A stretch of DNA of 64,000 nucleotides from an uncultured virus (IMG/VR IMGVR_UViG_3300005826_000001). Taxonomy: Duplodnaviria; Heunggongvirae; Uroviricota; Caudoviricetes. The DNA lies in the IMG/VR virus record IMGVR_UViG_3300005826_000001, positions 1 to 64,000 of that record; one strand, written 5' to 3'. Shown here in pieces: positions 1 through 64,000 of the stretch (position 1 is the stretch's first letter; the number at the start of each line of letters is the position of its first letter). The notes beneath the pieces were generated by a model. That model was not told where the DNA came from. It searched no databases and saw only the letters and a list, made by a program, of their open reading frames with translations. The position numbers were made by a program, and so were the translations under genes.

Positions 1-1
1 C

Positions 2-1162
2 GCAGAAGACCAGGATTCAGGCGAGTCCAAGGGCGAGGATGAGGGCGAGGACAAAGACGCAGAGACGGGCAGCGGAGGGGCTTCCGAGGACAGCGGTGGC
101 GAAGGTGACGAGGCAGCCCGTGAAGCAGCCGCCGAAGCTGGCCGCCAAGCGATGCTCAAGGACGCCGACAACGGCGACCTCATGGAGCTGGCCAAGGAGC
201 AAGTGATTGACGCCGCTCGCGCCGACGGCAGCCGCAATCGCCGATACTCCGCACACCCGCAAGCGGCAGCGGCGGATGCACAGATTATCCCGCACACTCG
301 TGCCGACAGCAACCTGGAGTACAACGTCATCAAAGAGAAGGTGGCCGCGCAGATCCGAGGGCTGAAGGGCAAGCTCACCACCGTCATTCGGGCTCGGGCG
401 GCATCCAAGCTCATCGGCGATCAGCGGAGCGGCGAGTTGGACAGCTCCAGGCTCGCTTCTGTGCGCACCGGCAACCGGGCGGTGTTTCAGGTTGAAGAGC
501 AGGGCGAGAAGCTAGACACCGCGATCAGCATCCTCATCGACCTCAGCGGCTCGATGGGCAACGGCGACGGCAACAGCCGATACAGCTACACCACCAAAGC
601 ATACCAGGCGAAGCTGATGGCAGTGGCGCTGGGTGAGACTTTCGCCGCGCTGAACATTCCATTTGAGATCATCGGTTTCCACACTCGCACTCGCGACAGT
701 ATCCGCTGCGAGCGGGACGGCTACAGCCGCATGGCACCGATGGAATACCACATGTTCAAGGCGTTCAGCGAGTCCTACCGCAAGGTGCGGAGCCGTCTCA
801 CGACGATCACGGGCCGCCAAGACAACGTGGACTGTGAAGCGGTGATGATGGTCGCGGAGCGGCTGGCGAAGCGCTCCGAGACACGCAAGATCATGTTCGT
901 GCTCTCTGACGGCCAACCGGCAGGCGGCGGTGTCGCGATAGATACCAACGAGAAGGCACTCAAGGAAGCAATCCAGAAGATCACACGCTCGGGCATCGAG
1001 GTGATTGGGATCGGCGCACAGACCAGGACCGTCCAGGACTTCTACAACGAGCGGCACGGCGCCACCCATGTCATCGTGAACGACATTGAGGCATTGGCCG
1101 TTGAAGTGTACAAGCTGATGCGGAGCCAGTTGCTCAAGGGCAAGAAGGGAGTGGCAGCGTGA
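2..1162 (+). CDS. CobT-like von Willebrand factor A domain protein (5'-truncated by window edge)
   Basis: Frame is open from position 2 through an acidic linker (AEDQDSGESKGEDE...). GELDSSRL segment, MIDAS motif DLSGS and VLSDGQP are typical of CobT/vWA proteins in large phages. Confidence 0.8.
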   Translation, partial: AEDQDSGESKGEDEGEDKDAETGSGGASEDSGGEGDEAAREAAAEAGRQAMLKDADNGDLMELAKEQVIDAARADGSRNRRYSAHPQAAAADAQIIPHTRADSNLEYNVIKEKVAAQIRGLKGKLTTVIRARAASKLIGDQRSGELDSSRLASVRTGNRAVFQVEEQGEKLDTAISILIDLSGSMGNGDGNSRYSYTTKAYQAKLMAVALGETFAALNIPFEIIGFHTRTRDSIRCERDGYSRMAPMEYHMFKAFSESYRKVRSRLTTITGRQDNVDCEAVMMVAERLAKRSETRKIMFVLSDGQPAGGGVAIDTNEKALKEAIQKITRSGIEVIGIGAQTRTVQDFYNERHGATHVIVNDIEALAVEVYKLMRSQLLKGKKGVAA

Positions 1163-2235
1163 CCACCTTCCCAGAGGGCTGGCGCTGCCCTGAAGCGCTC
1201 CGGGAGATGTACCCCGACATCGAGCGGAGGGTGTATCCAGCCATCCTCCATAAGAGCCGGGCGTTGCACCGCTCGCTCCCGTCCATCGGCGTGGACGACG
1301 CCATCCAGGAGGGACGGTTGGCCCTTCTCGGCGCGCTGTTGCGATACGACTACAACAAGGCGAAGGGCGGCTTGGTGGCCTATGCCAGCCGCGTCCTGAC
1401 CAATGCCTACCTTGGTCTGGTGTATCACGAGCTGGCGCAGTGTCGGACTCCCTTTGTGATCGTGACCGACGCCGACGGCAACGCCGTGAAGCGTCCACTT
1501 CCATTGTTGTCGCTCGATGACATGCTCGCATGGGACGGCGACGGTTGGGGCTATGAGCCGGCAGCGTCGGATGAATCGCCCGAGGTGGTGTGTAGCTGGG
1601 CGGAGTTGGACGCGCAAGCGAAGCGGATGAAGCTCCGACTGCTCAACACCTTGACGGGGTTGGACAAGAAGGTATTTACAGCCCGATGCAATCCGTCGGT
1701 GGAGCTGCTGAAGATGATCAAGAACAGCGGCGGCGACGCGAGCAAGGAAGTCCCCAGCATCGCCATCGCACGCTACTTAGGGGTCACCAAGAACACAGTT
1801 GATTGGAGCTTGCACAAAATCCGTTTGTTGTTCACAAAAATGGCCAAGTATGACTCGGAATTCAGCGAATTGTTTGGCGAGGCAGTAGCAGAAAAGGGGT
1901 GGCCGGTGATTCACATCAGCAAGGCCCCTTATCACGATCACGAGTTTGTGGCAGAGGTGATCGAGCGGAGGGGATTGGACCCTCGGCCAATTCCGGGCTA
2001 CGCGGCGGAGCCGGATCACTTCCAGGCAGCCGGTGAGTGGTCTCGGATGATCGAGCGTTATGAGTGGGGCGTGGTGTTGGTCTTGGGCAAGGGGAAGCTC
2101 CGCCGCACATTGGTGCTTGAGGGGAAATTCAACGCGCTGTTAGGTGTGGTCTACGGTGCCGACGGCGCACGCGAAAAGGTGCCTGTAGGTTGGTATGGGG
2201 ACCTGGTGAAGCGGCTCAAGGAGGGGCAAGAATGA
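1159..2235 (+). CDS. Phage sigma70-family RNA polymerase sigma factor-like protein
   Basis: Region-2-like DDAIQEGRLALLGALLRYDYNK...VAYA and region-4-like HTH IAIARYLGVTKNTVDWSLHKIR, plus an extra C-terminal region. GTGA overlap with the upstream gene. Confidence 0.7.
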   Translation: MTTFPEGWRCPEALREMYPDIERRVYPAILHKSRALHRSLPSIGVDDAIQEGRLALLGALLRYDYNKAKGGLVAYASRVLTNAYLGLVYHELAQCRTPFVIVTDADGNAVKRPLPLLSLDDMLAWDGDGWGYEPAASDESPEVVCSWAELDAQAKRMKLRLLNTLTGLDKKVFTARCNPSVELLKMIKNSGGDASKEVPSIAIARYLGVTKNTVDWSLHKIRLLFTKMAKYDSEFSELFGEAVAEKGWPVIHISKAPYHDHEFVAEVIERRGLDPRPIPGYAAEPDHFQAAGEWSRMIERYEWGVVLVLGKGKLRRTLVLEGKFNALLGVVYGADGAREKVPVGWYGDLVKRLKEGQE

Positions 2236-3104
2236 GCGACGATGCCAACAAATACATGCCACCCTGCGTGGGGCAATACGAGCGTGGGGATGAGACCTGT
2301 GACGGGGAACCGGAGCACGAAGATCCGGATCAGAGCGAGCCTTGTTTGTGGCGGAACCACTGTGCTGCCTTCCAGATCTATTTGAGGGAAAGCAAGAAGA
2401 CCACGGACGATTTGGTGGAGATCCAGCTGTGCGAGGTGGACGGAGTGGAGGATCATTACGCCATCGCCAAGCAGGATGCCACCGAGTTCATGAAAGAGCT
2501 GGACAAGGTCATCCGGCGTTGGGGCATCCGGGGCGGATTGTCCAAGAGGGATCCGTCCAAGGTAACACCACGCAAACACATGATTCGCAGCGCGAAGGGG
2601 CGACGCAAGAACAAGCGGCTGCCACGCGATTGTTCGCAGAGCGCGGCGACGGAAGCGCTGGTGGCGTTGTCGATCCGCAACCGGTTGGACTGTTACAAGA
2701 TTTTTGAGCACTTCCGAGCGGCGTTGCTGGAGCAGATCCCGTACAAGTATCCCAAGGGCTCCCAAGCGCTCTTGCCGGGACGGCTGTACACATCGGATAG
2801 GCGCAAGAAGAGCAAATACATGTCAATCTATGTGAGAACATCGAGCGGGCGGGACCAGCCATTGGCGTTGGTTCTCTTCAAGCCACGGACTGGGCTGGTA
2901 GATGTCTTGACACCGCTCCGAGCGACGGAGTGGAAGGGTGTTTCTCAAGCTGAACTCAAACAGCTCCACTTGGCCCCGCATGTCGATGGTTTCTTCACTT
3001 CTCGTGCCTCAGATCACGACAAGGACGGAGCGAGGTTTGTGGCGCAGGTTTACGGGCGGATGATCCGTGAGGGTAGACTAAACTGGTTGCCTCCACCAGT
3101 ATGA
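2232..3104 (+). CDS. Hypothetical protein, Cys-rich N-terminus
   Basis: ATGA overlap with the sigma gene and GAGGGG RBS; PPC..G.Y...DETC...C...C pattern. Confidence 0.6.
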   Translation: MSDDANKYMPPCVGQYERGDETCDGEPEHEDPDQSEPCLWRNHCAAFQIYLRESKKTTDDLVEIQLCEVDGVEDHYAIAKQDATEFMKELDKVIRRWGIRGGLSKRDPSKVTPRKHMIRSAKGRRKNKRLPRDCSQSAATEALVALSIRNRLDCYKIFEHFRAALLEQIPYKYPKGSQALLPGRLYTSDRRKKSKYMSIYVRTSSGRDQPLALVLFKPRTGLVDVLTPLRATEWKGVSQAELKQLHLAPHVDGFFTSRASDHDKDGARFVAQVYGRMIREGRLNWLPPPV

Positions 3105-3127
3105 GCTTTCCTTGTCCGGGGCTCGGT

Positions 3128-3201
3128 GGAGGCGTGGGTGGCGCCGCGATGGTGGGTTTTCATGGCTGACTTCCGGCCATCAGCGGCGTCACCCGCCTTT
3201 T
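3128..3201 (+). terminator. Long stem-loop followed by a T-run (terminator/attenuator-like)
   Basis: GGGTGGCGCCGC (3136-3147) pairs with GCGGCGTCACCC (3183-3194), GATGG pairs with CCATC, followed by GCCTTTT. Confidence 0.5.
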
Positions 3202-3226
3202 AATCCAACAATAATTGGGGCAATCA

Positions 3227-4204
3227 ATGAAACCGCGCGTGGTTCTCATCGGCGGTGGTATGTCTGGACTGATCGCGTCGTATGTGTTCAGGCGACTGCA
3301 AGCGGAGGTTCTGGTGATAGAGTCGGGCGCCTTGGGCGGGGAATTTCTCGCCGGAGGGCTCAAATACATTCACCACACCATCGGGATGATCAACCTGTTT
3401 GATGAATTGGGGGTGGTCTACAGCGACTATGCGATTTCAGGCGGGATCATGCTTCGCGGCGGGGTGCATCCCTATCCCAAATATTTGCACTCGCTTCCGG
3501 GCTCCGAGGCAGCCCGGATACGAGCCGATCACTACCGCAAGACGCGACGCACAGAAGCGGACGCGGAGTCCGCAGCGACGGCGATGAATGATCCGGCGGC
3601 AGCCAAGCCCCGCAAGGCCATCCGGGCTCACTTCCCAGAGGTGATCACGAAATTGGCCGGTGGGCTCATGGTGATGAAGACGGCGGTGACGGGGATCCGG
3701 GGTGGTGCGTTGCAGACCGCATCAGGGGTGTCAGTGCCCTATGACTACTGCGTGGTCACAATTCCGTTGTGGGCGGTGCGTCGGATGGCTGACTTCTATG
3801 TGCCGGAGGGCGTTGCGATGAAGCTGAACGTCATCCAGGTCCATCCCCTGCGGGACCGATACGTCCAATGGGACTATGTGTACACACCGTACACCCCTGC
3901 CGACGCCGTTCACCGTTTCTCGCCGTCGGGCTCCGGCTACTCCGTGGAGATCAACGGCCAGTTGGATGTCCCGAGGATGCACTCTGACCTCAATTTCATC
4001 TTTCAGGATGGGTGGGCCATAGATCAAGTGACGGAGGGGTTGAAGGGGCATCTGCTGCCGTTGGAAGTGGAGCCCGAGTGGCCAAATAACATAGCACCGC
4101 TGGGCCGATTTGCGACATGGAATTCACGCTCCACCATGGATGTGGTGTTGGAGGATGCGATTGACCTGGCTGAGAGATGGTTCGATGTCCGACCGATGGG
4201 ATGA
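3227..4204 (+). CDS. FAD-dependent oxidoreductase (UDP-galactopyranose mutase/amine oxidase-like fold)
   Basis: N-terminal dinucleotide-binding VLIGGGMSG...VIE...LGG. C-terminal LGRFATW...MD resembles the GRL..Y...DM end of Glf-family flavoproteins. Confidence 0.7.
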   Translation: MKPRVVLIGGGMSGLIASYVFRRLQAEVLVIESGALGGEFLAGGLKYIHHTIGMINLFDELGVVYSDYAISGGIMLRGGVHPYPKYLHSLPGSEAARIRADHYRKTRRTEADAESAATAMNDPAAAKPRKAIRAHFPEVITKLAGGLMVMKTAVTGIRGGALQTASGVSVPYDYCVVTIPLWAVRRMADFYVPEGVAMKLNVIQVHPLRDRYVQWDYVYTPYTPADAVHRFSPSGSGYSVEINGQLDVPRMHSDLNFIFQDGWAIDQVTEGLKGHLLPLEVEPEWPNNIAPLGRFATWNSRSTMDVVLEDAIDLAERWFDVRPMG

Positions 4205-5123
4205 GATGTTCAAGCGCCAAGCGCGACAGCAAGAGACGTTCAACCTGGACCCATCGGCGATGTCGCCGATGGACCGGGCTCGGGTGTCCAAGGACTTGGC
4301 CTTGGGGATGTTTGAAGAAGCAGCGGAGCTGATGCGGGTCGCCACGCACTTCAAGGCGCATGTGCTCCGGAGCAGACCCGTGGAGCAGGTCAATTTGGCT
4401 GATGAAGCCGCCGATGTGCTCAAGTATCTGATTGCAATCGCGCAGCTGTACGGGGTGGACTCCGACGGGCTGTATGACTCGTTCATGCGGAAGTCGGCGG
4501 TGGTCGATGATCGAGCCCGAGGGGAGCGTTTGGCGCTGGAGACTTCCACCCGCTTGGTTGTCATCGACGTGGACAACTGCCTGGCCGATTTGAGCGAGTG
4601 GCAAGACAAACTCAACAGTGCCCAGGGCGGAGCCCCAATGAACGATCGGACCATCGCTCTGCTTGAATCGCTCAAGGAGGATTTCTACAGGGGTGGCCAA
4701 TTCCGGGAGCTGCCGCCCATAAGAGGGGCTTCTGAAGCAACGCAAGCCATCCGGGACCTCGGGTTCAAGATCGTGTTGATGACAGCACGGCCATATGCGC
4801 AATACAAGAACCTGTATGCCGATACGATGTTTTGGCTCAGAGAACACGGGATGGCCTATGACTTGATTTTATTCGGGAAAGACAAGGCAGAATTGATCTA
4901 TGAGCACATCTTTCCAGCGCGCCCAACCTTCTTTGTGGAGGACCGGGTGAAGCATTGTCTGGAAGTCGCGTCCATAGGTGTGCCTGTTCTGTTATTGGAT
5001 TGGCCATACAACAGGGAATTGAAGGATACGCGGCTGATTCAACGGGTGTCTGATTGGCCTGCTATTGTCAAACGCGCCGCCGAAGCCATCGAAGGGAACC
5101 GGGATGAACATCACCGAGATTGA
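4185..5123 (+). CDS. MazG/dUTPase-like all-alpha NTP pyrophosphatase fused to HAD-family nucleotidase
   Basis: EEAAEL...DEAADVLKY (ExxE/ExxD) N-terminal domain; HAD motifs VIDVDNCL, MTAR, K and FVEDR in the C-terminal domain. Confidence 0.75.
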   Translation: MSDRWDEMFKRQARQQETFNLDPSAMSPMDRARVSKDLALGMFEEAAELMRVATHFKAHVLRSRPVEQVNLADEAADVLKYLIAIAQLYGVDSDGLYDSFMRKSAVVDDRARGERLALETSTRLVVIDVDNCLADLSEWQDKLNSAQGGAPMNDRTIALLESLKEDFYRGGQFRELPPIRGASEATQAIRDLGFKIVLMTARPYAQYKNLYADTMFWLREHGMAYDLILFGKDKAELIYEHIFPARPTFFVEDRVKHCLEVASIGVPVLLLDWPYNRELKDTRLIQRVSDWPAIVKRAAEAIEGNRDEHHRD

Positions 5124-5877
5124 TCTGGGCGGCCAACGCATGTATGTGTGCGATTCATCGAGCGATGAAGAGCGGGCGCTGATCGGCAAGGACGCTCCGC
5201 ACTCGCACTACGCCATCCGCCGGCATGAGATTCACGCGGAGCTAGCCGCATTCCAAAAGGTGGCCGAGAAGGTGGGCAAGGTGGGGCGCGTGGTGGAACT
5301 GTTTGGCGGCTCCGGCTGGCACGCTTCCATCATCCAGCAGCTGTGCAAACCAAGGGCGCACCTGGCATTGGACATCGAGAAGGATTGCGTGATGTCCATC
5401 AAGCGATCGCTTCCGGACGTGAACGCCAGGGTCACAGACTCTTATGCTTTCATCGGTGAACAACCCAAACGGTATTGGGATTGGGTGCACGCCGATTTCA
5501 ATCAGCTCACATTCAACCGATTTCTGACCGAGAAGCGCTACATGGACGCGGTTGACGCCATCTTCAAGGCGTCCAAGAAGTGGGTGACGATCACCGACAG
5601 CGCCATTTTCGGATTGTCCCGATTCCCCAAGAACCGGGCGTCATACCACAAGTCCATCGGGATGCACCCTGATCACTGGCCTGACTACTTTCGGGTGGTG
5701 GCTCGGAAATACAAGGAGCGATACGACTTTGGCACACTTATGGTGGTGACGTGGCATCGGATGTCATCGATGTTCTTGCTTCAGCGGGGGGCTCCGCAAG
5801 GGGCGTTGGAGATTGAAGAAGTGCAGGACAAGGTGCCTGTTAAAGTGGTGAGAGAATTCAAGGAGATTGTGCGATGA
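5104..5877 (+). CDS. Class I SAM-dependent methyltransferase-fold protein
   Basis: Motif I VVELFGGSG, acidic end of strand 2 (LALDIE), TDSY and WDWVHADF motif-IV-like strand. Confidence 0.55.
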   Translation: MNITEIDLGGQRMYVCDSSSDEERALIGKDAPHSHYAIRRHEIHAELAAFQKVAEKVGKVGRVVELFGGSGWHASIIQQLCKPRAHLALDIEKDCVMSIKRSLPDVNARVTDSYAFIGEQPKRYWDWVHADFNQLTFNRFLTEKRYMDAVDAIFKASKKWVTITDSAIFGLSRFPKNRASYHKSIGMHPDHWPDYFRVVARKYKERYDFGTLMVVTWHRMSSMFLLQRGAPQGALEIEEVQDKVPVKVVREFKEIVR

Positions 5878-6833
5878 ATGAACCGGAAGTGACCCTGCTG
5901 ACCTGGACTCGGGACCCTTTGGAGCTGGTGTACAGCGTGTGGGAGGCCAGCAAGACTGAGGAGCCGCTTCGGACTCCGGCGGAGATCAAGCGGGACGTGG
6001 CCCCTGAAGAGATTGAAAAGCTCTTCAGGGCGGTGATAGCCCAGCGCATCCCGATCGGCGAGCACGTGGACCTCGTGTTCATGCTGGAGGGTGTCTCTGT
6101 ATCTTGGCGGGAGCAGGCGGTGCGCCATCGGATCGGCACGCTCCCTTCGCCGGAGCGAGTGGGCGCCGACATAGTGATGGATGAGATACCTGATTTGGCC
6201 AAGAGTTCATGGTGGTCTCAGTCGATGCGCATCCAGGACATGGGGAGCTTTGCCACCAATGAGGCATACCGGCTGCCCTTGACAATTCAGCAACATCCGG
6301 ATAGCACGCTCATTGACTTGTACAGGGCGACAATGGAGCGGATTCAGGCGGGATACAACGCGCTGGTGGCGGCAGGGATACCGATGGAGGATGCTCGGGA
6401 GCTGATACCGTTGGGGGCGCAACACCGGATCAGCTGGAAGCTGAACATCTCAGCGCTGCAGCACATCGTGGGCAAGCGGGGATGTTGGATTTTGCAGCTT
6501 GGAATTTGGGGGCCCATCATCGAGGGGATGATCAACGAGTGCGCCGAGAAGATTCACCCCATATTCCGGGAGATGGTCTCACCGCCGTGCATGTCGGGAG
6601 ATGACTTCATGGGATGCGTGTACAAAGAAGAATGCCGCCGCCGGTTGACCGGGGACGACAAGCTGCCACCGTGTCCGCTCCATCTCAACCGCGAATGGAC
6701 GACGGAGCCCTTGCCCTTGGCATTGGGCAACGTGGACGTGCCGATGAAGGCGGAGATGATGGAGCGTGCGACGCAATATGAACGCTTCTGGGGCAGGGAT
6801 CCTTGGACAGGCACCAGAAAGGATGGCCGATGA
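5874..6833 (+). CDS. thyX: Divergent flavin-dependent thymidylate synthase (ThyX-like)
   Basis: GEHV, VSVSWREQAVRHR, SQSMR, GIPMEDARELIP and N...L.H...KR match the ThyX fold, but the RHR-x7-SxR motif is expanded to x30. ATGA overlaps on both sides. Confidence 0.7.
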   Translation: MNEPEVTLLTWTRDPLELVYSVWEASKTEEPLRTPAEIKRDVAPEEIEKLFRAVIAQRIPIGEHVDLVFMLEGVSVSWREQAVRHRIGTLPSPERVGADIVMDEIPDLAKSSWWSQSMRIQDMGSFATNEAYRLPLTIQQHPDSTLIDLYRATMERIQAGYNALVAAGIPMEDARELIPLGAQHRISWKLNISALQHIVGKRGCWILQLGIWGPIIEGMINECAEKIHPIFREMVSPPCMSGDDFMGCVYKEECRRRLTGDDKLPPCPLHLNREWTTEPLPLALGNVDVPMKAEMMERATQYERFWGRDPWTGTRKDGR

Positions 6834-8107
6834 ACCAGAATGAGGACACGACGGTCAACACCGAGAAGTACAACGGCCGTCTGATGAACAACGTGGTACG
6901 GCTGCCGATAACGGTTGAATCGGCAGCCGGAAGTGCCGTCAAGGATGTTGAGAAGCAACAACGCCTTTTGGATTTCTGGGGGGATGAGGGTGTCTGCGCG
7001 CTGGGCTACAACACGCCGGAGGTTCTTCAGGCGGTGTTCAAATTCTTTGGCACCGGGGCTCCGCACCAGCTCCCTGACATCTATCCCAATCCAACGCGCT
7101 GGGAAGCGGCGGAGCTGATTTGCCAGCGCACGGAGATGGACAGGATCTTCTTTTCCAACAGCGGGACTGAAGCCAACGAGGCAGCCATCAAGATTGCGCG
7201 CAAGTATTGGTGGGACCGGGGGCATGAAGAGCGGCGCCGCATCTTGACGATGGAAGGCAACTTCCATGGGCGCACCGGTCTGAGTCTCGCCGCCGGGGAC
7301 TTCCGAGTCAGTCCATATCACCGCCACGGGTTTGGGCCCATCGCTGCTGGCTTCGGAGTCCTGGACCCTAGATGGCGTGAAGATGAGTTGGTGCTCCAAC
7401 AGGTGGTTACAGACGGCGCCGAGCACGAGCCCAAGGCGCCAGATTGGGACACAGTCGCCGCCGTCATTCTCGCACCCGTCTTGGGCAACAACACTGTGCA
7501 CACATATCCGCCTGCATTCTGGCAAGAGTTGGCCAGGATACGCAAGCAGCACAGTTTCCTGCTCATCTATGACGATGTGCAAGCGGGCTCGGGACGCGCG
7601 GGCTATCACGCCACGTGGCAGCACCCGAAGATCAGAGTCAAGCCCGACATCATGACGCTGGCCAAGGGCTTGGCCATGGGTTTCCCGATGAGCTGTATGC
7701 TGGCGTCGGAGGATGTCGCCAAGGCGTTCACTCCAGGAGTCCACTTCAACACCTTCGGGGGCTCGCCCTTTGTCTGTCACATGGCAGCGGAGATGTTCAG
7801 ATGGTTGGATGCCAATTTGCCGATGGTGCGTAAACGGGGGGAGATGATCCGGACGGTGTTGGGTGGCTATGATTGGGTGGCCAGCGTCGATGGTTTCGGG
7901 ATGCTCAACGCCTTCACGCCCGACTTTCACACCTATGGATATGACGGTTTTCAGTTCATCCATCGGGCGCGGGAAGTCGGATTGTTGTTTGCCACGCATC
8001 GGCAATTCGGGCCTATCCGATTCACACCGCCGCTGACCATCCCGGAGAATGATCTGGCTTGGGCATTGGCAGCGGTGGATGCTGTTCACAAGGGGTTGGC
8101 TCTGTGA
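6830..8107 (+). CDS. Class III PLP-dependent aminotransferase (ArgD/ornithine aminotransferase-like)
   Basis: FSNSGTEANEAAIKIAR, NFHGRT, YDDVQAGSGRAG, PDIMTLAKG (PLP lysine), TFGGSP and IRFTPPL. Confidence 0.9.
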   Translation: MNQNEDTTVNTEKYNGRLMNNVVRLPITVESAAGSAVKDVEKQQRLLDFWGDEGVCALGYNTPEVLQAVFKFFGTGAPHQLPDIYPNPTRWEAAELICQRTEMDRIFFSNSGTEANEAAIKIARKYWWDRGHEERRRILTMEGNFHGRTGLSLAAGDFRVSPYHRHGFGPIAAGFGVLDPRWREDELVLQQVVTDGAEHEPKAPDWDTVAAVILAPVLGNNTVHTYPPAFWQELARIRKQHSFLLIYDDVQAGSGRAGYHATWQHPKIRVKPDIMTLAKGLAMGFPMSCMLASEDVAKAFTPGVHFNTFGGSPFVCHMAAEMFRWLDANLPMVRKRGEMIRTVLGGYDWVASVDGFGMLNAFTPDFHTYGYDGFQFIHRAREVGLLFATHRQFGPIRFTPPLTIPENDLAWALAAVDAVHKGLAL

Positions 8108-8691
8108 TCATCATATTGGAGGGGCTCAACGGGACTGGCAAGTCATCTTGTGCCCAGGAGCTGTCGCAGTGGCTTGAATGGCCGGTGTATCGGCCGTTCA
8201 GGCGGGGCAACTCCGATCTGCATTGGGGGCACGAGGGCGACGCGGAGCGAGTGCTCAGGGATGACTTCCGGATACCTCTGAACTGCCACATCGAGGATCT
8301 TTTCACGGCAGACCTGCTAGGCACCCTCCGAGCAAACGTCATATTGGACCGCTCGCTGCCCTCCGCTGTCGCCTATGGTGTGCTTCACAACCATCTGGAT
8401 GGTTACTACAAGGACCTGTCTGCGAGCCGCAAATTGGTGGGATTCTGGCAGGAGCTGATGACACAGCAGGGCGGCGATGTGCTGTACGTTTGGATGACCG
8501 CCGCCTATGACGTTTGTAAGCGGCGCTGCGAGGGGAGGTGGTTCCCATCGCAGGCCGATTGGAGAACACTGGACCGGCTGTTCACGCTGATGTTCGAGCG
8601 CTCCATCACGGTTCCAAAGTGCCATATCACAACCACCAACGTGGTCAAAGGCGACGCGGCGCGCGCAGTCCTATCAAGGTTGGGCGAATAA
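8104..8691 (+). CDS. Deoxynucleoside monophosphate kinase (thymidylate kinase-like P-loop)
   Basis: IILEGLNGTGKSS P-loop and VILDRS motif; GTGA overlap with the aminotransferase. Confidence 0.75.
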   Translation: MIIILEGLNGTGKSSCAQELSQWLEWPVYRPFRRGNSDLHWGHEGDAERVLRDDFRIPLNCHIEDLFTADLLGTLRANVILDRSLPSAVAYGVLHNHLDGYYKDLSASRKLVGFWQELMTQQGGDVLYVWMTAAYDVCKRRCEGRWFPSQADWRTLDRLFTLMFERSITVPKCHITTTNVVKGDAARAVLSRLGE

Positions 8692-8741
8692 ACGTCCGAG
8701 TGGTTTGGTAGGATATACACGCCGCCGATTGGAGGGATCGG

Positions 8742-11700
8742 GTGTCAAAGGCTGAAGACTTTGTCCACTTGCACGTACACGCGGATATGAGCCAATTGGA
8801 CGGTTGCGGCAAGGTCGCCGACTATGTCAAGGCGACCAAGGAGCGCGGAGCGCCAGCCATCGCGATCACCGACCACGGCACGATGCGCGGATATTACCAG
8901 CAGCTGTTGGAGTGCCAGGAGCACGGCGTCAAGCCCATATACGGGATTGAATTCTATGTCGCGATGGACATGCATCGCAAGGGGATCACGCCTGAAGAGC
9001 GGGCGGAGATCACCCAGGGGATGAATCGCGCCGACGCCAAGAACGCCGTCAAGGGGTATGAGGAGCACTGGGGGATCCGGGACCGGTGGCACATCACCGT
9101 CTGGGCCAAGAACGCCGAAGGGCTCCGCAACTTGTATCGGCTGTCCACGATGGGCTGGACAGAGGGATTCTACTACAAGCCGCGCATCGACCTCAAGGCG
9201 CTGATGGAACACGGCGACGGATTGGCGGTTGCCACCGGTTGCTTGTCATCGCCGATCAACGACCGGGTTGCGACGGGCAAGAAGCGGATGGCATTGGCCG
9301 ACGCCGAGAAGCTGCGGGAGCGCTTCGGTGAAGACCTCTGGCTGGAGGTGCAACCGCACGCCATCGACGATCAACGGTTGGCCAACCAATTCGCATTGGA
9401 TCTCCGGGAGCGTTGGGGCAAGCACGCACGCCTGTTGGCGACGCAAGACGCCCACTATGTCGACCAGAAGGATGCCGACGCCCACGAGGTGATGCTCTGT
9501 ATCGGGACCGGGGACAGGATGTCCAACCCAGACAGGTTCCGCTTCGGCAACAATGAGTTTCACCTCCGGACTCGGGCGGAGATGAAGACAGCCTTCCAAG
9601 ATAACCATGAATTCATGTCTGACAAGGTCATCAAGGAGGCATTGGACAACACTCTGCTGTTCAATAGCATGATCGAGCCGAAGATCATCAACATCGACCG
9701 CTTCGCGTGCTTGATGCCGGCGCTTCGGCTCCCGAGTGAATATGGCGGATATGACGCCACAGATGCACAGCAGTATCAGTACCTGAAAGAGCTGTGCATC
9801 GGAGGTTGGAGCTGGCGGGATATCCCGAGCCGGGCAGCCGCCTATGCCCGCCGGATGAAGATGCCGCCGGCCCAAGCCGTCGCCATCTACCGGGACCGTC
9901 TGAAGATGGAATTGGGGGCGCTCAAGCGGCAGAGGTTCATCGGTTACTTCCTGCTGGTCCGAGACTTGTATGATTGGGTGCGACGCCAGAACATCGCCTG
10001 CGGGCCAGGGCGGGGCTCCGCCGCCGGTTCAATCGTCTCATTCCTGCTGGGCATCACCTCCGTGGACCCCATCGAGCACGGGTTGATCTTTGAGCGGTTC
10101 ATCTCACCCAGTCGTATCGACATGCCCGACATCGACATGGACTTTGAGGATGTGCGTCGCCAGGAGATCATCGACCACTTGCGTGAGAAGTATGGCGCCG
10201 ACAAGGTGTGTCAGATCGCGACAGTGGGTAAACTGTCAGGGAAGCAGTGCCTGAAGGATGTGTCCCGAGTCCTGGACGTGCCCTATGCCGAGGTGAACGC
10301 GGTCACCGCTTCGATCATCGAGCGGAGCAGCGGCGATGAGCGGGCCAGCCAGACCATTGAGGACAGCTTCGCTGAATTCAAGGTGTGTCAGGAATTCAAC
10401 GCGAAGTATCCAGACGTGCTCCGTCACGCCAAGCGGCTGGAGGGGATGGCCAAGACCCTCGGCATACACGCCGCCGGGGTGATTACATCACCGGTGCCGC
10501 TCACGGATCTGGTTCCATTGGAGATCCGGAAGCACGAGGGCAAGGATGTCGTGGTCAGCGCCATCGACATGTATGGCGTGGCGGCGATGGGGCTGCTTAA
10601 ACTCGATGTGCTCGGGCTCCGGACTCTGACCGTGTTGAACGACTGCGTGAAGGCGATCAAGGAGCGGCACGGGGTGGACATCGACTTGGAGAAGTTGGAC
10701 CTCAACGAGCCTGATGTGCTCCAGGGGTTCACAGACCATGACTATGTGGGGATCTTCCAATACGATTCCCCGGGCGCCGACAAGATTTGCTCAGGCGTTG
10801 AGTTCAACAACTTTGAAGACATCGCTGCGATGACAGCGCTGAATCGACCGGGCACCGCACGCTCGGGCTTGGCCACCCAGTACGTGGCGCGCAAAAAGGA
10901 CCCGAAGCTGATCAAGAAGTCAGCCTTTGGCCACCCGTTGGTAGATGAGATCACCAAGGACACCCTCGGGATCATCGTGTACCAGGAGCATGTGCTGAAG
11001 ATTTTCACACAGGTCGCCGGGTTCCCTCCGGCCACCGCTGACTCACTCAGGAAAAAGATCGCAAAGAAGTGGGGCGACGAGACTATTGGCAAGGAGCGTC
11101 AAAATTTCATCGAGGGCGCGAAGGCAACTTGCGGTATGGACGCCAAGACCGCTGGGCGGGTGATGGACGCGATAACTTTTTTTGGTTGTTTGCCCTCTTG
11201 TTCTTGCGTTGTCGTTTCGTTAGAAGCTAAACGAAACGACAACGGGAGTCAAGAGGATGCCGAAAGCCAAGCCAATAGGGAGCCGCCGACGCGACGGCAA
11301 ATACATGGATGTGAAGACAAAGAGGGGATGGGTGAGAGAGCATCGATGGCTCATGGAGCAGAAGATAGGCCGGCGGTTGACAAATCGGGAGCAAGTGATC
11401 CACAAGGACGGCGATCCGATGAACAACGACATCGACAATTTAGAGTTGACAACGGAGCGCGGCGCGCCAACTTGCAAGAAGAAAATTGGCGACAAGGGGA
11501 AGCAGAATGGTTACTTGACGATCAAGACGGAGAATGGCTGGGAGCTGGAGCACAGAGTGGCCATGGAAAAGATGATTGGTCGGAAGCTGTTGTCCAGAGA
11601 GATGGTGCATCATATCGACGGCGACACGACGAACAACACTCTGGACAATCTGGAGATAACAGCACGAGGGCCGCACACATCCTATCATCTGAAGGGCTCA

Positions 11701-13613
11701 AAACGGCAAGAGCCGATATGCATTTATTTGGGGTGCGGCAGAGTCACATACAGCAAGAACATGTGTTCGATGCATTATTCTCGGAGTTACAGGCTGAAAC
11801 GAAAGCAATCAGCGACTTGAAGCCAGGCGATTCAATCGTGTCCTTGGATTCCGAGGGGCGGCCAACCGAAAACAGAGTCAAGACGGTTGCTAGGACGGGC
11901 GTGCGTCGGCAATTCGACATCAAGCTCACAGGCGGCCAGACTCTTGCTTGCTCTCCAGATCATTGGTGGAATACCGACAAAGGGTGGATGAAAGCCAATG
12001 ATCTGTATCCGGGCGTGAGGATGTTGGCGTTGGGAAGCTCCGCCGTTGTGGTTGAAGTCCGAGATATCGGCGTGGAGTCGATGTGGGACATCGAGTGTGA
12101 GCACGGTGGTGAATTAGCCAACTATTTGGTCTGTTCCAAAGGTGCAAATCCTCAATATTTTCAATCACACAACAGCTATGGATTCAACCGCTCTCACGCT
12201 GTATGTTATGCAGTTATCGCCTATTGGGGGATGTGGCTCAAGCGGAAGTATCCGCTTGAATTCTACTGGGCGCTGCTCAAGAACGAGCCGCAGCGGCTCC
12301 GCATCCAGCAGATCGCAAAGGATGTCAAGCGCCACGACATCGAGCTGCTGCCACCCTCTGTGTCGATGTCCAAGAAGCAGTTTGCAATTGACTCGGGACG
12401 CAGGGCCATCCGGGGGAGTTTGGTTGACATCAAGGGTGTTGGTGAAGCGGCGGCGACAACGATCATGGAGAATCAACCTTACAAGGGGCTGTTTGACTTC
12501 CTTGCCCGCGTGGACCGGCGCAAGTGTCACAAGGGCGTGGTCTTGGCGCTGGCCCGCGCGGGAGCGCTCGATGAGATGTTGCCCAATATCAAGCAGTTCA
12601 TCGAGGGCATTGAAGACTTCTGGAAGGTGTACAACAAGAAGGACAAGGAGGGGCTTCGGGAGCTTCTGAAGCAATGGGCGGCGGAGCCCGACTATGCCGA
12701 TGAAGAGCGGCAGTTGATCGCGTCCCAGGTCAACCCTCTGGCCTTTGGGAAGCATCCAGTTGATGCATACGGGGACTTCATCTCCAAGAACATCAAGGTT
12801 CCAATCGCCGCCATGAGCGATGAAGACTTTTGGGTGAACAACGACGGAGCCGGAGTGTTCATCGTCGGCGTTGTTGTGGAGGTGAAGTACAACCAGGTGG
12901 GGGACTTTCACACAGGGGAGCTTCCGTCTGCTGAAGAGCGGCGGGACATGTTCTGGGGAGCGAGGTATGCGAATGTCAACGTGGAGGATGTCGGCGGGAA
13001 GCAGAACCGGATCAAGGTTGACTTTGACATCTTTGATGACTTCCGTGAGGTGGTTGACGCGGGCGTTGGGACCCCGGTGGTGGTTCACGCGTCGGCCAAT
13101 GCGCGGTATGAGAATTTGCGCGCCCATTTCCTATTGGATCTGGAAGTGTACCGCAAGAAGGTGAACGAGGGGGCACCGCTGACTGTCTGGGAGCGCATCA
13201 TAGCAGGCCAGCACCCGTCGGTGTCCTACCCTTGGGCCGACAAGCAGATCAAATACAAGGGCGCGGAGGGCGAAGTGGTCACGACGCTTCGCGCCAGCGC
13301 GATCACCAATCAGCTCTTTGAACTCGGGTTGAGCAGTTGGTTCACCGGGGTCATTACCCATGTGCGGTTGAAGTACGACAAGAACAGCAATGAAATGGCC
13401 TTTTTTGGCATCATCGACGGGATTGGCAACTACATCGATGTGATCTGCTTTGCGTCGGCATGGGACGCGAGTGCCAAGAAGCACATCAAGGCGGGCAATC
13501 ATCTCCGAATTCAGCTAGATCGCAAGAAAGACAGGAAAAGTTGGCAATATTTCTTGAACAACGGTGCGATCAAGCTCCTGAAAAAGTCAGCCAAACATGC
13601 GCGGGCTGCATAA
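8742..13613 (+). CDS. dnaE: DNA polymerase III alpha subunit (DnaE-type), intein-containing
   Basis: PHP motifs HLHVH/TDHG, GPGRGSAAGS, FERF, PDIDMDF, HAAG, KLDVLGL, YQE, FNRSH, IKGVG HhH and C-terminal OB fold. Confidence 0.95.
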   Translation: MSKAEDFVHLHVHADMSQLDGCGKVADYVKATKERGAPAIAITDHGTMRGYYQQLLECQEHGVKPIYGIEFYVAMDMHRKGITPEERAEITQGMNRADAKNAVKGYEEHWGIRDRWHITVWAKNAEGLRNLYRLSTMGWTEGFYYKPRIDLKALMEHGDGLAVATGCLSSPINDRVATGKKRMALADAEKLRERFGEDLWLEVQPHAIDDQRLANQFALDLRERWGKHARLLATQDAHYVDQKDADAHEVMLCIGTGDRMSNPDRFRFGNNEFHLRTRAEMKTAFQDNHEFMSDKVIKEALDNTLLFNSMIEPKIINIDRFACLMPALRLPSEYGGYDATDAQQYQYLKELCIGGWSWRDIPSRAAAYARRMKMPPAQAVAIYRDRLKMELGALKRQRFIGYFLLVRDLYDWVRRQNIACGPGRGSAAGSIVSFLLGITSVDPIEHGLIFERFISPSRIDMPDIDMDFEDVRRQEIIDHLREKYGADKVCQIATVGKLSGKQCLKDVSRVLDVPYAEVNAVTASIIERSSGDERASQTIEDSFAEFKVCQEFNAKYPDVLRHAKRLEGMAKTLGIHAAGVITSPVPLTDLVPLEIRKHEGKDVVVSAIDMYGVAAMGLLKLDVLGLRTLTVLNDCVKAIKERHGVDIDLEKLDLNEPDVLQGFTDHDYVGIFQYDSPGADKICSGVEFNNFEDIAAMTALNRPGTARSGLATQYVARKKDPKLIKKSAFGHPLVDEITKDTLGIIVYQEHVLKIFTQVAGFPPATADSLRKKIAKKWGDETIGKERQNFIEGAKATCGMDAKTAGRVMDAITFFGCLPSCSCVVVSLEAKRNDNGSQEDAESQANREPPTRRQIHGCEDKEGMGERASMAHGAEDRPAVDKSGASDPQGRRSDEQRHRQFRVDNGARRANLQEENWRQGEAEWLLDDQDGEWLGAGAQSGHGKDDWSEAVVQRDGASYRRRHDEQHSGQSGDNSTRAAHILSSEGLKTARADMHLFGVRQSHIQQEHVFDALFSELQAETKAISDLKPGDSIVSLDSEGRPTENRVKTVARTGVRRQFDIKLTGGQTLACSPDHWWNTDKGWMKANDLYPGVRMLALGSSAVVVEVRDIGVESMWDIECEHGGELANYLVCSKGANPQYFQSHNSYGFNRSHAVCYAVIAYWGMWLKRKYPLEFYWALLKNEPQRLRIQQIAKDVKRHDIELLPPSVSMSKKQFAIDSGRRAIRGSLVDIKGVGEAAATTIMENQPYKGLFDFLARVDRRKCHKGVVLALARAGALDEMLPNIKQFIEGIEDFWKVYNKKDKEGLRELLKQWAAEPDYADEERQLIASQVNPLAFGKHPVDAYGDFISKNIKVPIAAMSDEDFWVNNDGAGVFIVGVVVEVKYNQVGDFHTGELPSAEERRDMFWGARYANVNVEDVGGKQNRIKVDFDIFDDFREVVDAGVGTPVVVHASANARYENLRAHFLLDLEVYRKKVNEGAPLTVWERIIAGQHPSVSYPWADKQIKYKGAEGEVVTTLRASAITNQLFELGLSSWFTGVITHVRLKYDKNSNEMAFFGIIDGIGNYIDVICFASAWDASAKKHIKAGNHLRIQLDRKKDRKSWQYFLNNGAIKLLKKSAKHARAA
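11207..11244 (+). promoter_or_regulatory. Perfect 15-bp stem hairpin adjoining the RBS of the nested HNH gene
   Basis: CGTTGTCGTTTCGTT (11207-11221) is the exact reverse complement of AACGAAACGACAACG (11230-11244), followed by GGGAG...AGAGG ATG. Confidence 0.65.
11257..11820 (+). CDS. Tandem HNH homing endonuclease overprinted in the +1 frame of the intein
   Basis: Two EHRxxME..IGR.L...E.V(I/H)H.DGD..NN..DNLE repeats and a C-terminal CxxxxC...C..HY; has its own RBS and ATG. Confidence 0.85.
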   Translation: MPKAKPIGSRRRDGKYMDVKTKRGWVREHRWLMEQKIGRRLTNREQVIHKDGDPMNNDIDNLELTTERGAPTCKKKIGDKGKQNGYLTIKTENGWELEHRVAMEKMIGRKLLSREMVHHIDGDTTNNTLDNLEITARGPHTSYHLKGSKRQEPICIYLGCGRVTYSKNMCSMHYSRSYRLKRKQSAT

Positions 13614-13643
13614 GACAGGAAAGACACAAACAGGAGGTGAATC

Positions 13644-14147
13644 ATGTCAGACGATACAAAGGTCATTTTGGGCGTGTCGGATATCGCCAAGGCGGTTGGC
13701 GTCCACAAGGATCAAATTCAAAAGACGTTCGAAGTCATGTTGGAGTTGCTGACCAAGAGCACTGAATTGCGAGTCCACAAGTTTGGGACGTTCAAGCGCA
13801 AGCTCATGAAGGGCCGCACGATCACGTCGCCAGTCCTGGAGGGTGGCTCTATCACCTACGGTGACAAGTGGGTGCTCAATTTCTCCGCACACGCGAGTGC
13901 CAAGCAGTGGCTGAATGCCAAGCTACCGATTGAAGCACCCGAGAAGCCAAAGGCCAAGAAGTCTGGAACCAAGAAACCAAAGGGCAAGAAGCCCAATAAG
14001 ACTGAGCCGGCGGAGGTGAAGTCCGAGGTACAACCCAAGTCCGAGCCTGCAAAGGCAGCCAAGGAAGTCAGCAAGGCAGCCAAAGCGGCGCCAAAGGCGA
14101 AGGGTGGCCCGCGCAAAGCGTCTGGCGGTGTCAAGAAAGCGAGCTGA
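13644..14147 (+). CDS. HU/IHF-like DNA-binding protein with Lys/Ala/Pro-rich tail
   Basis: LRVHKFGTF...GR...P...F arm motif; strong AGGAGG RBS. Confidence 0.75.
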   Translation: MSDDTKVILGVSDIAKAVGVHKDQIQKTFEVMLELLTKSTELRVHKFGTFKRKLMKGRTITSPVLEGGSITYGDKWVLNFSAHASAKQWLNAKLPIEAPEKPKAKKSGTKKPKGKKPNKTEPAEVKSEVQPKSEPAKAAKEVSKAAKAAPKAKGGPRKASGGVKKAS

Positions 14148-14148
14148 G

Positions 14149-14661
14149 ATGAGCTTCGGTGAAGTCAATATCGAGGTGGACGGCCAATCGGTCGCCATCA
14201 ATGTGGATGTCGAGTTGCAGGTGGGCGACCTGAGCAAAGACATGGATCAGGTCGCCGCCAAAATGGCATACTGGGGAGCCGTTTGGGCGGCAGCCGAAGC
14301 GGAGATGAAGTCTGCTGACGCGTGGTATCGGGCTTGGCGGGCCAAGACCGGCGCTGCCATGATCGAAGCGGACGGCAAGATGTCGGAGTGGAAGGTGCGG
14401 CAGGCTCTTGAAGCGGACCCTCGCTTCATGACGATCAAAAAGAGCTTGGCCGCCGCCACCCGCAACGTCACACTCACCCGCGCCATCTATGAGGCATTCA
14501 GGACCAAAGCCAATATGCTCCAATCCAAAGGCGCGATGGCCCGAGCGGAGCTGGAGGCCACAGGCATGTCTACACGCCCCAGGGCAGCCAAGAATCCTGA
14601 TATGGCGCACGCGGAATCAGCGATGCGTGCAATCAACCAGAAAAGAAAAGCCCGGGCATAG
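14149..14661 (+). CDS. Helical protein, possibly a UvsY-like recombination mediator
   Basis: All-helical ~170 aa protein next to SSB and RecA; function inferred from position only. Confidence 0.4.
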   Translation: MSFGEVNIEVDGQSVAINVDVELQVGDLSKDMDQVAAKMAYWGAVWAAAEAEMKSADAWYRAWRAKTGAAMIEADGKMSEWKVRQALEADPRFMTIKKSLAAATRNVTLTRAIYEAFRTKANMLQSKGAMARAELEATGMSTRPRAAKNPDMAHAESAMRAINQKRKARA

Positions 14662-14710
14662 CGCTGCGGGACGATTGAATACATCAGCACCAGTTCAAGG
14701 AGAGTGAGTG

Positions 14711-15904
14711 ATGGCCGTTGATATGGGGCGTATGCGCAAGGGCTATGAGGCGCAGCAGCGCGGCGGGGACTTCTGGGCTCCGCCCGAGGGGGACACTTTG
14801 GTGTACATCCATCCTCCCTGTAGGGATGACGATGAGCACCCGCCCACAGCCGGGCTCAACTATGTGCCCGTCACCGTCCACTTCGGGGTGGGCAAGAACA
14901 ACGGGATGGTGGTATCATTGGACACCGACGCCAACCCGGTGATCAAGCATCCATTTGTCAAGGCATTTTTGCGCAAGAAAAAGGGCTTCAAGCTCCCGTC
15001 GGAGTGTCCGATGGCTGAAGCACTTCGGACGGGTCAATTGAGCGATGAAGAGGCAGACAACGCTCGTCCACAGTCTCGTTTTCTGTGGGGCGTCACGCCG
15101 TTGAAGCATCGTCGCGCCAAGTCGGAGCCGTGGCAGAAATTGCCGGAGAAACCAGCCGTGCTCATGTGCGGCAAGACGGTGTATGAGGGGTTGATGGAGC
15201 TGTTCTTTGACAACGGCGACATCACTGATCCAGACGCCGCGATATTGGCCAGAATCAGCCGCGAAGGGCGCGGAAAGAATGACACCAAATACAAGGTCCA
15301 GGCTGACACCGAAAGCCTCAAGAAGCCTGTGAAGTTGTCCAAGGAGCTGCGCAAGAAGATCCTGAAGGCGATGGCTGAGAATGGCGATTGCGACCTGTTT
15401 AAGCTGGTCGCCAACATGGTCAAGACTCCACAGGATATCCAGGCGATGATCTCTGGCGTGAAGCTAGATGACGCCGACGATGATGCCTTTGGTGACGACG
15501 ACGATGAGAACGGCGACGACGATGAGAACGACGACGCCGACGATGACGACGATGAGAACGACGCCGACGATGACGACGACGCCGACGATGACGACGCCGA
15601 CGATGACGACGCCGACGACGCCGACGATGACGACGCCGACGACGATGAAGGTGACGACGCCGACGACGACGCCGACGATGAAGGCGACGATGAAGGCGAC
15701 GATGATGATGAGCCGGAGCCCGAGCCTGTGAAGCCGCCGAAGCAGGGCAAGAAAGTTGTGGTGTCCAAGACCAAGAAACAGGACGATGACGACTTGGGGC
15801 TGGACGCGCTGGATGCCGAGTTGGATCGGATCTCCGGCGGCAAAGGCAAGGACAAGGCCAAAACTAAGGCCAAGGGCGGCAAGAAGGGCGGCAAGAAGGG
15901 CTGA
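14711..15904 (+). CDS. Single-stranded DNA-binding protein (T4 gp32-like) with a very long acidic tract
   Basis: FW.P..G...V.I.PP, CP, DITDP, I.REG.G..DTKY pattern; Asp-rich tract; located before recA. Confidence 0.65.
   Translation: MAVDMGRMRKGYEAQQRGGDFWAPPEGDTLVYIHPPCRDDDEHPPTAGLNYVPVTVHFGVGKNNGMVVSLDTDANPVIKHPFVKAFLRKKKGFKLPSECPMAEALRTGQLSDEEADNARPQSRFLWGVTPLKHRRAKSEPWQKLPEKPAVLMCGKTVYEGLMELFFDNGDITDPDAAILARISREGRGKNDTKYKVQADTESLKKPVKLSKELRKKILKAMAENGDCDLFKLVANMVKTPQDIQAMISGVKLDDADDDAFGDDDDENGDDDENDDADDDDDENDADDDDDADDDDADDDDADDADDDDADDDEGDDADDDADDEGDDEGDDDDEPEPEPVKPPKQGKKVVVSKTKKQDDDDLGLDALDAELDRISGGKGKDKAKTKAKGGKKGGKKG
15470..15710 (+). repeat. Low-complexity GACGAC/GACGAT/GACGCC coding repeat
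   Basis: Encodes about 80 residues of D/E/A within the SSB gene. Confidence 0.8.
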
Positions 15905-17001
15905 TGCCAAAGAAGACTGCCACCAAGAAGCAGGTGGCGGTGGCGACTCCAGAAGCACCCGGCGGCGAAGCGGCCATCAAGCTAGACTTCGCCACCGGGG
16001 TGCTGGATAGCATACGCTCCAAGCTGGGCGACGATAGCGCCATGTTGCTCGGGAGCGATGGGCTAGCCATCAAGATCCGGGGCGTCATCTCCACACAGTG
16101 CGCGACCATCGACGCGGCCATTGGACGCGGCGGCATCCCACGCTCCCGTCTCACGCTGCTCCACGGCATGGAGGGCTCCGGCAAGACCACGCTTGCGCTG
16201 CACATCGTCGCTGAGACGCAGCGGCTCGGAGGGGTGGCAGTCTACATCGACAAAGAGTACAAGCTGGACCCTGACTACGCTCGGGCCATCGGGGTGAACA
16301 TTGATCAATTGGTGCTAGCCCAGCCGCCGCACTTGGAGTCGGTGTTTGCGACGTGTGAAGGGGTCATCGAGCGAGCGGCGGAGCTGCGCAAGGGCGGGGA
16401 ACGCATCCCAATCCTCATCGTGTTGGACTCGATGAACGCGGCCATCACCAAGGCGCAGTATGAGGGCGAGTGGGAGGACAAGCACATGGCGCCGCAGGCA
16501 CGAGTCTACTCGGAGCTGTTACCGAAGCTCATGCCCAAGGTGTCCAAAGAAGATGTGGCCCTTCTGTGGATCAGCCAGGTGCGAAAGAAGATGGTGATGT
16601 TTGGCAATGACACCGAGACTGCCGGCGGCAACGCGCCCAAATTCTATGCGAGCCTACTCCTGGATGTCCGGCGTGTGGCGACCAACAAGGACTCCGACGG
16701 CGAGAAGGTGGCCAATAAACTTGTGGTTGAATGCAAGAAGAATCAGATTGCGCCGCCGTTTCGCAAGGCGGAAGTGCTGATTGACTATGGTCACGGGATC
16801 AACCAGGAGCAAGCTCTGGTCGCCCAGGGCGTGGCCGACGGGATCATCAAAAAGGCGGGCAACGCCTATGAATACAAGGGCGAGAAATTGGGCGGCCAGG
16901 GGCTCCCTGCCGCCGCCAAGGCGCTGAAAAAGGACACCGAGAAGCGGGATGCCATACACAAGGAGCTGTACAAGCGATGGCAAAGCGGGACAGCTCCTTG
17001 A
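15904..17001 (+). CDS. recA: RecA/UvsX recombinase
   Basis: Walker A GMEGSGKTT, IVLDS, AxQAR, SQVR and TAGGNAPKFYAS, KN.IAPPF. Confidence 0.95.
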   Translation: MPKKTATKKQVAVATPEAPGGEAAIKLDFATGVLDSIRSKLGDDSAMLLGSDGLAIKIRGVISTQCATIDAAIGRGGIPRSRLTLLHGMEGSGKTTLALHIVAETQRLGGVAVYIDKEYKLDPDYARAIGVNIDQLVLAQPPHLESVFATCEGVIERAAELRKGGERIPILIVLDSMNAAITKAQYEGEWEDKHMAPQARVYSELLPKLMPKVSKEDVALLWISQVRKKMVMFGNDTETAGGNAPKFYASLLLDVRRVATNKDSDGEKVANKLVVECKKNQIAPPFRKAEVLIDYGHGINQEQALVAQGVADGIIKKAGNAYEYKGEKLGGQGLPAAAKALKKDTEKRDAIHKELYKRWQSGTAP

Positions 17002-18149
17002 GCCCATCCGTGTTCAGGGCGTTGATGGTCGCAGACATCCATATGTCCAACCGGCTGCCCTACGCCAAGCCCACTCAGAACGGGATGACCGACAGGCTGG
17101 AGGACCAGCTGCGCCTTTGGGACGAGATGAAGCGTTGCGCCGACGCCTCCAATGTGGACGCGGTGTTTGTCCTTGGGGACTTATTCGACAAGGCTCTGAT
17201 CGACGCCGTGACGCTGACCCACACGGTGGAAGCGGTCACCGCGTTGGATCAGCCAGTGTACATCCTGCCGGGGAACCACGACGCCAACAGCGTCCGAGGT
17301 GGACGCTTCACGGTGGAGGCATTTGGCCGGATGCGCCGGGACAACATCCGGGTGTTCAAGACCGGGGAACCATTCGAGTTTGACACGTGGCTTCGCTTCT
17401 GGCCTGTGGAGTACATGCCGGTGGAGGACACTCGGGAGCGGTTGGCGGAGATCCGAGCCCGACTGGACCCCGATCAGCATAACGTGCTGCTCATGCACAA
17501 CTCCATCCTCGGGTGCACCCATCTCCAGTGGACCTGTGACGACGGGTTGGAAGCTGATGAGGTGACGGAGGGCTTCGATCAGGTGTACTCCGGGCACTTT
17601 CACGACCGCCAGCGCTTCGGCGCCGACGCCCAAGGGCTGTATCTCGGCGCGCCAATGCATCACCACTACGGGGATGTGGGCCGCGAAGCGGGCTATTGGT
17701 TGATCGAGTTCAACCAGGGCGGAGCAGAGGGCCAGTACATCGAGCCCAAGATGCCCCGCTTCTACAAGGCGACGGGGATGGGCAACAAGTTTGAGCCTGC
17801 CACTGTAGCTGGATACGTCAAGTCCAACAAGATTGAAGCTGGTGATTATCTGCGTCTTGAGGTTGCGTGTACCAACGCTGATTGGGCGACGTTGAAGCCC
17901 AAGGTCAAGGCGATTTGCGACGCTCTTCAATCGACAGGGATCAAGGCATCGGCGAAGCACAAGCCGATCTATCACCACAAGGTCCGATTGGAAGGGGACA
18001 CGGACAGCAAGCAGATGGCGACGGCGCCGACGCTGGACGCCGCCATCGCACGATACGTGGACGCTGCCGGGGTGGTGACTGGGGACCTCGATGTTGGGGA
18101 GCTGAAGCGCATCGGGCGTGAGACTCTGGCCGCTGCAAGGGGTGGATGA
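16977..18149 (+). CDS. SbcD/Mre11-like metallophosphoesterase nuclease
   Basis: ADIH, GDLFD, GNHD and GHFH motifs. Confidence 0.9.
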   Translation: MAKRDSSLSPSVFRALMVADIHMSNRLPYAKPTQNGMTDRLEDQLRLWDEMKRCADASNVDAVFVLGDLFDKALIDAVTLTHTVEAVTALDQPVYILPGNHDANSVRGGRFTVEAFGRMRRDNIRVFKTGEPFEFDTWLRFWPVEYMPVEDTRERLAEIRARLDPDQHNVLLMHNSILGCTHLQWTCDDGLEADEVTEGFDQVYSGHFHDRQRFGADAQGLYLGAPMHHHYGDVGREAGYWLIEFNQGGAEGQYIEPKMPRFYKATGMGNKFEPATVAGYVKSNKIEAGDYLRLEVACTNADWATLKPKVKAICDALQSTGIKASAKHKPIYHHKVRLEGDTDSKQMATAPTLDAAIARYVDAAGVVTGDLDVGELKRIGRETLAAARGG

Positions 18150-20104
18150 TGGACCTGTATGATGTTCAGCTGACTGACTTCGGGAGCTTCGCCGCCGCCA
18201 CGCTGCCTCTGCACCGCCAAGGGTTGATATTCTTGGGCGGGACCAATCTGGACACCGAGTCATCCCAGAGCAACGGCTCGGGCAAGTCCACCTTGCTCAA
18301 AGCTCTGGGATGGGGGCTGTGGGGCCAATCCATCGACGGGGAAGCGGGCGACCGGGTGATCCGTCGGGGGGCGACCCGAGCAACGGTGCGTGTGCGGATG
18401 TTCGAGCAGCCGGAGCAATACTGGACGGTGGAGCGGGCTCGGACCAAGGGTGCGCCCAAGCTCCAACTGATTCAGCCCGACGGCAAGCCCTTCTCGGGCT
18501 CCAGGGACGCGCTGCAGCACAAGATCAATGAGATGGTGGGGCTGGACTTCTTGGCCTTCAAGAACACGGTGATGTATGGCCAGAACGATTCGGCACGCTT
18601 CGCCGACCCTCGGACCAAGGATGTCGACCGCAAGGAAATGTTGCACAAGATCTTGCGCACGGACATCCTCAAGCAGTGTCACGAGCGTGTGCGCGAGAAG
18701 CGCACAGAGCTGAAGCGGAGTCTGGATGAGATTGAGAGGGCAGCGGAGGGCTACCAGTGGCGGATAGATGAGCACGATCTCAATGAATTGGAGTCACAGC
18801 GAGAAGAGTGGGAGAATGACCGAGAAAGGCAGGTTGACTCGCTGAAGGTCAAGGTCCAGGGGCTGAAGCAAAAGGCGCAGGAGCTGTTAGCGGGGCAGCC
18901 GGAGGACACAGAGGAAACCGACACGGACGCACTGGAGGCCAAGGCTGAAGAGCTCAGAGCCAAGATCACAGAATCCGACGGAGCTGAAGAGCAGATAGAC
19001 AAGCTGGACCTCGATCTGGACGAGCTGGAGCGTCGGCGGGACAAGGCGCATAGGATGGAGTCCCAGCATCGAGCGACGGTGGCGGCCAAGACTGAAGCAT
19101 TGGAAGCGCTCGATGGCGAGGTGTGTCCGGTCTGTAGTACGCCGTTGACCTCGGAGCACGTCCAAGAGCACCGCCGGGAGCTATCCGAAGCACTCCAAGA
19201 GGCATCTGTGAAGGCGGCGAAGTGCACAGAACAGATAGAAAACCACCACAACGCTATGGCATCCATCCAGAAGATGCGCAAGCGCTATCGCTCCGCCGCC
19301 GCCGAAGCATCTGAATGCCTTCGCCGACTGAACGCGATCAACCAGAGAATTTCCGCCGCTCGCTTGCGCCGGGAACGCCTGGAGCAAGAGCAGCAACGGC
19401 GCGTCGGCGAAGCGAAGCACGCCGTTGCGATGGCCAAGGAGCACGTTGAGCAGATCAAGCGGATCATGGCGTGTGAGAATCCCTTTGACGGGGCACTGGC
19501 CACCGCCAAGGCCAAGATTGAAGAATACCAGGCGGAGCTGATGAAGCTCCGCTCGCAAAGTGTCCTGGTGTCTCAAGACCTCGCCCACCATGAGTTTTGG
19601 GTGCGGGGCTTCTCGGGCCAAGGGTTGTCATCGTTCATCCTCGATGAAGTGATGCCTTACATAACAGATCGGGCCAACCACTATTTGGAGACGCTGGCCG
19701 ACGGCGACATCACAATGCGCTTCGCCACCCAGCGGGAGCTCAAGTCAGCCAAGGGCGAGTATCGGGATGAGATCGACATCCAGTGGGACGTTGAGGGGTT
19801 GGAGGATAACTATCCGCCAAGCGGTGGGCAGCTCAAAAAGATGGAGGTTGCAACCGACTTGGCCCTGATGGACCTCGTGGCGACCCGAGAAGGGGGCCAT
19901 GTAGATTTGTTGATGCTCGATGAAGTGCTGGACGGATTGGACGCAGAGGGATGCCAACGAGTATTGACGCTGCTTCAGTCCTTGCGCGCGGAGCGTGGCA
20001 CCATATTTGTGATCAGCCACGAAGCTGAGGTTGGGGAGGTGTTCGAGCACACCGCGTGGGTAACCAAGGAGGGTGGCGTCAGCAGACTGGAGGTGCGGAT
20101 GTGA
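18146..20104 (+). CDS. SbcC/Rad50-like ABC ATPase
   Basis: NGSGKST, coiled coil with CPVC zinc hook, SGGQ signature, LMLDE and VISH. Confidence 0.92.
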   Translation: MMDLYDVQLTDFGSFAAATLPLHRQGLIFLGGTNLDTESSQSNGSGKSTLLKALGWGLWGQSIDGEAGDRVIRRGATRATVRVRMFEQPEQYWTVERARTKGAPKLQLIQPDGKPFSGSRDALQHKINEMVGLDFLAFKNTVMYGQNDSARFADPRTKDVDRKEMLHKILRTDILKQCHERVREKRTELKRSLDEIERAAEGYQWRIDEHDLNELESQREEWENDRERQVDSLKVKVQGLKQKAQELLAGQPEDTEETDTDALEAKAEELRAKITESDGAEEQIDKLDLDLDELERRRDKAHRMESQHRATVAAKTEALEALDGEVCPVCSTPLTSEHVQEHRRELSEALQEASVKAAKCTEQIENHHNAMASIQKMRKRYRSAAAEASECLRRLNAINQRISAARLRRERLEQEQQRRVGEAKHAVAMAKEHVEQIKRIMACENPFDGALATAKAKIEEYQAELMKLRSQSVLVSQDLAHHEFWVRGFSGQGLSSFILDEVMPYITDRANHYLETLADGDITMRFATQRELKSAKGEYRDEIDIQWDVEGLEDNYPPSGGQLKKMEVATDLALMDLVATREGGHVDLLMLDEVLDGLDAEGCQRVLTLLQSLRAERGTIFVISHEAEVGEVFEHTAWVTKEGGVSRLEVRM

Positions 20105-20292
20105 GTCAGCCATGGGCATATTGTGAACACTGTGGGACGATTGAACCGCCCGAGAAACGGATCATCATCGGGACGCGCAGCCAGATTGAGACCGATGGGG
20201 AACGATTGGCTTTGGAGCTTCAAGAGACATCGCAACGGGTGGAATATTATTGTTCTGATTGCGGAGCGAAGGTGGATTATGATGACAGTTAG
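20101..20292 (+). CDS. Small zinc-ribbon protein
   Basis: CEHC...CSDC; GTGA overlap with the SbcC-like gene. Confidence 0.55.
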   Translation: MSQPWAYCEHCGTIEPPEKRIIIGTRSQIETDGERLALELQETSQRVEYYCSDCGAKVDYDDS

Positions 20293-20974
20293 ACAATTGG
20301 TTGCCAGCCCTGAACAGGGCTCGGACCATATGCGGATAAGCATCGAGCAGTTGGGCCCAGCGCTGGAACCACGGGAGTGGCAGGGGCTGACTGACGCGAT
20401 TCAGTCGGTGTACTCCGACGGCTCCGGCGGAGCCGGAGGGGTTGGCCGCTCCACCAACGGGCGGATTCACACGTTCAATTGGAACAAGGGGTTGGAAGTG
20501 TGGCGCCGTTGTTGGGCTGCGTTGGGATTGGCTTTGGAGCAGGGCGGTTTGGAACTGCAAATGAGCGACACAGCAGTCACCGGGACTCTGATGGGCAGGG
20601 CAGTTCACGAGCCCTCCACGCCGCCCAAGACACCGGAAGCTCCGCCGCCGCCGGAGGTGTTGCCGCCGTCGGCAACAGACGCAGCAGTCCATATGGCGGT
20701 GTTGCCGGTGGTGGAGCAGAGCTTGAGACAGGCCATCCAGGATAGCGCTGGCGCGGCCATCAGGGTGACAGAATTGGAATCGGAGCTGGACGCCGCTCGC
20801 ACCGAGCGGGACAACGCTGACATCCGTCTTGGGCACATTCTGAATTATCTGGAACGATACAAGCCCGATGTGTCGTGGCGAAAAAAGGCGACCAAGGAGA
20901 TCATGGAGGCCAAAGCCAGCGCCGGTGACGATGACGATGAAGACAAATGGGACAGCGCGGCGTGGGACCGATGA
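20279..20974 (+). CDS. Hypothetical protein with coiled coil
   Basis: ORF overlapping both neighbours in the operon. Confidence 0.55.
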   Translation: MMTVRQLVASPEQGSDHMRISIEQLGPALEPREWQGLTDAIQSVYSDGSGGAGGVGRSTNGRIHTFNWNKGLEVWRRCWAALGLALEQGGLELQMSDTAVTGTLMGRAVHEPSTPPKTPEAPPPPEVLPPSATDAAVHMAVLPVVEQSLRQAIQDSAGAAIRVTELESELDAARTERDNADIRLGHILNYLERYKPDVSWRKKATKEIMEAKASAGDDDDEDKWDSAAWDR

Positions 20975-21750
20975 GAGATCAAACCAAAGTGCTCGGGATG
21001 GACATCGCACTGAATCACGGAGCGGCGGTTGAGCTCACCGATGGCGAGCTGAGCAACTTCTGGTATTGGACCGACATCGCCGGAGCGGCGGCAAGGTCCA
21101 AACGAGGGGAGCGGTTGCCCATCCAGCAGATGGATCGGAGCAAGGACAAGCACGTGCGGGGAATGATCCGACTGGCTTGGATCGAGCACTACTTGGACAA
21201 GAGGGTGTTGATGCGCACCGATGCCGCCTATGTGGGGATTGAGGACTATGCTCTGCGGGCGGAGCAAGGGGCGCATCAGATGGGCGAAGCGGGCGGCATC
21301 GCTCGGATCTTGTGTTGGTTCCGGGGATTCAAGATCAGACTTCCTGATCCGACCACGGTCAAGATGTTCGGCGCTCACGACGGGACCTGCCACAAGGATG
21401 CCATCGAGCGAGCGGTGCAGGAGCGATGGGGCGCGGACTTCTCGCCGCTCAATCCGCCGCCGGCCAAGTCCGGCAAGGTCAACACCCAAACCAGTGAAGA
21501 CCTCGCAGACGCTTATGTGGTCGCGCAATTGGTCTGGACTGAGGTGCAGCTCCGGGCAGGGAAGCTCCGGATGGATGACTTGCACCCCAAAGAGATACAG
21601 GTGTTCAACCGCACAACCAAGACCTATCCAATCAATCTGCTCAGCCGGGAGTGGATTGAGAATCCGGACGGGGTGCCGACGCCGCATGACGAGCCCGTCT
21701 GCGACGTGTGCGGTTCAAGGAAATGTTGTTTGGCGAAAGGCAAGAAATGA
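20971..21750 (+). CDS. RuvC-like Holliday junction resolvase
   Basis: VLGMD, VGIEDY, E..G, P.TVK...G...K and D.ADA acidic motifs. Confidence 0.75.
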   Translation: MRDQTKVLGMDIALNHGAAVELTDGELSNFWYWTDIAGAAARSKRGERLPIQQMDRSKDKHVRGMIRLAWIEHYLDKRVLMRTDAAYVGIEDYALRAEQGAHQMGEAGGIARILCWFRGFKIRLPDPTTVKMFGAHDGTCHKDAIERAVQERWGADFSPLNPPPAKSGKVNTQTSEDLADAYVVAQLVWTEVQLRAGKLRMDDLHPKEIQVFNRTTKTYPINLLSREWIENPDGVPTPHDEPVCDVCGSRKCCLAKGKK

Positions 21751-22076
21751 TGGAGTTCAACGAGTATCAAGAGCTGGCATCCAGGACCCGCAATCCGGAG
21801 CTGAACAAGCGGGAGCTACTGGCCAACACCTCGATGGGGTTGGCCGGTGAGGTGGGTGAGCTTCTGGACCACCTCAAAAAGCACTTGTACCACGGTCATC
21901 CATTTGATCCAGACTATGTATCCAAGGAGCTTGGCGACATCATGTGGTACACAGCAGAGTTGGCCAGCCAAAGCAACTTGCACTTTGCTGATATCGTCGC
22001 AGAGAATATCGACAAGCTCCGCCGCCGATATCCGGCGGGATTCACCACGGAGAACAGCATCCACAGGAGCGTGTGA
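21747..22076 (+). CDS. MazG-like nucleotide pyrophosphohydrolase
   Basis: FNEYQ, GLAGEVGE, KELGDIMWY and NIDKLRRRYP.GF. Confidence 0.9.
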   Translation: MMEFNEYQELASRTRNPELNKRELLANTSMGLAGEVGELLDHLKKHLYHGHPFDPDYVSKELGDIMWYTAELASQSNLHFADIVAENIDKLRRRYPAGFTTENSIHRSV

Positions 22077-22077
22077 G

Positions 22078-22356
22078 ATGGCAAAGCCCGATATGTCCAA
22101 GATGCGCGGCGCAAAGAAGGGGCACAAGCCGCCGCCACGGAAGTGGTATCCAGAGGACATGGTTGGTTGGGATGAAGACAAGGCTGATCCGGAAACAGTC
22201 ACGTTGGCATACGAGAGCATCGAGCACATGACCGACAAGGCGACGCTCCTGATCATCGAGGGCGATAAGGTTTGGGTGCCCAAGAGCCAGACGTTGGAAG
22301 CGACGGACAAGGAAGTCACTGTCACGCTCTGGTGGGTTGAAAAGCAAGGACTGTAG
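22078..22356 (+). CDS. Hypothetical protein
   Basis: RBS GGAG; T.KA.L...WVPKSQ motif common in small phage proteins. Confidence 0.55.
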   Translation: MAKPDMSKMRGAKKGHKPPPRKWYPEDMVGWDEDKADPETVTLAYESIEHMTDKATLLIIEGDKVWVPKSQTLEATDKEVTVTLWWVEKQGL

Positions 22357-22365
22357 GAGGTTGAT

Positions 22366-22587
22366 ATGAAGTACACAGCATTGGCATTGTTGGTTCTCGT
22401 GGGATGTGGAGCGATGGATGATGCTCCGGAGTCTGAAGAAGTGATGGAGAATATGGAGTGCGAATGGTCGGAGGATGTTCAGGAGTGCTTCTGCTACAGC
22501 AAGGTGGATGAAGATGGTTTTCTGACTTGGGCGCCGCCCAACGCCTGCTTCCCGCAGACCATTGCGGATGATGGGGAGGGTAAATGA
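22366..22587 (+). CDS. Small lipoprotein
   Basis: AGGAGG RBS; signal peptide ending in lipobox LVGC. Confidence 0.6.
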   Translation: MKYTALALLVLVGCGAMDDAPESEEVMENMECEWSEDVQECFCYSKVDEDGFLTWAPPNACFPQTIADDGEGK

Positions 22588-22796
22588 CAGAGGATGATCA
22601 ACCATCTCGGGATACGTTGATCAGGGCGGCACGGCTCCGGATCGCCGCCGATGTGATCTTTGAGGTGTATCGGTCGATGATAGAGCAGGGCTGCGAGGAC
22701 AAAGACCTGTTGCGAGCCCTCCGGTTGTCGACGTGCCAGGCTCGGGTAGCGGCCAGGTGCTTGGAGACGGGCGAGCCGATTGGAGAGGTCGGATGA
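22584..22796 (+). CDS. Hypothetical protein
   Basis: ATGA overlaps on both sides. Confidence 0.5.
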   Translation: MTEDDQPSRDTLIRAARLRIAADVIFEVYRSMIEQGCEDKDLLRALRLSTCQARVAARCLETGEPIGEVG

Positions 22797-23707
22797 ATGC
22801 GGCGGTGCTGATCTTTGACGGGCGCCACCTGCTGTGGCGGACGGCAGATGCCTTCAAGGACTTGAGCGCCGAAGTCAATGGGCGGGATATGGGCACAGGG
22901 GCCATGTATGGCTTCTTGTCCTGCGCCATGAAGATACACAACCGCTATGGTGGGATGTGTATGGTGGCGTGGGAAGGTCAAGGCAACTTCCGGCGCAAGC
23001 TCTGGCCCGCGTACAAGCAGAGGGCGGAGCCCGACGCCGAGATGAAGGCGCTGGCTGATGAAATGAGGGCACAGGAGCTGCGACTCAAGGCGATGCTCCG
23101 CGCTATCGGCGTCCGTCAATACTGCGGGGTGGGCTATGAGGCCGATGATGTCATCGGGACGGTGGCCCGCAACGCGACGCTGAAGGGGATGCCGGTGGTC
23201 ATCTACAGCGGCGACTCCGATTTGCGCCAGCTGGTCAACGACAACGTCACAGTGGTCTCGCCGGGCTATCGTAGCAACTCCGACAAGACCTACAACGCGC
23301 TGGAGGTGGAGGAAAAGCACGGCGTGCCGCCGGACAAGATTGCAGACCTCAAGGCATTGGCTGGCGACAACTCCGACGGCATCCCGGGCATCCGAGGCAT
23401 AGGACCAAAGACGGCAGCACAGGCCATACAAGGGCTTGGGGGCATCGAGAAAATCATCAGAGCGGCACAAAGCGGCAGTCCTATGCCTATCCCTGAGAGG
23501 TTCCGGGCTCCTATCAGCGAAGGGGCGGAGATGATCCGGTTGTTCAAGCGGTTGACCACCATCGAGACACGAGCCCAGATGCGTCTGATCGACCCAAAGC
23601 CCGATCAGGCGACGCTGCTGAAACACCTCCGTGTCTATCGCTTCCGCTCGTTGATGGCGCCAGCGGAGCTTCACGGATTGATGAAGATGGGGGAGATGGG
23701 ACTGTGA
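22793..23707 (+). CDS. 5'-3' exonuclease / flap endonuclease (Pol I N-terminal, T4 RNase H-like)
   Basis: IFDG, R....P.YK..R, EADDVI, SGDSDL.QL, GDNSD.IPGI.GIGPKTA. Confidence 0.92.
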   Translation: MNAAVLIFDGRHLLWRTADAFKDLSAEVNGRDMGTGAMYGFLSCAMKIHNRYGGMCMVAWEGQGNFRRKLWPAYKQRAEPDAEMKALADEMRAQELRLKAMLRAIGVRQYCGVGYEADDVIGTVARNATLKGMPVVIYSGDSDLRQLVNDNVTVVSPGYRSNSDKTYNALEVEEKHGVPPDKIADLKALAGDNSDGIPGIRGIGPKTAAQAIQGLGGIEKIIRAAQSGSPMPIPERFRAPISEGAEMIRLFKRLTTIETRAQMRLIDPKPDQATLLKHLRVYRFRSLMAPAELHGLMKMGEMGL

Positions 23708-24306
23708 GCAAGGCGCGGGGAACCATAAAGGACGTGGGTCGGATCAATCGCAACTGGCAGAATTGCCAACTGTGCAAGCTCCACGAGGGGCGGATAAACG
23801 TGGTCCACTGCCGGGGCAATCCGTCGGCGAAGCTCCTGGTTGTCGGCGAAGCTCCGGGAGCGCACGAGGATGAGCTAGGGCAGCCGTTTGTAGGGCCTGC
23901 GGGCCAGGAGTTGGACCGCTGCTTCAAGAGCGCAGGAGTTGAAGAGCACCAAGCATTCATCGTCAATCTCGTGGCGTGTCGACCACCGATGAATCGGGAC
24001 CCTTCGCCGCTGGAAATCAAGGCGTGTCATCCAAGGTTCTTGGCCTATGTGAACATGCTGAAGCCCAAGGCGATGCTGTTGCTAGGCAAGGTGGCTTCAC
24101 GGCGTTTGGCCGGAGTCACCAACATCACCCAGTGGTCCGGGCGCAAGGTGGATGTGGAAATGATCACGATGACCGGGGACATCGGCGTTTGGCCAGCCAT
24201 CTGCACTTTCCACCCATCGTTCTTGTTGCGTACATGTGATCCGCTGGCACGCAAGTGTGTGATCAAGGATATTGCGAAGGCAAGGATGTTGGCATATGGG
24301 CTGTGA
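23704..24306 (+). CDS. Uracil-DNA glycosylase family 4
   Basis: CxxC Fe-S motif, VGEAPG, PFVGPAG, N.V.CRPP.NR.P and FHPS. Confidence 0.9.
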   Translation: MSKARGTIKDVGRINRNWQNCQLCKLHEGRINVVHCRGNPSAKLLVVGEAPGAHEDELGQPFVGPAGQELDRCFKSAGVEEHQAFIVNLVACRPPMNRDPSPLEIKACHPRFLAYVNMLKPKAMLLLGKVASRRLAGVTNITQWSGRKVDVEMITMTGDIGVWPAICTFHPSFLLRTCDPLARKCVIKDIAKARMLAYGL

Positions 24307-24634
24307 ACGGATCAAGGTGAAGGCGCGGGAGCTGAAGGCCAAAGTCCGAGCCCGCAACCAAGCGAAGCGGGCATCACTTCCAACCGCCAACGCGCGGATA
24401 ATCCGGGACTTGATGGTGTCCAAAGGGATAAAAGGCAACTACAAGGATTTCACCATATTGGCCGGAGGGTGTTTGGTCGATTGGATGGGCTCCTATCCTT
24501 TGGAACAGGACCCTGTCAAGGGAGTCCAACTGGTGCACAAGCGGCGGCTTGAGGAGGTGGTTGGGCCCGAGGTGGCGGAGCGCTTCTGGTCCAAAGCCAC
24601 CGGTCAACGCCGGGTGGTGAACAGGAAATCATGA
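24296..24634 (+). CDS. Hypothetical protein
   Basis: ORF overlapping both neighbours. Confidence 0.5.
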   Translation: MGCERIKVKARELKAKVRARNQAKRASLPTANARIIRDLMVSKGIKGNYKDFTILAGGCLVDWMGSYPLEQDPVKGVQLVHKRRLEEVVGPEVAERFWSKATGQRRVVNRKS

Positions 24635-24867
24635 GCCTGAAGCAGACTTACGGGTGGCGAAACAGCCCCGATTTGGACTACATGACACGCCAAGAGCGTT
24701 TGGCCTTTACCAATCTGGTGAAGGCTGAAGCGATTGGATTCTACAGGATCGGACACTGCGAGAAATGCAGCGCAGATGTTCCAAAAAGCAAACGATTTTG
24801 CAGCGCTGCGTGCGCCGGAGTGGAGACAGATGGCGAGCAAGAAGACATCGATGGCGTGGTGGATTGA
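24631..24867 (+). CDS. Small Cys-rich protein
   Basis: CEKC...FCSAAC; ATGA overlap. Confidence 0.5.
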   Translation: MSLKQTYGWRNSPDLDYMTRQERLAFTNLVKAEAIGFYRIGHCEKCSADVPKSKRFCSAACAGVETDGEQEDIDGVVD

Positions 24868-25069
24868 ACACCTATTGGGCGCGGTGAATTCATTTGTGCA
24901 GCTGGAGACTTCCGACGGCATCCGCCGAGAAGGGCGCTTGTCGGGCTTCCAGCTCCGGACTATGCAGTTCAACGGATTTGACGTTGACGTCATCTCGGAG
25001 CTTGAACTCAATGGCGACCCGATGGATCGGATCCCGTTTGACCGCATAGCAAAAATTCACATTCAGTGA
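24830..25069 (+). CDS. Hypothetical protein
   Basis: GGAG RBS; short beta-rich ORF. Confidence 0.5.
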   Translation: MASKKTSMAWWIEHLLGAVNSFVQLETSDGIRREGRLSGFQLRTMQFNGFDVDVISELELNGDPMDRIPFDRIAKIHIQ

Positions 25070-25086
25070 TTGGCAGCAATTCCCAC

Positions 25087-25115
25087 TCGACTTTTTCAGC
25101 GCCTGGTTCTATGAT
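25087..25115 (+). promoter_or_regulatory. sigma70-like early promoter, copy 1
   Basis: TCGACT-17 nt-TATGAT. Confidence 0.7.
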
Positions 25116-25145
25116 AGAAGGGACACATCAAACTTGGAGTCAGCC

Positions 25146-25721
25146 ATGAGCAACTACAAAGGGCGACCGAAGCAACCGAGGTGTGATTGTTGCGGCAAGG
25201 CGCTGTACAAGCGAATGGACGCGGGACCCGTCAAGCCATCGGACCCTTATGCCTACTGTCGCAATGTGGCGTGCGATCGGCACGGTGACATCAGGACGCC
25301 GCCCGTGGCAACCGGTCCACAGGCGGCGGAGCCCGATGGCAGAAAGAAGTCTCCACGAAGTGCAACCAAGAAGAAGTCCCGCAAGGCTACCGCGAAACCA
25401 CCGGTGAAGGAAACCGTCGCAGCCGAAGCTCCGCCGCCGGCAGAAGCGCCGGTGCAAACGCCGGTGCAAGCGCCCAAGCCGCTATGCGCGAAGTGCGGTT
25501 GCGCGGTGTGCGAGTGCTTGCCGGTGGAGCCCGAGGTGGTTCAGGAGGCACGGCAGCGTATCCGCAAGGCCATCGCCGGGGCTGGCCGCTACAGCACCAA
25601 CGTTATCGGGCTCGCACTCAGCATCGTTGCCCAGGAAATGGGTTCCCACGAGGTTGCCAACGAGCTGATCAATGAATTTCAGCTGACCAAACGGTTTGGA
25701 ATCGTGCCGGTTTCCAATTAG
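25146..25721 (+). CDS. Hypothetical protein with Cys clusters
   Basis: GGAGTCAGCCATG start; CDCC, C..C and CAKC..C.C. Confidence 0.65.
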   Translation: MSNYKGRPKQPRCDCCGKALYKRMDAGPVKPSDPYAYCRNVACDRHGDIRTPPVATGPQAAEPDGRKKSPRSATKKKSRKATAKPPVKETVAAEAPPPAEAPVQTPVQAPKPLCAKCGCAVCECLPVEPEVVQEARQRIRKAIAGAGRYSTNVIGLALSIVAQEMGSHEVANELINEFQLTKRFGIVPVSN

Positions 25722-25725
25722 GCGT

Positions 25726-25796
25726 CAAAAAAGTTGCCGCTTTGGGTCGATTTTGTGTTCTGCCCACTCGACTTTTACAGTGGATGGGGTTATGAT
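25726..25796 (+). promoter_or_regulatory. Early promoter copy 2 with upstream 30-bp element
   Basis: CAAAAAAGTTG-N-GGTCGATTTTG, then TCGACT(25768)-17-TATGAT(25791). Confidence 0.75.
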
Positions 25797-25832
25797 ATAA
25801 GTATGATCAACGAGCGCAACACGGAGACGACG

Positions 25833-26063
25833 ATGACACAGCCGCAAGCCAAGCTTCTCGCTTCCCTCCCTGATTTCTTCTACATTTTCGAGGATTTCGC
25901 CGCTTCCGATATGCCTCCGACGGAGATCAAAGATCTCGACGGTCGGACCCTCCGGAGCTTCGGGCGCGGCGAAGCCCGCGCGTTTTCCTCGCTTTGTCAA
26001 AAGGGCCTTATCGAGCGTCTAGGCGACAAAGAGTCCAACGGCGTTCCCTATGGCAAGCGCTAA
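25833..26063 (+). CDS. Hypothetical early protein
   Basis: First ATG after the promoter, with GGAG RBS. Confidence 0.5.
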   Translation: MTQPQAKLLASLPDFFYIFEDFAASDMPPTEIKDLDGRTLRSFGRGEARAFSSLCQKGLIERLGDKESNGVPYGKR

Positions 26064-26099
26064 ACGTCCAAGATTTCCAAGGGCAAACGGGAGTCGGTC

Positions 26100-26291
26100 A
26101 TGAACGAGAAGTACACCGTTGAAGAGTTGAAGGTTTTGGCGGATATGGTCATGGACACACTTTGCGACCCGTCGCTTGACGCCGATGTCGACGTGTTGAT
26201 GAAAGCGGCAGCGAGCGGGACGGGGTGGACGGAGCGGCAATTCAGCTCGTTTTGCCGACGCTACTGGAACGGTCCAGATCACGTTCAATAG
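26100..26291 (+). CDS. Hypothetical early protein
   Basis: GGGAGTCGGTCATG start. Confidence 0.55.
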   Translation: MNEKYTVEELKVLADMVMDTLCDPSLDADVDVLMKAAASGTGWTERQFSSFCRRYWNGPDHVQ

Positions 26292-26318
26292 GACATCGGA
26301 CGCAAGCGGGAGTCAGCC

Positions 26319-27035
26319 ATGTACAAGATCGGGGACATCGTCAGCATCCTTCCCGCCAAAGGGCCACGCCTGGACGTCATCATCATCGACATCGAGCCAA
26401 TCCGGCGGGGACGCTTCCGAGGGCGCAACAAGTACAGTCTCGCACCGCTCACCAAGCCCGCCAAGGAGGATGCCTATGGCTTCAAAGTCACAGGCGCCAA
26501 TCTCTTTGGGAAGCCATCTCGGGAATACACCGCCGCCGAGATCTCCGCCGCCACCGGCAAGTATGAGGACAATCGGGACAACGCTCAAGAGCACAAGCGG
26601 GAGCGACGGAACGCACGCCGCAACAAGCTAGACACCCTCGCCATCGAGCCGGGCGATGAGGTTCTGGTGCGCTACAAAGGCTCATCGCCGCTGTGGGAAA
26701 CCGTCGTCAAGGTCAACCAAGCGTCTGGCAACGTCGCCATCCAGCGGGGCTACAGCTCCAAGCCGCGTTGGATCAACATCATGGCCATCATCAGCTCCCG
26801 CAAGCCGCAGGCGAAGCTCCCCTTCAAGCTCACCGACGCCCATCTGGAAGCGTTGGCCGAGAAGGGCTGGATTCAGGTCAGCTTCGGCTCCGAGTTCATC
26901 GAGCGCAGCTATGTTGTGGCCTTTGAAACGTACAAGGCGCAGACGATGGGCGAGACATACGACGCACCCAACCGAGTGGTCTACCAGGACGCCGACCTCA
27001 AGGTGTTTTGGCGCAACACGGGTTCATTTGACTGA
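26319..27035 (+). CDS. Hypothetical early protein (two SH3/KOW-like GD.V segments)
   Basis: GGGAGTCAGCCATG start; KIGDIV and EPGDEV. Confidence 0.65.
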   Translation: MYKIGDIVSILPAKGPRLDVIIIDIEPIRRGRFRGRNKYSLAPLTKPAKEDAYGFKVTGANLFGKPSREYTAAEISAATGKYEDNRDNAQEHKRERRNARRNKLDTLAIEPGDEVLVRYKGSSPLWETVVKVNQASGNVAIQRGYSSKPRWINIMAIISSRKPQAKLPFKLTDAHLEALAEKGWIQVSFGSEFIERSYVVAFETYKAQTMGETYDAPNRVVYQDADLKVFWRNTGSFD

Positions 27036-27048
27036 GAGGGGAACGACG

Positions 27049-27255
27049 ATGCGAGAAGCAAGACTTCATCTGCTCAGCTGCTTCACGACGGGGCTGCCTG
27101 TGGCGACACTGGAAGTGCGCTCCGGCCCATTTGAAGATTGGGTGACAGAGTGCGCTGGCCCCCGAAGGTGGGTGCTCGATCAGGTGGCGGCGATGGGGCT
27201 CACCGTCGTGGAAACGATTGACGTTGAGCAGGACACAGAAGACTATGACGGGTGA
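27049..27255 (+). CDS. Hypothetical protein
   Basis: GAGGGG RBS. Confidence 0.45.
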   Translation: MREARLHLLSCFTTGLPVATLEVRSGPFEDWVTECAGPRRWVLDQVAAMGLTVVETIDVEQDTEDYDG

Positions 27256-27265
27256 GGAGGGCTCG

Positions 27266-28132
27266 ATGGCAACCAAACACAAGCCAACGATGATGCTCGC
27301 AGAGGCGTGGTCCGAGAAGCACGCTAAATGGCCCCTATGGGCAGAGCCGAAGCTGGATGGGTATCGGTTCCAGCTCGTGTTCAACGGTGTGTCTAGCGGC
27401 ATCGTCGTACAGCGGAGCGGTGTGGACTACACCGACCGTCTGGGCTTCATCGCTGATCAGCTGGTCGATGAGGCCAATCGTCTGTATCCGGACGGGGTGG
27501 TGATCGACGGTGAAGCATTCAGCGAGTCCTGGAACGCCACCACCTCGCTCGTCAAGACTGAAGATCCCGAGATGGACCGCAGCGCGCTGATGTTCTATGC
27601 GTTTGACTTGGTGCTTCCCGGCGGGGATGAGACGCCGCTGCGGGAGCGCAAGGACAGGCTCCAGGAGTTGATCGAGCACTCGTGCGCCGCCAACGTGTCG
27701 CTTACACCCCACATCGAGGTGTCCGACGATGCGCAGGTGGAGCGGGTGTTTGAGGTGTTCTTGGCCCACAATTTCGAGGGGGCTATGCTCAAGGACCCCG
27801 ATGGCGTATACGTTGGCCGCCGCTCCCGAGCGTGGATGAAACGCAAGCCCTGGACAAGCTCCGACGGGCGCATCAAGGGCTATCAGGAGGGCACGCGGCG
27901 TCTCCAGGGTACGCTCGGAGCGTTGATCCTGGAGATGGCTGACGGCTCAGAGGTGGAAGTTGGAACGGGCTTCACAGACGAACAACGGCACGAGATCTGG
28001 GCAGACCAAGCGGGGCACCTCGGACGCTGGGTTGAGTTCAAGCATCAAAAAGACCCCACAGCAGTCGCCACATACAGGTTTCCGGTCTATCTTCGCCACC
28101 GTAGCGACATGGATGAAGCGGCGCAAGCGTGA
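27266..28132 (+). CDS. ATP-dependent DNA ligase (minimal)
   Basis: EPKLDGYR, IDGE, AFD, EGAMLK, W.KRK, VGTGF and RFP.Y...R. Confidence 0.93.
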   Translation: MATKHKPTMMLAEAWSEKHAKWPLWAEPKLDGYRFQLVFNGVSSGIVVQRSGVDYTDRLGFIADQLVDEANRLYPDGVVIDGEAFSESWNATTSLVKTEDPEMDRSALMFYAFDLVLPGGDETPLRERKDRLQELIEHSCAANVSLTPHIEVSDDAQVERVFEVFLAHNFEGAMLKDPDGVYVGRRSRAWMKRKPWTSSDGRIKGYQEGTRRLQGTLGALILEMADGSEVEVGTGFTDEQRHEIWADQAGHLGRWVEFKHQKDPTAVATYRFPVYLRHRSDMDEAAQA

Positions 28133-28136
28133 GCCG

Positions 28137-28208
28137 CCAAAAAAGTTGCCTCCCAAGGCTGATTCTGGCAAACTTCCACTCGACTTTTCCGGTGGATGGA
28201 ATTATGAT
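28137..28208 (+). promoter_or_regulatory. Early promoter copy 3 with upstream element
   Basis: CCAAAAAAGTTG..., then TCGACT(28180)-17-TATGAT(28203). Confidence 0.75.
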
Positions 28209-28244
28209 ATAGGCAGACGGACAAGAAACCAACGGGAGTCAGCC

Positions 28245-29216
28245 ATGTCACAGATCACCAACAGCTACCTCATGTGGATCGGTCAAGAGCACTACGGGTC
28301 CATCGAGTCCTACACAGACGAAGCACTCGCACTCGGAGTCTCCAAGCGGCTCCCCAACGTCGCCACCGCCGCCGCCCTTATGGAGCCCGGCACGGTCATT
28401 TTCGTCGCGCATGACGAGGGCGAGTACAGCGAGTGTCCGGATTGCGTCGGCGTTATTGAAAACCCGGAGCGGCGGAAGCTCCAAAACGAGATCGATCGCA
28501 TCGGCGCAGAGTCCGACAAGCTCATCGACGCACTCCAAGCCGCCACCGACGCCGATGAGGTCACCGAGAAGGCACGCCTTCAGAAGCTCCTGGACAACCG
28601 CGCACGCAAGACCACAGAGCTTCAGGCGCAATACGACGCGGAGCCCGAGACCATCGAGGCAGGGACCGGCGGGCACATCACCCTCAAGGACGGCTCGATC
28701 TGGGACCACCGCAAGTACAACTACTGGCTTCATCAGCCCAAGCGCTTCAGCATCAAGAACGTCGCCGACACCTCGATGTGCGCCACCTGCGGCGGGACGG
28801 GGCGGCTCCCGCAAGGCAAGGTGTTCGGGATGTTCATCCCCAGCGCCATCGAATACATCCTCAAGCCCGAGGATGACGAGCAGGTTCGCAAGGACATGGC
28901 CGCCGCCGGTTTCCGCCTGGTTGAAGTCACCGCCGCCGAAGCGGAGCACAAGCGGGGCTGCGGGAAGCGCAAGCCCGGTGGCGTGTACGCGGTCACCGAC
29001 AAGGGCGAAGTCACCGCCGAAGCGGCCAAGGCGGCAGTCAAGGATCTGGTCGACTCCGGCAAGCTCCAGCCCGAAGCTGTCGAGCTCAACGGCAACTTCG
29101 CTCGCTTCTTGGTTCCGGTCGACATCGACTGCAAGCGCTTCCGTGGTCTGAAGAAGTGGTCCTTGGACCCTCGGGCCGAAGCAGAAGCGGAGATGATTCT
29201 GGACGCGATGGCCTAA
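28245..29216 (+). CDS. Hypothetical early protein (coiled coil, CxxC pairs)
   Basis: GGGAGTCAGCCATG start; strong GC3 codon bias; CPDC, CATCGGTG and RGCG. Confidence 0.75.
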   Translation: MSQITNSYLMWIGQEHYGSIESYTDEALALGVSKRLPNVATAAALMEPGTVIFVAHDEGEYSECPDCVGVIENPERRKLQNEIDRIGAESDKLIDALQAATDADEVTEKARLQKLLDNRARKTTELQAQYDAEPETIEAGTGGHITLKDGSIWDHRKYNYWLHQPKRFSIKNVADTSMCATCGGTGRLPQGKVFGMFIPSAIEYILKPEDDEQVRKDMAAAGFRLVEVTAAEAEHKRGCGKRKPGGVYAVTDKGEVTAEAAKAAVKDLVDSGKLQPEAVELNGNFARFLVPVDIDCKRFRGLKKWSLDPRAEAEAEMILDAMA

Positions 29217-29222
29217 GACCAC

Positions 29223-29259
29223 AGCGGCGGGCACCCTCGGAGGGTGCCCAAGCCGCTTT
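29223..29259 (+). terminator. GC-rich hairpin after the gene
   Basis: AGCGGC-GGGCACCCTC-G-GAGGGTGCCC-AA-GCCGCT-TT. Confidence 0.6.
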
Positions 29260-29284
29260 GGCGCCTTGAGAAATCAACACGGGA

Positions 29285-29354
29285 CAAAATCGACCTTGGG
29301 CGCCAACTTTTTTGGCCACTTCCACTCGACTTTTACAGTGGATGGACTTATGAT
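29285..29354 (+). promoter_or_regulatory. Early promoter copy 4 with inverted upstream element
   Basis: CAAAATCGACC-N-CAACTTTTTTGG, then TCGACT(29326)-17-TATGAT(29349). Confidence 0.75.
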
Positions 29355-29386
29355 ATAGGTAGGACAAGGAAAGAACGGAGTCGACC

Positions 29387-29578
29387 ATGAAGAAAGCAAC
29401 AACGGATCAGGTTATCGACAAAGCCCGACGCTATTGGAAGGCACATCGCCAGCTAACATCCTCAAGAACCGGTTATGAGGCGTATCAGCGAGCCTACCGC
29501 AAGGCACTCGATGATCTCCGGACGCTATCCCATTGGGAGCGCCAGCTCATCCTCAACGGCGACATCGGCAAGGAGTAG
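29387..29578 (+). CDS. Hypothetical early protein
   Basis: GGAGTCGACCATG start after the promoter. Confidence 0.55.
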   Translation: MKKATTDQVIDKARRYWKAHRQLTSSRTGYEAYQRAYRKALDDLRTLSHWERQLILNGDIGKE

Positions 29579-29581
29579 GTC

Positions 29582-29776
29582 ATGGACGCGAAGCAGCTAG
29601 CAAGGGCAAAGAAGATTCAGAAGCTCCGGGAGCAAGCGACGGAGCTAGGTGAGCTCATGGGCGAGGCATACAACCTCGGCAACGTCCGAGAAGGGGACGA
29701 TCACGCCAAGGAATACCGCAAGCTCATGGACCGTATCGGGCGCCTTGTTGAGCTCAACGAAGGATTGACGCTGTAG
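29582..29776 (+). CDS. Hypothetical early protein
   Basis: AAGGAG RBS. Confidence 0.55.
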   Translation: MDAKQLARAKKIQKLREQATELGELMGEAYNLGNVREGDDHAKEYRKLMDRIGRLVELNEGLTL

Positions 29777-29862
29777 CAAGGGAGGTGGGCGGGCACCTCC
29801 GAGAAGGCACCCGCCTTATTTCAAACCAGGCTCGTTGGACAAGTTGTACAAGGGAGTCAGCC

Positions 29863-30438
29863 ATGCCAACACTCGACCAACTCCGACAGCGCTTTGGGAC
29901 AAGCAACACACCCGCTTCACAGCCTAGCAAAACGGCCAACAAGCCTGATTTTGAAACCCGGCTGGACGATATGGGCGATGCTTTGACGGCGATGTCGGGA
30001 AAGGGGCCTGGGCATCTCAAGGATAATACTCCGCCGCCGCCACCTCCGCCTGAGAAAGCACCGAAGCGCAAGCCAGAGCCGCTCCCCAAGGCCAAGACTC
30101 CGCCGCCGCGTCCACCGCTCCCGCACGGGCCGAAAATGGCCGAAGCGGAGCTGCTTCCGCCACCTCCGCCCTACAAGGTTCACGAGCGCATCCCGCTTCA
30201 TCTCCGGGATGAGCGTTCCGACAAGGTGTATGTGGTCGAGATCTTGGCAACAAAGGTTGGCATCGGGGCGACCAAAACGACATCCTACAAGGTGCGGGCC
30301 CAGTACGGTCGCCGGGGCAAGGCTATGAAGATCACCGACAAGGGTGTGTTCAGCACAGAATATTTGGCCCGTAAAGCAGCATTTGAGCTGGCTGGCGACA
30401 AGGCGCTGAAGGGCTACAAGAACGGGCTCAATCCGTGA
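29863..30438 (+). CDS. Pro-rich protein with C-terminal WGR-like domain
   Basis: SDKVY...Y.V...YGRRG...F...A......K..KGY matches the WGR domain pattern; GGGAGTCAGCCATG start. Confidence 0.65.
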   Translation: MPTLDQLRQRFGTSNTPASQPSKTANKPDFETRLDDMGDALTAMSGKGPGHLKDNTPPPPPPPEKAPKRKPEPLPKAKTPPPRPPLPHGPKMAEAELLPPPPPYKVHERIPLHLRDERSDKVYVVEILATKVGIGATKTTSYKVRAQYGRRGKAMKITDKGVFSTEYLARKAAFELAGDKALKGYKNGLNP

Positions 30439-30491
30439 CTCGGTTCCCAGACGCATCCACGCTATGATCACCTCCATCAAGGAGGCACACG

Positions 30492-30794
30492 ATGGCCAAG
30501 AATCCAGTCGGGCCCAAGCCACGTCCTGAGAAGCCCAAAGAGACTGGCCCCAAGGACAAGCCCATCCCGAGCGGCAAGAAGAACAGGCCGCAGTACTGGC
30601 GAGCGACGCTCACCGCCGACGATGGCCGAGCCTATGAGGGCACGGGCCCAAGCTCCAATTCCGCGATTCAAGCGGCACACCAATTTGCCATCAAGCGGCG
30701 CAAGCGAGATGGGCAGCCGCCGCCGGGACCGGCCAACCAGATGGGTCAAAGCATAGTAGAGATCACCGACGGGCCGCATCCGCGTGAGCTCTAA
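30492..30794 (+). CDS. Hypothetical protein
   Basis: AAGGAGG RBS. Confidence 0.55.
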   Translation: MAKNPVGPKPRPEKPKETGPKDKPIPSGKKNRPQYWRATLTADDGRAYEGTGPSSNSAIQAAHQFAIKRRKRDGQPPPGPANQMGQSIVEITDGPHPREL

Positions 30795-30844
30795 TCAGCG
30801 CCGACGGCTCCCTGTATGTAGATACGGTTCAAGGAGGTGGCGCC

Positions 30845-31060
30845 GTGTCGGACATCGAGAGCATCAGGGACATCATCGGCAAGCTCCCGAGGGGCTACAC
30901 ACTCGCCCACGACAAGCCGGTCACGCATCTGGAGCTGAATTTCACCGGAGCGCTCCTGGAGAGCAGGCGCGGAATATACCACATCCAGCGCGGCCAGACC
31001 AAGGTGCGTGTCCATCCTCGGGATACACTCGCTTGGGGATTTGATGCCGACGCTGGATGA
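30845..31060 (+). CDS. Hypothetical protein
   Basis: AAGGAGGT RBS with GTG start. Confidence 0.55.
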   Translation: MSDIESIRDIIGKLPRGYTLAHDKPVTHLELNFTGALLESRRGIYHIQRGQTKVRVHPRDTLAWGFDADAG

Positions 31061-31340
31061 GCTGCGCCGCCGTTTCTCGACTCCGCCGCCGGAGCCCATC
31101 AAGCCATACATACCAGGGTTGTCGGTTCCAGGGTGGTTCTGGAAGTTGCCACGCACGGGGCCATGTGAAGAGTGCGAGCGGCACGGACGCAAGGCGGAGG
31201 GGACTCGGGCGCCGGTGATGACCGCATACGGGGACGCAGAAAGTGACACGCCGCCAATTCTCTGTGAAGAACACATGGAAGAATGGGTGGGGTTTTGGCA
31301 GGAGCAATGGGATGAATACCAAAGCGGGTTGCTCCCGTGA
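31044..31340 (+). CDS. Hypothetical protein (CxxC...C..H)
   Basis: Begins MPTLDELRRRF, like the ORF at 29863. Confidence 0.6.
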   Translation: MPTLDELRRRFSTPPPEPIKPYIPGLSVPGWFWKLPRTGPCEECERHGRKAEGTRAPVMTAYGDAESDTPPILCEEHMEEWVGFWQEQWDEYQSGLLP

Positions 31341-31355
31341 AAGGACGCATAAAAC

Positions 31356-31589
31356 ATGGAAAGAAAGGATGGGGTGGAAGCAGAGATCATGGAGTTGCTG
31401 AAGGACAAGAGGTTGAGTCATTCAGAGATCCACGACGCCTTGTCCACAAAGGTCCAATCCCGATACCTGGACGGAGCGCTCCAGACGCTCCGCAAGGCAT
31501 CTCGCATCGCCTATGATGGCAGGAAGTGGTACGACACCCGCCAGAGAGTCTGCATGAATTGCGGCGGCAAGGGATACACGCTATCATGA
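31356..31589 (+). CDS. Small winged-HTH-like protein with CxxCGGxG
   Basis: I.ELL...LS..EI...L..LR...I pattern. Confidence 0.45.
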   Translation: MERKDGVEAEIMELLKDKRLSHSEIHDALSTKVQSRYLDGALQTLRKASRIAYDGRKWYDTRQRVCMNCGGKGYTLS

Positions 31590-31972
31590 CCAAGAACATC
31601 ATGGATTGGAACAAGATCAGCGACAACGGCACAAGTTTTCATGGCTGGCGGCTCGATGGCGTCCTGCTCAACCTTCTGCGACCGGAGGGTGCGCCGGAGG
31701 TGTCCAGCTGGCCACGGAAACGCACAGAAGATTGGAACAAGCAATTTGATGATCCGGAAGCAGGCGCGAAGCTCCGAGGGCTGCTGAAGACCGCCGCCGG
31801 GACGGAGTGCGAGAACAGCTGCGGATACGATGATTGCATCCACAACGCCGCTCGGGCCATCCTCGGGCTCCAGAGCGTTGTCGAGCACGATCCGGAGTGT
31901 GAGACCTGTAAGCAGATCCGAGAAGGGCGACGGATCATTGATGTGAGGTTAGAAGATGATCTTCAAGGATGA
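31586..31972 (+). CDS. Hypothetical protein
   Basis: ATGA overlap; Cys-rich C-terminus. Confidence 0.5.
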   Translation: MTKNIMDWNKISDNGTSFHGWRLDGVLLNLLRPEGAPEVSSWPRKRTEDWNKQFDDPEAGAKLRGLLKTAAGTECENSCGYDDCIHNAARAILGLQSVVEHDPECETCKQIREGRRIIDVRLEDDLQG

Positions 31973-32204
31973 GCACTTCAAGAAGCTCCTGGTCAACGGC
32001 GACCGGGTGGCCATCGGTGACGGTTACCGATACATCACCCACACCGTGACGCTCCAGACGGCGCAGAAAATGGGCCACAAAATCCATGAAGAATTGGTGA
32101 TCAACGGGTTTGATCTTCGCCGTCACATCGAGCGGACGGAGGACAACGTCAACAACACCATCACGTATCACCAATTTTTGCCGATAGAACAAAGGCGAGT
32201 CTGA
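31956..32204 (+). CDS. Hypothetical protein
   Basis: GAGG RBS; overlap with the upstream ORF. Confidence 0.5.
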   Translation: MIFKDEHFKKLLVNGDRVAIGDGYRYITHTVTLQTAQKMGHKIHEELVINGFDLRRHIERTEDNVNNTITYHQFLPIEQRRV

Positions 32205-32254
32205 GTCCAGGCGGAGGGTTGGGGGACGCACGAAAACAGCAGGAAAGTGGTGTT

Positions 32255-32689
32255 ATGCTCGGGCTAGATGACAACGGGCACGGGGCGGAGCTTGTCCGCG
32301 TGCTGAAGAAGGGGCCCATCCGAGTTCTGCTCAACCACGAGGGGGACGCGGTGCCCACCTGGCAGGCACGCCGGGACGGGATTCACTACGACATCGTGCT
32401 GATGCGATCGGATGGGTGGACGCTCGGAGCGCCAAGTCACCTTCGCCAAGCGGCGGAGAACATCCTCGGCACTCCGCCGCTGATCACCATAGAGTGGGAC
32501 GCGGAGGGGATGACGATTTCAGACCGCTCCGGACGGGTGCTCAAGTACCCAACGACGGAGCACGCGCTGAAGGCCATCCTGGACGAGCAGATCCAATATC
32601 AGAGGGCGATGACCAAGGAGCTGAGGACCAGCAACAAGCCATTTTCGGCAGCAACACTAGAACAGCTCCGGGACCGCTGGCGGCAATAA
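32255..32689 (+). CDS. Hypothetical protein
   Basis: Start uncertain; ends ATLEQLRDRWRQ. Confidence 0.5.
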   Translation: MLGLDDNGHGAELVRVLKKGPIRVLLNHEGDAVPTWQARRDGIHYDIVLMRSDGWTLGAPSHLRQAAENILGTPPLITIEWDAEGMTISDRSGRVLKYPTTEHALKAILDEQIQYQRAMTKELRTSNKPFSAATLEQLRDRWRQ

Positions 32690-32720
32690 CAAACAAAATC
32701 ACCCATAGGAGACAGTCCGG

Positions 32721-33140
32721 ATGGGACGAAACGACTTGGACGGCGAAGTGCTGTGGACCGGGCTGGACTTGGGCGATGAGTGGGACAACGAGCGATGGGA
32801 ACGCAAGGCACGAGAATATGAGGCCAAGCATCAGGCACGAGCAACACAATTTTATGGATGGAGGGAGATGGTGAGCAAGCTCCGCATCGAGGATGGTGAT
32901 TTGATCCTGCTCAAGTACCAGCAGGGCTCGCCGCCCGACGGCGCCGACATCGAGCTGGTGCGCGAAGCAATCCGGAGGACAGGTGCAAAGGCCACAGCAC
33001 TGTTCATCCCAGCCGATTGGGGGCTCCATCGCATCCCGAGGGACCTGGCAGCCAAGGTGCTTTCGGAAGTCAGCCGGGGCGTGCCGCCGAAAATGGGCAC
33101 AGGATACAACGCGAAGCCACGCGGGAGCAAGAAACCATGA
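32721..33140 (+). CDS. Hypothetical protein
   Basis: AGGAG RBS; a possible second start lies at MVSKL. Confidence 0.5.
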   Translation: MGRNDLDGEVLWTGLDLGDEWDNERWERKAREYEAKHQARATQFYGWREMVSKLRIEDGDLILLKYQQGSPPDGADIELVREAIRRTGAKATALFIPADWGLHRIPRDLAAKVLSEVSRGVPPKMGTGYNAKPRGSKKP

Positions 33141-33358
33141 CGGAAAACACATCAACGTTGAACCACAATCTCCGGACGCTGATCACGGAGCTTCAGCTTC
33201 ATCGAAAGTCGCAAGAACGGTTGACCGAAGCGATAGAGCGTCTCAACGACCGGCTGGATCAAATCCGGGCGCCGCTTTATCCGGACGTGAACGCCGACCG
33301 TTTGCAACCTGACACGCCCAAAGAGGCAAAAATCATGCGGGGGAACCGAGAAGGATGA
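33137..33358 (+). CDS. Hypothetical coiled-coil protein
   Basis: ATGA overlaps on both sides. Confidence 0.45.
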   Translation: MTENTSTLNHNLRTLITELQLHRKSQERLTEAIERLNDRLDQIRAPLYPDVNADRLQPDTPKEAKIMRGNREG

Positions 33359-33651
33359 CACCGGAGCACAAAGTGGAAAGCAACCTGGTTGGAAACATCA
33401 TCTGCGACAATGACCCGAGGGACAGGACGGAGTTCATCGGCAAGCTAGAAGCGCTCATGCACACCTATGACGTCGATGCGGTTGACGTGGGCTGGCGGCG
33501 TCCCGCCCGTTCGTGCCCGTGGTGTAACGAGAAGCATAAAATGCAGGCCAAACGGCTCCGCAACGCCGTGGAGAAGACCATCAAGGCAAGCGCACCCCAT
33601 TCCGCCATAGAACTGTGTGCGGAAACGAAGCCAGAAACAGACAAATCCTAA
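33355..33651 (+). CDS. Hypothetical protein
   Basis: ATGA overlap; CPWC. Confidence 0.45.
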   Translation: MTPEHKVESNLVGNIICDNDPRDRTEFIGKLEALMHTYDVDAVDVGWRRPARSCPWCNEKHKMQAKRLRNAVEKTIKASAPHSAIELCAETKPETDKS

Positions 33652-33654
33652 CGA

Positions 33655-35600
33655 GCACCACCGGACGGAAACGCCACCTGAACAAAGCACCGAGAAGAGA
33701 CACGAAAACACCCATAGAAATTTGGCACGCCAAAGCGGCACAAGAAACGCACCCGCATGGACACAGACAATGCTCCAGCCAACGCAAACCCATAGAATTC
33801 AACTCGGACAACACCTAAACGAGCAACGAAGCCGGAAACACGCCTTTTATTGGAAGCCCTAAGAAACCGGACTTCAAGATCAAACATCGAGGCTGTTTAT
33901 CCGCGCACCACAGCAACTCAAGTCCAACAGCATTGCACGAGCCCAGAAAACACCATCCCTCCCACAGCCCGGAAAAACCAGACCCCACCTCGAAGCCCCA
34001 CGCACAAGGAAACAACAGAAGGCATCGCAGACAACTACAACACAAGTCTACACGAGAAATGAGAGAAGCCACTAGAACAAGCGAGAAGAACATAGGAGCA
34101 TATACAAGTACCCGTATGACGAGTACAAGGGAGGGATAGGAGCGAGAAAAGGATGAAGAGCGGATAGAGTGGGGATAAGACTGAATGGGGTAGCCCGTAG
34201 AAGGGGATGTGACGAGAAACGAACAAATAAACATGACTCTAGTGGGGATAGTGGGCGGCGTGGGTGTGGTGTGGCGAAATCGTTGAACTTCCTGCCACTT
34301 GCAGTGTGCTTCGCACACACCACAGGGCGTGCGGAAACCCCATATAATTCAACCTCCACACAACACAGCTAAATAATTATACTTTCGCACACATATCACC
34401 CAACACCGCATGGCATTTTGCGTGCAAAAATGCATCATAGAGCAGGGCTCGGAGGGCATGCGCAAACCACACCTCGGAGGGGCAATCTCACCCTCCGACC
34501 GCACACCCTCCGAGGGGTGCCCGCTGCCTACCGTCCGGTAGACAATCTGGCGCTCCCAGCTACCAGATAACACATGCCTGGTTGGGTGGGATGAGTGTCT
34601 CGGCGGAGGGCTCCGAGGTGGGGGCGATTGCGGTGTGAAAGCGGAGCGACCCCCCCACTGTGGACGGAAGCGTGGGGTGGGCTGCGCCGCAGCCCAATGC
34701 CTGGCACAACCACCCCACGCTTCCCACGCCACCGTCTCACACTTCCACCCCTTTTGAACCACTCAACTACCACCCAATCACCCAACACCCATGGCCCCCA
34801 CACCTCCGCCCCACCACCTGTTTTCAGAGAAAACCCCACGCCCACACGTCACCGTCCCACACCCAACCCCACACCCCATCCCGCTCACCCCATCCACGCC
34901 ATCACCTGTTTCTAGCCAAAACCCCACACCCATGCACCACAGAACGCAACAATCGTCCCCGCCAAGACCACTCAAGCGACCACTTTCCCCGTCTCGGGAA
35001 TCGAACGACCACTATTCAAAGATATCAACACACTCCCAGAAAATACACCCGAAACACACCTAAAATACACACGCGCGTCCTTGCCCGCTATTGCCATCCG
35101 CTGTTTTCAGAAAAAACCCCACGCCGACACGTCCCAACCCCACACCCGCAACCCACCTCACACCCCATTAGGTTTGAAGGGTTGCCCGAGGCATTCTACA
35201 CGAAAGCACCCCGTCTCACCTACCGGCCCACCGCAGACGAGACACTGTCCACCGCCGCCCGTTCGAGTCCCATCCCTATCCCCAACCCCGTCTTCAGCCC
35301 ACTTCCGAAGCTCCGCTGAATACTCGTCATCGACCTCGCCCCCACCCAACGTGTCCCTGCCCCTCAACCCACACCTTCTCCGCGCCCAGTCCATTTTCGG
35401 AGGGTGCGAGGTATACACCCTCCGACGGTTGTACACCTTGTCGTGGTCGCAGGCGCTTTGGGTTTCATTCGGCTTGCTGTAGTATCGGTCCAGACGGATG
35501 TTTGTCGTCATCGCGGTCACCTCCGGCCAACGTATTTCTGAATGTGTCCTTTCCGGCAAGCTCCGATGTTTCGCCAATCGGTCGCCCACAGGCTAGACTC
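33655..35600. other. Long non-coding, C/A-skewed region with direct repeats (candidate origin or genome end)
   Basis: No credible ORFs; C-runs dominate the + strand at 34700-35390; a CTGTTTTCAG.AAAACCCCACGCC-like repeat occurs at 34818, 34906 and 35101. Confidence 0.55.
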
Positions 35601-35637
35601 TGTCGCATTCCGATTCAACCCTGTTAGGAGCCTATCA

Positions 35638-36186
35638 ATGACAATTCCCAAGGCACTCGCCGACGCTCTGAGTGGCACCGGGGTGAGCGAAGCGCACGCC
35701 GCTGTTCTTCTGGAGCTTCTTTCCACTTCGCTGGGATGGGGCGAGACATCGGACTGTGCCTCGCGCTTCACTCCAGACGGTGGTTTTGCAATCCGGCTGC
35801 TCAACGGCACTGGCGTGCCGAGCGTGAGAGGCTCGGTTGTAAGTGTCGACCGGGCGGCGGAGGGCGGCTTTGTCCTCGCTCCGGCGGATTCATTCGATCC
35901 CTTCGGGGTTGTGTATGAGAACGGCGCTGCGGCGGGCCAGCCCACGTGGGTGGTGGTTGGCGGCATAGCCCATGTATTGTTGGAGGATGGCACTGCCGCT
36001 GTCCATGGCAACTGGGTGAAGGTATCCGCTTCGGCGCCAGGGCGAGCCTACGCTGAAGCGTCAACTCCGCCGGTGACCGGACTGTTGGAGCAAATCGTTG
36101 ACCACTTCCGTGAGGTGGGTCACTGTCTCCAGAGTCGCATCGCCGGTGTCGGTGTGCTTAGTCGTTGTGTCTTGCATTTCAATTGA
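35638..36186 (+). CDS. Hypothetical protein, possibly virion decoration-like
   Basis: AGGAG RBS; Gly/Val-rich FGVV...G...WVVVGG.A.V beta pattern. Confidence 0.5.
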   Translation: MTIPKALADALSGTGVSEAHAAVLLELLSTSLGWGETSDCASRFTPDGGFAIRLLNGTGVPSVRGSVVSVDRAAEGGFVLAPADSFDPFGVVYENGAAAGQPTWVVVGGIAHVLLEDGTAAVHGNWVKVSASAPGRAYAEASTPPVTGLLEQIVDHFREVGHCLQSRIAGVGVLSRCVLHFN

Positions 36187-36222
36187 GCAGACTCGGGCTA
36201 GACTAAGACTGGGAGGTGTCCA

Positions 36223-36579
36223 ATGCTCCTGGTCCGAATGTTGTCCAAGGTCGCTCACTTCATCTTGCCATGGTCTCATGCTCATTATCGGACGGCCGTT
36301 GAGGTGCCGACTCTGGTGTACATCGTTGATTCCCGTTCTGCGTTGTCGCGGCTGTATCCCGGATGGCACTGGCGCATTCGCTTCGGTGTGTACACCTTGT
36401 ATTCGAGTGCAGATGCGATGGACCGAGTGGACTCTCACCCCAGCCCCACTACTCGCTCTGCATGGGCATTTGGGGTATTGTTTCCGATGATGTTCGCCTT
36501 TGCGGATGTGGTGACGATGGTCAGAAAGGAAGTGAGCGATGGCCCAGATATCCCGATACACCCGGAAAATGGTGGCTGA
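36223..36579 (+). CDS. Hypothetical protein with hydrophobic C-terminal segment
   Basis: GGAGGT RBS. Confidence 0.45.
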   Translation: MLLVRMLSKVAHFILPWSHAHYRTAVEVPTLVYIVDSRSALSRLYPGWHWRIRFGVYTLYSSADAMDRVDSHPSPTTRSAWAFGVLFPMMFAFADVVTMVRKEVSDGPDIPIHPENGG

Positions 36580-37246
36580 GGCGGTGTCAACGATCTATGG
36601 TCGGTTGGCATCGGGCAAGAGCGACAAAGAAGTCCAAGAAGAAATGGGACTTTCAGCCAGCGAATACAATGAGCTGAAAGCCGCTATGTTTGACCAGGAG
36701 TCTGAGAACCTTCGCCGCCGGCCGGTGGAGCACGTCTATGTTGACTACATGATGAAGCAGGCAGAGAACGTTCGTGACCTATCGGCCATGATTGCCGAGT
36801 TCAAGCGGTCCAAGCAGTATTCCGCCATGGTCGGCGCAGTGCGCGCCCGTTCAGAGATATACGACAAGCTGATTGACCGTGGGCAGAGCTTCGGCCTCAT
36901 CCATCGCCAGCCGGAGCGCAAGGAGGTGGTCAACGGCGTTATCGTGACCGAGTTGAGCAACAAGGAATTGCGTTCCATGATCACCTCGGAGCTGGCGGTG
37001 CTAGAAAAGTTGATGTCCAAGTATGGTGATCAGTCCATTATCGACATGGACCCTCGCCAGCTCGCTGTCCACAACGCGACAGATCCGAGCCCGGAAGCGT
37101 CGCCCGAGCCCCATCCCGAGTCGGCACCCCCACACCCCACACCTCCGCCCCCACCCAAGAAACCCACCGGCGGCACAATCAGACACGCCAAACGTCCCAA
37201 AAATAATGGCAAAAAACGCATCAGCCTTGGCCCAGTCCCACTCTGA
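36539..37246 (+). CDS. HTH-containing helical protein, possible terminase small subunit
   Basis: GKSDKEVQEEMGLS HTH-like start, helical core, ELS..EL segment and basic Pro-rich tail; TerS assignment is inference. Confidence 0.4.
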   Translation: MAQISRYTRKMVAEAVSTIYGRLASGKSDKEVQEEMGLSASEYNELKAAMFDQESENLRRRPVEHVYVDYMMKQAENVRDLSAMIAEFKRSKQYSAMVGAVRARSEIYDKLIDRGQSFGLIHRQPERKEVVNGVIVTELSNKELRSMITSELAVLEKLMSKYGDQSIIDMDPRQLAVHNATDPSPEASPEPHPESAPPHPTPPPPPKKPTGGTIRHAKRPKNNGKKRISLGPVPL

Positions 37247-37256
37247 AGTGATATAG

Positions 37257-37367
37257 AAACACGCCGAAAACCACACGAAAAAGGCCCTAAAACACGCCGA
37301 AAACCAGACGAAAATGGCCGAAAACACGCCGAAAACCAGACGAAAATGGCCGAAAACACGCCGAAAC
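37257..37367 (+). repeat. 32-bp tandem repeat (about 3.5 copies) with phased A-tracts
   Basis: AAAACACGCCGAAAACCAGACGAAAATGGCCG is exact at 37289 and 37321, degenerate at 37257 and partial at 37353. Confidence 0.9.
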
Positions 37368-37552
37368 AGTGCGATTTGGCTGTTTTCGTGCCTTATAACC
37401 AGCCGAAACCAGCGGAAAACGGCTGATATACCGATCGGAAGCGCTCCGAGCGTCTGTTTTATCAGCCTTTATCAGCTCCAGTCAGCCAAGGCTTCAGCGT
37501 CGCCCACGTCACCGCTGTAGAAAGTCCCGACGGGCAACGAAAGGCACCGAGG

Positions 37553-37903
37553 ATGGCAAAGAACCGAGAAGACAAGCCAACGGGTGCCGGGACCCGGGAA
37601 GCCCTCCGTGCACGAAGGGCGGCGGCGAAGCGTGAGATGTTAGCGGGGTGCTCGATGAACGAGGCAGCGAAGCGTGTGCGCAAGCGCTTCGGGCTCGGAG
37701 TGTGCTTTGCGACGCTGAAGGAAATTGAGACGGAGATTGCCCGGGAGAAACCGCAGCGCCGGGGCAAGAAGTCCAAGTCCAACTTCGATTGGTACGCAGC
37801 GCGCATCCACAAGGACATGGCCAAGATGGGCATCCAGCGTCTGATGGTCGATGCCAGCGGTTATTGGGAGATCACGCGCACTGAGGACGGGCACCTGGCG
37901 TGA
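37553..37903 (+). CDS. Hypothetical basic protein
   Basis: ORF with phage-like codon usage. Confidence 0.5.
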   Translation: MAKNREDKPTGAGTREALRARRAAAKREMLAGCSMNEAAKRVRKRFGLGVCFATLKEIETEIAREKPQRRGKKSKSNFDWYAARIHKDMAKMGIQRLMVDASGYWEITRTEDGHLA

Positions 37904-37950
37904 TTCTTGAAGTGTAATCCCTAGTGAATCACTCAAACGTTTTGGAGGAT

Positions 37951-38220
37951 ATGATGTTGATTGCGGGGACGCGAGCAGGCGACGGGACGCCGATGGTGGT
38001 TATCGGGCTGTCAGAGATGAACCTCCGGAAGCTCCGAGAAGGCATGCCCATCCACAAGACACCGTCGGCGACGGGCGGAGCGTTGAATTTCCATCTGGTG
38101 ATTGAGTACGGTGAGACTGAAAACGACATCATCCGACGGCTCCAGGACGCGGGGTTCAACTTCACCTCCGACCCTGAAGAGCACCGGAAGCGGCCAAATC
38201 CAGATCCAAACGGGCACTGA
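37951..38220 (+). CDS. Hypothetical protein
   Basis: GGAGG RBS; IGLS..NL..L..G.PI pattern. Confidence 0.5.
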   Translation: MMLIAGTRAGDGTPMVVIGLSEMNLRKLREGMPIHKTPSATGGALNFHLVIEYGETENDIIRRLQDAGFNFTSDPEEHRKRPNPDPNGH

Positions 38221-38222
38221 GC

Positions 38223-38918
38223 ATGAAGCTGTACCACGGCACCTCCGCCGACGTTGCCCGACGGGCACCCTCCGAGGGGCTGGCCCCACGGGCGGTCACC
38301 CGTCGGAAGTCCAACTGGCGTATCGGCTCCACTGACCAGCTGGTGTATCTCACGAGCACCTATGCTCTTCACTTCGCCTTCAACGCCACCTCCGAGGGCG
38401 AGCGTTGGGGGGTCGTGGAGGTGGACACAGACCGTTTGGACCAATCCCTCATGTATCCCGATGAAGACTTTTTGGAGCAGATATCCCGAGGGGTGCACAC
38501 TCGCCACACGGCGCCGCCAACCAAGGTCGACATCCAGGAGCGCACGCTTTGGTATCGGGAGCGGCTTTTGGAGTACCAACCGCTGTGGCAGGACTCGCTG
38601 GACAATCTCGGGTGTATCGGCTACAGGGGCAAGATGCCCGGTTCAGCGGTGACTCGGGTGTCGCTGTATGATCCCGAGAGCAATCCGACGGTGACCGGGA
38701 TGGCCATCGACGGGATGGTGCTGGTGGCCAACTACAGGGTGTGCGGGGACATGCATCGAGCGTTGACGGAGTGGGTGATGGGCGACGCGGTGGCGCCACA
38801 GCGTCTGTGTATCGGATGGGAGCTGCTCCCGGAGCAGCACCAGGAGCGCTTCGCGTCGGCGCTGAACGACACCTCGGGCATCGAGATCGTCTATGATCGG
38901 AGCGGCGACCATCTTTAA
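38223..38918 (+). CDS. ADP-ribosyltransferase-fold-like protein (YHGT type)
   Basis: LYHGTS...GL.PR...VYLT...A..FA...V.EV. Confidence 0.45.
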   Translation: MKLYHGTSADVARRAPSEGLAPRAVTRRKSNWRIGSTDQLVYLTSTYALHFAFNATSEGERWGVVEVDTDRLDQSLMYPDEDFLEQISRGVHTRHTAPPTKVDIQERTLWYRERLLEYQPLWQDSLDNLGCIGYRGKMPGSAVTRVSLYDPESNPTVTGMAIDGMVLVANYRVCGDMHRALTEWVMGDAVAPQRLCIGWELLPEQHQERFASALNDTSGIEIVYDRSGDHL

Positions 38919-38970
38919 TCGATGACAGGGCGCTGCGGTTCGGGGCGTGTGATCTGAGGCGACTGAACTA

Positions 38971-39306
38971 TTGGAATTCAAACTCCGGGAATTGGAGAAG
39001 ACCCCATTGTTGACCAGAAGTGCTGATTTTGTACTCAGGATGCATAAGGCGGGTGTCGACTTGCCCACAGCCAATGCTTTGATGGAGCTGGCGTCGCTGT
39101 ACGACCCGGTGATCCGGGCATCCATGACGACGTGGCTCAACCACAGGCCCGACGCGCCAGTGGCTCAAATCTTGGCCGCCTGTCTAGTTCAGCACGCGAA
39201 ATATCTCACCGAAGTCATCAAGGCGACCACAGAGCGTCAGCTTCGAGAGTGCTTGCCGCCCATGATCATACAGCAAGACAACCACTTCAAGCAGGACGGA
39301 GGGTGA
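38971..39306 (+). CDS. Hypothetical protein
   Basis: TTG start with GAGG RBS. Confidence 0.45.
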   Translation: MEFKLRELEKTPLLTRSADFVLRMHKAGVDLPTANALMELASLYDPVIRASMTTWLNHRPDAPVAQILAACLVQHAKYLTEVIKATTERQLRECLPPMIIQQDNHFKQDGG

Positions 39307-39307
39307 G

Positions 39308-39577
39308 ATGCTCTACAGCGACGACAGACGCATCCAGTTCGCTGTGCTGAAGGGGTGCGTGGAGCATGGGCAAGCGGGTGCTTACTTCGGGAGCTGGTTG
39401 GGGCTGGAACACCATGTCCAGACCGTGATTGACGCCGGGTGGATAGACTCGGACTGCAAGCCCACTGAACGAGGGTGGACGGTGTATGACCAAAGGGATT
39501 TGGCGTCACTTCCGCAGGTGCCCGGCAGGCGTTGGTATTTGTGGACGTGGAGCAAGAAGCAGCGAGGTTGGGAATGA
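39308..39577 (+). CDS. Hypothetical protein
   Basis: GGAGGG RBS. Confidence 0.5.
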   Translation: MLYSDDRRIQFAVLKGCVEHGQAGAYFGSWLGLEHHVQTVIDAGWIDSDCKPTERGWTVYDQRDLASLPQVPGRRWYLWTWSKKQRGWE

Positions 39578-39845
39578 CGGAGTTGACTTTGGCGGTCTTG
39601 GAGAACATGCTCAATCGCGCTATGCGGAACCGATGCGACGGCGCCGCCGCCAACTACGCGGCGGCCATCGAGGTTCTACAGCGGAGAATTGAGGGGCAGC
39701 GCGCTGGCACGCGTGGGATAGACCAAGGGTTGCCAGACCCTGAAACCGAGCACCGGTTTCCAAGCCGGAGGGCCTGCGTGGTCGGCGGGGGTGCCTTGAC
39801 GGCACCTAAGCTCTACATCCCAGCCCCACCCTCCGAGCGAGGGCG

Positions 39846-40088
39846 TCAAGGCGCGGTGTAGTCAGCCTCAAAGATCTGAACGGCGACGGTCACGCAGTAG
39901 GCAGCAAGCTCTTCAGCGGTGAGAGTCTGGAAGGCACCCGCGCCCATGCCTTCCAGGACGCAAGCGCCCGCAAGCTCCTGCACTTTCTTGGTAGGATCTT
40001 TGGGTTTGGGATCAGGGCCAGCGATGCTGCTGGCGACGGGCACGACCATAGCAAGGGCAAGCCCGAGGGCGATGATCACTTTATGCAT
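39846..40088 (-). CDS. Small secreted protein
   Basis: GGGAGG RBS on the minus strand; signal peptide MHKVIIALGLALAMVVPVASSIA. Confidence 0.65.
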   Translation of the reverse strand: MHKVIIALGLALAMVVPVASSIAGPDPKPKDPTKKVQELAGACVLEGMGAGAFQTLTAEELAAYCVTVAVQIFEADYTAP

Positions 40089-40149
40089 TGTTGTCCTCCC
40101 TTGAGTACAGTCTAGCCGAAGCTGCTCAAGCGAGCTATCCTGCCGGGAC

Positions 40150-40375
40150 CCTGGATGCTGGAGATTTGGCGTCGGCGGAATGTATGCCGCCGGTCAACAG
40201 CAGGAATTGACCTGAGTCTGTGGAGCACAGGCGAGCCGGGGAACACAGCGCGATGTCTGTTGGCCAGCATCGCGCCGCTCTGCCGGTCATAATCCCTTCG
40301 CGGAAAGCCGATGGCTGCGAAGCAGGCAAATCGTGACGCCGTGGAACAGGGAGGTTCCACACCTCCGGCACCAGG
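40150..40375 (+). ncRNA. Candidate structured non-coding RNA (~225 nt, multibranched)
   Basis: Closing stem 40150-40163/40363-40375, inner stem GGCGTC/GACGCC and six internal hairpins, found by eye; strand uncertain. Confidence 0.5.
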
Positions 40376-40395
40376 TAACTGAACAGGAGCGCAAG

Positions 40396-40575
40396 ATGTC
40401 AGAAAAACAAATCAAGAAGGTGAAGGAAACAACAGTGAAGCTGGCAGTGGCGGCGATGTCCGCCAAAGCATTTGAGAATTTTGACTCCGATGAACTAGCC
40501 CAATATTGTTGGGACGTTGCGGCGGCCATCGACGCCTTTGACGACGATGACATTGAAGAGGATGATGACGAATGA
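40396..40575 (+). CDS. Small acidic protein resembling the divergent secreted protein
   Basis: AGGAG RBS; AF..F...ELA.YC..VA..I. Confidence 0.55.
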   Translation: MSEKQIKKVKETTVKLAVAAMSAKAFENFDSDELAQYCWDVAAAIDAFDDDDIEEDDDE

Positions 40576-40802
40576 AGATGACGTTTGGCGAAGCACTTGA
40601 GCAGCTCAGAATCGGCGGCAAGGTCTACCGCGAAGGATGGAATGGCAAGGGCATGTGGCTCGCGTTGCAGGAGCCGGATGAGAACTCAAAGATGACTTTA
40701 CCATACATCTACATGAGCACGGTGACAGGGGACCTCGTGCCTTGGCTGGCATCGCAGACCGACATCCTGGCGATTGATTGGTGTCGGATAGATGAGGGGT
40801 GA
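40572..40802 (+). CDS. DUF2829 / Tad2-like (Thoeris anti-defence) protein
   Basis: MTFGEAL..L..G.KV.R.GWNGKGMWL...PWLASQTDILA.DW is the DUF2829 signature. Confidence 0.8.
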   Translation: MKMTFGEALEQLRIGGKVYREGWNGKGMWLALQEPDENSKMTLPYIYMSTVTGDLVPWLASQTDILAIDWCRIDEG

Positions 40803-41219
40803 ATTGCGAATCAGCAAACGCGCCCATCTTTGTCGCCGTTGCGCGGCTCAATCCAAATGATCAAAGTCCATCACGTTATCGGCTTGAGCACCTTCTGTCG
40901 CCAGCCGCTCGTGAATTTGATACCACTCGACCAACACCGTTGGATACGGGTCGGAACCATCGTGGACCGTCGGAGGATCATGGACGGCGCCGAGATGTGT
41001 CCGGTGTGCGCCGCCGAATATGAAGCGTGGTTGGAATATCAACGTCCAGCTCCAGGGGAGGGAGATGGCGTGCGATCAAGACTTCATGGTGGCAGTTGTG
41101 TTGGCGACAATCGTGGTGGGGGCGATTGAGTTTCGCCGGTGGAAAGAAGGGCGGCAACGGCGCTTCTGGATGAAAATGATAGAGCACCAAGAGAAGTTCG
41201 ACAGAGAAAGCAAGGAGCG

Positions 41220-41576
41220 ATGAACGGACAAGACCAGGGGCAGCGGGTGGAGCTGTTGTCAGCGATGCAAGGGATGGGCGCGTGGGTGGCGGAGGTGGAG
41301 AAGCGCTTTGCGGATCTCCGTCGCATCGCCGACGCCGCCGGCATCCAAGGGTGGACGCAAGCGTTTGTCGCGGTGCTTCACGGAATCAAGACCGCTTCGG
41401 CTCAAGCTCAATTGGCCGCCGAGCAATTTGTCATCGCATCGCAGGCGCTTGATGTTACGATAGGTGGGTTGGTGAAGCATCTCGGACCCGAGGTGGTGAG
41501 CAAGTTGATTCCGGAGCCGCCCTTCAAGGTGGTGAAGATGGACGATGACAGCGCGGAGATTTCCCGGCTGAACTGA
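41220..41576 (+). CDS. Hypothetical helical protein
   Basis: AAGGAG RBS; ATGA overlap. Confidence 0.5.
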   Translation: MNGQDQGQRVELLSAMQGMGAWVAEVEKRFADLRRIADAAGIQGWTQAFVAVLHGIKTASAQAQLAAEQFVIASQALDVTIGGLVKHLGPEVVSKLIPEPPFKVVKMDDDSAEISRLN

Positions 41577-41584
41577 GGTTTGCG

Positions 41585-41806
41585 ATGTTTGACGATGATG
41601 AAGAGCCACAGGATGAAGAGACGCGGTTGATGACCGACAGGGGCATGGTGGTGGTCCGAGTGGATCGGCGCGGGGATGTGCATCTGGGATTGTCCAGGAC
41701 ATCGGATGCCGACCACGAGTGCGAGGTTGAGTTGCAACTGACACCGAGGCAGCTCCGCTCCCTGGCTGATGAGCTACGCTACTTGTCATCCAAAGAGAGT
41801 GAATGA
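41585..41806 (+). CDS. Hypothetical protein
   Basis: GAGGT RBS. Confidence 0.5.
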   Translation: MFDDDEEPQDEETRLMTDRGMVVVRVDRRGDVHLGLSRTSDADHECEVELQLTPRQLRSLADELRYLSSKESE

Positions 41807-42342
41807 GCCCGGTGGATAACAAGGGAGGGCTCGTGGACGACACCGAAGTGACACATCTGCGCCGACGGATTCAGGAGCTGGACGCTGAATTGGCCGAGAA
41901 TGTGTCTAGGCGCAGCGCAGCGGAAGCGTCTGTGTCTAGGCTCCAGGGCGAGCTAGAACAGGCTAAGAACGCAACGCGAGCGTGCGACGCGTGTGTCGGG
42001 CTCTTGGACGTCATCGTGGCAGATCGGATCATCGGCACCCTCCGGCGTTTGTGGGCAGAGATGCCACTGGCTCTTGAAGAGCTGACTGAGTGTCGCGTGA
42101 AGGGCGAGGATGGCGAAACCTCCCTGTTGATCGTGCTCAACGAGGTGGCCGGGCGCTTCGCCGACGGATATGGACGCATCGGTGCCGTGTATGATCTGTT
42201 GTGCGAGAAACACGGGCCAGATCATGAAGGGTTGGAGGTGGCCAAGGGGCTCAAGGAGGGGTCGCCTTGCCCCATCGCGGGGTGCGAGGGCTCGATCAAA
42301 CGGGGTCGCCTGCTAGGGTTCAGGAGGACACGTGCCCAATGA
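41803..42342 (+). CDS. Hypothetical coiled-coil protein
   Basis: ATGA overlap. Confidence 0.5.
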   Translation: MSPVDNKGGLVDDTEVTHLRRRIQELDAELAENVSRRSAAEASVSRLQGELEQAKNATRACDACVGLLDVIVADRIIGTLRRLWAEMPLALEELTECRVKGEDGETSLLIVLNEVAGRFADGYGRIGAVYDLLCEKHGPDHEGLEVAKGLKEGSPCPIAGCEGSIKRGRLLGFRRTRAQ

Positions 42343-42598
42343 GCCCATCCCAAAACGCAAGGCGCGGCGACCACCCGTCAATCAGAATGGGTTACAGCAT
42401 GGCACCATCGCCGATTCAAGGGAGGTGATATCCCGATTGAGGCGACGCTCATTTGCCCAGTTTGCGGTCGTGGATTGACTTCGCACCAGGGTGGATTGGT
42501 ATGCTTCAATTGTCGCAACGTGATTGAAACGGGTTGCGATTGATCGACGGAAGCTGTGCTTTCAATTGGTCCGTCAAGGGACCGGACAGGAGGATGTT

Positions 42599-42829
42599 AT
42601 GAGTGAATACACAATGAAGTTCAACGAGGCAGATGAGGCGTTGTCGGCCATCAATGGCGAGTCCTATTGGAATGTGTTGGATCAATTCTCGGGAGCGCTA
42701 TTGGAGGCCATTGACGATGCCGATGATGAGAGCCTGAAGGTGCTCATCCACGTCAAAGGGTTGTTTGTGAAGGCGCTTTTGGAGCATCAAGTGATGATCC
42801 CTGAAATGTTCGAGTCAACAAAGGATTGA
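42599..42829 (+). CDS. Hypothetical protein (similar to the ORF at 43192)
   Basis: AGGAGG RBS; KF...A.ING.SY..L. Confidence 0.5.
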   Translation: MSEYTMKFNEADEALSAINGESYWNVLDQFSGALLEAIDDADDESLKVLIHVKGLFVKALLEHQVMIPEMFESTKD

Positions 42830-42844
42830 CCATGAAGGGCTGCC

Positions 42845-43186
42845 ATGACTCTGATAGAACAGCTGAAGGACAGGATTCAGGGCAAAGCGCCGAAGGGCGC
42901 CAAGCGGAGTCCCAGTTGGAGCAAGATCAGGGCAGCCCATCTAGTAACACATCCGGTTTGCCAGGTGTGCGGGAGCTCAAAGAGGCTGGAAGTCCACCAC
43001 AAAATCCCGTTTCACCTGGCGCCGGACATGGAGCTTTCAACGTCCAACCTGATGACCTTGTGCGAAAACAGACGCTATGGGATCAATTGTCACTTGCTTA
43101 TCGGCCATCTAGGCAATTATCGTCGTTTCAACAGCGAAGTGTATTTGGATGCGATGATCTGGATGCACAAGCTGAAGGGAGGATAG
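42845..43186 (+). CDS. Small HNH endonuclease
   Basis: W...R...L..HP.CQVCG...EVHH..P...NL.TLC...CH. Confidence 0.85.
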   Translation: MTLIEQLKDRIQGKAPKGAKRSPSWSKIRAAHLVTHPVCQVCGSSKRLEVHHKIPFHLAPDMELSTSNLMTLCENRRYGINCHLLIGHLGNYRRFNSEVYLDAMIWMHKLKGG

Positions 43187-43191
43187 TTGTC

Positions 43192-43416
43192 ATGGCCGAG
43201 GCACTGCTCAAATTTGACCTCATTGAAGAGCGTGAAGACTTCGACAACGCCATCAAGGGCAGCTCCTATCGCTCCGCGCTGTTCGACATCGACCAGTGGT
43301 TGCGTTCCAAACTCAAATATGAAGAGTTGACTGAAGCCCAACACGAAGCATACGAGACGACGCGGAAACAGCTCTGGGACATCCTGAATTCCAACGGTGT
43401 TGAAGAGCTGTGCTGA
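43192..43416 (+). CDS. Hypothetical phage protein
   Basis: GGAGG RBS; LKFDL.EE..DF..AIKG...L.DIDQ.LR..LKY. Confidence 0.6.
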   Translation: MAEALLKFDLIEEREDFDNAIKGSSYRSALFDIDQWLRSKLKYEELTEAQHEAYETTRKQLWDILNSNGVEELC

Positions 43417-43427
43417 CGGAGGGTGCG

Positions 43428-43673
43428 ATGGTGATGGATATGTCAGACCTGGAAGATCGCTTTGTGTATCACCCGCCCAACGCCAACCAGCAGCGCCAAT
43501 ACGAGAAGGTGCGCGGGATGGCTTGGGCGTTTGCCAAGTTGCTGTCAGCGGTGGTTCCAGCAGGACGGGAGAAAGCACTGGCGTTCACGCATCTGGAGCA
43601 AGCGATGATGTGGGCCAACGCCGGCATCGCTCGACACCCAGATGGGGCGTCAGAGCCATCTCCGTCAGCATAG
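43428..43673 (+). CDS. Tad1/Acb2-like helical-hairpin protein (candidate immune-signal sponge)
   Basis: RF.YH.P...GREKALAFTHLEQAMMWAN..IA resembles the RE...A.T..EEA.MW hairpin of Tad1/Acb2-type proteins. Confidence 0.6.
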   Translation: MVMDMSDLEDRFVYHPPNANQQRQYEKVRGMAWAFAKLLSAVVPAGREKALAFTHLEQAMMWANAGIARHPDGASEPSPSA

Positions 43674-43683
43674 GCTCCGCCGG

Positions 43684-44169
43684 TTACAGCCCAATCTGAT
43701 CCCAAAAGGATGCACCTTGGTCACCGGTGCAGACCACAGGCCCAGCTTCCAATTGCACTTCAGCAGCCCAATCCAATTCAGCTTCGGAGGGCGCCGCGTT
43801 GGTCAATTCCCAAACGTAGTGCGCACCCAAAGCGGGATACAGGGGGACTTCCAAAGCGCAGCCCTTCCAATTGGCTTCTACATTGCGGAGCGATTCATCA
43901 TAGCGGGCTCCGTCGATCACCGCTTCTTGTGTCCAGCGGATCTCCCGCAGCGACCTCCAAATGGAGGCATCATCGGCATCATCCAATTCCCAATGGTCTC
44001 GGGCATCGCGTCGGAATAGCTGGACAGCGAGGGTGAGATGCTCCTTGACCGGGTTGGCCCCGGTCCCATCCTCCAGCACGACAGGCACCCCATCAATCGT
44101 GTAGGATTGATTGCCCATCCCACACCCCACGAGGGCGAGAAGACAGACGGCTGCAATGACAAACTTCAT
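43684..44169 (-). CDS. Lipoprotein
   Basis: GGAGGT RBS; MKFVIAAVCLLALVG|C lipobox. Confidence 0.65.
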   Translation of the reverse strand: MKFVIAAVCLLALVGCGMGNQSYTIDGVPVVLEDGTGANPVKEHLTLAVQLFRRDARDHWELDDADDASIWRSLREIRWTQEAVIDGARYDESLRNVEANWKGCALEVPLYPALGAHYVWELTNAAPSEAELDWAAEVQLEAGPVVCTGDQGASFWDQIGL

Positions 44170-44272
44170 GGGCACCTCCCTTGTGGCAACTCTTGGAAGT
44201 GTAACCGACAGAAGGACTCCGCGCCGCTGTTTCAGCTAAGATACTTACACCACATACTTCAGCGAGGTGATC

Positions 44273-46078
44273 ATGAGGTTACTATCATCCATCTGCGCGG
44301 CAGCCCTGTTGGCGGGCTGCTCTGTGATCCAATTCCGGCTGCACAAACCCGAGCCCGTGCTGTTGCATGCCTATTCGCAGTTGCCGACCAGCAGCGCTGC
44401 GATCAAGAACCTGAACAGGGACTCGGACGGGGATGAATGGATGGTGGGTGGGTTGATCCTCCCTGAAAAACAAGAGCTGGAGCAGGTGCCGGTGTTACAG
44501 CTTCCCGCGCGGGCGCGCGGGCTCGCGGGCGCGTTGCCTCGCATGGTGGACAATTCCGCCAAGAAGTATTGGCGAGGTATCTTTACTCAGAAGCACGGGA
44601 GCTGTGCTCAGGCCAGCGCTATCGCCTATGTCTATGGCTATGAGGTCAATCGGCTCCGGAACCTGGACGCCAGCGACCCTGTGAATAAGTATCCCACGCA
44701 CTGGACATACAACTTTGTCAATGCCGGATATGATCGGGGCTCGTGGATGATGTGGGGCTGGGAAGTTGGCAAGAGTCTAGGGATCCCGAGTGCCAAGGCA
44801 TACGGGACAGAAACCGGCTATGATCTGCAATATTGGCCATCTGACTATGCCGTGTATGAGGACGCCATCGACAACCGGGTGGACCGATACTTCATCATGC
44901 GCATTGACACCAAGGCGACGCTGGAGCAGTTCAAGCGCTATCTGTACAACCACGGAGCTGATGGCCAAGATGGCGGGGTGGTGTCCATCGCCGCCGGCTG
45001 GTCAACGGGCTACACAGAGGCACGCATCCCAGAGGGCCAACACGGCGCCGGCAAGAAGCTCATTCAGAGCTTCGGAGCCCAAGTCAACCACGCGGTCACC
45101 ATTGTGGGCTATGACGACGACATCTGCCACGACTTCAACGGGGATGGCATCTGCACGGATGATGTGGACTTGAACGGGGATGAGAAGATTGACCTGAAGG
45201 ACGCCGAGAAGGGCGCCTTCATCATGGCCAACTCTTGGGGTGTCGGGTGGGGCAACGACGGATACATCTACATCCCATATCGGCTGGGTGCTGTCGGTCA
45301 CGCAGAGGGTGGCATCTACATGAGCTATGTGTATGGGGTGATTCCTCGGGTCGACAAGGACAAGCAGTTGGTGTTGCGCCTGGCCATGCAGCACGACAAG
45401 CGCAACAAGCTCCGCCTGATGAGCACCTATGAGCGGGCCAAGGACAACAAGAAGCCCTCCAACTACAGCTACTATGGCTTGCAGGCGAGCGGCGGCAACT
45501 ATCCGCTCAACGGCAAGGACGGAGGGGCGGTCACCTTCGGGTTGGACCTCGATCTGCTGTTGGGCAATGAGAATCTGAAGCAAACACTGGACATCGGGAG
45601 CGTCGTGGACGCGGCCAGCGGCGGCGTCGGCAAAATTTTGTCAATGGAGATTGTGGACTATGTGAACAACAAGGTGACAGTCGCTGACGCTCGGGATGTC
45701 AACATTGAGACCGGCCGCAACATCGTCCGGACCCTTTGGGACTCCGATGCCGATCCGGATCCGGAGCCGTTGAAGCCATGTCGAGTTGGGCCTGTGGCCA
45801 ATGCCGGCGCAGACATGATGGTCGGCGAATATTGCGCGCTGACGCTCGATGCGACAGGCTCCTATGATGCCGACGGCAAAATTGTCAAATATTCTTGGTC
45901 CCAATTGTATGGCCCTCAGAAGTTGGAGATCAAGAATGCCGACCAGGTGGCGGCGACAATCCTGATCCCCGTTGTGAAGGCAGATGAGCGCTATGCCTTC
46001 CGAATCACGATCACCGACAATGATGGATTTGTGACATCGGATAGCGTCGATGTGTTGGTGATCGATCGGTTTGAATGA
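44273..46078 (+). CDS. Papain-like (C1) cysteine peptidase lipoprotein with C-terminal PKD/Ig-like domain
   Basis: Lipobox LLAGC; Q.HGSC, NHAVTIVGY and NSWG..WG.DGY; DxNGDG Ca-binding repeats; PVANAG.D...LDATGSYD.DG.I..Y.W.Q. Confidence 0.85.
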   Translation: MRLLSSICAAALLAGCSVIQFRLHKPEPVLLHAYSQLPTSSAAIKNLNRDSDGDEWMVGGLILPEKQELEQVPVLQLPARARGLAGALPRMVDNSAKKYWRGIFTQKHGSCAQASAIAYVYGYEVNRLRNLDASDPVNKYPTHWTYNFVNAGYDRGSWMMWGWEVGKSLGIPSAKAYGTETGYDLQYWPSDYAVYEDAIDNRVDRYFIMRIDTKATLEQFKRYLYNHGADGQDGGVVSIAAGWSTGYTEARIPEGQHGAGKKLIQSFGAQVNHAVTIVGYDDDICHDFNGDGICTDDVDLNGDEKIDLKDAEKGAFIMANSWGVGWGNDGYIYIPYRLGAVGHAEGGIYMSYVYGVIPRVDKDKQLVLRLAMQHDKRNKLRLMSTYERAKDNKKPSNYSYYGLQASGGNYPLNGKDGGAVTFGLDLDLLLGNENLKQTLDIGSVVDAASGGVGKILSMEIVDYVNNKVTVADARDVNIETGRNIVRTLWDSDADPDPEPLKPCRVGPVANAGADMMVGEYCALTLDATGSYDADGKIVKYSWSQLYGPQKLEIKNADQVAATILIPVVKADERYAFRITITDNDGFVTSDSVDVLVIDRFE

Positions 46079-46080
46079 TG

Positions 46081-46938
46081 TTACTCGGAGGCAGCGGCGC
46101 GGCGGATATCAGCGGCGTCTGACAGGCGGCACGCGATAGACTTCAGCACCAGCTCCAGGGCGTTGTCAACGGCCAAGCTGTAGGGTGTCGGCTCGGAGTC
46201 GCCGCCGGGACCGCAGCAGCCATCGGGGCAGCGACCTGCGAGCAGGTTGGCGACGATGTATGCGCCGGTGAGCTCGTCAACTTCAGGGGAGGATTCCATG
46301 TGCGCCTTCAGCCGGCTGTCGAACCTGGACCGGATCTCCTCAATGCTCGGCAAGGTTGTGTCGCTCGGTGCCGTCGCTGGCGCTTCTGCGTGCGCGGCGG
46401 CTTGGGGCTGGGTACTGGCCTGCGGGTTGCTCGCCGCTGCCGGAGGGGGCGTTTTAGCGTCTGAAGCGTGGCTGTGGCTGCTGGGGCGGCTCGTGGTCTT
46501 GTGACCGCCCTTGCCGGCGCAGACGGGGCCCAGACCGCTGGCGATGGACTCCGGGACGGTGAGCTTGCGGCCGCAGGCGCCGCAGCTGCCGGCGTGCCAA
46601 AACTCGATGCCGCTGATGTCGGCGTTGTCGAGCAGACGGGCTAGGAACCAGCAGAAGCCCTTGGCACTCGGAGCGTCGGAGCGGACGCGGCTTTTGGCTG
46701 TGAAGCGGACGGTGCGCGCGTTGTTCGGGAAGATCACGCCCATGTAGCTGTAGGATGACTCGTTGTCCGTGCCGCTGAGGAGCCCGATGAAATAAGGGCG
46801 ATCCTCTTCATCGCCGTCGGCGCGTTTGACTTTATAGGTGAAGCGGGTGCCGGTCTTGACGCTGACGAGGGTGAAAGTCGCGTTGCCCGCGAAAAGGAAG
46901 TTGCGGATGGTCTCGTGGTCGGTGATCTTTGCTGACAT
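46081..46938 (-). CDS. Hypothetical early protein with DUF6011-like Zn motif
   Basis: CGACGRKLT.PESI..G.GPVC; GGAGACAGCCATG start downstream of promoter copy 5. Confidence 0.7.
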   Translation of the reverse strand: MSAKITDHETIRNFLFAGNATFTLVSVKTGTRFTYKVKRADGDEEDRPYFIGLLSGTDNESSYSYMGVIFPNNARTVRFTAKSRVRSDAPSAKGFCWFLARLLDNADISGIEFWHAGSCGACGRKLTVPESIASGLGPVCAGKGGHKTTSRPSSHSHASDAKTPPPAAASNPQASTQPQAAAHAEAPATAPSDTTLPSIEEIRSRFDSRLKAHMESSPEVDELTGAYIVANLLAGRCPDGCCGPGGDSEPTPYSLAVDNALELVLKSIACRLSDAADIRRAAASE

Positions 46939-46972
46939 GGCTGTCTCCGTTGTTTCCCTTGTCCGTCTATCT

Positions 46973-47044
46973 ATCATAAGTCCATCCACCCTAAAAGTCG
47001 AGTGGAAACGACTCAAAATCGACCCAAGGAGGCAACTTTTTTGG
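46973..47044 (-). promoter_or_regulatory. Early promoter copy 5 with upstream element
   Basis: Minus strand reads CCAAAAAAGTTGCCTCCTTGGGTCGATTTTG...TCGACT-17-TATGAT. Confidence 0.75.
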
Positions 47045-47225
47045 CTTCATTTTCAAACATTGGATTTCATTGTGATTCTGGCGCTTGCGGGAATCATACA
47101 GCCAGGGTATCCTTGCCGCTGAACGAGTCTCCAGCGCGTCGACAGTGAGGTCGGCGAGCAGGCGTGCGGCTGCCCAGGACGCAACGCTGTCAAGAGGCCA
47201 ATCACATTCATCACGGAGGTGAGTC

Positions 47226-47525
47226 ATGGGTTCTGGTGTACAACGGCAAGTGACGGGCAAGCTCATCGGGACGGGCGCAGATTTGGAAGTGCGCACGGTC
47301 ACTTTCCGACCGGCCAAGGTGGAGCTGTACAATGAGGATGGCGTCTGTCACGCAGTCTGGACCAAGACAATGGCGGATGATGCGATGATGAAGACAGTCA
47401 CCGCCGGGACGGTCTCTGTGGTGACGAGCAACGGGATCACCCCGCTGTCGGATGGCTTCGCGTTGGGCGCCGACACGGACCTCAACGTGTCGGGCGAGGC
47501 AGTACACTGGGTGGCGTCCGAGTAA
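47226..47525 (+). CDS. Hypothetical virion-associated protein
   Basis: GGAGGT RBS; beta-rich G/T/V composition; first gene of the late operon. Confidence 0.6.
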   Translation: MGSGVQRQVTGKLIGTGADLEVRTVTFRPAKVELYNEDGVCHAVWTKTMADDAMMKTVTAGTVSVVTSNGITPLSDGFALGADTDLNVSGEAVHWVASE

Positions 47526-47605
47526 CACAGGCGCATTCCAATCGGAGCACAGAGGTGGCCCTGGAAGCTCCGGGGCTGCCTCTTCACCGTTGAAGGGGCA
47601 CGGAC

Positions 47606-47977
47606 ATGCCAGACCCTCAATCATCGCCCGAGTTGGCCCCCAAATACATGTACCATCGCACGGCCACCGCCGTCGATGTTGTCGCCAATCTCACCAGAGC
47701 ACACGGCGTCAACGCGGGCATGTATCGCTTCGCCCACGTCCAGGTCATCCCGAGCGGCGGAGCTGCTCCGGCCGTTGAGATCTATTGGTGGAGCGAGGCA
47801 GCGGGGAAGTTCATCAAGGACCAAGCGGTGTTGGCCAAAGCAGGACTTGGGGCCAATGTGCCGTTTGAATTCAGCATCGACGCGAGGGGCAGGATCTTTG
47901 CTGTAGTCTTCACGACACTCGCCGCCGGATCGGTGGACGTGTACGTGGCGGGGTTTCAGCACGAACAGGTTTCTTGA
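47606..47977 (+). CDS. Hypothetical virion-associated protein
   Basis: Beta-rich ORF within the late operon. Confidence 0.55.
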   Translation: MPDPQSSPELAPKYMYHRTATAVDVVANLTRAHGVNAGMYRFAHVQVIPSGGAAPAVEIYWWSEAAGKFIKDQAVLAKAGLGANVPFEFSIDARGRIFAVVFTTLAAGSVDVYVAGFQHEQVS

Positions 47978-47979
47978 TC

Positions 47980-48243
47980 ATGCCATTTCCGAATGAGCAT
48001 GCGGCTCGTCAACTGCCACCGAGCCAATTCAAAGAATTCCGCCGATCGGGGCTGGGATTTCCAAAAGGCATCTCGGCCATCATTGGCATCCGGAGCAACG
48101 GCAAAACAGCCGTCCAATCTCTGCGCTTTGATCGAACCAAGTGGACCGTCGCCAGCGCTCGCTCCTGGCTCAAGGATCACGGGTTCAAGTCAGGGCTGGA
48201 GGCTGCCGCCCGGAAGTCCATTGATTGGACCGGGGTGATCTGA
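47980..48243 (+). CDS. Small head-module protein
   Basis: PNEHAAR...F.R...QSLRF...WT...AR.WLK.H; ends KSIDWTGVI. Confidence 0.6.
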   Translation: MPFPNEHAARQLPPSQFKEFRRSGLGFPKGISAIIGIRSNGKTAVQSLRFDRTKWTVASARSWLKDHGFKSGLEAAARKSIDWTGVI

Positions 48244-49728
48244 GTGCCATCCAAACATTCCGCTGCCATACCGATGATGAAAGGGAGCCCGGGGATGCTG
48301 GCGCGTGCCGAGCGTTCTCAGCTCTTGGAGTTGTACGAACACTACAAACAGATGGGCGCCGAATGGATCAGACGTCAGATCCTGAAGAACAATCGTGTGG
48401 ATATACTGGCAACCTATGTGCTGGGCTATCAAGTGGAACCATTCCACCTCGGCATGATGCGCTTCCAGTTCATCCATCCGGACAATCTTCAACTTGCCTT
48501 CCGAGGGGCGGGCAAGTCCACAGTCTGCACGATCACCAAGGCCATCCATCTTCTGTTGAAAGACCCCAACATCCGGATCCTGATCGCGTCTAAGACCTCC
48601 ACGCAGGCCGAAGCGTTCTTGAAGGAGATCAAGGCGCACTTTGAATCCAATGACCAGCTCACGGAGTTGTTTGGGCCATACTTCGATGCGCGCAAGACGC
48701 GCAAGTGGGACAACTCCGAGATTGAGGTGTTGCCTCGGACTTCCACAGCCAAGGAGGGCTCGATCACGACGCTGGGTGTTGGAGCGCAGGTGGTCGGCAA
48801 GCACTATGACGTGCTGATCAGCGATGACCTCGTGGATGAGGACAACAGCCGTACACCCTACATGCGAGACAAGACTCGCACCTGGTATTACCAGTCATTG
48901 GACCCTACGTTGGAGCCGCCGGATGCCACCGTGGCGCATCGAGGGGAGCATCATCGGCTCGGGACGCGCTATCACTATGATGACCTGTATGGTCATCTAC
49001 AGGCCAATGAACTGCGGGGCCACTACAACGTCATTCGGGCATTGGACGACCACGAGCGGAGCCCTTGGCCCAGCAAATACCCAGCCAGTTGGTTCAAAGA
49101 GAAGCGGGCCAAGGCGGGAGTGATCATCTTCAACGCTCAGTTCCAGTGCGACACCGAAGCGATGAAGGGCGAGGTGTTCCAATACGATGACTGCCAGGTC
49201 ATCGAGCCGGATCAAATCCCAGCAACCCTCCGAGTGTTCATGGGCGTGGACCTCGCCATCAGCCAGGATGATGCCGCCGACCATTTTGCCATCGCCGTTG
49301 TGGGCATCGACCCTGACAAGAATCATTACCTGCTGGACTGGTATGAGGCGCAGCTCCGCTTCAACGCGCAGACGCAGAAGATCATTGATTACTACCGCAT
49401 CTGGGACCCGATACGCTGCGCCATTGAGACCAATGCCTATCAGGACGCCCAATACCAAAACCTCAAGGATGAGGACAAGGAGCTGCGGCTCAAACCGGTG
49501 AAGACCGACAAGGACAAGATTGCGAGGGCGTGGAAGTTATCCGCCATCTTTGAGGACAAACGGATGTTCTTCAAGAAGGGCGCCCGCACCCAACACGCCA
49601 TTGAACAGCTGGTGTTGTTCCCCAACTATCGCTTCAAGGACTTCTTTGATGCTTTGGATTTGGCGGTGACGGCAGGTAGAATGCGGAAGCGACGCCGACG
49701 CCGGAGCCGTGAACCGGGTGTCCTCTGA
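48244..49728 (+). CDS. terL: Terminase large subunit
   Basis: Walker A FRGAGKST, Walker B LISDD, GTRYH.DD, nuclease GVDLA and D.FDAL. Confidence 0.92.
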   Translation: MPSKHSAAIPMMKGSPGMLARAERSQLLELYEHYKQMGAEWIRRQILKNNRVDILATYVLGYQVEPFHLGMMRFQFIHPDNLQLAFRGAGKSTVCTITKAIHLLLKDPNIRILIASKTSTQAEAFLKEIKAHFESNDQLTELFGPYFDARKTRKWDNSEIEVLPRTSTAKEGSITTLGVGAQVVGKHYDVLISDDLVDEDNSRTPYMRDKTRTWYYQSLDPTLEPPDATVAHRGEHHRLGTRYHYDDLYGHLQANELRGHYNVIRALDDHERSPWPSKYPASWFKEKRAKAGVIIFNAQFQCDTEAMKGEVFQYDDCQVIEPDQIPATLRVFMGVDLAISQDDAADHFAIAVVGIDPDKNHYLLDWYEAQLRFNAQTQKIIDYYRIWDPIRCAIETNAYQDAQYQNLKDEDKELRLKPVKTDKDKIARAWKLSAIFEDKRMFFKKGARTQHAIEQLVLFPNYRFKDFFDALDLAVTAGRMRKRRRRRSREPGVL

Positions 49729-49741
49729 ATAGGAGCGTGTT

Positions 49742-51577
49742 GTGGCCGATGTGAGCAAAGTGACGCCGTTGGAAATCAACGCCAACGCCGCTGGGGCCCA
49801 AGCCAACCAAAAGGCACTAAGCCAAATCCGGGCTCGGGTCATCGAGGTGAAGACCGACAAGCGATTGGACAAAGCGGCGCCGGGGATGTCCCAAAAGACC
49901 CCTGAAGATCCCTTCTATGCGCTATCGCACAAGGGGATGACGATTGAGCCGCCGTTTGATATGCTGACCCTGGCGATGCTTCCCGAGCACAACTCTGAAT
50001 TGAATCAATGCATCGAAGCCATGGAGATCAACATCGATGGTTTCGGCCATCGTTATGTGTCTCGGGTGCTGCTCAACGGCGAGACAAAGCCGCCTGAAGA
50101 GCTGGTGATGAAAGTCAGGACGGAGCGGGTGGCGCTGGAAAACTTCTTCAGCTACTGCACCACGGAGTCCTTCACCGAGTTCAGGCGGAAGCTCCGCAAG
50201 GACTTGGAAGCCACCGGCAATGGCTATTTCGAGATCATCCGCAACGCTGCCGGACGCATCCAGGCGTTCACGCATATCCCGTCCTATCAGATGCGGCTCG
50301 GACGATTGGACCCTGAACCAATCCTGATCGATCGGCCCATCTTGGAGCTGCGCATCGACGGGAGTGTCAAGGCGTCCACCATCAAGCAGTGGACTCGGTT
50401 CAGGAAGTATGCCCAATCCAAAGCAGTCCATCTCCGGAACCTGACCACGCTCGGTGGCTACAAGATCCGATGGTTCAAGGCATTTGGCGACCCTCGGATG
50501 TATCATGCCAACACCGGTTTGGAAGATCCCACAGGCTCCCTGCCGCCTGAAGAGCAAGCCAACGAGGTGATTCACCTGACCCAATATTCAGCTCGGACCC
50601 CATACGGGTTGCCGCGCTACATCGGCAACCTGCTGAGCATTTTCGGGGACAGAGCGGCTGAAGAAATCAACTTTGTCACTTTCCGCAACAACAACATCCC
50701 GTCGATGGTCGTGCTGGTATCCAACGGCCAGCTCACGGAGGGCTCGATCCAACGCATCGAGTCCTTTGTGGAGTCGCAGATTCAGGGCTCGGACAATTAC
50801 AGCAAATTCCTGCTGCTGGAGGCTGAGACTCTGGAGGAGTCTGGTGAAGACTCCGGGATGCACACCAAGGTCGACATCAAGCCGCTCACCCAGGATCAAC
50901 ACCGGGACGCGCTGTTTCAGAACTACAGCGGCAACAACCGGGACCAAGTGCGGCGGTGCTTCCGTTTGCCCCCAATTTTTGTTGGCCGCTCCGATGACTA
51001 CACCCGAGCGACGGCGGAGTCCAGCCGGCGGTTGGCCGATGAGCAGGTGTTTGCTCCGGAGCGGGATGAATTTGATGCCGTGATGAACCGGGTGATCTTC
51101 CCGCACATGGGGATCATCTACCACAAATTCAAATCCAACAGCCCCAACACAACCGACAACCAGCAGCTGGTCAAGATCCTGGCGGGTGCCGAGAAGACCG
51201 GCGGGATGACGCCCGAGATTGCTCGACAGATGCTGGAGGACATCCTCAGCGCAGAGCTGCCGGGCTTCCCGGATGACTTCCCTGCCAATGTGCCGTTCAG
51301 CCTAACGATGGCGGAGGCAGTGAAGAACAAGGCGGATGCATCGGAGCCTGGACAGCAGGTGACGGCGCTCAAGGCGCTCACGGAGGATGACGAGGGGGGC
51401 GTGTTTGAAGCGGAGTGTTCGCATTGCGGCAACACGGAGCTGGTCCAAGGCATCGAGAAATCGGATGATGACCTGGTGGACCACCTCATCCAGTTGAACC
51501 GGCGGATTGAGAAGCGTTGGGAAGCGGCGGCGGTGGCCGAACACGAGGATGAGCCAGACCTCGGCATTGAGGAGTGA
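49742..51577 (+). CDS. Portal protein (PBSX/XkdE-like)
   Basis: Follows terL; D.EATGNGYFEI.R, YGLP.Y, F.N..IP and F.LPP..VG. Confidence 0.88.
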   Translation: MADVSKVTPLEINANAAGAQANQKALSQIRARVIEVKTDKRLDKAAPGMSQKTPEDPFYALSHKGMTIEPPFDMLTLAMLPEHNSELNQCIEAMEINIDGFGHRYVSRVLLNGETKPPEELVMKVRTERVALENFFSYCTTESFTEFRRKLRKDLEATGNGYFEIIRNAAGRIQAFTHIPSYQMRLGRLDPEPILIDRPILELRIDGSVKASTIKQWTRFRKYAQSKAVHLRNLTTLGGYKIRWFKAFGDPRMYHANTGLEDPTGSLPPEEQANEVIHLTQYSARTPYGLPRYIGNLLSIFGDRAAEEINFVTFRNNNIPSMVVLVSNGQLTEGSIQRIESFVESQIQGSDNYSKFLLLEAETLEESGEDSGMHTKVDIKPLTQDQHRDALFQNYSGNNRDQVRRCFRLPPIFVGRSDDYTRATAESSRRLADEQVFAPERDEFDAVMNRVIFPHMGIIYHKFKSNSPNTTDNQQLVKILAGAEKTGGMTPEIARQMLEDILSAELPGFPDDFPANVPFSLTMAEAVKNKADASEPGQQVTALKALTEDDEGGVFEAECSHCGNTELVQGIEKSDDDLVDHLIQLNRRIEKRWEAAAVAEHEDEPDLGIEE

Positions 51578-51580
51578 CCC

Positions 51581-54397
51581 GTGAGTGACGAGGTGGTCAA
51601 CCTGCGCTCTCACATGCGTAGGACCGGCAAGTTGTATCTCGGGCTCCGCGTATCAGACCGAATGATCACCAAGGTGTTGCGGATCTCGGAGTTGTCGCAG
51701 ATGGCGAGGGCGGAGGTGCGCCTGCGGAGCCTGCTCTCAGCTCGATGGGACGCCCGAGCGGCGCAAGCCGCCACCATCGCGGCCAAGATGGCGTCCCAGC
51801 TCAAGCCGGCAAAGGACATCACATCCGCCGTTGACGAGATCATGGGCGGATGGGCCAAGGATGTTGAGGACATATTCCTGGTTGAGATGCGGCAGTTCTA
51901 CAGGCTAGGACGCATCCTTGGCCATAAGAAGGCACATCGGCAAATCACCCGGCAACTTCGATATGATGTGCCGGATGAGTCACCAGGAACCAAGGTGCCG
52001 AAGCTGGCGACGGTGGAGGATGTCACCAAGGCGGCGGTGAAGGCGGAGTTGTTGCCGGCGTTTGATGTCGTGGACGATGAAGCTCTGGCAGCCCTCCAAA
52101 AGAACCAGAAATTTTGGATCGGCTCGCACTACTCCAAGAACGTCGCCGATGAGATTGGGAAGGTCACCCGAGACACGATGATCGCCGCCGGCAAAGACCG
52201 GAAGGTGGCCGGCAAGCTGATGCACGAGCGGCTGAAGGCTGTGCTCGGGACGGTGAAGACTCCGGCGGGATTCAAGGGCACTTCCAGCCAGTATTTTGAG
52301 GGGCTGGTGGCCAACGCCGCCACCGTCGGGCGCGTCCACGGGCAGATGAGCAGCTTCATGTCCATCGGGATCACCCGATACAAGATCGTGAACCCGGGCG
52401 GGAGCCGGATCTGTCCCGTCTGCGCCCATCTCAACGGGACTGTGTTTGAGACCCGTTGGGGCGCCGAGCAGATGGGCGCAGAGCTAGCTGCCAAGAAGCC
52501 CGAGGACATCAAGCGACTGCACCCATGGAGATCGCTGAAGCAGGTCAAGGAGATCGCGCCCAAGTCCGGAGCGGAACGCGGCGGAGCCATCGGCAAGCAA
52601 GAGAAGGGGCTGGCCGACGCCGGGATGAGCCTGCCGCCATATCACTATCGTTGTCGGTGCAACGTGGATGTTGATGAGCAGATCGGTTCATATGATCAGC
52701 TGACACCGATGACTCCGCCGACGCCGACGGTGCCCGCGAAGCCAAAGGTGATGCCGCCGACGGCGCCGAAGCCACCGGTGACGGGCACGGCTCCGCCGGT
52801 TCAGGGCAAGTTGTCGCCGGATGACGTCATCGTCCAAAGGATGTTGGCGTCGCACGTGGAATCTTCAACCAAGCTGGGCAAAGGTGTCAACCAAGCGAGC
52901 AAGGCTGTCCTGCGGGCTCCAGACGGCAAGAAGACCACAGTTGTCCTGAAGTATGCCGATGACGAGCGGATGTTGATCCGGGAGTCCACCGGCATCAAAG
53001 GCGGGACCTATCACCAGCGTGAGGCGGCGTTCTATCAGCTGGACCGGGAGCTTGGGGGCAAGACTCTTACGCCGCCGACGGTGTCGCACGACTTCGGGAG
53101 CGGGCTCGGCAAGGCAAGTGCCCAGAAGTGGGTGGACGGAGCCAAGGTTGCCAACAAAACAATCGGCAACGCTTTGGCCAACGTCCCAGAATCTCAGGCG
53201 CGGCGGATGTTCCTGTTGGATGCCATTTCGGCCAATGACGATCGCCACACACTCAACGCGCTGTACAAGACGGTGGGCAAGAGAACAGATCTCATCGCCA
53301 TCGACAACGGGTTGACTTTCCCGCTCAAGCCAACAGGCAGGTTCTTGTTTGCCAAGGCTGAACACAATCTTCAAGACTTGATCCAATTGGACTCCGCCAC
53401 GCACTCTATGGTCAAAGGGTTGGATTTGAATCGGGTGGCGGCCATATTGGACGCCAACGGCATTGAAGAAACAGCCGCAAGGGCCGCTCTGATCAGGATC
53501 CGAGCACTTCAAGGGAATGCCAAGATCATCTTTCAACAGACTCACTCGCTGGGCGGCTCGAAAGTGGAGAGGGTGAGCGACTATGTGCTCAACTTCATTG
53601 AGGCATCCCACAAGGCTCCAACTAGGTTGCTGAGCAAATCGGCGTTGGGCGAAGTCGATGACGTGTTGGCCAAGCTGGCCAAGAGCAAAGCGGCGGTGAA
53701 GGCGCCGACGCCGCCAAAGGTGGCGCAAGTGTCACCCAAGAAAGTGCCGCCCAAGCCCACGACGCCCAAGCCCAAGCCGGCACCTCCGCCCAAGCCGCCG
53801 CCGGAGCTGAAGCCGGTGCCGCCGCCGGAGCCGCCGCCCAAGCCGGCACCGAGCGTGTTTGATGACAAGAAGCAGAAGTGGGCAGCGGGATTGAGCAGTT
53901 CAGAGAAGTCGGCGCTGCGGGCGTGGCAAGGTGATTGGTATGAGGACATCCGGGACTTCGATCGGCTAGGTGACGCCGCGAAGGTCGCCAAGGGCGCCCA
54001 AGAGAAGCACAAAGCCCTTGTGGCCGCAATGAAGAGAGCGCCCAAATTTGAAGGGGAGGTTTGGCGAGGGTTCAGCCAGCTCGACATTGAATTTGTGGAA
54101 AAGTTGATGCAAAGGGGATACATCTTTGAACAAGATGCTCTTGCTAGTTGGTCGCAGAGCAAGAGGGTGGCCCGAGGGTTTGCCGGAGGTTTGGCGAAGC
54201 CAAAGACCATGAATGTGGTCATGCGAGTGAAGACAAAGAAGGGCGTGGACATCGCAAACGTAGTGGAGGATTCAGCCGGCTTTGCTCAGGCGGAGCAAGA
54301 AGTGATCTTGGCCAAGGGCAGCAAGTTCAGAGTTGTCGGCGTCACCAAGGAGCTTGATAAAAATAGGGTGTGGCTGGACATGGAGGAGATCGATTGA
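51581..54397 (+). CDS. MuF/gp7-like head morphogenesis protein fused to PI3/4-kinase/HipA-like and ADP-ribosyltransferase domains
   Basis: CPVC...PPYHYRCRC (MuF); K, RE.A.Y.LD, N.DRH..N and AIDNG (kinase); WRG, SWS and EQE (R-S-E ART). Confidence 0.8.
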   Translation: MSDEVVNLRSHMRRTGKLYLGLRVSDRMITKVLRISELSQMARAEVRLRSLLSARWDARAAQAATIAAKMASQLKPAKDITSAVDEIMGGWAKDVEDIFLVEMRQFYRLGRILGHKKAHRQITRQLRYDVPDESPGTKVPKLATVEDVTKAAVKAELLPAFDVVDDEALAALQKNQKFWIGSHYSKNVADEIGKVTRDTMIAAGKDRKVAGKLMHERLKAVLGTVKTPAGFKGTSSQYFEGLVANAATVGRVHGQMSSFMSIGITRYKIVNPGGSRICPVCAHLNGTVFETRWGAEQMGAELAAKKPEDIKRLHPWRSLKQVKEIAPKSGAERGGAIGKQEKGLADAGMSLPPYHYRCRCNVDVDEQIGSYDQLTPMTPPTPTVPAKPKVMPPTAPKPPVTGTAPPVQGKLSPDDVIVQRMLASHVESSTKLGKGVNQASKAVLRAPDGKKTTVVLKYADDERMLIRESTGIKGGTYHQREAAFYQLDRELGGKTLTPPTVSHDFGSGLGKASAQKWVDGAKVANKTIGNALANVPESQARRMFLLDAISANDDRHTLNALYKTVGKRTDLIAIDNGLTFPLKPTGRFLFAKAEHNLQDLIQLDSATHSMVKGLDLNRVAAILDANGIEETAARAALIRIRALQGNAKIIFQQTHSLGGSKVERVSDYVLNFIEASHKAPTRLLSKSALGEVDDVLAKLAKSKAAVKAPTPPKVAQVSPKKVPPKPTTPKPKPAPPPKPPPELKPVPPPEPPPKPAPSVFDDKKQKWAAGLSSSEKSALRAWQGDWYEDIRDFDRLGDAAKVAKGAQEKHKALVAAMKRAPKFEGEVWRGFSQLDIEFVEKLMQRGYIFEQDALASWSQSKRVARGFAGGLAKPKTMNVVMRVKTKKGVDIANVVEDSAGFAQAEQEVILAKGSKFRVVGVTKELDKNRVWLDMEEID

Positions 54398-54461
54398 TTG
54401 CCAATCGCGCATGGATTTCATCGACAAAGCAAAGGTGATCATACGAAAATAGGAGGGCGCG

Positions 54462-54617
54462 ATGCCAAAGCTCAAGTCAGGAAACGAGCGGTTTGTGGAG
54501 CAGGACCTATCCAACTGGAGTGTGTACACTCCGGACGGCAAGCCCGTGCTCGTGCAAGGCAAACCTCAGCCGGAGCCGAAGCCAAAGCGTTCAGCGCCCA
54601 AGCCCAAGAAGCCATAG
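54462..54617 (+). CDS. Small protein (51 aa, not in the ORF track)
   Basis: AGGAGGG RBS; MPKLKSGNERFVEQDLSNW...KP-stop. Confidence 0.5.
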   Translation: MPKLKSGNERFVEQDLSNWSVYTPDGKPVLVQGKPQPEPKPKRSAPKPKKP

Positions 54618-54625
54618 GGATAAGC

Positions 54626-54880
54626 ATGAAGGCGAGTCTGTACACAATCGGAGATGACGGGGCGGAGCAGCTGTTGGCCACCTATGAGGTGGTGGACGGC
54701 GTTGCGGTAGGCTCGTGGCCCGAGAAGACTCCGCTTCACTACTTCAGAGATCAGATTGAGCAGGACGGTGTCTTTGGCCCGGGGGGCGTCCTGCGCTTCC
54801 CCAAGGATGGCAAAAAATTTGTGGAAGCGCTTGAGACCAACTTTGCCAACAGCTCCCGCATAACTGCCAGAGTTTCTTGA
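54626..54880 (+). CDS. Small hypothetical protein
   Basis: ATG 8 nt after the previous stop. Confidence 0.55.
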   Translation: MKASLYTIGDDGAEQLLATYEVVDGVAVGSWPEKTPLHYFRDQIEQDGVFGPGGVLRFPKDGKKFVEALETNFANSSRITARVS

Positions 54881-55006
54881 ATTCCACCATTTGAGCTGTT
54901 TCTGAACTTTCTGCGAAGGTTGACGTGTCGCTTGGCGTTTTCCTCTGTTGCGGCTAACCTACATTGGTTGAGCGTCCATCGGGACAGCCACACCAGAGGA
55001 TGACAC

Positions 55007-55717
55007 GTGACACGCAAACGCAATGCTCACCCTATCGCTGAGAGGGGTCGGCACGTCGCCAAGACCATCACCGCCGACGACATCGCAGCCAGCGGCAAGC
55101 TGGTCCCACGCCGGGGACTCCCGGGCGGCTCGGGCGTGAAGCCGAAGCCAAGCGACGATGACGAGAATCAGCGCTTCATGATGGCCAAGAAGGTCGCTGA
55201 GGCGGTGGCCGTCATTGAGCAGGCGATGAAGGTGGCAAAGTCCGAGCCCGAGGATGAGCCCGAGGATGAGCTGGAGCCGGAGTCCGAGCCTGAGCAGGAC
55301 GCCGTTGAGATGGACAAGCGGCTGTATTCGCCTGTGCTGAAGGCGGATGCCACCGAGAAAACTGTCACCGGCGTGGTGCTCCAGCCCGAGGTTACAGATG
55401 CTCAGGGCGACATCATGGATGCCCAGGTCATCCGCAAAGCGGCGGAGGATTTTTTGGCCGCCTACAACCGGGCGACCAAGCTGGGCTTGATGCACAAGAA
55501 GTTCAACCAGGACTTTGAACTGCTCCAATCATTTGTGGCCCCGCACGGGTTGACGATCAACAACAAGATCGTCAAAGAGGGCGCTTGGGTGCTGAAGGTG
55601 CGGGTCAAGAAAGACCAGATCTGGAAGCAGGTCATGGATGGCCAGATCAAAGGTTTCTCCATTGGGGGCAAGGCGCGGGTGGTCAAGCTAGCAGCCCCGA
55701 ATGATGCCCCAAGGTAG
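55007..55717 (+). CDS. XkdF-like prohead protease (His and Ser motifs)
   Basis: V.GVVL.P...DAQGD, LMH, G.WV and W..V..G.IKGFSIGG. Confidence 0.8.
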   Translation: MTRKRNAHPIAERGRHVAKTITADDIAASGKLVPRRGLPGGSGVKPKPSDDDENQRFMMAKKVAEAVAVIEQAMKVAKSEPEDEPEDELEPESEPEQDAVEMDKRLYSPVLKADATEKTVTGVVLQPEVTDAQGDIMDAQVIRKAAEDFLAAYNRATKLGLMHKKFNQDFELLQSFVAPHGLTINNKIVKEGAWVLKVRVKKDQIWKQVMDGQIKGFSIGGKARVVKLAAPNDAPR

Positions 55718-55726
55718 GCAAGACCG

Positions 55727-56665
55727 ATGCGCGCACCGAAGCAGAGATTTGTGGACTTGAAAGTGGGGGAAGTATCCTTGGTGGACAGCCCCGCAAACGA
55801 ACAAGAGTTCATCGTTGTCAAGCGACTGAATCAGGAGGATGGCGACATGGCCGATGAGATCCAGGACGTCACCAAGGGTCAGCCCGATGGTGAGCAAGTT
55901 TCCAACGAGCCCGCAGCCAAAGGCGCGGAGCAGGTCAACGTGGAGGTGGCCAGCACGGAAGCCGTGGAAAAGGCCATGGCGCAGGTCACCCAGTTGGTCG
56001 AAAGCATCGCCAAGGCAGCAAATGCTTCGGAGCCCTCCGAGGTGGACACCGAGAAGGCAGATGCTGAGAAGATGGACGCCGAGAAGGGCGATTGGCCCAA
56101 GATGCGCAAGCAGTTTGAGAGTGAGCTGAAGGCTTGCGGCGTCAAGGGCGGAGCGATGACCAAGGCCATGGAGCGCTTCGACAAGGCATTCATGCCCTTC
56201 AAGCCAGGTGGCGGGGCCAAGCCGCCGCTCAAGAAAGCAGAGAAGTCGATGGACGACACGGCAGATGAATCCGTCCAGAAGATCCTGGAGGTGTTGAGCA
56301 TGGGAGTCCAGAAGGCCAAGGCATTCACGCCGAAGCGTGAAGAGGCACTGAAGGCAGCCGTGGAGACGCTTCAGGATCTGCTGAAGGAGCTGTCGATGCA
56401 GTCCATCCCACAGGGTGAGAGCCCCAAGACCACGGTGCCGACCGGCCACGTGTATGGACCGGCCACGACGATGGCCCTCACCAAGAGCATTGAAGGACTC
56501 AAGGAGATCCTGACCACCAAGTTGGATGAAGTTCAGACGGTGGCCAAGAGTCTTGGGGCGCGCGTTGAGGTCATCGAGAAGACCGCCGGCCCATCCAAGT
56601 CCTTGGAGGGCGACGGCGGAACCGACACCAACGTCAAAAAGAGCTTCTGGTCAGGCGTCCTGTAG
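55727..56665 (+). CDS. Scaffolding protein carrying the protease C-terminal motif at its N-terminus
   Basis: EVSLVDSPAN at residues 15-24, then a helical charged scaffold-like sequence; internal AGGAGG and ATG at 55847; directly precedes the capsid gene. Confidence 0.7.
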   Translation: MRAPKQRFVDLKVGEVSLVDSPANEQEFIVVKRLNQEDGDMADEIQDVTKGQPDGEQVSNEPAAKGAEQVNVEVASTEAVEKAMAQVTQLVESIAKAANASEPSEVDTEKADAEKMDAEKGDWPKMRKQFESELKACGVKGGAMTKAMERFDKAFMPFKPGGGAKPPLKKAEKSMDDTADESVQKILEVLSMGVQKAKAFTPKREEALKAAVETLQDLLKELSMQSIPQGESPKTTVPTGHVYGPATTMALTKSIEGLKEILTTKLDEVQTVAKSLGARVEVIEKTAGPSKSLEGDGGTDTNVKKSFWSGVL

Positions 56666-56738
56666 GGACAGCTCTGAATCTAGGCCAGGCCCTTTGGGCT
56701 AAAAGGCAACAAGAGTTAGGACACAAGGAGAATTGGAC

Positions 56739-57932
56739 ATGTCTATCTCGAATGAAGAGCTGGTCCAGAAAGCGGTCATCACCGCCGACGCTCTGGCAGC
56801 TTCAGGCAAGCTGAACCCAGCCCAATCGGATCGCTTCATCGACTTTGTGATCGATGAGACGGTGCTGAAGCAGAACGCTCGCACGATCCGGTTCCGCAAT
56901 GAGACCCTGGAGATCGACAAGATCGGCATCGGGACTCGAATGGCGGTGCCAAAGGCCGAAGCGGTGGACCCCGGCGTGCGACGCGGAGTGAGCACGAGCA
57001 AGGTCACGCTCCGACCCTCCGAGATCATGGTGCCCTTTGAGATCGGGGACAACTTCCGTGAGCTCAACATCGAGGGCGACAGCGTTGAGGAGCACATCAT
57101 CCAGATGATGGCTTCGCAGACCGCCAACGATCTTGAAGAGCTGTACGTGCTGGGCGACCAGCTGGGGCCAGCGGCTCTTGAGAGCGATCTGATCGACGGT
57201 GGCTCATCGACGGGCTACGTCAAGGACACTTACCTGGCACTGCAGGACGGTTGGCAGAAGCTGTCAGAGGGCGGCAACGTTGTTGACGCCGCCGGCCAGA
57301 ACATCGGCCTGAGCATCTTCAGCCAGGCAATCCGGGCGATGCCCACGAAATTCCGGCGCAACAAGTCGATGCTCCGGTGGTTCATGTCGCCCGACCTCTG
57401 GCAGATCTACTTGGAGAAGCTGTCCACCCGCGCCACGGCACTCGGTGACCAGGCGGCAGGCGGAGCTTCCCATGGTCCATTCGGCATCCCGGCGGTGCCC
57501 GTGCCGTTGTGGCCCTTCCAGCCGTCGGTGACCGAGCACGTGGTGCTCAACGGTACCACGGCAGTGGCCTTGGCCAATGCTCCTGTGTCCAACGTAGTGG
57601 TCACGCCCAACACGTTGGGCGGGGCTCCGACAACCCCGTATGTCGTCACGACAGACTACACGTTGGATGCGGCGGCGGGGACCATCGCCCGCACGGGCGG
57701 CGGCGCCATCGGCGACGGTGACACCGTCAAGGTCACCTACCAGTCCAATCCGCAGTTGATTCTGACGCATCAGAACAACTTTGTGGTCGGCATCGGGCGG
57801 GATGTCCGGATTGAGAAGGACAGGGACATCTTCAAGGGCGTCAATCAGTACGCCATCACGGCGAAGGTCGCAGTGCAGTATGAAGAGCTGTCGGCCATCG
57901 TCAAGGTCCGGAACATCGGCACAGGTGTGTAA
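56739..57932 (+). CDS. Major capsid protein (HK97 fold, XkdG-like) with inserted beta domain
   Basis: G.LNP.Q.DRFI, NIEG, A.DLE.L...GD, MP.KF and GIP.V.VP; AAGGAG RBS; follows the scaffold gene. Confidence 0.9.
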   Translation: MSISNEELVQKAVITADALAASGKLNPAQSDRFIDFVIDETVLKQNARTIRFRNETLEIDKIGIGTRMAVPKAEAVDPGVRRGVSTSKVTLRPSEIMVPFEIGDNFRELNIEGDSVEEHIIQMMASQTANDLEELYVLGDQLGPAALESDLIDGGSSTGYVKDTYLALQDGWQKLSEGGNVVDAAGQNIGLSIFSQAIRAMPTKFRRNKSMLRWFMSPDLWQIYLEKLSTRATALGDQAAGGASHGPFGIPAVPVPLWPFQPSVTEHVVLNGTTAVALANAPVSNVVVTPNTLGGAPTTPYVVTTDYTLDAAAGTIARTGGGAIGDGDTVKVTYQSNPQLILTHQNNFVVGIGRDVRIEKDRDIFKGVNQYAITAKVAVQYEELSAIVKVRNIGTGV

Positions 57933-57951
57933 CAAAACCGTGGACGGGCTT

Positions 57952-57970
57952 GGGCGCGCGACGCGCGCCC
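57952..57970 (+). terminator. GC hairpin after the capsid gene
   Basis: GGGCGCGC-GAC-GCGCGCCC; the U-tract is weak. Confidence 0.5.
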
Positions 57971-58023
57971 TGCCTATTCCACCACTGGTTTGACGGCTAG
58001 CCATTGCTTGGAGGATTCTCAAG

Positions 58024-58578
58024 ATGGCGACAAGAGCACGGGTGGAGCTGCGCGGCAGCTTGACCCACGAGCACGAGGGGCGCAGGTTCAAGCGGGGTTC
58101 CCCGCAGATTCTCACCACTGTCTCTGAGATCATGTATTATCAGAGCCAGTCGGGCTTTGTGGTGACCATCCTCGACAACGGCAAGGACAAACGGTTCACG
58201 CCGCCCAAGCCGAAGCAGGAAAAGGCGACACCTCTGGAGCCCAAGATCAAGTCGGAGCCCGAGCCCGAGCCCGAGCCGGAGGATGATCCCGAGCCCGAGC
58301 CGGAGGATGATTCCGAGCCCGAGCCGGAGGATGATTCCGAGACGGAGCCCGAGCCGGCACCGCCTGCTCCCCAGCCAGCCAAAACCAAACCCAAGACCAA
58401 GCCGGAGCCTGTGTTGCCACCGGCATCACGAGTGACGCCGAAGTCAGCGAGCGACTACAGCGAAGCTGAATTGAAGCGCATGAAAAAGGCGGAGCTGCAG
58501 AAAGTGGCGAAGGAATTGGGGTTGGATGACACTGGCACCGTGACTGAGCTCATATTGACCATATTGACCACCAAGTGA
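58024..58578 (+). CDS. Head-associated protein with EP-rich linker and C-terminal Rho-N/HeH-like helix pair
   Basis: GGAGG RBS; EL..MKK.EL...AKELGL...G...ELI. Confidence 0.6.
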   Translation: MATRARVELRGSLTHEHEGRRFKRGSPQILTTVSEIMYYQSQSGFVVTILDNGKDKRFTPPKPKQEKATPLEPKIKSEPEPEPEPEDDPEPEPEDDSEPEPEDDSETEPEPAPPAPQPAKTKPKTKPEPVLPPASRVTPKSASDYSEAELKRMKKAELQKVAKELGLDDTGTVTELILTILTTK

Positions 58579-58612
58579 TGGCTGCGGAATGACCTGAACT
58601 GGAGGGGCCTAA

Positions 58613-58945
58613 ATGCCACTGGTGCAAGTATCTCAACACGCAAGCCCTTGCCAGGTCGATGACTTCGGCAAAGGGTGTGAGCGCTCTGTTCCAGGGGCGC
58701 TTCATTTCGTGCCTGGTTCCTTGAAGCAGTTGACCGCCGATGAGCTGGCGCACATCCAAAAGAAGCACAAGAAGTTTGCGGCCAAGCTGGTGCTCGTGCC
58801 ATTTGACGAGTCCAAAAAGCAGGTCGCCAAGGTGAAGGCGCCGGAAGCTCCCGTGCGTGCCTCGGCCAAACCAACGGCTGCGCAACGTCGCGCCGCCACG
58901 GCGCAGCCCGAAGCACCGCCCGTTGACGGCGAGAATCAGAGCTGA
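58613..58945 (+). CDS. Hypothetical protein
   Basis: GGAGG RBS. Confidence 0.55.
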   Translation: MPLVQVSQHASPCQVDDFGKGCERSVPGALHFVPGSLKQLTADELAHIQKKHKKFAAKLVLVPFDESKKQVAKVKAPEAPVRASAKPTAAQRRAATAQPEAPPVDGENQS

Positions 58946-58998
58946 TTGCTCTGCATGGCCATTATCCTTGCTTGGCTTAGGCCCAATGGGGAGGCTGT

Positions 58999-59451
58999 GT
59001 GCTCAAGGTCCACACGCGCGACGGGATCACCGCAAGGATAGACTTGACGGATGAGGCGCAGGCGAAAGAATGGCTGCAACGCCTCAAAGATCCCGATTTC
59101 CAGCAGTCCATCACCGGCGTCACCATAGCGCAGCGCCACACCAAGAAACATCGGTGTCCCAAGTGCCATAAGTCGGCACACATCGCGTGCGCAAAGTGCG
59201 GCCGGATAGACCAGAGCTCAAACTGCACCACGGGCATCCAGTATTCCCTGACCAAGCCCGAGGGGTTTGAAAGGACATTCTTTCACTTGGAGGTGGTCGG
59301 CAGCGACCCTGATGCCAAAATCCGTGGAGGTGAAAAGATTGTGTGCTTTGCCGGGGAAGTGGCCGTGACAATCATGGTCCACCAGGCGCAGCCATCGATG
59401 CGGGCGACGTTATCCAAACCCGGTAGGCAGCGCTATAATCCATATGCTTGA
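58999..59451 (+). CDS. Hypothetical protein with CxxC pairs
   Basis: GGAGG RBS; CPKC...CAKC...C. Confidence 0.55.
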   Translation: MLKVHTRDGITARIDLTDEAQAKEWLQRLKDPDFQQSITGVTIAQRHTKKHRCPKCHKSAHIACAKCGRIDQSSNCTTGIQYSLTKPEGFERTFFHLEVVGSDPDAKIRGGEKIVCFAGEVAVTIMVHQAQPSMRATLSKPGRQRYNPYA

Positions 59452-59466
59452 TGCTCGGGAGATGGC

Positions 59467-60489
59467 ATGGGCACCTCATTACAACGTCTGGACTCGCTTG
59501 CGAAGCCAGACAGCTTTGACGACCAGAAGACAGCTGCCCAGGTCGCTGCCTCGGAGGGTGCATCCGCTGATTATGCACAGTTCCAAGAAGCGTTGCTCAG
59601 CCAGCTCAAGCGAATCATCCACGGCGATCAAGCTGGCAACTGGTACGATGATCCAGCATCAATTCACGGCGCCGACGCTTCGCTGTATGGCCTGTTGGAC
59701 GGGCTCACACAAGTCGATGAGAAGCCCATCCTCAGCTGGCGTTTCATCCTGGGTGATCTCGTGGTGCCGCCGGGGCAGAACTATGTGACCATCACCGCCG
59801 CCGGAGCGCTTCCGGTCGACTCCATCGCCATCGCTGCCACGACGCTGGGCGCAGTCGCTGCACAGCTGTCCACCCCCGTCGGTGTTCATTCGCTGGATCA
59901 AATCTCGGGCGAAGTGACCATCCAACCCAAGAACCTTGTGGCTGTGTTCAACGGGGATACAGGCGAAGGGCTCTTCAGCGACGGCAAGCCGGTGTGGGGG
60001 TTGCTACAGGTCGGAGCCGCTGCGACAGACGGCAACGCCTTTGCGACGCACAGCAATGATCTTGGACAGATCAGCTTCATCCGATATGATTCAACATTCG
60101 ACAGCTTTGAAGCGGCGGCGATCGCCGACGTTCAAGGCCGCACCATCGTCTATGCTTACAGCAGGAGGACAGAGCTAGGCTCCACCCCTGAAGAGGCATT
60201 CAGGACCGATGTCGGCGGAGGCTATGCACGGCCAGATTCAGGCACATTCCGGTTCAACGTAGCTCCGGCAGGAGTCCAGAACGGAGTGAACACAGTCTAC
60301 ACTGCGCCGGAGAATTTTGACGACAACACGATACAGGTTCACGTCAATGGGATGCGAATGGCAAAGGGAGCGTCAAATGATTACACCACATCGGAGAGTG
60401 GCGGAGTGGGGACGGGATATGACACAGTGACTCTCGTGTTCGCTCCTATCGCAGAGGATCAATTATTATTTGACTACGCTGTAGCCTGA
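59467..60489 (+). CDS. Virion structural protein (paralog of the next gene)
   Basis: Shares SQL.RI...GNWYDD, PK, SDG..V.GL.Q and QISF with the ORF at 60516. Confidence 0.65.
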   Translation: MGTSLQRLDSLAKPDSFDDQKTAAQVAASEGASADYAQFQEALLSQLKRIIHGDQAGNWYDDPASIHGADASLYGLLDGLTQVDEKPILSWRFILGDLVVPPGQNYVTITAAGALPVDSIAIAATTLGAVAAQLSTPVGVHSLDQISGEVTIQPKNLVAVFNGDTGEGLFSDGKPVWGLLQVGAAATDGNAFATHSNDLGQISFIRYDSTFDSFEAAAIADVQGRTIVYAYSRRTELGSTPEEAFRTDVGGGYARPDSGTFRFNVAPAGVQNGVNTVYTAPENFDDNTIQVHVNGMRMAKGASNDYTTSESGGVGTGYDTVTLVFAPIAEDQLLFDYAVA

Positions 60490-60515
60490 TCGGCGCCAAC
60501 GGAAAGGTAGACACC

Positions 60516-62438
60516 ATGGGCCGCACATACGCTCGCCAGGATGAACAGATCCGTCGCAGCATCACCTACACCGACAATATCGCCGCCGGGGCCACGATGG
60601 AGTCGGCAGCGGTCAATCTGCAAAACGACATGAACAATATCCGGTCTCAGCTGAACCGGATCTTGAAAGCAGCAGGCGGCGGGAATTGGTATGACGATGT
60701 CGCCACGGTGAACACCAAGAAGCGTGGCCTCACGGAACTGAACACGGACCTCGATGATCTTGAAGAGCATCGGATCCTGTGTGGTGTTCAGAAGCTGGAA
60801 TCCATCACAGTCCCTGCCGCAGTCTATGCCACAGGCTCGATCACGACCATCGCAGACTCGCTCCTTGTCGACGGTGAGAGCTTCACCATCGATGACGGAG
60901 TCAATCCGGCGGTGACTTTTGAGTTTGATAACAACAGCTCTGTGGTCGAGACCAACACGCTGCGCCAGGTCGTGATCACCGGGAGCTTGACCGCCGACGA
61001 TGTGCGCGACGCCATCATCACCGCCATCGGCAACGCTCCGGCGTTGTATGTTACGGCAAGCAACGGCGGAGCGGCGACGGTCACATTGACCGCCGATCGC
61101 GCCGGGACACACGCCAACAACGCCGTCACAGAGACTGTGACCAATGTGGGGTTCAGCGTATCAGGCCTCAGCGGTGGAGCCGGGGATGTCGTGGTGCTAA
61201 GTGCCACGGCGTCTGAGACTCCGAGCGACGTTGCGGCGGTGGACGCGGGCAACGCGCTGGGTGCTATCGTGGCAGTGCTCAGCGGCGACGTTGGCGCTTG
61301 GGACTCAGCCTTGGTCGCTGGATCATCGGCTATCGCGCCGAAGTCATCGGTCATGATCCGAGACCAAAGCACACATGACGGCCTCACCAGTGACGGGCGC
61401 CAGATTGTTGGTCTGTTCCAGGCTGAAAGCGGAGTCGCCAACGGCGACACCTTCAATGACACAGACAAGCAGTGCCAGATCAGCTTCTATCGCATCACCG
61501 ACGCCGACACCATCGAGCCTTGCCCGGGGCAGGACATCGGCGGGAAGCAGATTGAATACATCTACGCCAAGCGGGTGACCCTCGACACCATCCCAGAGGA
61601 TTGTGGGTTTCCGTTTGTCGCTTTCACCGATGAGCGGGCATCGGTCACCGTCACGCTTCAGACGGCTATAGACAATCAAGGAGCCACACCTGTAGTACAG
61701 ACCACAGACATCTTTGTGGATTTGGCGGCCAATTCCGATTGGTTGTTCAGGGATGCCAACTCCGATCCGCTCCTCAGCGTCGTGGAGGGCTCCGCCGGAG
61801 GGACCTCGCAGGTCCAAATCAACACCGACGTCGACACCTTCAACGTGGACGCGGCGGAGAATGACTTTGCCCAAGGCATCAAGGCAAACACCTCGGGCCA
61901 AGAGATCGACATCGGAGTCACAGCGGGCACCATCGAGTCCACCGGGGCAAATGACCTCCGGCTGTTTGGCGCCGGGGAGATGCTGCTGGACGACAGCAAC
62001 CAGGTGGGTTCAACGTGGGCGCAGACCACAGGCATCAAGCTGTCAGAAACCCAAGCTGAGTGGGATGACTTCAAGACGGAGTTTGGCGAGGTTTCCCTGC
62101 TCAATGCCATTGCGCAAGCCAAGAATGTTGGTGGATTGACGCACACCAAGAAGGTCGCAGTGGTGACTGCCTCATCCATCTCGGCGGACACCGACGTTGG
62201 TGGGCCAGCCAGCGCAAACAACGTGGACCTCGACTTCGCCGACATGTCTGCGGTCACCTTTGTCAACGATGTCGACATCTATCTCAACGGCATCCTACTC
62301 CGCTGTGGCGCCGACGCCGCTGCCAACCATGACGTGTATCCGGGCAGCACAGGGACGCAGCTCAAGTTTGAATTCGGGTTACAGGGGAGCCCGGGCAATC
62401 CAGACGTGATCACCCAGGTGGTGTGGGCTGGCGTCTGA
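60516..62438 (+). CDS. Virion structural protein (A/T/D/G-rich, beta-rich)
   Basis: Composition and late-operon position. Confidence 0.65.
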   Translation: MGRTYARQDEQIRRSITYTDNIAAGATMESAAVNLQNDMNNIRSQLNRILKAAGGGNWYDDVATVNTKKRGLTELNTDLDDLEEHRILCGVQKLESITVPAAVYATGSITTIADSLLVDGESFTIDDGVNPAVTFEFDNNSSVVETNTLRQVVITGSLTADDVRDAIITAIGNAPALYVTASNGGAATVTLTADRAGTHANNAVTETVTNVGFSVSGLSGGAGDVVVLSATASETPSDVAAVDAGNALGAIVAVLSGDVGAWDSALVAGSSAIAPKSSVMIRDQSTHDGLTSDGRQIVGLFQAESGVANGDTFNDTDKQCQISFYRITDADTIEPCPGQDIGGKQIEYIYAKRVTLDTIPEDCGFPFVAFTDERASVTVTLQTAIDNQGATPVVQTTDIFVDLAANSDWLFRDANSDPLLSVVEGSAGGTSQVQINTDVDTFNVDAAENDFAQGIKANTSGQEIDIGVTAGTIESTGANDLRLFGAGEMLLDDSNQVGSTWAQTTGIKLSETQAEWDDFKTEFGEVSLLNAIAQAKNVGGLTHTKKVAVVTASSISADTDVGGPASANNVDLDFADMSAVTFVNDVDIYLNGILLRCGADAAANHDVYPGSTGTQLKFEFGLQGSPGNPDVITQVVWAGV

Positions 62439-62450
62439 TAGGACTGTTGG

Positions 62451-62987
62451 ATGAATTTGGACAAGGCGGAGTTGAAGATGGCGCTTGCCCAATCATGGGG
62501 CAAGCATCTTCAGGAGATGGACGCGGAGGTGCGCCGGGATGTTGCGCGGCTCGATGGCGGCGTGGAGGCATTGAAGAAGGTCGCCGATGTGATGAACAAG
62601 AGCCATCGGGAGTATTACCAGAAGCAGGTGGAGTCTGGTCAGATCTCGATGGCTGATTGCGAGCTGGCGATGAAGGTGATTGACCGGTGCATCGGCTCGC
62701 TCCAGAGCCTGATCGACACCGCGCACACCAACCACCTGATCAAGCGGGGTGAGCTGATGGCCACCCAGCGGATATCGGATCACGTCCAAAAGCAGTACCA
62801 GGCGACGCGCCAGAGCGTGGAGGCTGTAGCGGCGGCGATGGAGCAGGGGGAGATTGACGCCCGAGGGCGCCCACAAATCAGCGCCGCTGCCGATATAGCA
62901 GCGCGCCGGGAGCAGGCCAAGGGACTATCCACGCCAACGCCGAAAACACCGGAGCCGGGCACCTCGCTGGCGAGAAAGGGTGTCTGA
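62451..62987 (+). CDS. Hypothetical helical protein
   Basis: ORF coupled to both neighbours. Confidence 0.55.
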   Translation: MNLDKAELKMALAQSWGKHLQEMDAEVRRDVARLDGGVEALKKVADVMNKSHREYYQKQVESGQISMADCELAMKVIDRCIGSLQSLIDTAHTNHLIKRGELMATQRISDHVQKQYQATRQSVEAVAAAMEQGEIDARGRPQISAAADIAARREQAKGLSTPTPKTPEPGTSLARKGV

Positions 62988-63475
62988 TGCCCAGGACTCC
63001 TGACAGGTTTCCGGGGACGCGTGAAGAGACAGAGGTGTTGCTGTCTACTCAGGCGAGCGACCCTGCCGATGAAGGGGCGACGCGCTATGTCACCCCCGGC
63101 AACTTCCGGCTGAAGGATCAATTGGGCGTGTTCAACCCTCGGGAAGTCGATGAGAGCTTCCACGAGGCGCTGCGGGCATTGATCCACTTCATTGACGAGG
63201 GGCCAGCATGTAGCTTCGCGTCGGGCGCGTACAAGGAGACCTTGCCCGCCGGGGATGCCTTTCCGACCAGTATCATATGGTGGGAATCCGCTTCAAAGAC
63301 GCAGAAAATTGTGGAGAAGACCATCACACGTACAGGAACGGGGACCAACGTCAAGCCCACACCAATCGTGTGGAAGATGTATGACACCGACGGCACGACG
63401 GTTCTTTGCACCGTCACCGACGTGATCGTGTACACGGGTGTGTTCGAGACATCCCGGACAAGGACAATCGCATAA
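62987..63475 (+). CDS. Hypothetical virion protein
   Basis: TGATG and TAATG overlaps. Confidence 0.55.
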   Translation: MPRTPDRFPGTREETEVLLSTQASDPADEGATRYVTPGNFRLKDQLGVFNPREVDESFHEALRALIHFIDEGPACSFASGAYKETLPAGDAFPTSIIWWESASKTQKIVEKTITRTGTGTNVKPTPIVWKMYDTDGTTVLCTVTDVIVYTGVFETSRTRTIA

Positions 63476-64000
63476 TGGCCGGTGAATCTCCAGCAGCAGT
63501 GCTTCACGACTCCACCGGGCAAGAGCGTGGTCACGAGCCACAAAACCCGGTCTTTGTGCAAGATGCATCGGAGGCATCTGCATTCGAGTGGGAGCGACAG
63601 ACAGTCATCGAAGCGGATCAACCAGCCGTCGTGGAGTCGGGCAACTCCGAGCCGTACAACATCGGCGGGACCACACTGACCATCGCCATCAACGGGACCT
63701 CGGACCCACAGGCATTCCCCACGAGGGCGGCGACGGCGGGGATCTTTGTCTCAGGGCAGTATCCATCCCTCAACGGCGGCACAGAGAAAATCAAGATCAG
63801 CATCGATGGAGGGGTTGAAGAAGAGATCAAGATCGGCAAAAATCTGACATCATACACAGCCATAGCTTCCGCCATCCAGACGCAAATCCAAGCTATCGTT
63901 CCCAACGGGACCGGCGTGACGTGCCAATGGAACACAGCTGCGTATCCGCAACGGTTCTTGATCACGTCAGCGACTACAGGCGCCACCTCCGCTGTGACGG
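63475..64000 (+). CDS. Virion structural protein (3'-truncated by window edge)
   Basis: TAATG overlap; frame stays open to the end (MAGESPAAVL...ITSATTGATSAVT). Confidence 0.6.
   Translation, partial: MAGESPAAVLHDSTGQERGHEPQNPVFVQDASEASAFEWERQTVIEADQPAVVESGNSEPYNIGGTTLTIAINGTSDPQAFPTRAATAGIFVSGQYPSLNGGTEKIKISIDGGVEEEIKIGKNLTSYTAIASAIQTQIQAIVPNGTGVTCQWNTAAYPQRFLITSATTGATSAVT

Follow-up and report, generated by a model that had tools for sequence, protein, structure and literature searches.

The window analysed here, a 64,000-nucleotide stretch of DNA from an uncultured virus, very probably contains a dual-coding mobile element in its dnaE gene, namely a class-1 intein that carries, after its residue 13, an HNH gene of the free-standing type in the +1 frame. 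The first-pass annotation of this DNA had described an intein with its Hint blocks (CLPS...SHN|S), about 190 motif-less residues inserted roughly 13 residues after Cys1, and an overprinted 187-aa double-HNH protein with its own RBS and ATG and a TGA where Hint sequence resumes (SDLK). All of these elements were recovered in the present analysis, and the evidence for each is laid out below.

The dnaE intein and the gene within it

The host gene shows the Pfam domains PHP, DNA_pol3_alpha, finger and HHH_6, and out of three polymerase families searched for it represents the only one present on the 78-kb record. The gene and the parts of its intein are located as follows.

8742..13613, + strand: dnaE-like DNA polymerase III alpha gene, a single uninterrupted ORF of 1623 codons, intein included
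11187..12173, + strand: predicted class-1 intein, 329 codons (987 nt) from Cys1 to His-Asn, with Ser+1 at 12174
11187..11225, + strand: first Hint strand(s) CLPSCSCVVVSLE, intein residues 1-13, aligned to relatives
11226..11798, + strand: spacer in the host frame, intein residues 14-204, 191 codons, stop-free and hydrophilic
11799..12173, + strand: rest of the Hint domain, residues 205-329, including SPDH (block B) and the terminal SHN

Across the intein the dnaE frame reads ...ITFFG|CLPSCSCVVVSLE...QSHN|SYGFNRSH, and the insertion site lies two residues upstream of what we take to be the junction of the cyanobacterial split DnaE. The assignment to the class-1 Hint type draws on the nucleophile, block B, the C-terminus, the predicted fold and the existence of homologues with a seamless empty site. 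The nucleophile at position 1 is a Cys (11187-11189), the block B motif, defined as [T/S]xxH, is present as SPDH, and the C-terminal His-Asn is followed by Ser+1 (SHN|S, 12165-12176); C1, H259 of block B, H328 and N329 are invariant in the 12 inteins that were aligned. By sequence alone the PT-HINT Pfam match is weak, with an E of 0.002 that lies under the cut-off of the family. In the AlphaFold model a Hint fold is built from residues 1-13 and 200-329, with block-mean pLDDT values of 96 for residues 1-10 and of 81-98, mostly at least 89, for residues 201-329. When this model was searched against the PDB with Foldseek, 59 matches were obtained at E <= 0.001, the best of which are intein splicing domains (TMt 0.70-0.75), among them 2in0 with an E of 1.7e-8 and a TMt of 0.75. 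Residues 1-13 align with CIPGESLVLVVEG of the related intein L022 and with CLEKSTEVLTPTG of the mini-intein L053. A placement of the first Hint strand at the end of the spacer (DALFSEL...) was also considered and was rejected, since both this alignment and the model place the strand at residues 1-13.

The gene in the +1 frame and its surroundings comprise the following features.

11181..11271, + strand: long predicted RNA hairpin with a 15-bp perfect core (11207-11221 / 11230-11244)
11244..11248, + strand: Shine-Dalgarno-like GGGAG, 8 nt upstream of the HNH ATG
11257..11820, + strand: putative HNH endonuclease gene, +1 frame, 187 codons plus TGA
11341..11460, + strand: first HNH_3 repeat, HNH residues 29-68, the best Pfam stretch
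11548..11670, + strand: second HNH_3 repeat, about residues 98-138, the second Pfam stretch, coordinates by eye
11719..11805, + strand: C-terminal Cys/His motif of the HNH protein, C..GC...C..HY.R.YR..R

The 187-aa ORF matches PF13392 (HNH_3) in two stretches with an E of 2.2e-19 and 69.2 bits, against a cut-off of 24.8. The HNH catalytic motif is defined as His...Asn...His/Asn. As judged by eye, the last His of the motif is missing from the first repeat; the second repeat is complete (HH...NN...N...H, reading VHHIDGDTTNNTLDNLE...H) and is conserved in P0009, a separately called protein of 201 aa that has the same architecture and is 48% identical to the window HNH over residues 5-183. Residues C155, C160, C170 and H173 of the Cys/His motif are likewise conserved in P0009. 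The same motif is found in the HNH family of the sister inteins L022 and L027, there at the N-terminus. In the window, the last codons of the motif reach into the resumed Hint sequence, and the TGA of the HNH gene (11818-11820) overlaps the Leu-Lys codons of AISDLKPGD. Upstream, the +1 frame is closed by a TAG at 11221-11223, and the idea of an HNH-DnaE frameshift fusion was therefore rejected. A Shine-Dalgarno-like motif is present for each of the related HNH genes.

Searches for further relatives of the HNH protein gave little. Within a word-indexed collection of 5.8 billion proteins, six partial matches were obtained among 23 candidates, none of them full length, and the 187-aa ORF itself was absent among the matches. 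Comparison of its sequence with the PDB gave no match at E <= 0.01. With regard to the beta-beta-alpha-metal fold of HNH enzymes, a structural model with pLDDT values of 64-92 over residues 1-135 yielded no Foldseek match in the PDB at E <= 0.001; with VIA-align, the best match of the model is I-HmuI (1u3e) with a middling Z of 6.0 and an rmsd of 4.1 Å over 71 residues, followed by I-PpoI with a Z of 4.6. I-HmuI is an HNH homing enzyme that targets a polymerase gene of a Bacillus phage; it has a single HNH domain, nicks its target and resides in an RNA intron, whereas the window protein has two HNH domains and resides in an intein.

Constraint on the two overlapping frames

Read in the dnaE frame, the spacer gave no match to any Pfam family, and its AlphaFold block-mean pLDDT is 29-60 over residues 21-190, with the stretches 31-75 and 100-188 below 50. 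Its freedom from stop codons is not accidental. None of 20,000 synonymous shuffles of the window HNH codons kept the dnaE frame open, the mean being 7.5 stops, and the third frame over the same region contains 14 stops. The same procedure left the host frame open in two of 20,000 shuffles for L022 and in none of 20,000 for L027, and across nine alleles in 0-25 of 5,000; in a tenth allele, L071, a +1 HNH gene over an open host frame was read by eye. These results indicate that the open host frame is under selection in the nine alleles tested by shuffling.

Conservation of the encoded proteins was compared in the sister family, which combines a Zn motif with an HNH domain and offers eight alleles; the window's own HNH has an identical copy only. 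Averaged over the 28 pairs of these eight alleles, the HNH frame shows an amino-acid identity of 0.47, the host frame one of 0.24 and the third frame one of 0.25. In the sister alleles the HNH frame is thus the conserved one and is under purifying selection. Since the identity in the host frame is about that of the unused third frame, the spacer is constrained only to lack stops. These data are in keeping with the dual coding and the stop-free dnaE frame described in the first-pass annotation. Furthermore, the phase is +1 for each of the ten HNH genes. There, a T-to-C change that is synonymous in the HNH codon suffices to remove any stop of the host frame, a property that follows from the genetic code.

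These data also bear on the question whether the HNH gene may be a decaying relic of an in-frame or free-standing endonuclease, with a +1 ORF that is no longer made or active. We regard this as improbable. In its favor, besides the missing His of the first repeat, is the hairpin, which according to the predicted fold base-pairs both the Shine-Dalgarno motif and the ATG of the HNH gene and is very stable (-46.7 kcal/mol, z -8.5; none of 200 shuffles equally stable); in Rfam it is seen merely in the form of miRNA-like hairpin matches. A scan for sigma-70-like promoters between 10800 and 12300 found none where 1.0 was expected, which is compatible with a relic and neutral as to phage promoters; the terminator-like sites in this region are two, both on the minus strand, with 1.4 expected. 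In addition, scans with the Hint part, the L022 HNH and an alignment of the window HNH with P0009 returned only known contigs or distant single-domain HNH genes, and hence no variants of the window HNH from which selection could be gauged. Against a relic speaks that the 187-codon ORF is intact, although only 304 of 20,000 synonymous shuffles of the host codons kept it open, that conservation with P0009 extends to the second repeat and the Cys/His motif, and that the conserved frame of the sister family is clearly the HNH frame. A hairpin masking the ribosome binding site was also looked for in L022 and L027, and none was found (z -0.1 and -0.3, respectively); it is thus no part of a general design.

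Distribution, mobility and origin of the arrangement

Among 63 distinct related phage dnaE loci, 13 distinct inteins were found at the FFG|SYGFN site, whereas 45 loci have a seamless, empty FFG-SYGFN. In ten of the 13, a +1 HNH gene overlies an open host frame; the remaining three, L053 (138 aa), L074 (147 aa) and L031 (154 aa), are mini-inteins free of the insert. Together with the separately called P0009, these mini-inteins support the earlier proposal that a free-standing HNH gene invaded a mini-intein, and the comparison of related inteins with and without insert, suggested at that stage, thus gave both forms at one site. A nucleotide search of a phage collection for close relatives gave nothing, and a search of the protein collection with the C-terminal Hint part returned only the protein itself. 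In the window and in L022, the HNH insert lies after residue 13 and before block B, and in eight sister alleles the HNH gene occupies the canonical place of intein endonucleases, between blocks B and F.

The distribution of the intein is patchy. On a tree of the exteins, obtained by a quick search and with 15 of its 55 branches unsupported, the 13 intein-bearing rows require 12 changes, of which at least five are forced by well-supported branches. The occupied allele L052 and the empty allele L055 are 95.5% identical in their flanking DNA, and such a polymorphism among nearly identical exteins points to recent mobility, which again argues against a relic. An AGY codon for Ser+1 is used by 7 of 13 occupied but by 1 of 37 empty alleles (Fisher p 1.2e-4, with rows that are related and not independent samples).

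Two further explanations were considered. The arrangement might be an assembly or sequencing artefact, in which two compensating frameshifts surround an ordinary in-frame HNH intein. The window is a metagenomic viral contig, all runs holding this DNA are labelled as metatranscriptomic and were seen as contigs, and the strongest holder, X1, may be the window's own source. However, a second, longer contig is identical to the window across 6,561 bases. Contigs X2 and X3 cross the 5' junction and the HNH start (11093-11682) and X4 spans the 3' splice junction (12118-12452), in each case with no differences and no indels; the stretch 11683-11973 is skipped by these contigs of three further runs and is covered by X1 and the second contig only. 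Moreover, the +1 frame is shut just upstream and has its own Shine-Dalgarno motif and ATG, and the same phase recurs in nine other diverged alleles. An artefact is hence very improbable.

Equally remote is a removal of the insert at the RNA level, by which the HNH ORF would belong to an intron, of group I or another type, and the lack of stops in the dnaE frame would be incidental. Group I introns of phages commonly hold HNH genes, the best structural match I-HmuI being an example, and large ORF inserts can make Rfam models miss introns. Yet no intron family was matched by the Rfam covariance models at E <= 10 between 10500 and 12800, where the seven weak matches are unrelated. All but about 70 nt of the insert are taken up by the ORF, the insert lengths are multiples of three, and a host frame that is open against the odds in nine independently diverged alleles by shuffling, and by eye in a tenth, is not needed by an intron. 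In the contigs from the RNA-labelled libraries the form present is the unspliced one, and a joined form was not encountered, although contigs prove neither its absence nor transcription. Neither of these two concerns, both raised with the first-pass annotation, is therefore supported.

On the reading as a dual-coding intein, ribosomes would translate dnaE right through the 987-nt intein including the 191-codon spacer, which is constrained solely against stops. Residues 1-13 and 205-329 would then come together as the Hint domain while the spacer loops out, and the intein would splice out itself together with the spacer, thereby restoring FFG-SYGFNRSH. The HNH protein would be made separately from its own Shine-Dalgarno motif and ATG. 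As these are masked by the hairpin in this phage, expression is probably low or coupled to ribosomes traversing dnaE. In a mixed infection, the HNH protein may cut or nick a dnaE allele lacking the intein, close to the site of insertion, and repair off the occupied allele would copy intein and HNH gene jointly, along with a few flanking codons.

More tentatively, the HNH genes may be exchangeable cassettes adapted to inteins, and the window may show the still contiguous state from which natural, atypically split inteins arise, a possibility we consider worth stating but rather less likely than not to hold. It is raised by three observations. One HNH family, represented by L022 and L027, which are 51% identical and whose ORFs match HNH/HNH_3 in Pfam, occupies two positions in two different Hint backbones; the HNH genes of the window and of L022, unrelated in architecture, end at identical Leu-Lys codons of the same loop; and ten alleles all use the +1 phase, in which stops can be silently erased. 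If this were true, a single stop codon in the spacer would generate a split like that of AceL-TerL with a very short N-fragment, and the window's hairpin would serve to couple HNH translation to the passage of ribosomes through dnaE.

Comparison with published systems and implications

The first-pass annotation had suspected a precedent for out-of-frame intein endonucleases, and the precedent is real and recent. The layout was first published in 2025 by Gosselin, Arsenault and Gogarten, who propose that a free-standing endonuclease gene invaded an intein, with DNA polymerase, minor capsid, terminase and thymidylate synthase genes of cultured actinophages as hosts (bioRxiv 10.1101/2025.01.02.630785). 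These actinobacteriophage inteins and the window have in common a splicing domain in the extein frame, a separate endonuclease ORF in another frame, an in-frame middle part without recognizable structure and a patchy distribution. In contrast, the same-strand case described there has its gene, of endonuclease VII-like type, in 'frame 3' and within the canonical endonuclease region, whereas the window has a double HNH_3 gene in the +1 frame of the dnaE of an uncultivated phage, located after intein residue 13 and not between blocks B and F. Pfam on the window ORF gave HNH_3 only and thus no endonuclease VII-like nuclease. Similarly, Phillips et al. (bioRxiv 10.64898/2026.09.14.751524) describe an out-of-frame endonuclease inside the intein of a replication gene, read as secondary invasion of a mini-intein and occurring sporadically with co-existing intein-free alleles, all as here; unlike the window, their case concerns dnaX of a cellular host.

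The hidden HNH of ShiLan domains in phage methylase genes (Arsenault et al. 2025, PMC11855218), as far as that source describes it, shares with the window an out-of-frame HNH over a stop-free host ORF, a stop codon at the very end of the insertion and no detectable intron. However, it has no Hint domain and its in-frame peptide is thought to be retained in the methylase, whereas the intein could remove the spacer here, and no RBS is described as detectable there, whereas a Shine-Dalgarno-like motif accompanies each HNH gene here. In the fractured genes of Dassa et al. (2009, PMC2677866), in the cases outlined there, a free-standing endonuclease gene also lies within an intein of a phage-type replication gene, but the host is split into two ORFs and depends on trans-splicing, in contrast to the one continuous ORF of the window. 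An interruption of the backbone near the N-terminus, as after residue 13 in the window, is furthermore known from engineered S1 splits, with a break between beta2 and beta3 and an N-fragment of 10-12 aa that was tolerated by 4 of 14 inteins while the other 10 failed to splice (PMC3620165), and from the natural, atypically split inteins AceL-TerL and GOS-TerL with a break at 25-37 aa (PMC11766414). These are true breaks into two polypeptides, and the accessible parts of both sources report no endonuclease gene at the break. From the published inteins with out-of-frame endonucleases, the element in the window differs in its HNH_3 nuclease, in dnaE as host, in the insertion at the beta2-beta3 "S1" loop and in a hairpin predicted to mask the HNH start.

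Overall, the element constitutes a clean natural case of overlapping genes in which one frame is conserved for its protein and the other only for its lack of stops, and the ten diverged alleles make this asymmetric constraint on overlapping genes measurable. As gene callers miss such nucleases, the finding is also relevant for annotation. With it, the out-of-frame layout also includes HNH enzymes, dnaE as a host gene in uncultivated phages and a second insertion point, and the case supports an order of events in which splicing came first and a free-standing endonuclease gene moved in later. It is in the loop after residue 13 that engineers have cut inteins to obtain very short N-fragments, and nature apparently tolerates 191 extra residues there, which suggests that this loop is permissive for insertions and may have been the starting point of natural, atypically split inteins.

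The dnaE intein and its overlapping HNH gene

The features discussed are:

8742-13613, + strand: DnaE-type polymerase ORF, 1623 aa, with PHP, DNA_pol3_alpha, finger and HHH_6 domains (Pfam)
11181-11271, + strand: RNA hairpin (-46.7 kcal/mol, z -8.5; none of 200 shuffled sequences reached this stability)
11187-12173, + strand: intein, 329 extra codons (CLPS... to ...QSHN) between ...ITFFG and SYGFNRSH...
11226-11798, + strand: spacer, 191 codons, the dnaE-frame translation of the insert overlapping the HNH gene
8 nt upstream of the HNH ATG, + strand: SD-like sequence GGGAG
11257-11820, + strand: HNH ORF in the +1 frame, 187 codons, two PF13392 HNH_3 matches
13644-14147: small Lys/Ala-rich protein, on one side of the next ORF
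14708-15904: ORF of 398 aa, C-terminal half nearly all Asp/Glu runs, then a Lys-rich tail
15904-17001: RecA-like ATPase ORF, on the other side of the 398-aa ORF

The source viral record comprises 78,231 bases at an estimated completeness of 74%. Of three polymerase families searched for across it, only PF07733 was present (one match), with 0 matches each for PF00476 and PF00136.

In Pfam the intein sequence matched PT-HINT only, below threshold (E 0.002). It was therefore aligned with 11 other inteins from the same insertion site. Residues 1-13 (CLPSCSCVVVSLE) align with the initial strand(s) in mini-inteins, which have no such insert (e.g. CLEKSTEVLTPTG in locus L053), residues 205-329 with the remaining Hint domain, and C1, H259 (SPDH), H328 and N329 are invariant. 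An AlphaFold model computed on this alignment had block-mean pLDDT values of 96 for residues 1-10, 29-60 for residues 21-190, and 81-98, mostly at least 89, for residues 201-329. Its top Foldseek matches were intein splicing domains, e.g. 2in0 (E 1.7e-8, TMt 0.75), and 59 PDB chains matched at E ≤ 0.001. Taken together, alignment, AlphaFold and Foldseek place the 191-codon spacer in the turn that follows residue 13. As judged from sequence and model, the insert is an intein with the spacer looped out, for which protein splicing is predicted; the spacer lies outside the region between blocks B and F where intein endonucleases usually reside, and that region looks mini-intein-like.

The description in the first-pass annotation of an overprinted HNH gene proved accurate with respect to both ORFs, the two HNH domains, GGGAG and ATG, and the placement of the TGA. 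PF13392 matches the ORF twice (E 2.2e-19, 69.2 bits against a cut-off of 24.8), the first repeat lacking its last His when read by eye. A TAG at 11221-11223 closes the +1 frame upstream of the gene, and the Leu-Lys codons of AISDLKPGD share bases with the TGA that ends it. The ORF is intact, and when synonymous host codons were shuffled it stayed open in only 304 of 20,000 trials. A 201-aa relative (P0009) shares 48% identity over residues 5-183 of the window HNH; both the Cys/His motif and the second HNH repeat are conserved in it. In the structural model (pLDDT 64-92 over residues 1-135), the best match among 48,161 PDB representatives was the homing endonuclease I-HmuI (Z 6.0, rmsd 4.1 Å, 71 residues); Foldseek with the model and a PDB sequence search with the protein gave no match, which, like the His missing from the first repeat, speaks against the gene. 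ORF intactness, conservation in P0009 and the model support the HNH ORF as a putative gene, whose expression and cleavage target are predicted.

An assembly or sequencing artefact, which the first-pass annotation had considered in the form of a frameshift, is argued against by a second contig of 105 kb that is identical to the window over 6,561 bases. Part or all of the stretch occurs in contigs of seven runs, all labelled metatranscriptomic and from estuary samples. One run (X1) covers it entirely, yet may be the window's own source; contigs of two others (X2, X3) span 11093-11682 and those of a fourth (X4) 12118-12452, with 0 differences and 0 indels.

In the hairpin, built around 15 perfectly matched base pairs, GGGAG and ATG of the HNH gene are paired, and its 5' arm encodes the first intein strand. 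No comparable hairpin was found in the related loci L022 and L027. Speculatively, the window hairpin could restrain HNH translation until opened by ribosomes translating dnaE. Independently, the heptamer T TTT TTT lies at 11177-11183 in dnaE phase (ACT TTT TTT), 9 nt 5' of the very stable hairpin 11192-11258. Signals for -1 frameshifting classically consist of such a heptamer followed by a stable hairpin. With a stop at 11228-11230 ending the -1 frame, slippage would yield a DnaE truncated directly after FFG. However, the heptamer differs in L022 (ACG TTC TTT) and L027 (ACT TTT TTC) and may thus be a coincidence.

Relatives at the same site and selection on the two frames

Related phage dnaE loci were collected from viral and metagenome contigs (96 loci, 17 and 79 from two collections). 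Both extein flanks were matched in 77; one (L111) was dropped as its N-extein match stopped short, leaving 76 rows with 63 distinct sequences. No insertion was present in 45 distinct loci, the G/S site of the window (slash, insertion point) was occupied in 14 rows representing 13 distinct inteins, and 4 loci carried inteins at neighbouring sites only. Relatives with and without the insert, for which the first-pass annotation had suggested a search, thus exist at this site: three are mini-inteins (L053, 138 aa; L074, 147 aa; L031, 154 aa), and ten have a +1-frame HNH ORF over an open host (dnaE) frame (window, L022/L024, L027, L052, L060, L071, L076, L079, L082 and L085). An SD-like motif precedes every HNH ATG, e.g. 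taGGAGGcaaaaATG in L052 and L060.

Nine of the ten HNH ORFs form a single family, in which a Cys/His motif at the N-terminus precedes an HNH domain. Those of L022 and L027 exceed the PF01844 cut-off and are 51% identical. The gene occupies the canonical site in eight of these nine alleles, whereas that of L022 follows residue 13, like the window's. Between the window double HNH_3 and the L022 HNH, similarity is confined to the HNH core and the Cys/His motif; despite this differing architecture, the window stop codon falls on Leu-Lys codons homologous to those of L022.

With the HNH protein held fixed and its synonymous codons permuted, the dnaE frame of the window was open in 0 of 20,000 trials (mean 7.5 stops); the actual third frame of the insert has 14 stops. 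The open dnaE frame is thus selected. In nine of the ten alleles, all but L071, the same kind of shuffling left the host frame open in 0-25 of 5,000 trials. By the genetic code, a host-frame stop can arise in this phase only where an HNH codon with T in third position precedes one that starts with AA, AG or GA. As each NNT codon has a synonymous NNC, openness should be free of cost to the HNH protein.

Since only an identical copy was found when variants of the window's own HNH were looked for, frame conservation was assessed in the sister family (codon alignment of eight alleles, 28 pairs averaging 0.52 identity at the nucleotide level). Amino-acid identity averaged 0.47 for the HNH frame, against 0.24 for the host frame and 0.25 for the third frame, which is not in use. 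By this measure, conservation of the spacer peptide does not exceed noise, and the nuclease is under purifying selection in these alleles.

Removal of the insert as an RNA intron would make the open host frame of ten lineages needless; Rfam gave no intron family at E ≤ 10, and contigs of X2, X3 and X4 contain no joined form. Invasion of a mini-intein by a free-standing HNH gene with the dnaE frame kept stop-free, as proposed initially, is supported by the shuffles, the mini-intein relatives and the Hint model.

Mobility and neighbouring inteins

In an extein tree (59 rows, quick method, 16 of 55 inner branches supported at 95% or more), the 13 intein-bearing rows require 12 changes, no fewer than random (mean 11.9 with shuffled labels), and at least five are forced by well-supported branches alone. 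The occupied L052 and the empty L055 are 95.5% identical in their flanks (2.7 kb each side); the nearest extein relative of the window (L078, 81%) has an empty site. Excluding twelve empty rows with offset junction coordinates, the Ser+1 codon is AGY in 7/13 occupied and 1/37 empty alleles (p 1.2e-4) and the Gly+3 codon GGA in 11/13 and 13/37 (p 0.003), p-values that are indicative only because the rows are related. Such a pattern would be expected from flank co-conversion during homing.

L022 and L024, otherwise identical, differ in 9 of 12 bases directly after the intein (locus positions 5703-5714; C-exteins ATAYGIIAYW and ATEFDRVAYW), the cause being an assembly error at this spot or replacement of a short patch adjoining the homing site.

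A second insertion site, FNK/SH, lies five codons 3' within the same conserved motif. The inteins found there in L030, L048, L031 and L062 start with Thr instead of Cys/Ser, which suggests a class-3-like type, and contain an HNH domain in frame (CxxC...H...N...CxxCH); the second intein of L071, also at FNK/SH, is a mini-intein. In the dnaE of L031 (= L058; 4787-6961), a stretch of about 25 extein residues is interrupted by three inteins, namely a mini-intein at G/S, an in-frame HNH intein at K/S and a third at YW/C with a large middle domain. A YW/C-type intein occurs alone in L081 (about 910-1900). This polymerase stretch is an intein hot spot. In L062 (2401-3262) the match to the N-extein is in another frame than that to the C-extein, with X and then stops within the in-frame HNH intein, probably owing to an assembly gap or frameshift in the contig.

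Comparison with known systems

The precedent suspected for out-of-frame intein endonucleases exists in reports of 2025-2026. Gosselin et al. (bioRxiv 10.1101/2025.01.02.630785) describe inteins whose endonuclease and splicing domain are read in different frames, with a frame-3 gene resembling endonuclease VII in the canonical region as well as antisense LAGLIDADG and VSR-like genes, and propose invasion by free-standing genes as their origin. Phillips et al. (bioRxiv 10.64898/2026.09.14.751524) describe a cyanobacterial dnaX intein with an out-of-frame endonuclease, Arsenault et al. (PMC11855218) methylase ORFs with out-of-frame HNH genes and no intein, and Dassa et al. (PMC2677866) a split-gene version. 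By following residue 13, the window spacer occupies the β2-β3 loop, which is known as the engineered "S1" split site (N-fragment 10-12 aa, 4 of 14 inteins active; PMC3620165); N-fragments of natural atypical split inteins measure 25-37 aa (PMC11766414). We found no literature report of an HNH_3 gene inside this loop, although full text or supplements of the preprints could list one.

Overall, the initial observation is confirmed and its interpretation supported, while splicing, expression of the HNH protein and its cleavage target stand as predictions. The element type was already known; this one is a variant that differs in nuclease family, host gene and insertion point, and it belongs to a measurable family of at least ten alleles. 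The 187-aa HNH ORF (11257-11817) is not among the matches in a collection of 5.8 billion proteins, where the enclosing DnaE is listed. Overlapped nuclease genes of this type are invisible to standard gene calling.

Follow-up and report, generated by a model that had tools for sequence, protein, structure and literature searches.

The window analysed here is a stretch of 64,000 nt from an IMG/VR record of 78 kb assigned to an uncultured Caudoviricetes virus (IMGVR_UViG_3300005826_000001). At 40150-40375, on the + strand, it holds an unannotated element of ~225 nt that lies between a - strand ORF (39846-40088; 80 aa, without a Pfam or PHROG match and given here for context only) and a + strand gene array starting at 40396. 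The array opens with a 59-aa ORF (40396-40575) that has an acidic C-terminus, matches no Pfam or PHROG family and lies outside the conserved unit described below; its ATG stands 20 nt past the end of the element, with AGGAG at 40385-40389. Further along the array are genes for a Tad2-like protein (40572-40802; PF11195, E = 5e-25), an HNH endonuclease (42845-43186) and an Acb2/Tad1-like hairpin-domain protein (43410-43673; PF24729, E = 4e-20), a counter-defence block with small family-less ORFs interspersed. Terminase, portal and head genes follow from 48244 onward. Two other proteins of the phage were also noted. A 938-aa head-associated protein (51581-54397) matches minor head protein PHROGs and carries a C-terminal ADP-ribosyltransferase domain (PF03496, E = 3e-5; phrog_832, "RNA polymerase ADP-ribosylase"), similar to injected Alt-like phage enzymes, and a 603-aa protein (44267-46078) combines a weak papain-family peptidase match with C-terminal PKD domains. 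Across the 6.2 kb compared, the window is identical to a phage genome of 105 kb that is complete and has direct terminal repeats, and the element is present as one copy per window-phage genome.

The initial annotation had drawn the element as a multibranched RNA-like fold. On inspection of the sequence and a bracket check, all of its helices were found where it had placed them, and they nest without conflict. The two ends pair into a terminal stem, P1 (40150-40163 with 40363-40375; 13 pairs, including one G.U, and one bulged A). Within P1 lies P2, formed by GGCGTC (40168-40173; invariant core CGT) and GACGCC (40335-40340), and H6 (40341-40360), a hairpin of GTGGAAC and GTTCCAC around the purine-rich loop AGGGAG, abuts both, such that P1, P2 and H6 form a tight three-way junction. 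Enclosed by P2 is a core of five hairpins, H1, H2', H3, H4 and H5, which invariant unpaired stretches connect. H1 (40174-40191) pairs GGCGG with CCGCC across 8 nt; H2' (40201-40214) pairs CAGG (40201-40204) with CCTG (40211-40214) across AATTGA; and H3 (40216-40232; GTCTG-TGGAGCA-CAGGC) has an invariant U.G pair and an invariant GGAGC in its loop. H4 (40235-40287) has an invariant base stem, GCCGG/CCGGT (40235-40239/40283-40287), which encloses a distal hairpin of variable length. In the window copy this hairpin is GCGCGATG/CATCGCGC (40248-40275), and the length of the enclosed insert or tip ranges from ~14 to ~100 nt across members of the family described below. H5 (40296-40322; CTTCGC-GGAA-AGCC-GAT-GGCT-GCGAAG) contains the invariant block AAAGCCGATGGC, which resembles a ribosome-binding site and AUG-GCU held in a hairpin. 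It is followed by a junction, CAGGCAAATCGT (40323-40334), with invariant columns, and an invariant run, GAAGCAGGCA (40319-40328), covers the H5 3' arm and the junction.

Searches for relatives yielded four diverged copies, of which three lie on viral contigs and the fourth comes from a metagenome contig, and hence five distinct sequences that are 53-73% identical to one another, with L114 and L115 close to each other. L050 was recovered by nhmmer (E = 2e-8) among 71 loci around terminase homologues, and its TerL is 68% identical to that of the window phage. Motifs common to the window and L050 copies were turned into exact-pattern scans, which added the viral contigs L114 (in G002, IMGVR_UViG_3300037851_000452) and L115 (in G003), as well as L104, a 2.6-kb metagenome contig. 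Six such scans of viral contigs returned four viral carriers only; twelve other matches of one of these scans were examined, and ten proved to be coding-sequence coincidences. The metagenome scan gave 18 matches, three of which are true (the window's twin, L050's twin and L104), and the remaining 15 were discarded as coding coincidences. No member was found in two scans of 185,579 species-representative genomes (0 matches; 2 coding coincidences). We also built two covariance models, R1 from the window copy and R2 from a 77-position 3' domain. The model from the window copy gave the four relatives scores of 130, 110, 70 and 54 bits, with no further match in 74 sources, and a search of 36 whole terminase-related phage records with R1 and R2 found no real copy, with R2 positive controls at 89-99 bits. 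The family as found is rare and sporadic.

Comparison of the five sequences revealed compensatory changes in the fold. In a model-fitted alignment (5 sequences, 63 pairs), 93.4% of cells hold standard pairs and 26 pairs change on both sides. Shifting the 3' partners by 1-3 columns as a control lowers these values to 32-46% and 1-7, and none of the observed measures is reached by any of 500 shuffles. Because this alignment leans toward the structure, we repeated the count for eight inner helices on a plain MAFFT alignment that was not structure-fitted. Here, 88.6% of cells are paired versus 35-45%, 13 pairs change on both sides versus 1-6, and 0 of 500 shuffles reach the paired share. Compensatory changes accompany the conserved fold in the four relatives, and the covariation statistics are thin because they come from five distinct sequences, two of which (L114 and L115) are near each other.

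The compensatory changes cluster in P1 (both sides altered in 9 of 13 pairs; 94% of cells paired), H6 (6 of 7), H1 (3 of 5), H2' (3 of 4; 100% of cells paired) and the outer pairs of P2, where the pairs flanking an invariant CGU/ACG core covary (G-C / U-A / A-U). Covariation neither proves nor disproves H3, the H4 base stem and the inner H5 stem, which vary little or not at all. H3 is paired in 100% of cells, with the U.G pair in all five sequences; the H4 base stem is invariant in all five and so contributes no covariation evidence; and one H5 pair reads G-C, G-U or A-U across members, with the outer H5 stem degenerate in L050. All five sequences share a common architecture of P1, P2, H6 next to P1 and a multi-hairpin core, and 30 unpaired columns are invariant, including AAUUGA (AAGUGA in L104), GGAGC, AAAGCCGAUGGC and GAAGCAGGCA.

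The same comparison redrew two of the helices in the initial annotation. Its GGTCAA/TTGACC hairpin (40192-40212) is present but is not the best-supported pairing: it is kept in four of five sequences with 80% of cells paired, yet 88 of 500 shuffles do as well, and the comparison prefers H2', with which it is mutually exclusive. Its GAGC/GCTC stem is likewise present but specific to the window copy, and the comparison prefers GCCGG/CCGGT as the base of H4. Alternative pairings recur among the relatives. GUC(A/G)A/UUGAC, mutually exclusive with H2', is conserved, and the 5' arm of H3 (GUCUGU) can pair with a distal GCAGGC (40322-40327) in all five sequences. These two alternatives could reflect a conformational switch, or simply repeated motifs. 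By eye, the H1 loop also seemed able to form a pseudoknot with the H4/H5 junction; this was dropped, as it holds in two of five sequences only.

Folding energies were compared with those of shuffled sequences on both strands. The window copy has a minimum free energy (MFE) of -107.4 kcal/mol on the + strand (z = -4.52) and -108.6 kcal/mol on the - strand (z = -5.66), and on either strand 0 of 200 shuffles fold as well, so that in this copy energy by itself does not separate the strands. The relatives have z-scores of -0.4, -1.4, -0.95 and -1.8; four of the five members thus fold no better than shuffles, and only the window copy is thermodynamically exceptional. The earlier remark that G-U pairs favour the + strand does not show in the energies of the window copy alone and is borne out once the relatives are compared: the five-sequence alignment contains 20 G.U cells versus 1 A.C cell (A.C being what a G.U on the opposite strand would give), and the + strand MFE is better than that of the - strand by 10.7 kcal/mol in L114 and 17.9 kcal/mol in L115. 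We take this asymmetry as a sign that selection has acted on the single-stranded + form of the element, and so as pointing to an RNA.

The element matches no RNA family that we searched. A cmscan of the whole window against the 4227 families of Rfam 15 gave 0 matches at gathering score; at a permissive E <= 10, the region 39800-40700 gave three chance matches, none overlapping the element; and the copies in L050, L104, L114 and L115 gave none at E <= 1. The element therefore lies outside all 4227 families in the window and in the four relatives alike, and the Rfam models of known ribozymes and riboswitches did not match the window element. The first impression, in which it was not recognised as a tRNA, tmRNA, RNase P, SRP RNA or intron, agrees with these searches and with ARAGORN, which called 0 tRNA or tmRNA genes in the window. 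Likenesses to a CsrA sponge, SRP helix 8, RNase P P4 and group II intron domain 5 were weighed and rejected, since the motifs are not conserved across members and no Rfam model matches. A blastn search of 40100-40400 against 50,697 phage records at E 0.01 returned no match, and a full-text literature search with the invariant motifs returned unrelated primer matches only. A catalogue of viral structured RNAs lists about 10,000 candidates (PMC10690425); the four contig numbers are absent from six of its supplement files, and the family may still be listed in three others.

We then compared the surroundings of the element in its five carriers. It is co-oriented with the downstream gene in all five, and the flanking protein genes differ in every one. 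The downstream neighbours are the Tad2 operon, an ORF with an HExxH motif, a small HTH protein, an 86-aa ORF ~300 nt off and a tRNA 4 nt off. The genes flanking the L050 copy are not homologous to those of the window, and the element is the sole similarity between the window and 19 kb of G002, as it is between the G002 and G003 regions. The tie to the Tad2-like operon, on which the initial annotation had leaned, thus found no support in the comparison: that neighbourhood occurs in the window only, one carrier of five, and the other copies lie between unrelated genes or, in L104, between tRNAs. In L104 the element starts 2 nt after a tRNA-like gene without a D-arm (28.6 bits; gathering threshold 29) and ends 4 nt before a tRNA gene that is cut by the contig end (58 bits). 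The tRNA-like gene (L104 2300-2363) has a truncated D-arm and a UUUUCAC anticodon loop and drew no ARAGORN call. G002 has tRNAs ~1.3-1.7 kb from the element, which itself lies ~2.1 kb downstream of a Ro60 homologue that precedes two YrlA-like RNAs and a tRNA. A tRNA context is therefore seen in one to two of five carriers; in the other three no tRNA was found near the element, two of those contigs being fragments.

The G002 Ro60/Rsr homologue (L118 5618-7204; 528 aa) has TROVE and Ro60 vWA domains and a radical-SAM gene upstream, and the two YrlA-like RNAs (37.6-37.7 bits; gathering score 69) and the tRNA lie at L118 7622-7722, 7760-7895 and 7974-8047. A search for TROVE and vWA_Ro60 in G000, G001 (complete) and G003 found none, leaving G002 as the only record with them, and the complete window-phage genome has neither tRNA genes nor a TROVE or Ro60-vWA gene.

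We found neither a promoter nor a terminator that would serve the element as a gene of its own. The ORF upstream of P1 stops 3 nt before it in L050 and 10 nt before it in L114, too close for a separate promoter; a sigma-70 scan of the 61-nt divergent spacer in the window (40089-40149) gave no promoter; and no conserved terminator or SD-sequestering platform was found 3' of the element in the five members. Directly 3' of the L050 copy (L050 590-660) there is a 13-bp hairpin (GGGCATGGGCAAA...TTTGCCCATGCCC) with no T-run, which could mark a 3' end or a processing site.

Public sequencing data were also considered. Parts of 39600-41200 occur in ten runs, of which eight are labelled metatranscriptomic. 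In four of the ten, six contigs cover 39636-39814, 39987-40308, 40201-40416, 40375-40572 and 40605-40755 at a depth of 2.1-4.3, over genes and element alike, without strand or end information and with DNA carry-over possible. The runs in which the phage is best represented come from an estuary and carry a metatranscriptomic label, and every sampled word of 39600-41200 is present in one of them; the source of the assembled phage genome may be RNA libraries or DNA carry-over in such libraries.

Together, these results identify the flagged stretch as a real, intricately folded non-coding RNA of a family carried by a few uncultured phages. The earlier suggestion of a new phage ncRNA is upheld by the + strand RNA-level structure, the compensatory changes in four relatives and the lack of a match in Rfam 15. 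Judging from sequence comparison, we consider it probable that 40150-40375 (+) belongs to a small, uncatalogued family of structured phage RNAs of ~185-250 nt that are stand-alone, of orphan function and cut from a longer transcript. The RNA would be transcribed within a longer + strand transcript with neighbouring genes or tRNAs, and would then be released, or persist, as a separate unit closed by P1. In L104 at least, it may be trimmed to roughly this unit by tRNA processing. The conserved core would act by binding a protein or a small ligand, or conceivably by catalysis, and the RNA would not be a dedicated regulator of the adjacent Tad2-like and Acb2-like genes.

Several other explanations were weighed against this reading. 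A cis-acting, riboswitch-like leader that controls the next operon (here the 59-aa gene and the Tad2-like and Acb2/Tad1-like genes) fits the short distance from the end of the RNA to AGGAG and the operon's first ATG, as well as the constant co-orientation with the next gene. Invariant junction nucleotides with a variable peripheral stem are typical of ligand-binding RNAs, and the two conserved, mutually exclusive pairings (GUCAA/UUGAC versus H2'; GUCUGU/GCAGGC versus H3) could form a switch. However, the five downstream genes or RNAs are unrelated and belong to no common class, nothing conserved after the element resembles a terminator or an SD-sequestering platform, and a site between tRNA genes, as in L104, is unfit for a riboswitch. 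A dedicated leader for the Tad2 operon is accordingly unlikely, and so is the more general leader. A passive mRNA element, that is, a stabiliser, processing site or exonuclease barrier with no specific partner, would explain the location inside polycistronic, co-oriented arrays, where L050 and L114 leave no space for an own promoter, and would suit the long, stable stems of the window copy. However, 30 invariant unpaired columns and a conserved multi-helix architecture at 53-73% identity exceed the needs of a stabiliser, and the relatives are not unusually stable, which makes this explanation rather unlikely too. A bolder version of the switch is that the family is a new sensing or catalytic class of phage RNA, whose two exclusive pairings would be set by a ligand or a protein; the module would gate the Tad2-like/Acb2-like operon 20 nt downstream in the window phage and be reused elsewhere in other transcripts, including tRNA precursors. 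We regard this reading of the sequences as improbable.

The remaining candidates do not treat the element as a non-coding RNA at all. It might act through its palindromes at the DNA level, for instance as a mobile element of the miniature inverted-repeat type, as an origin, or as a site of recombination or packaging. In the window copy the two strands fold equally well and the ends form an inverted repeat, and the distribution is sporadic, with no match in the 36 related phage records. Against this, the 20-to-1 asymmetry of G.U over A.C indicates one-strand selection; the end repeats differ completely between members while their complementarity is kept; each genome has a single copy, with no target duplication seen at the flanks; and one member lies between tRNA genes. 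We judge a DNA-level role very improbable. We think just as little of a small protein gene, read either from the invariant ATG at 40311 on the + strand or from a - strand ORF (40135-40371). Such a gene would account for the likeness of the invariant block GGAAAGCCGATGGC to a ribosome-binding site with a start codon, for the shared opening M-A-(A/V/M)-K-Q-A in all five members, and for the 78-aa ORF that is open on the - strand. Past these six codons, however, the + strand peptides share nothing, their lengths are 20, 23, 23, 28 and 67 aa, and variation at the third codon tracks the RNA pairing (G-C, G-U). No homologue of the - strand ORF turned up among the 42-137 aa proteins of a 5.8-billion-cluster collection, and its translation, which holds one frame across two conserved blocks in the window and L115, shifts frame in L114. 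A stand-alone structured RNA thus remains our preferred reading.

The analysis adds a defined family, with five sequences, a consensus structure and two covariance models, to a growing set of orphan phage RNAs, and members of this family occur within a tRNA array as well as at the start of a counter-defence operon. Intricately folded RNAs of more than 200 nt with invariant junction nucleotides are uncommon, and those that have been characterised tended to be ribozymes, riboswitches or scaffolds that organise proteins. Were the RNA to prove a sensor or decoy, it would be relevant to the ways in which phages schedule or safeguard the expression of early and accessory genes; should it be just one more orphan RNA, Rfam and structural probing would still gain a clean candidate.

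Several known RNAs share individual features with the element. In topology it recalls tmRNA, in which an end stem and a long-range helix surround a large internal domain and a hairpin abuts the 3' strand of the end stem, and its internal invariant AUG-GCU likewise opens a short frame. Unlike tmRNA, it gave 0 ARAGORN genes and no Rfam match, it lacks a T-loop, and P1 has a pair other than G.U at its third position. The 3' end is not followed by CCA in any of the five members (flanks TAAC, TTAT, AATA, TTCT and TACT), the H6 loops are purine-rich rather than UUCRA, and the frame, which continues across P2, H6 and P1, is not conserved. The FMN riboswitch (RFN element) has one closing helix around a junction with five hairpins, an arrangement that the closing helix and five-hairpin junction of the element resemble; the element differs in its extra outer stem P1 and H6, in having no Rfam riboswitch match and in having no consistent class of downstream gene.

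YrlA (RF02553) stands for the Y RNA-like RNAs of bacteria and phages, which act together with Ro60/Rsr. As in these RNAs, a long stem formed by the 5' and 3' ends of the element closes off a branched domain, and one carrier, G002, encodes Ro60 and two YrlA-like RNAs near the element. In addition, GUC(A/G)A/UUGAC resembles the Ro-binding helix of Y RNAs. Unlike YrlA, the element has no T-arm/D-arm-like module and did not match RF02553 (E <= 10 for the window, E <= 1 for the relatives), and the complete genome of the window phage is without a Ro60-type gene. Membership in YrlA was rejected, as the RF02553, T-arm/D-arm and Ro60-adjacency features are all absent.

Large phage RNAs offer a further comparison. 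ROOL, GOLLD and raiA RNAs are often found near tRNAs. ROOL and GOLLD are large, ornate RNAs associated with phages and prophages (10.1101/2024.12.08.627333), and the group spans about 200-800 nt. The element is like them an orphan, phage-borne, multi-helix RNA with invariant junction nucleotides that sometimes lies beside tRNA genes; it differs in its size of ~225 nt, in its architecture, in having no Rfam match and in being far rarer (five distinct sequences in the scanned collections).

By analogy, the closest known kind is the orphan structured phage RNA, of which the RNAs of the T4 tRNA cluster are an example. The T4 tRNA gene cluster encodes small stable RNAs (rnaC/rnaD, species 1 and 2), structured phage RNAs of orphan function. 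The element has no blastn similarity to them (50,697 phage records, E 0.01), is larger and more branched, and in the window phage occurs in a genome without any tRNA. Like rnaC and rnaD, it is a phage RNA that can sit in a tRNA array, 2 nt and 4 nt from its neighbours in L104, from which it would be freed by tRNA processing.
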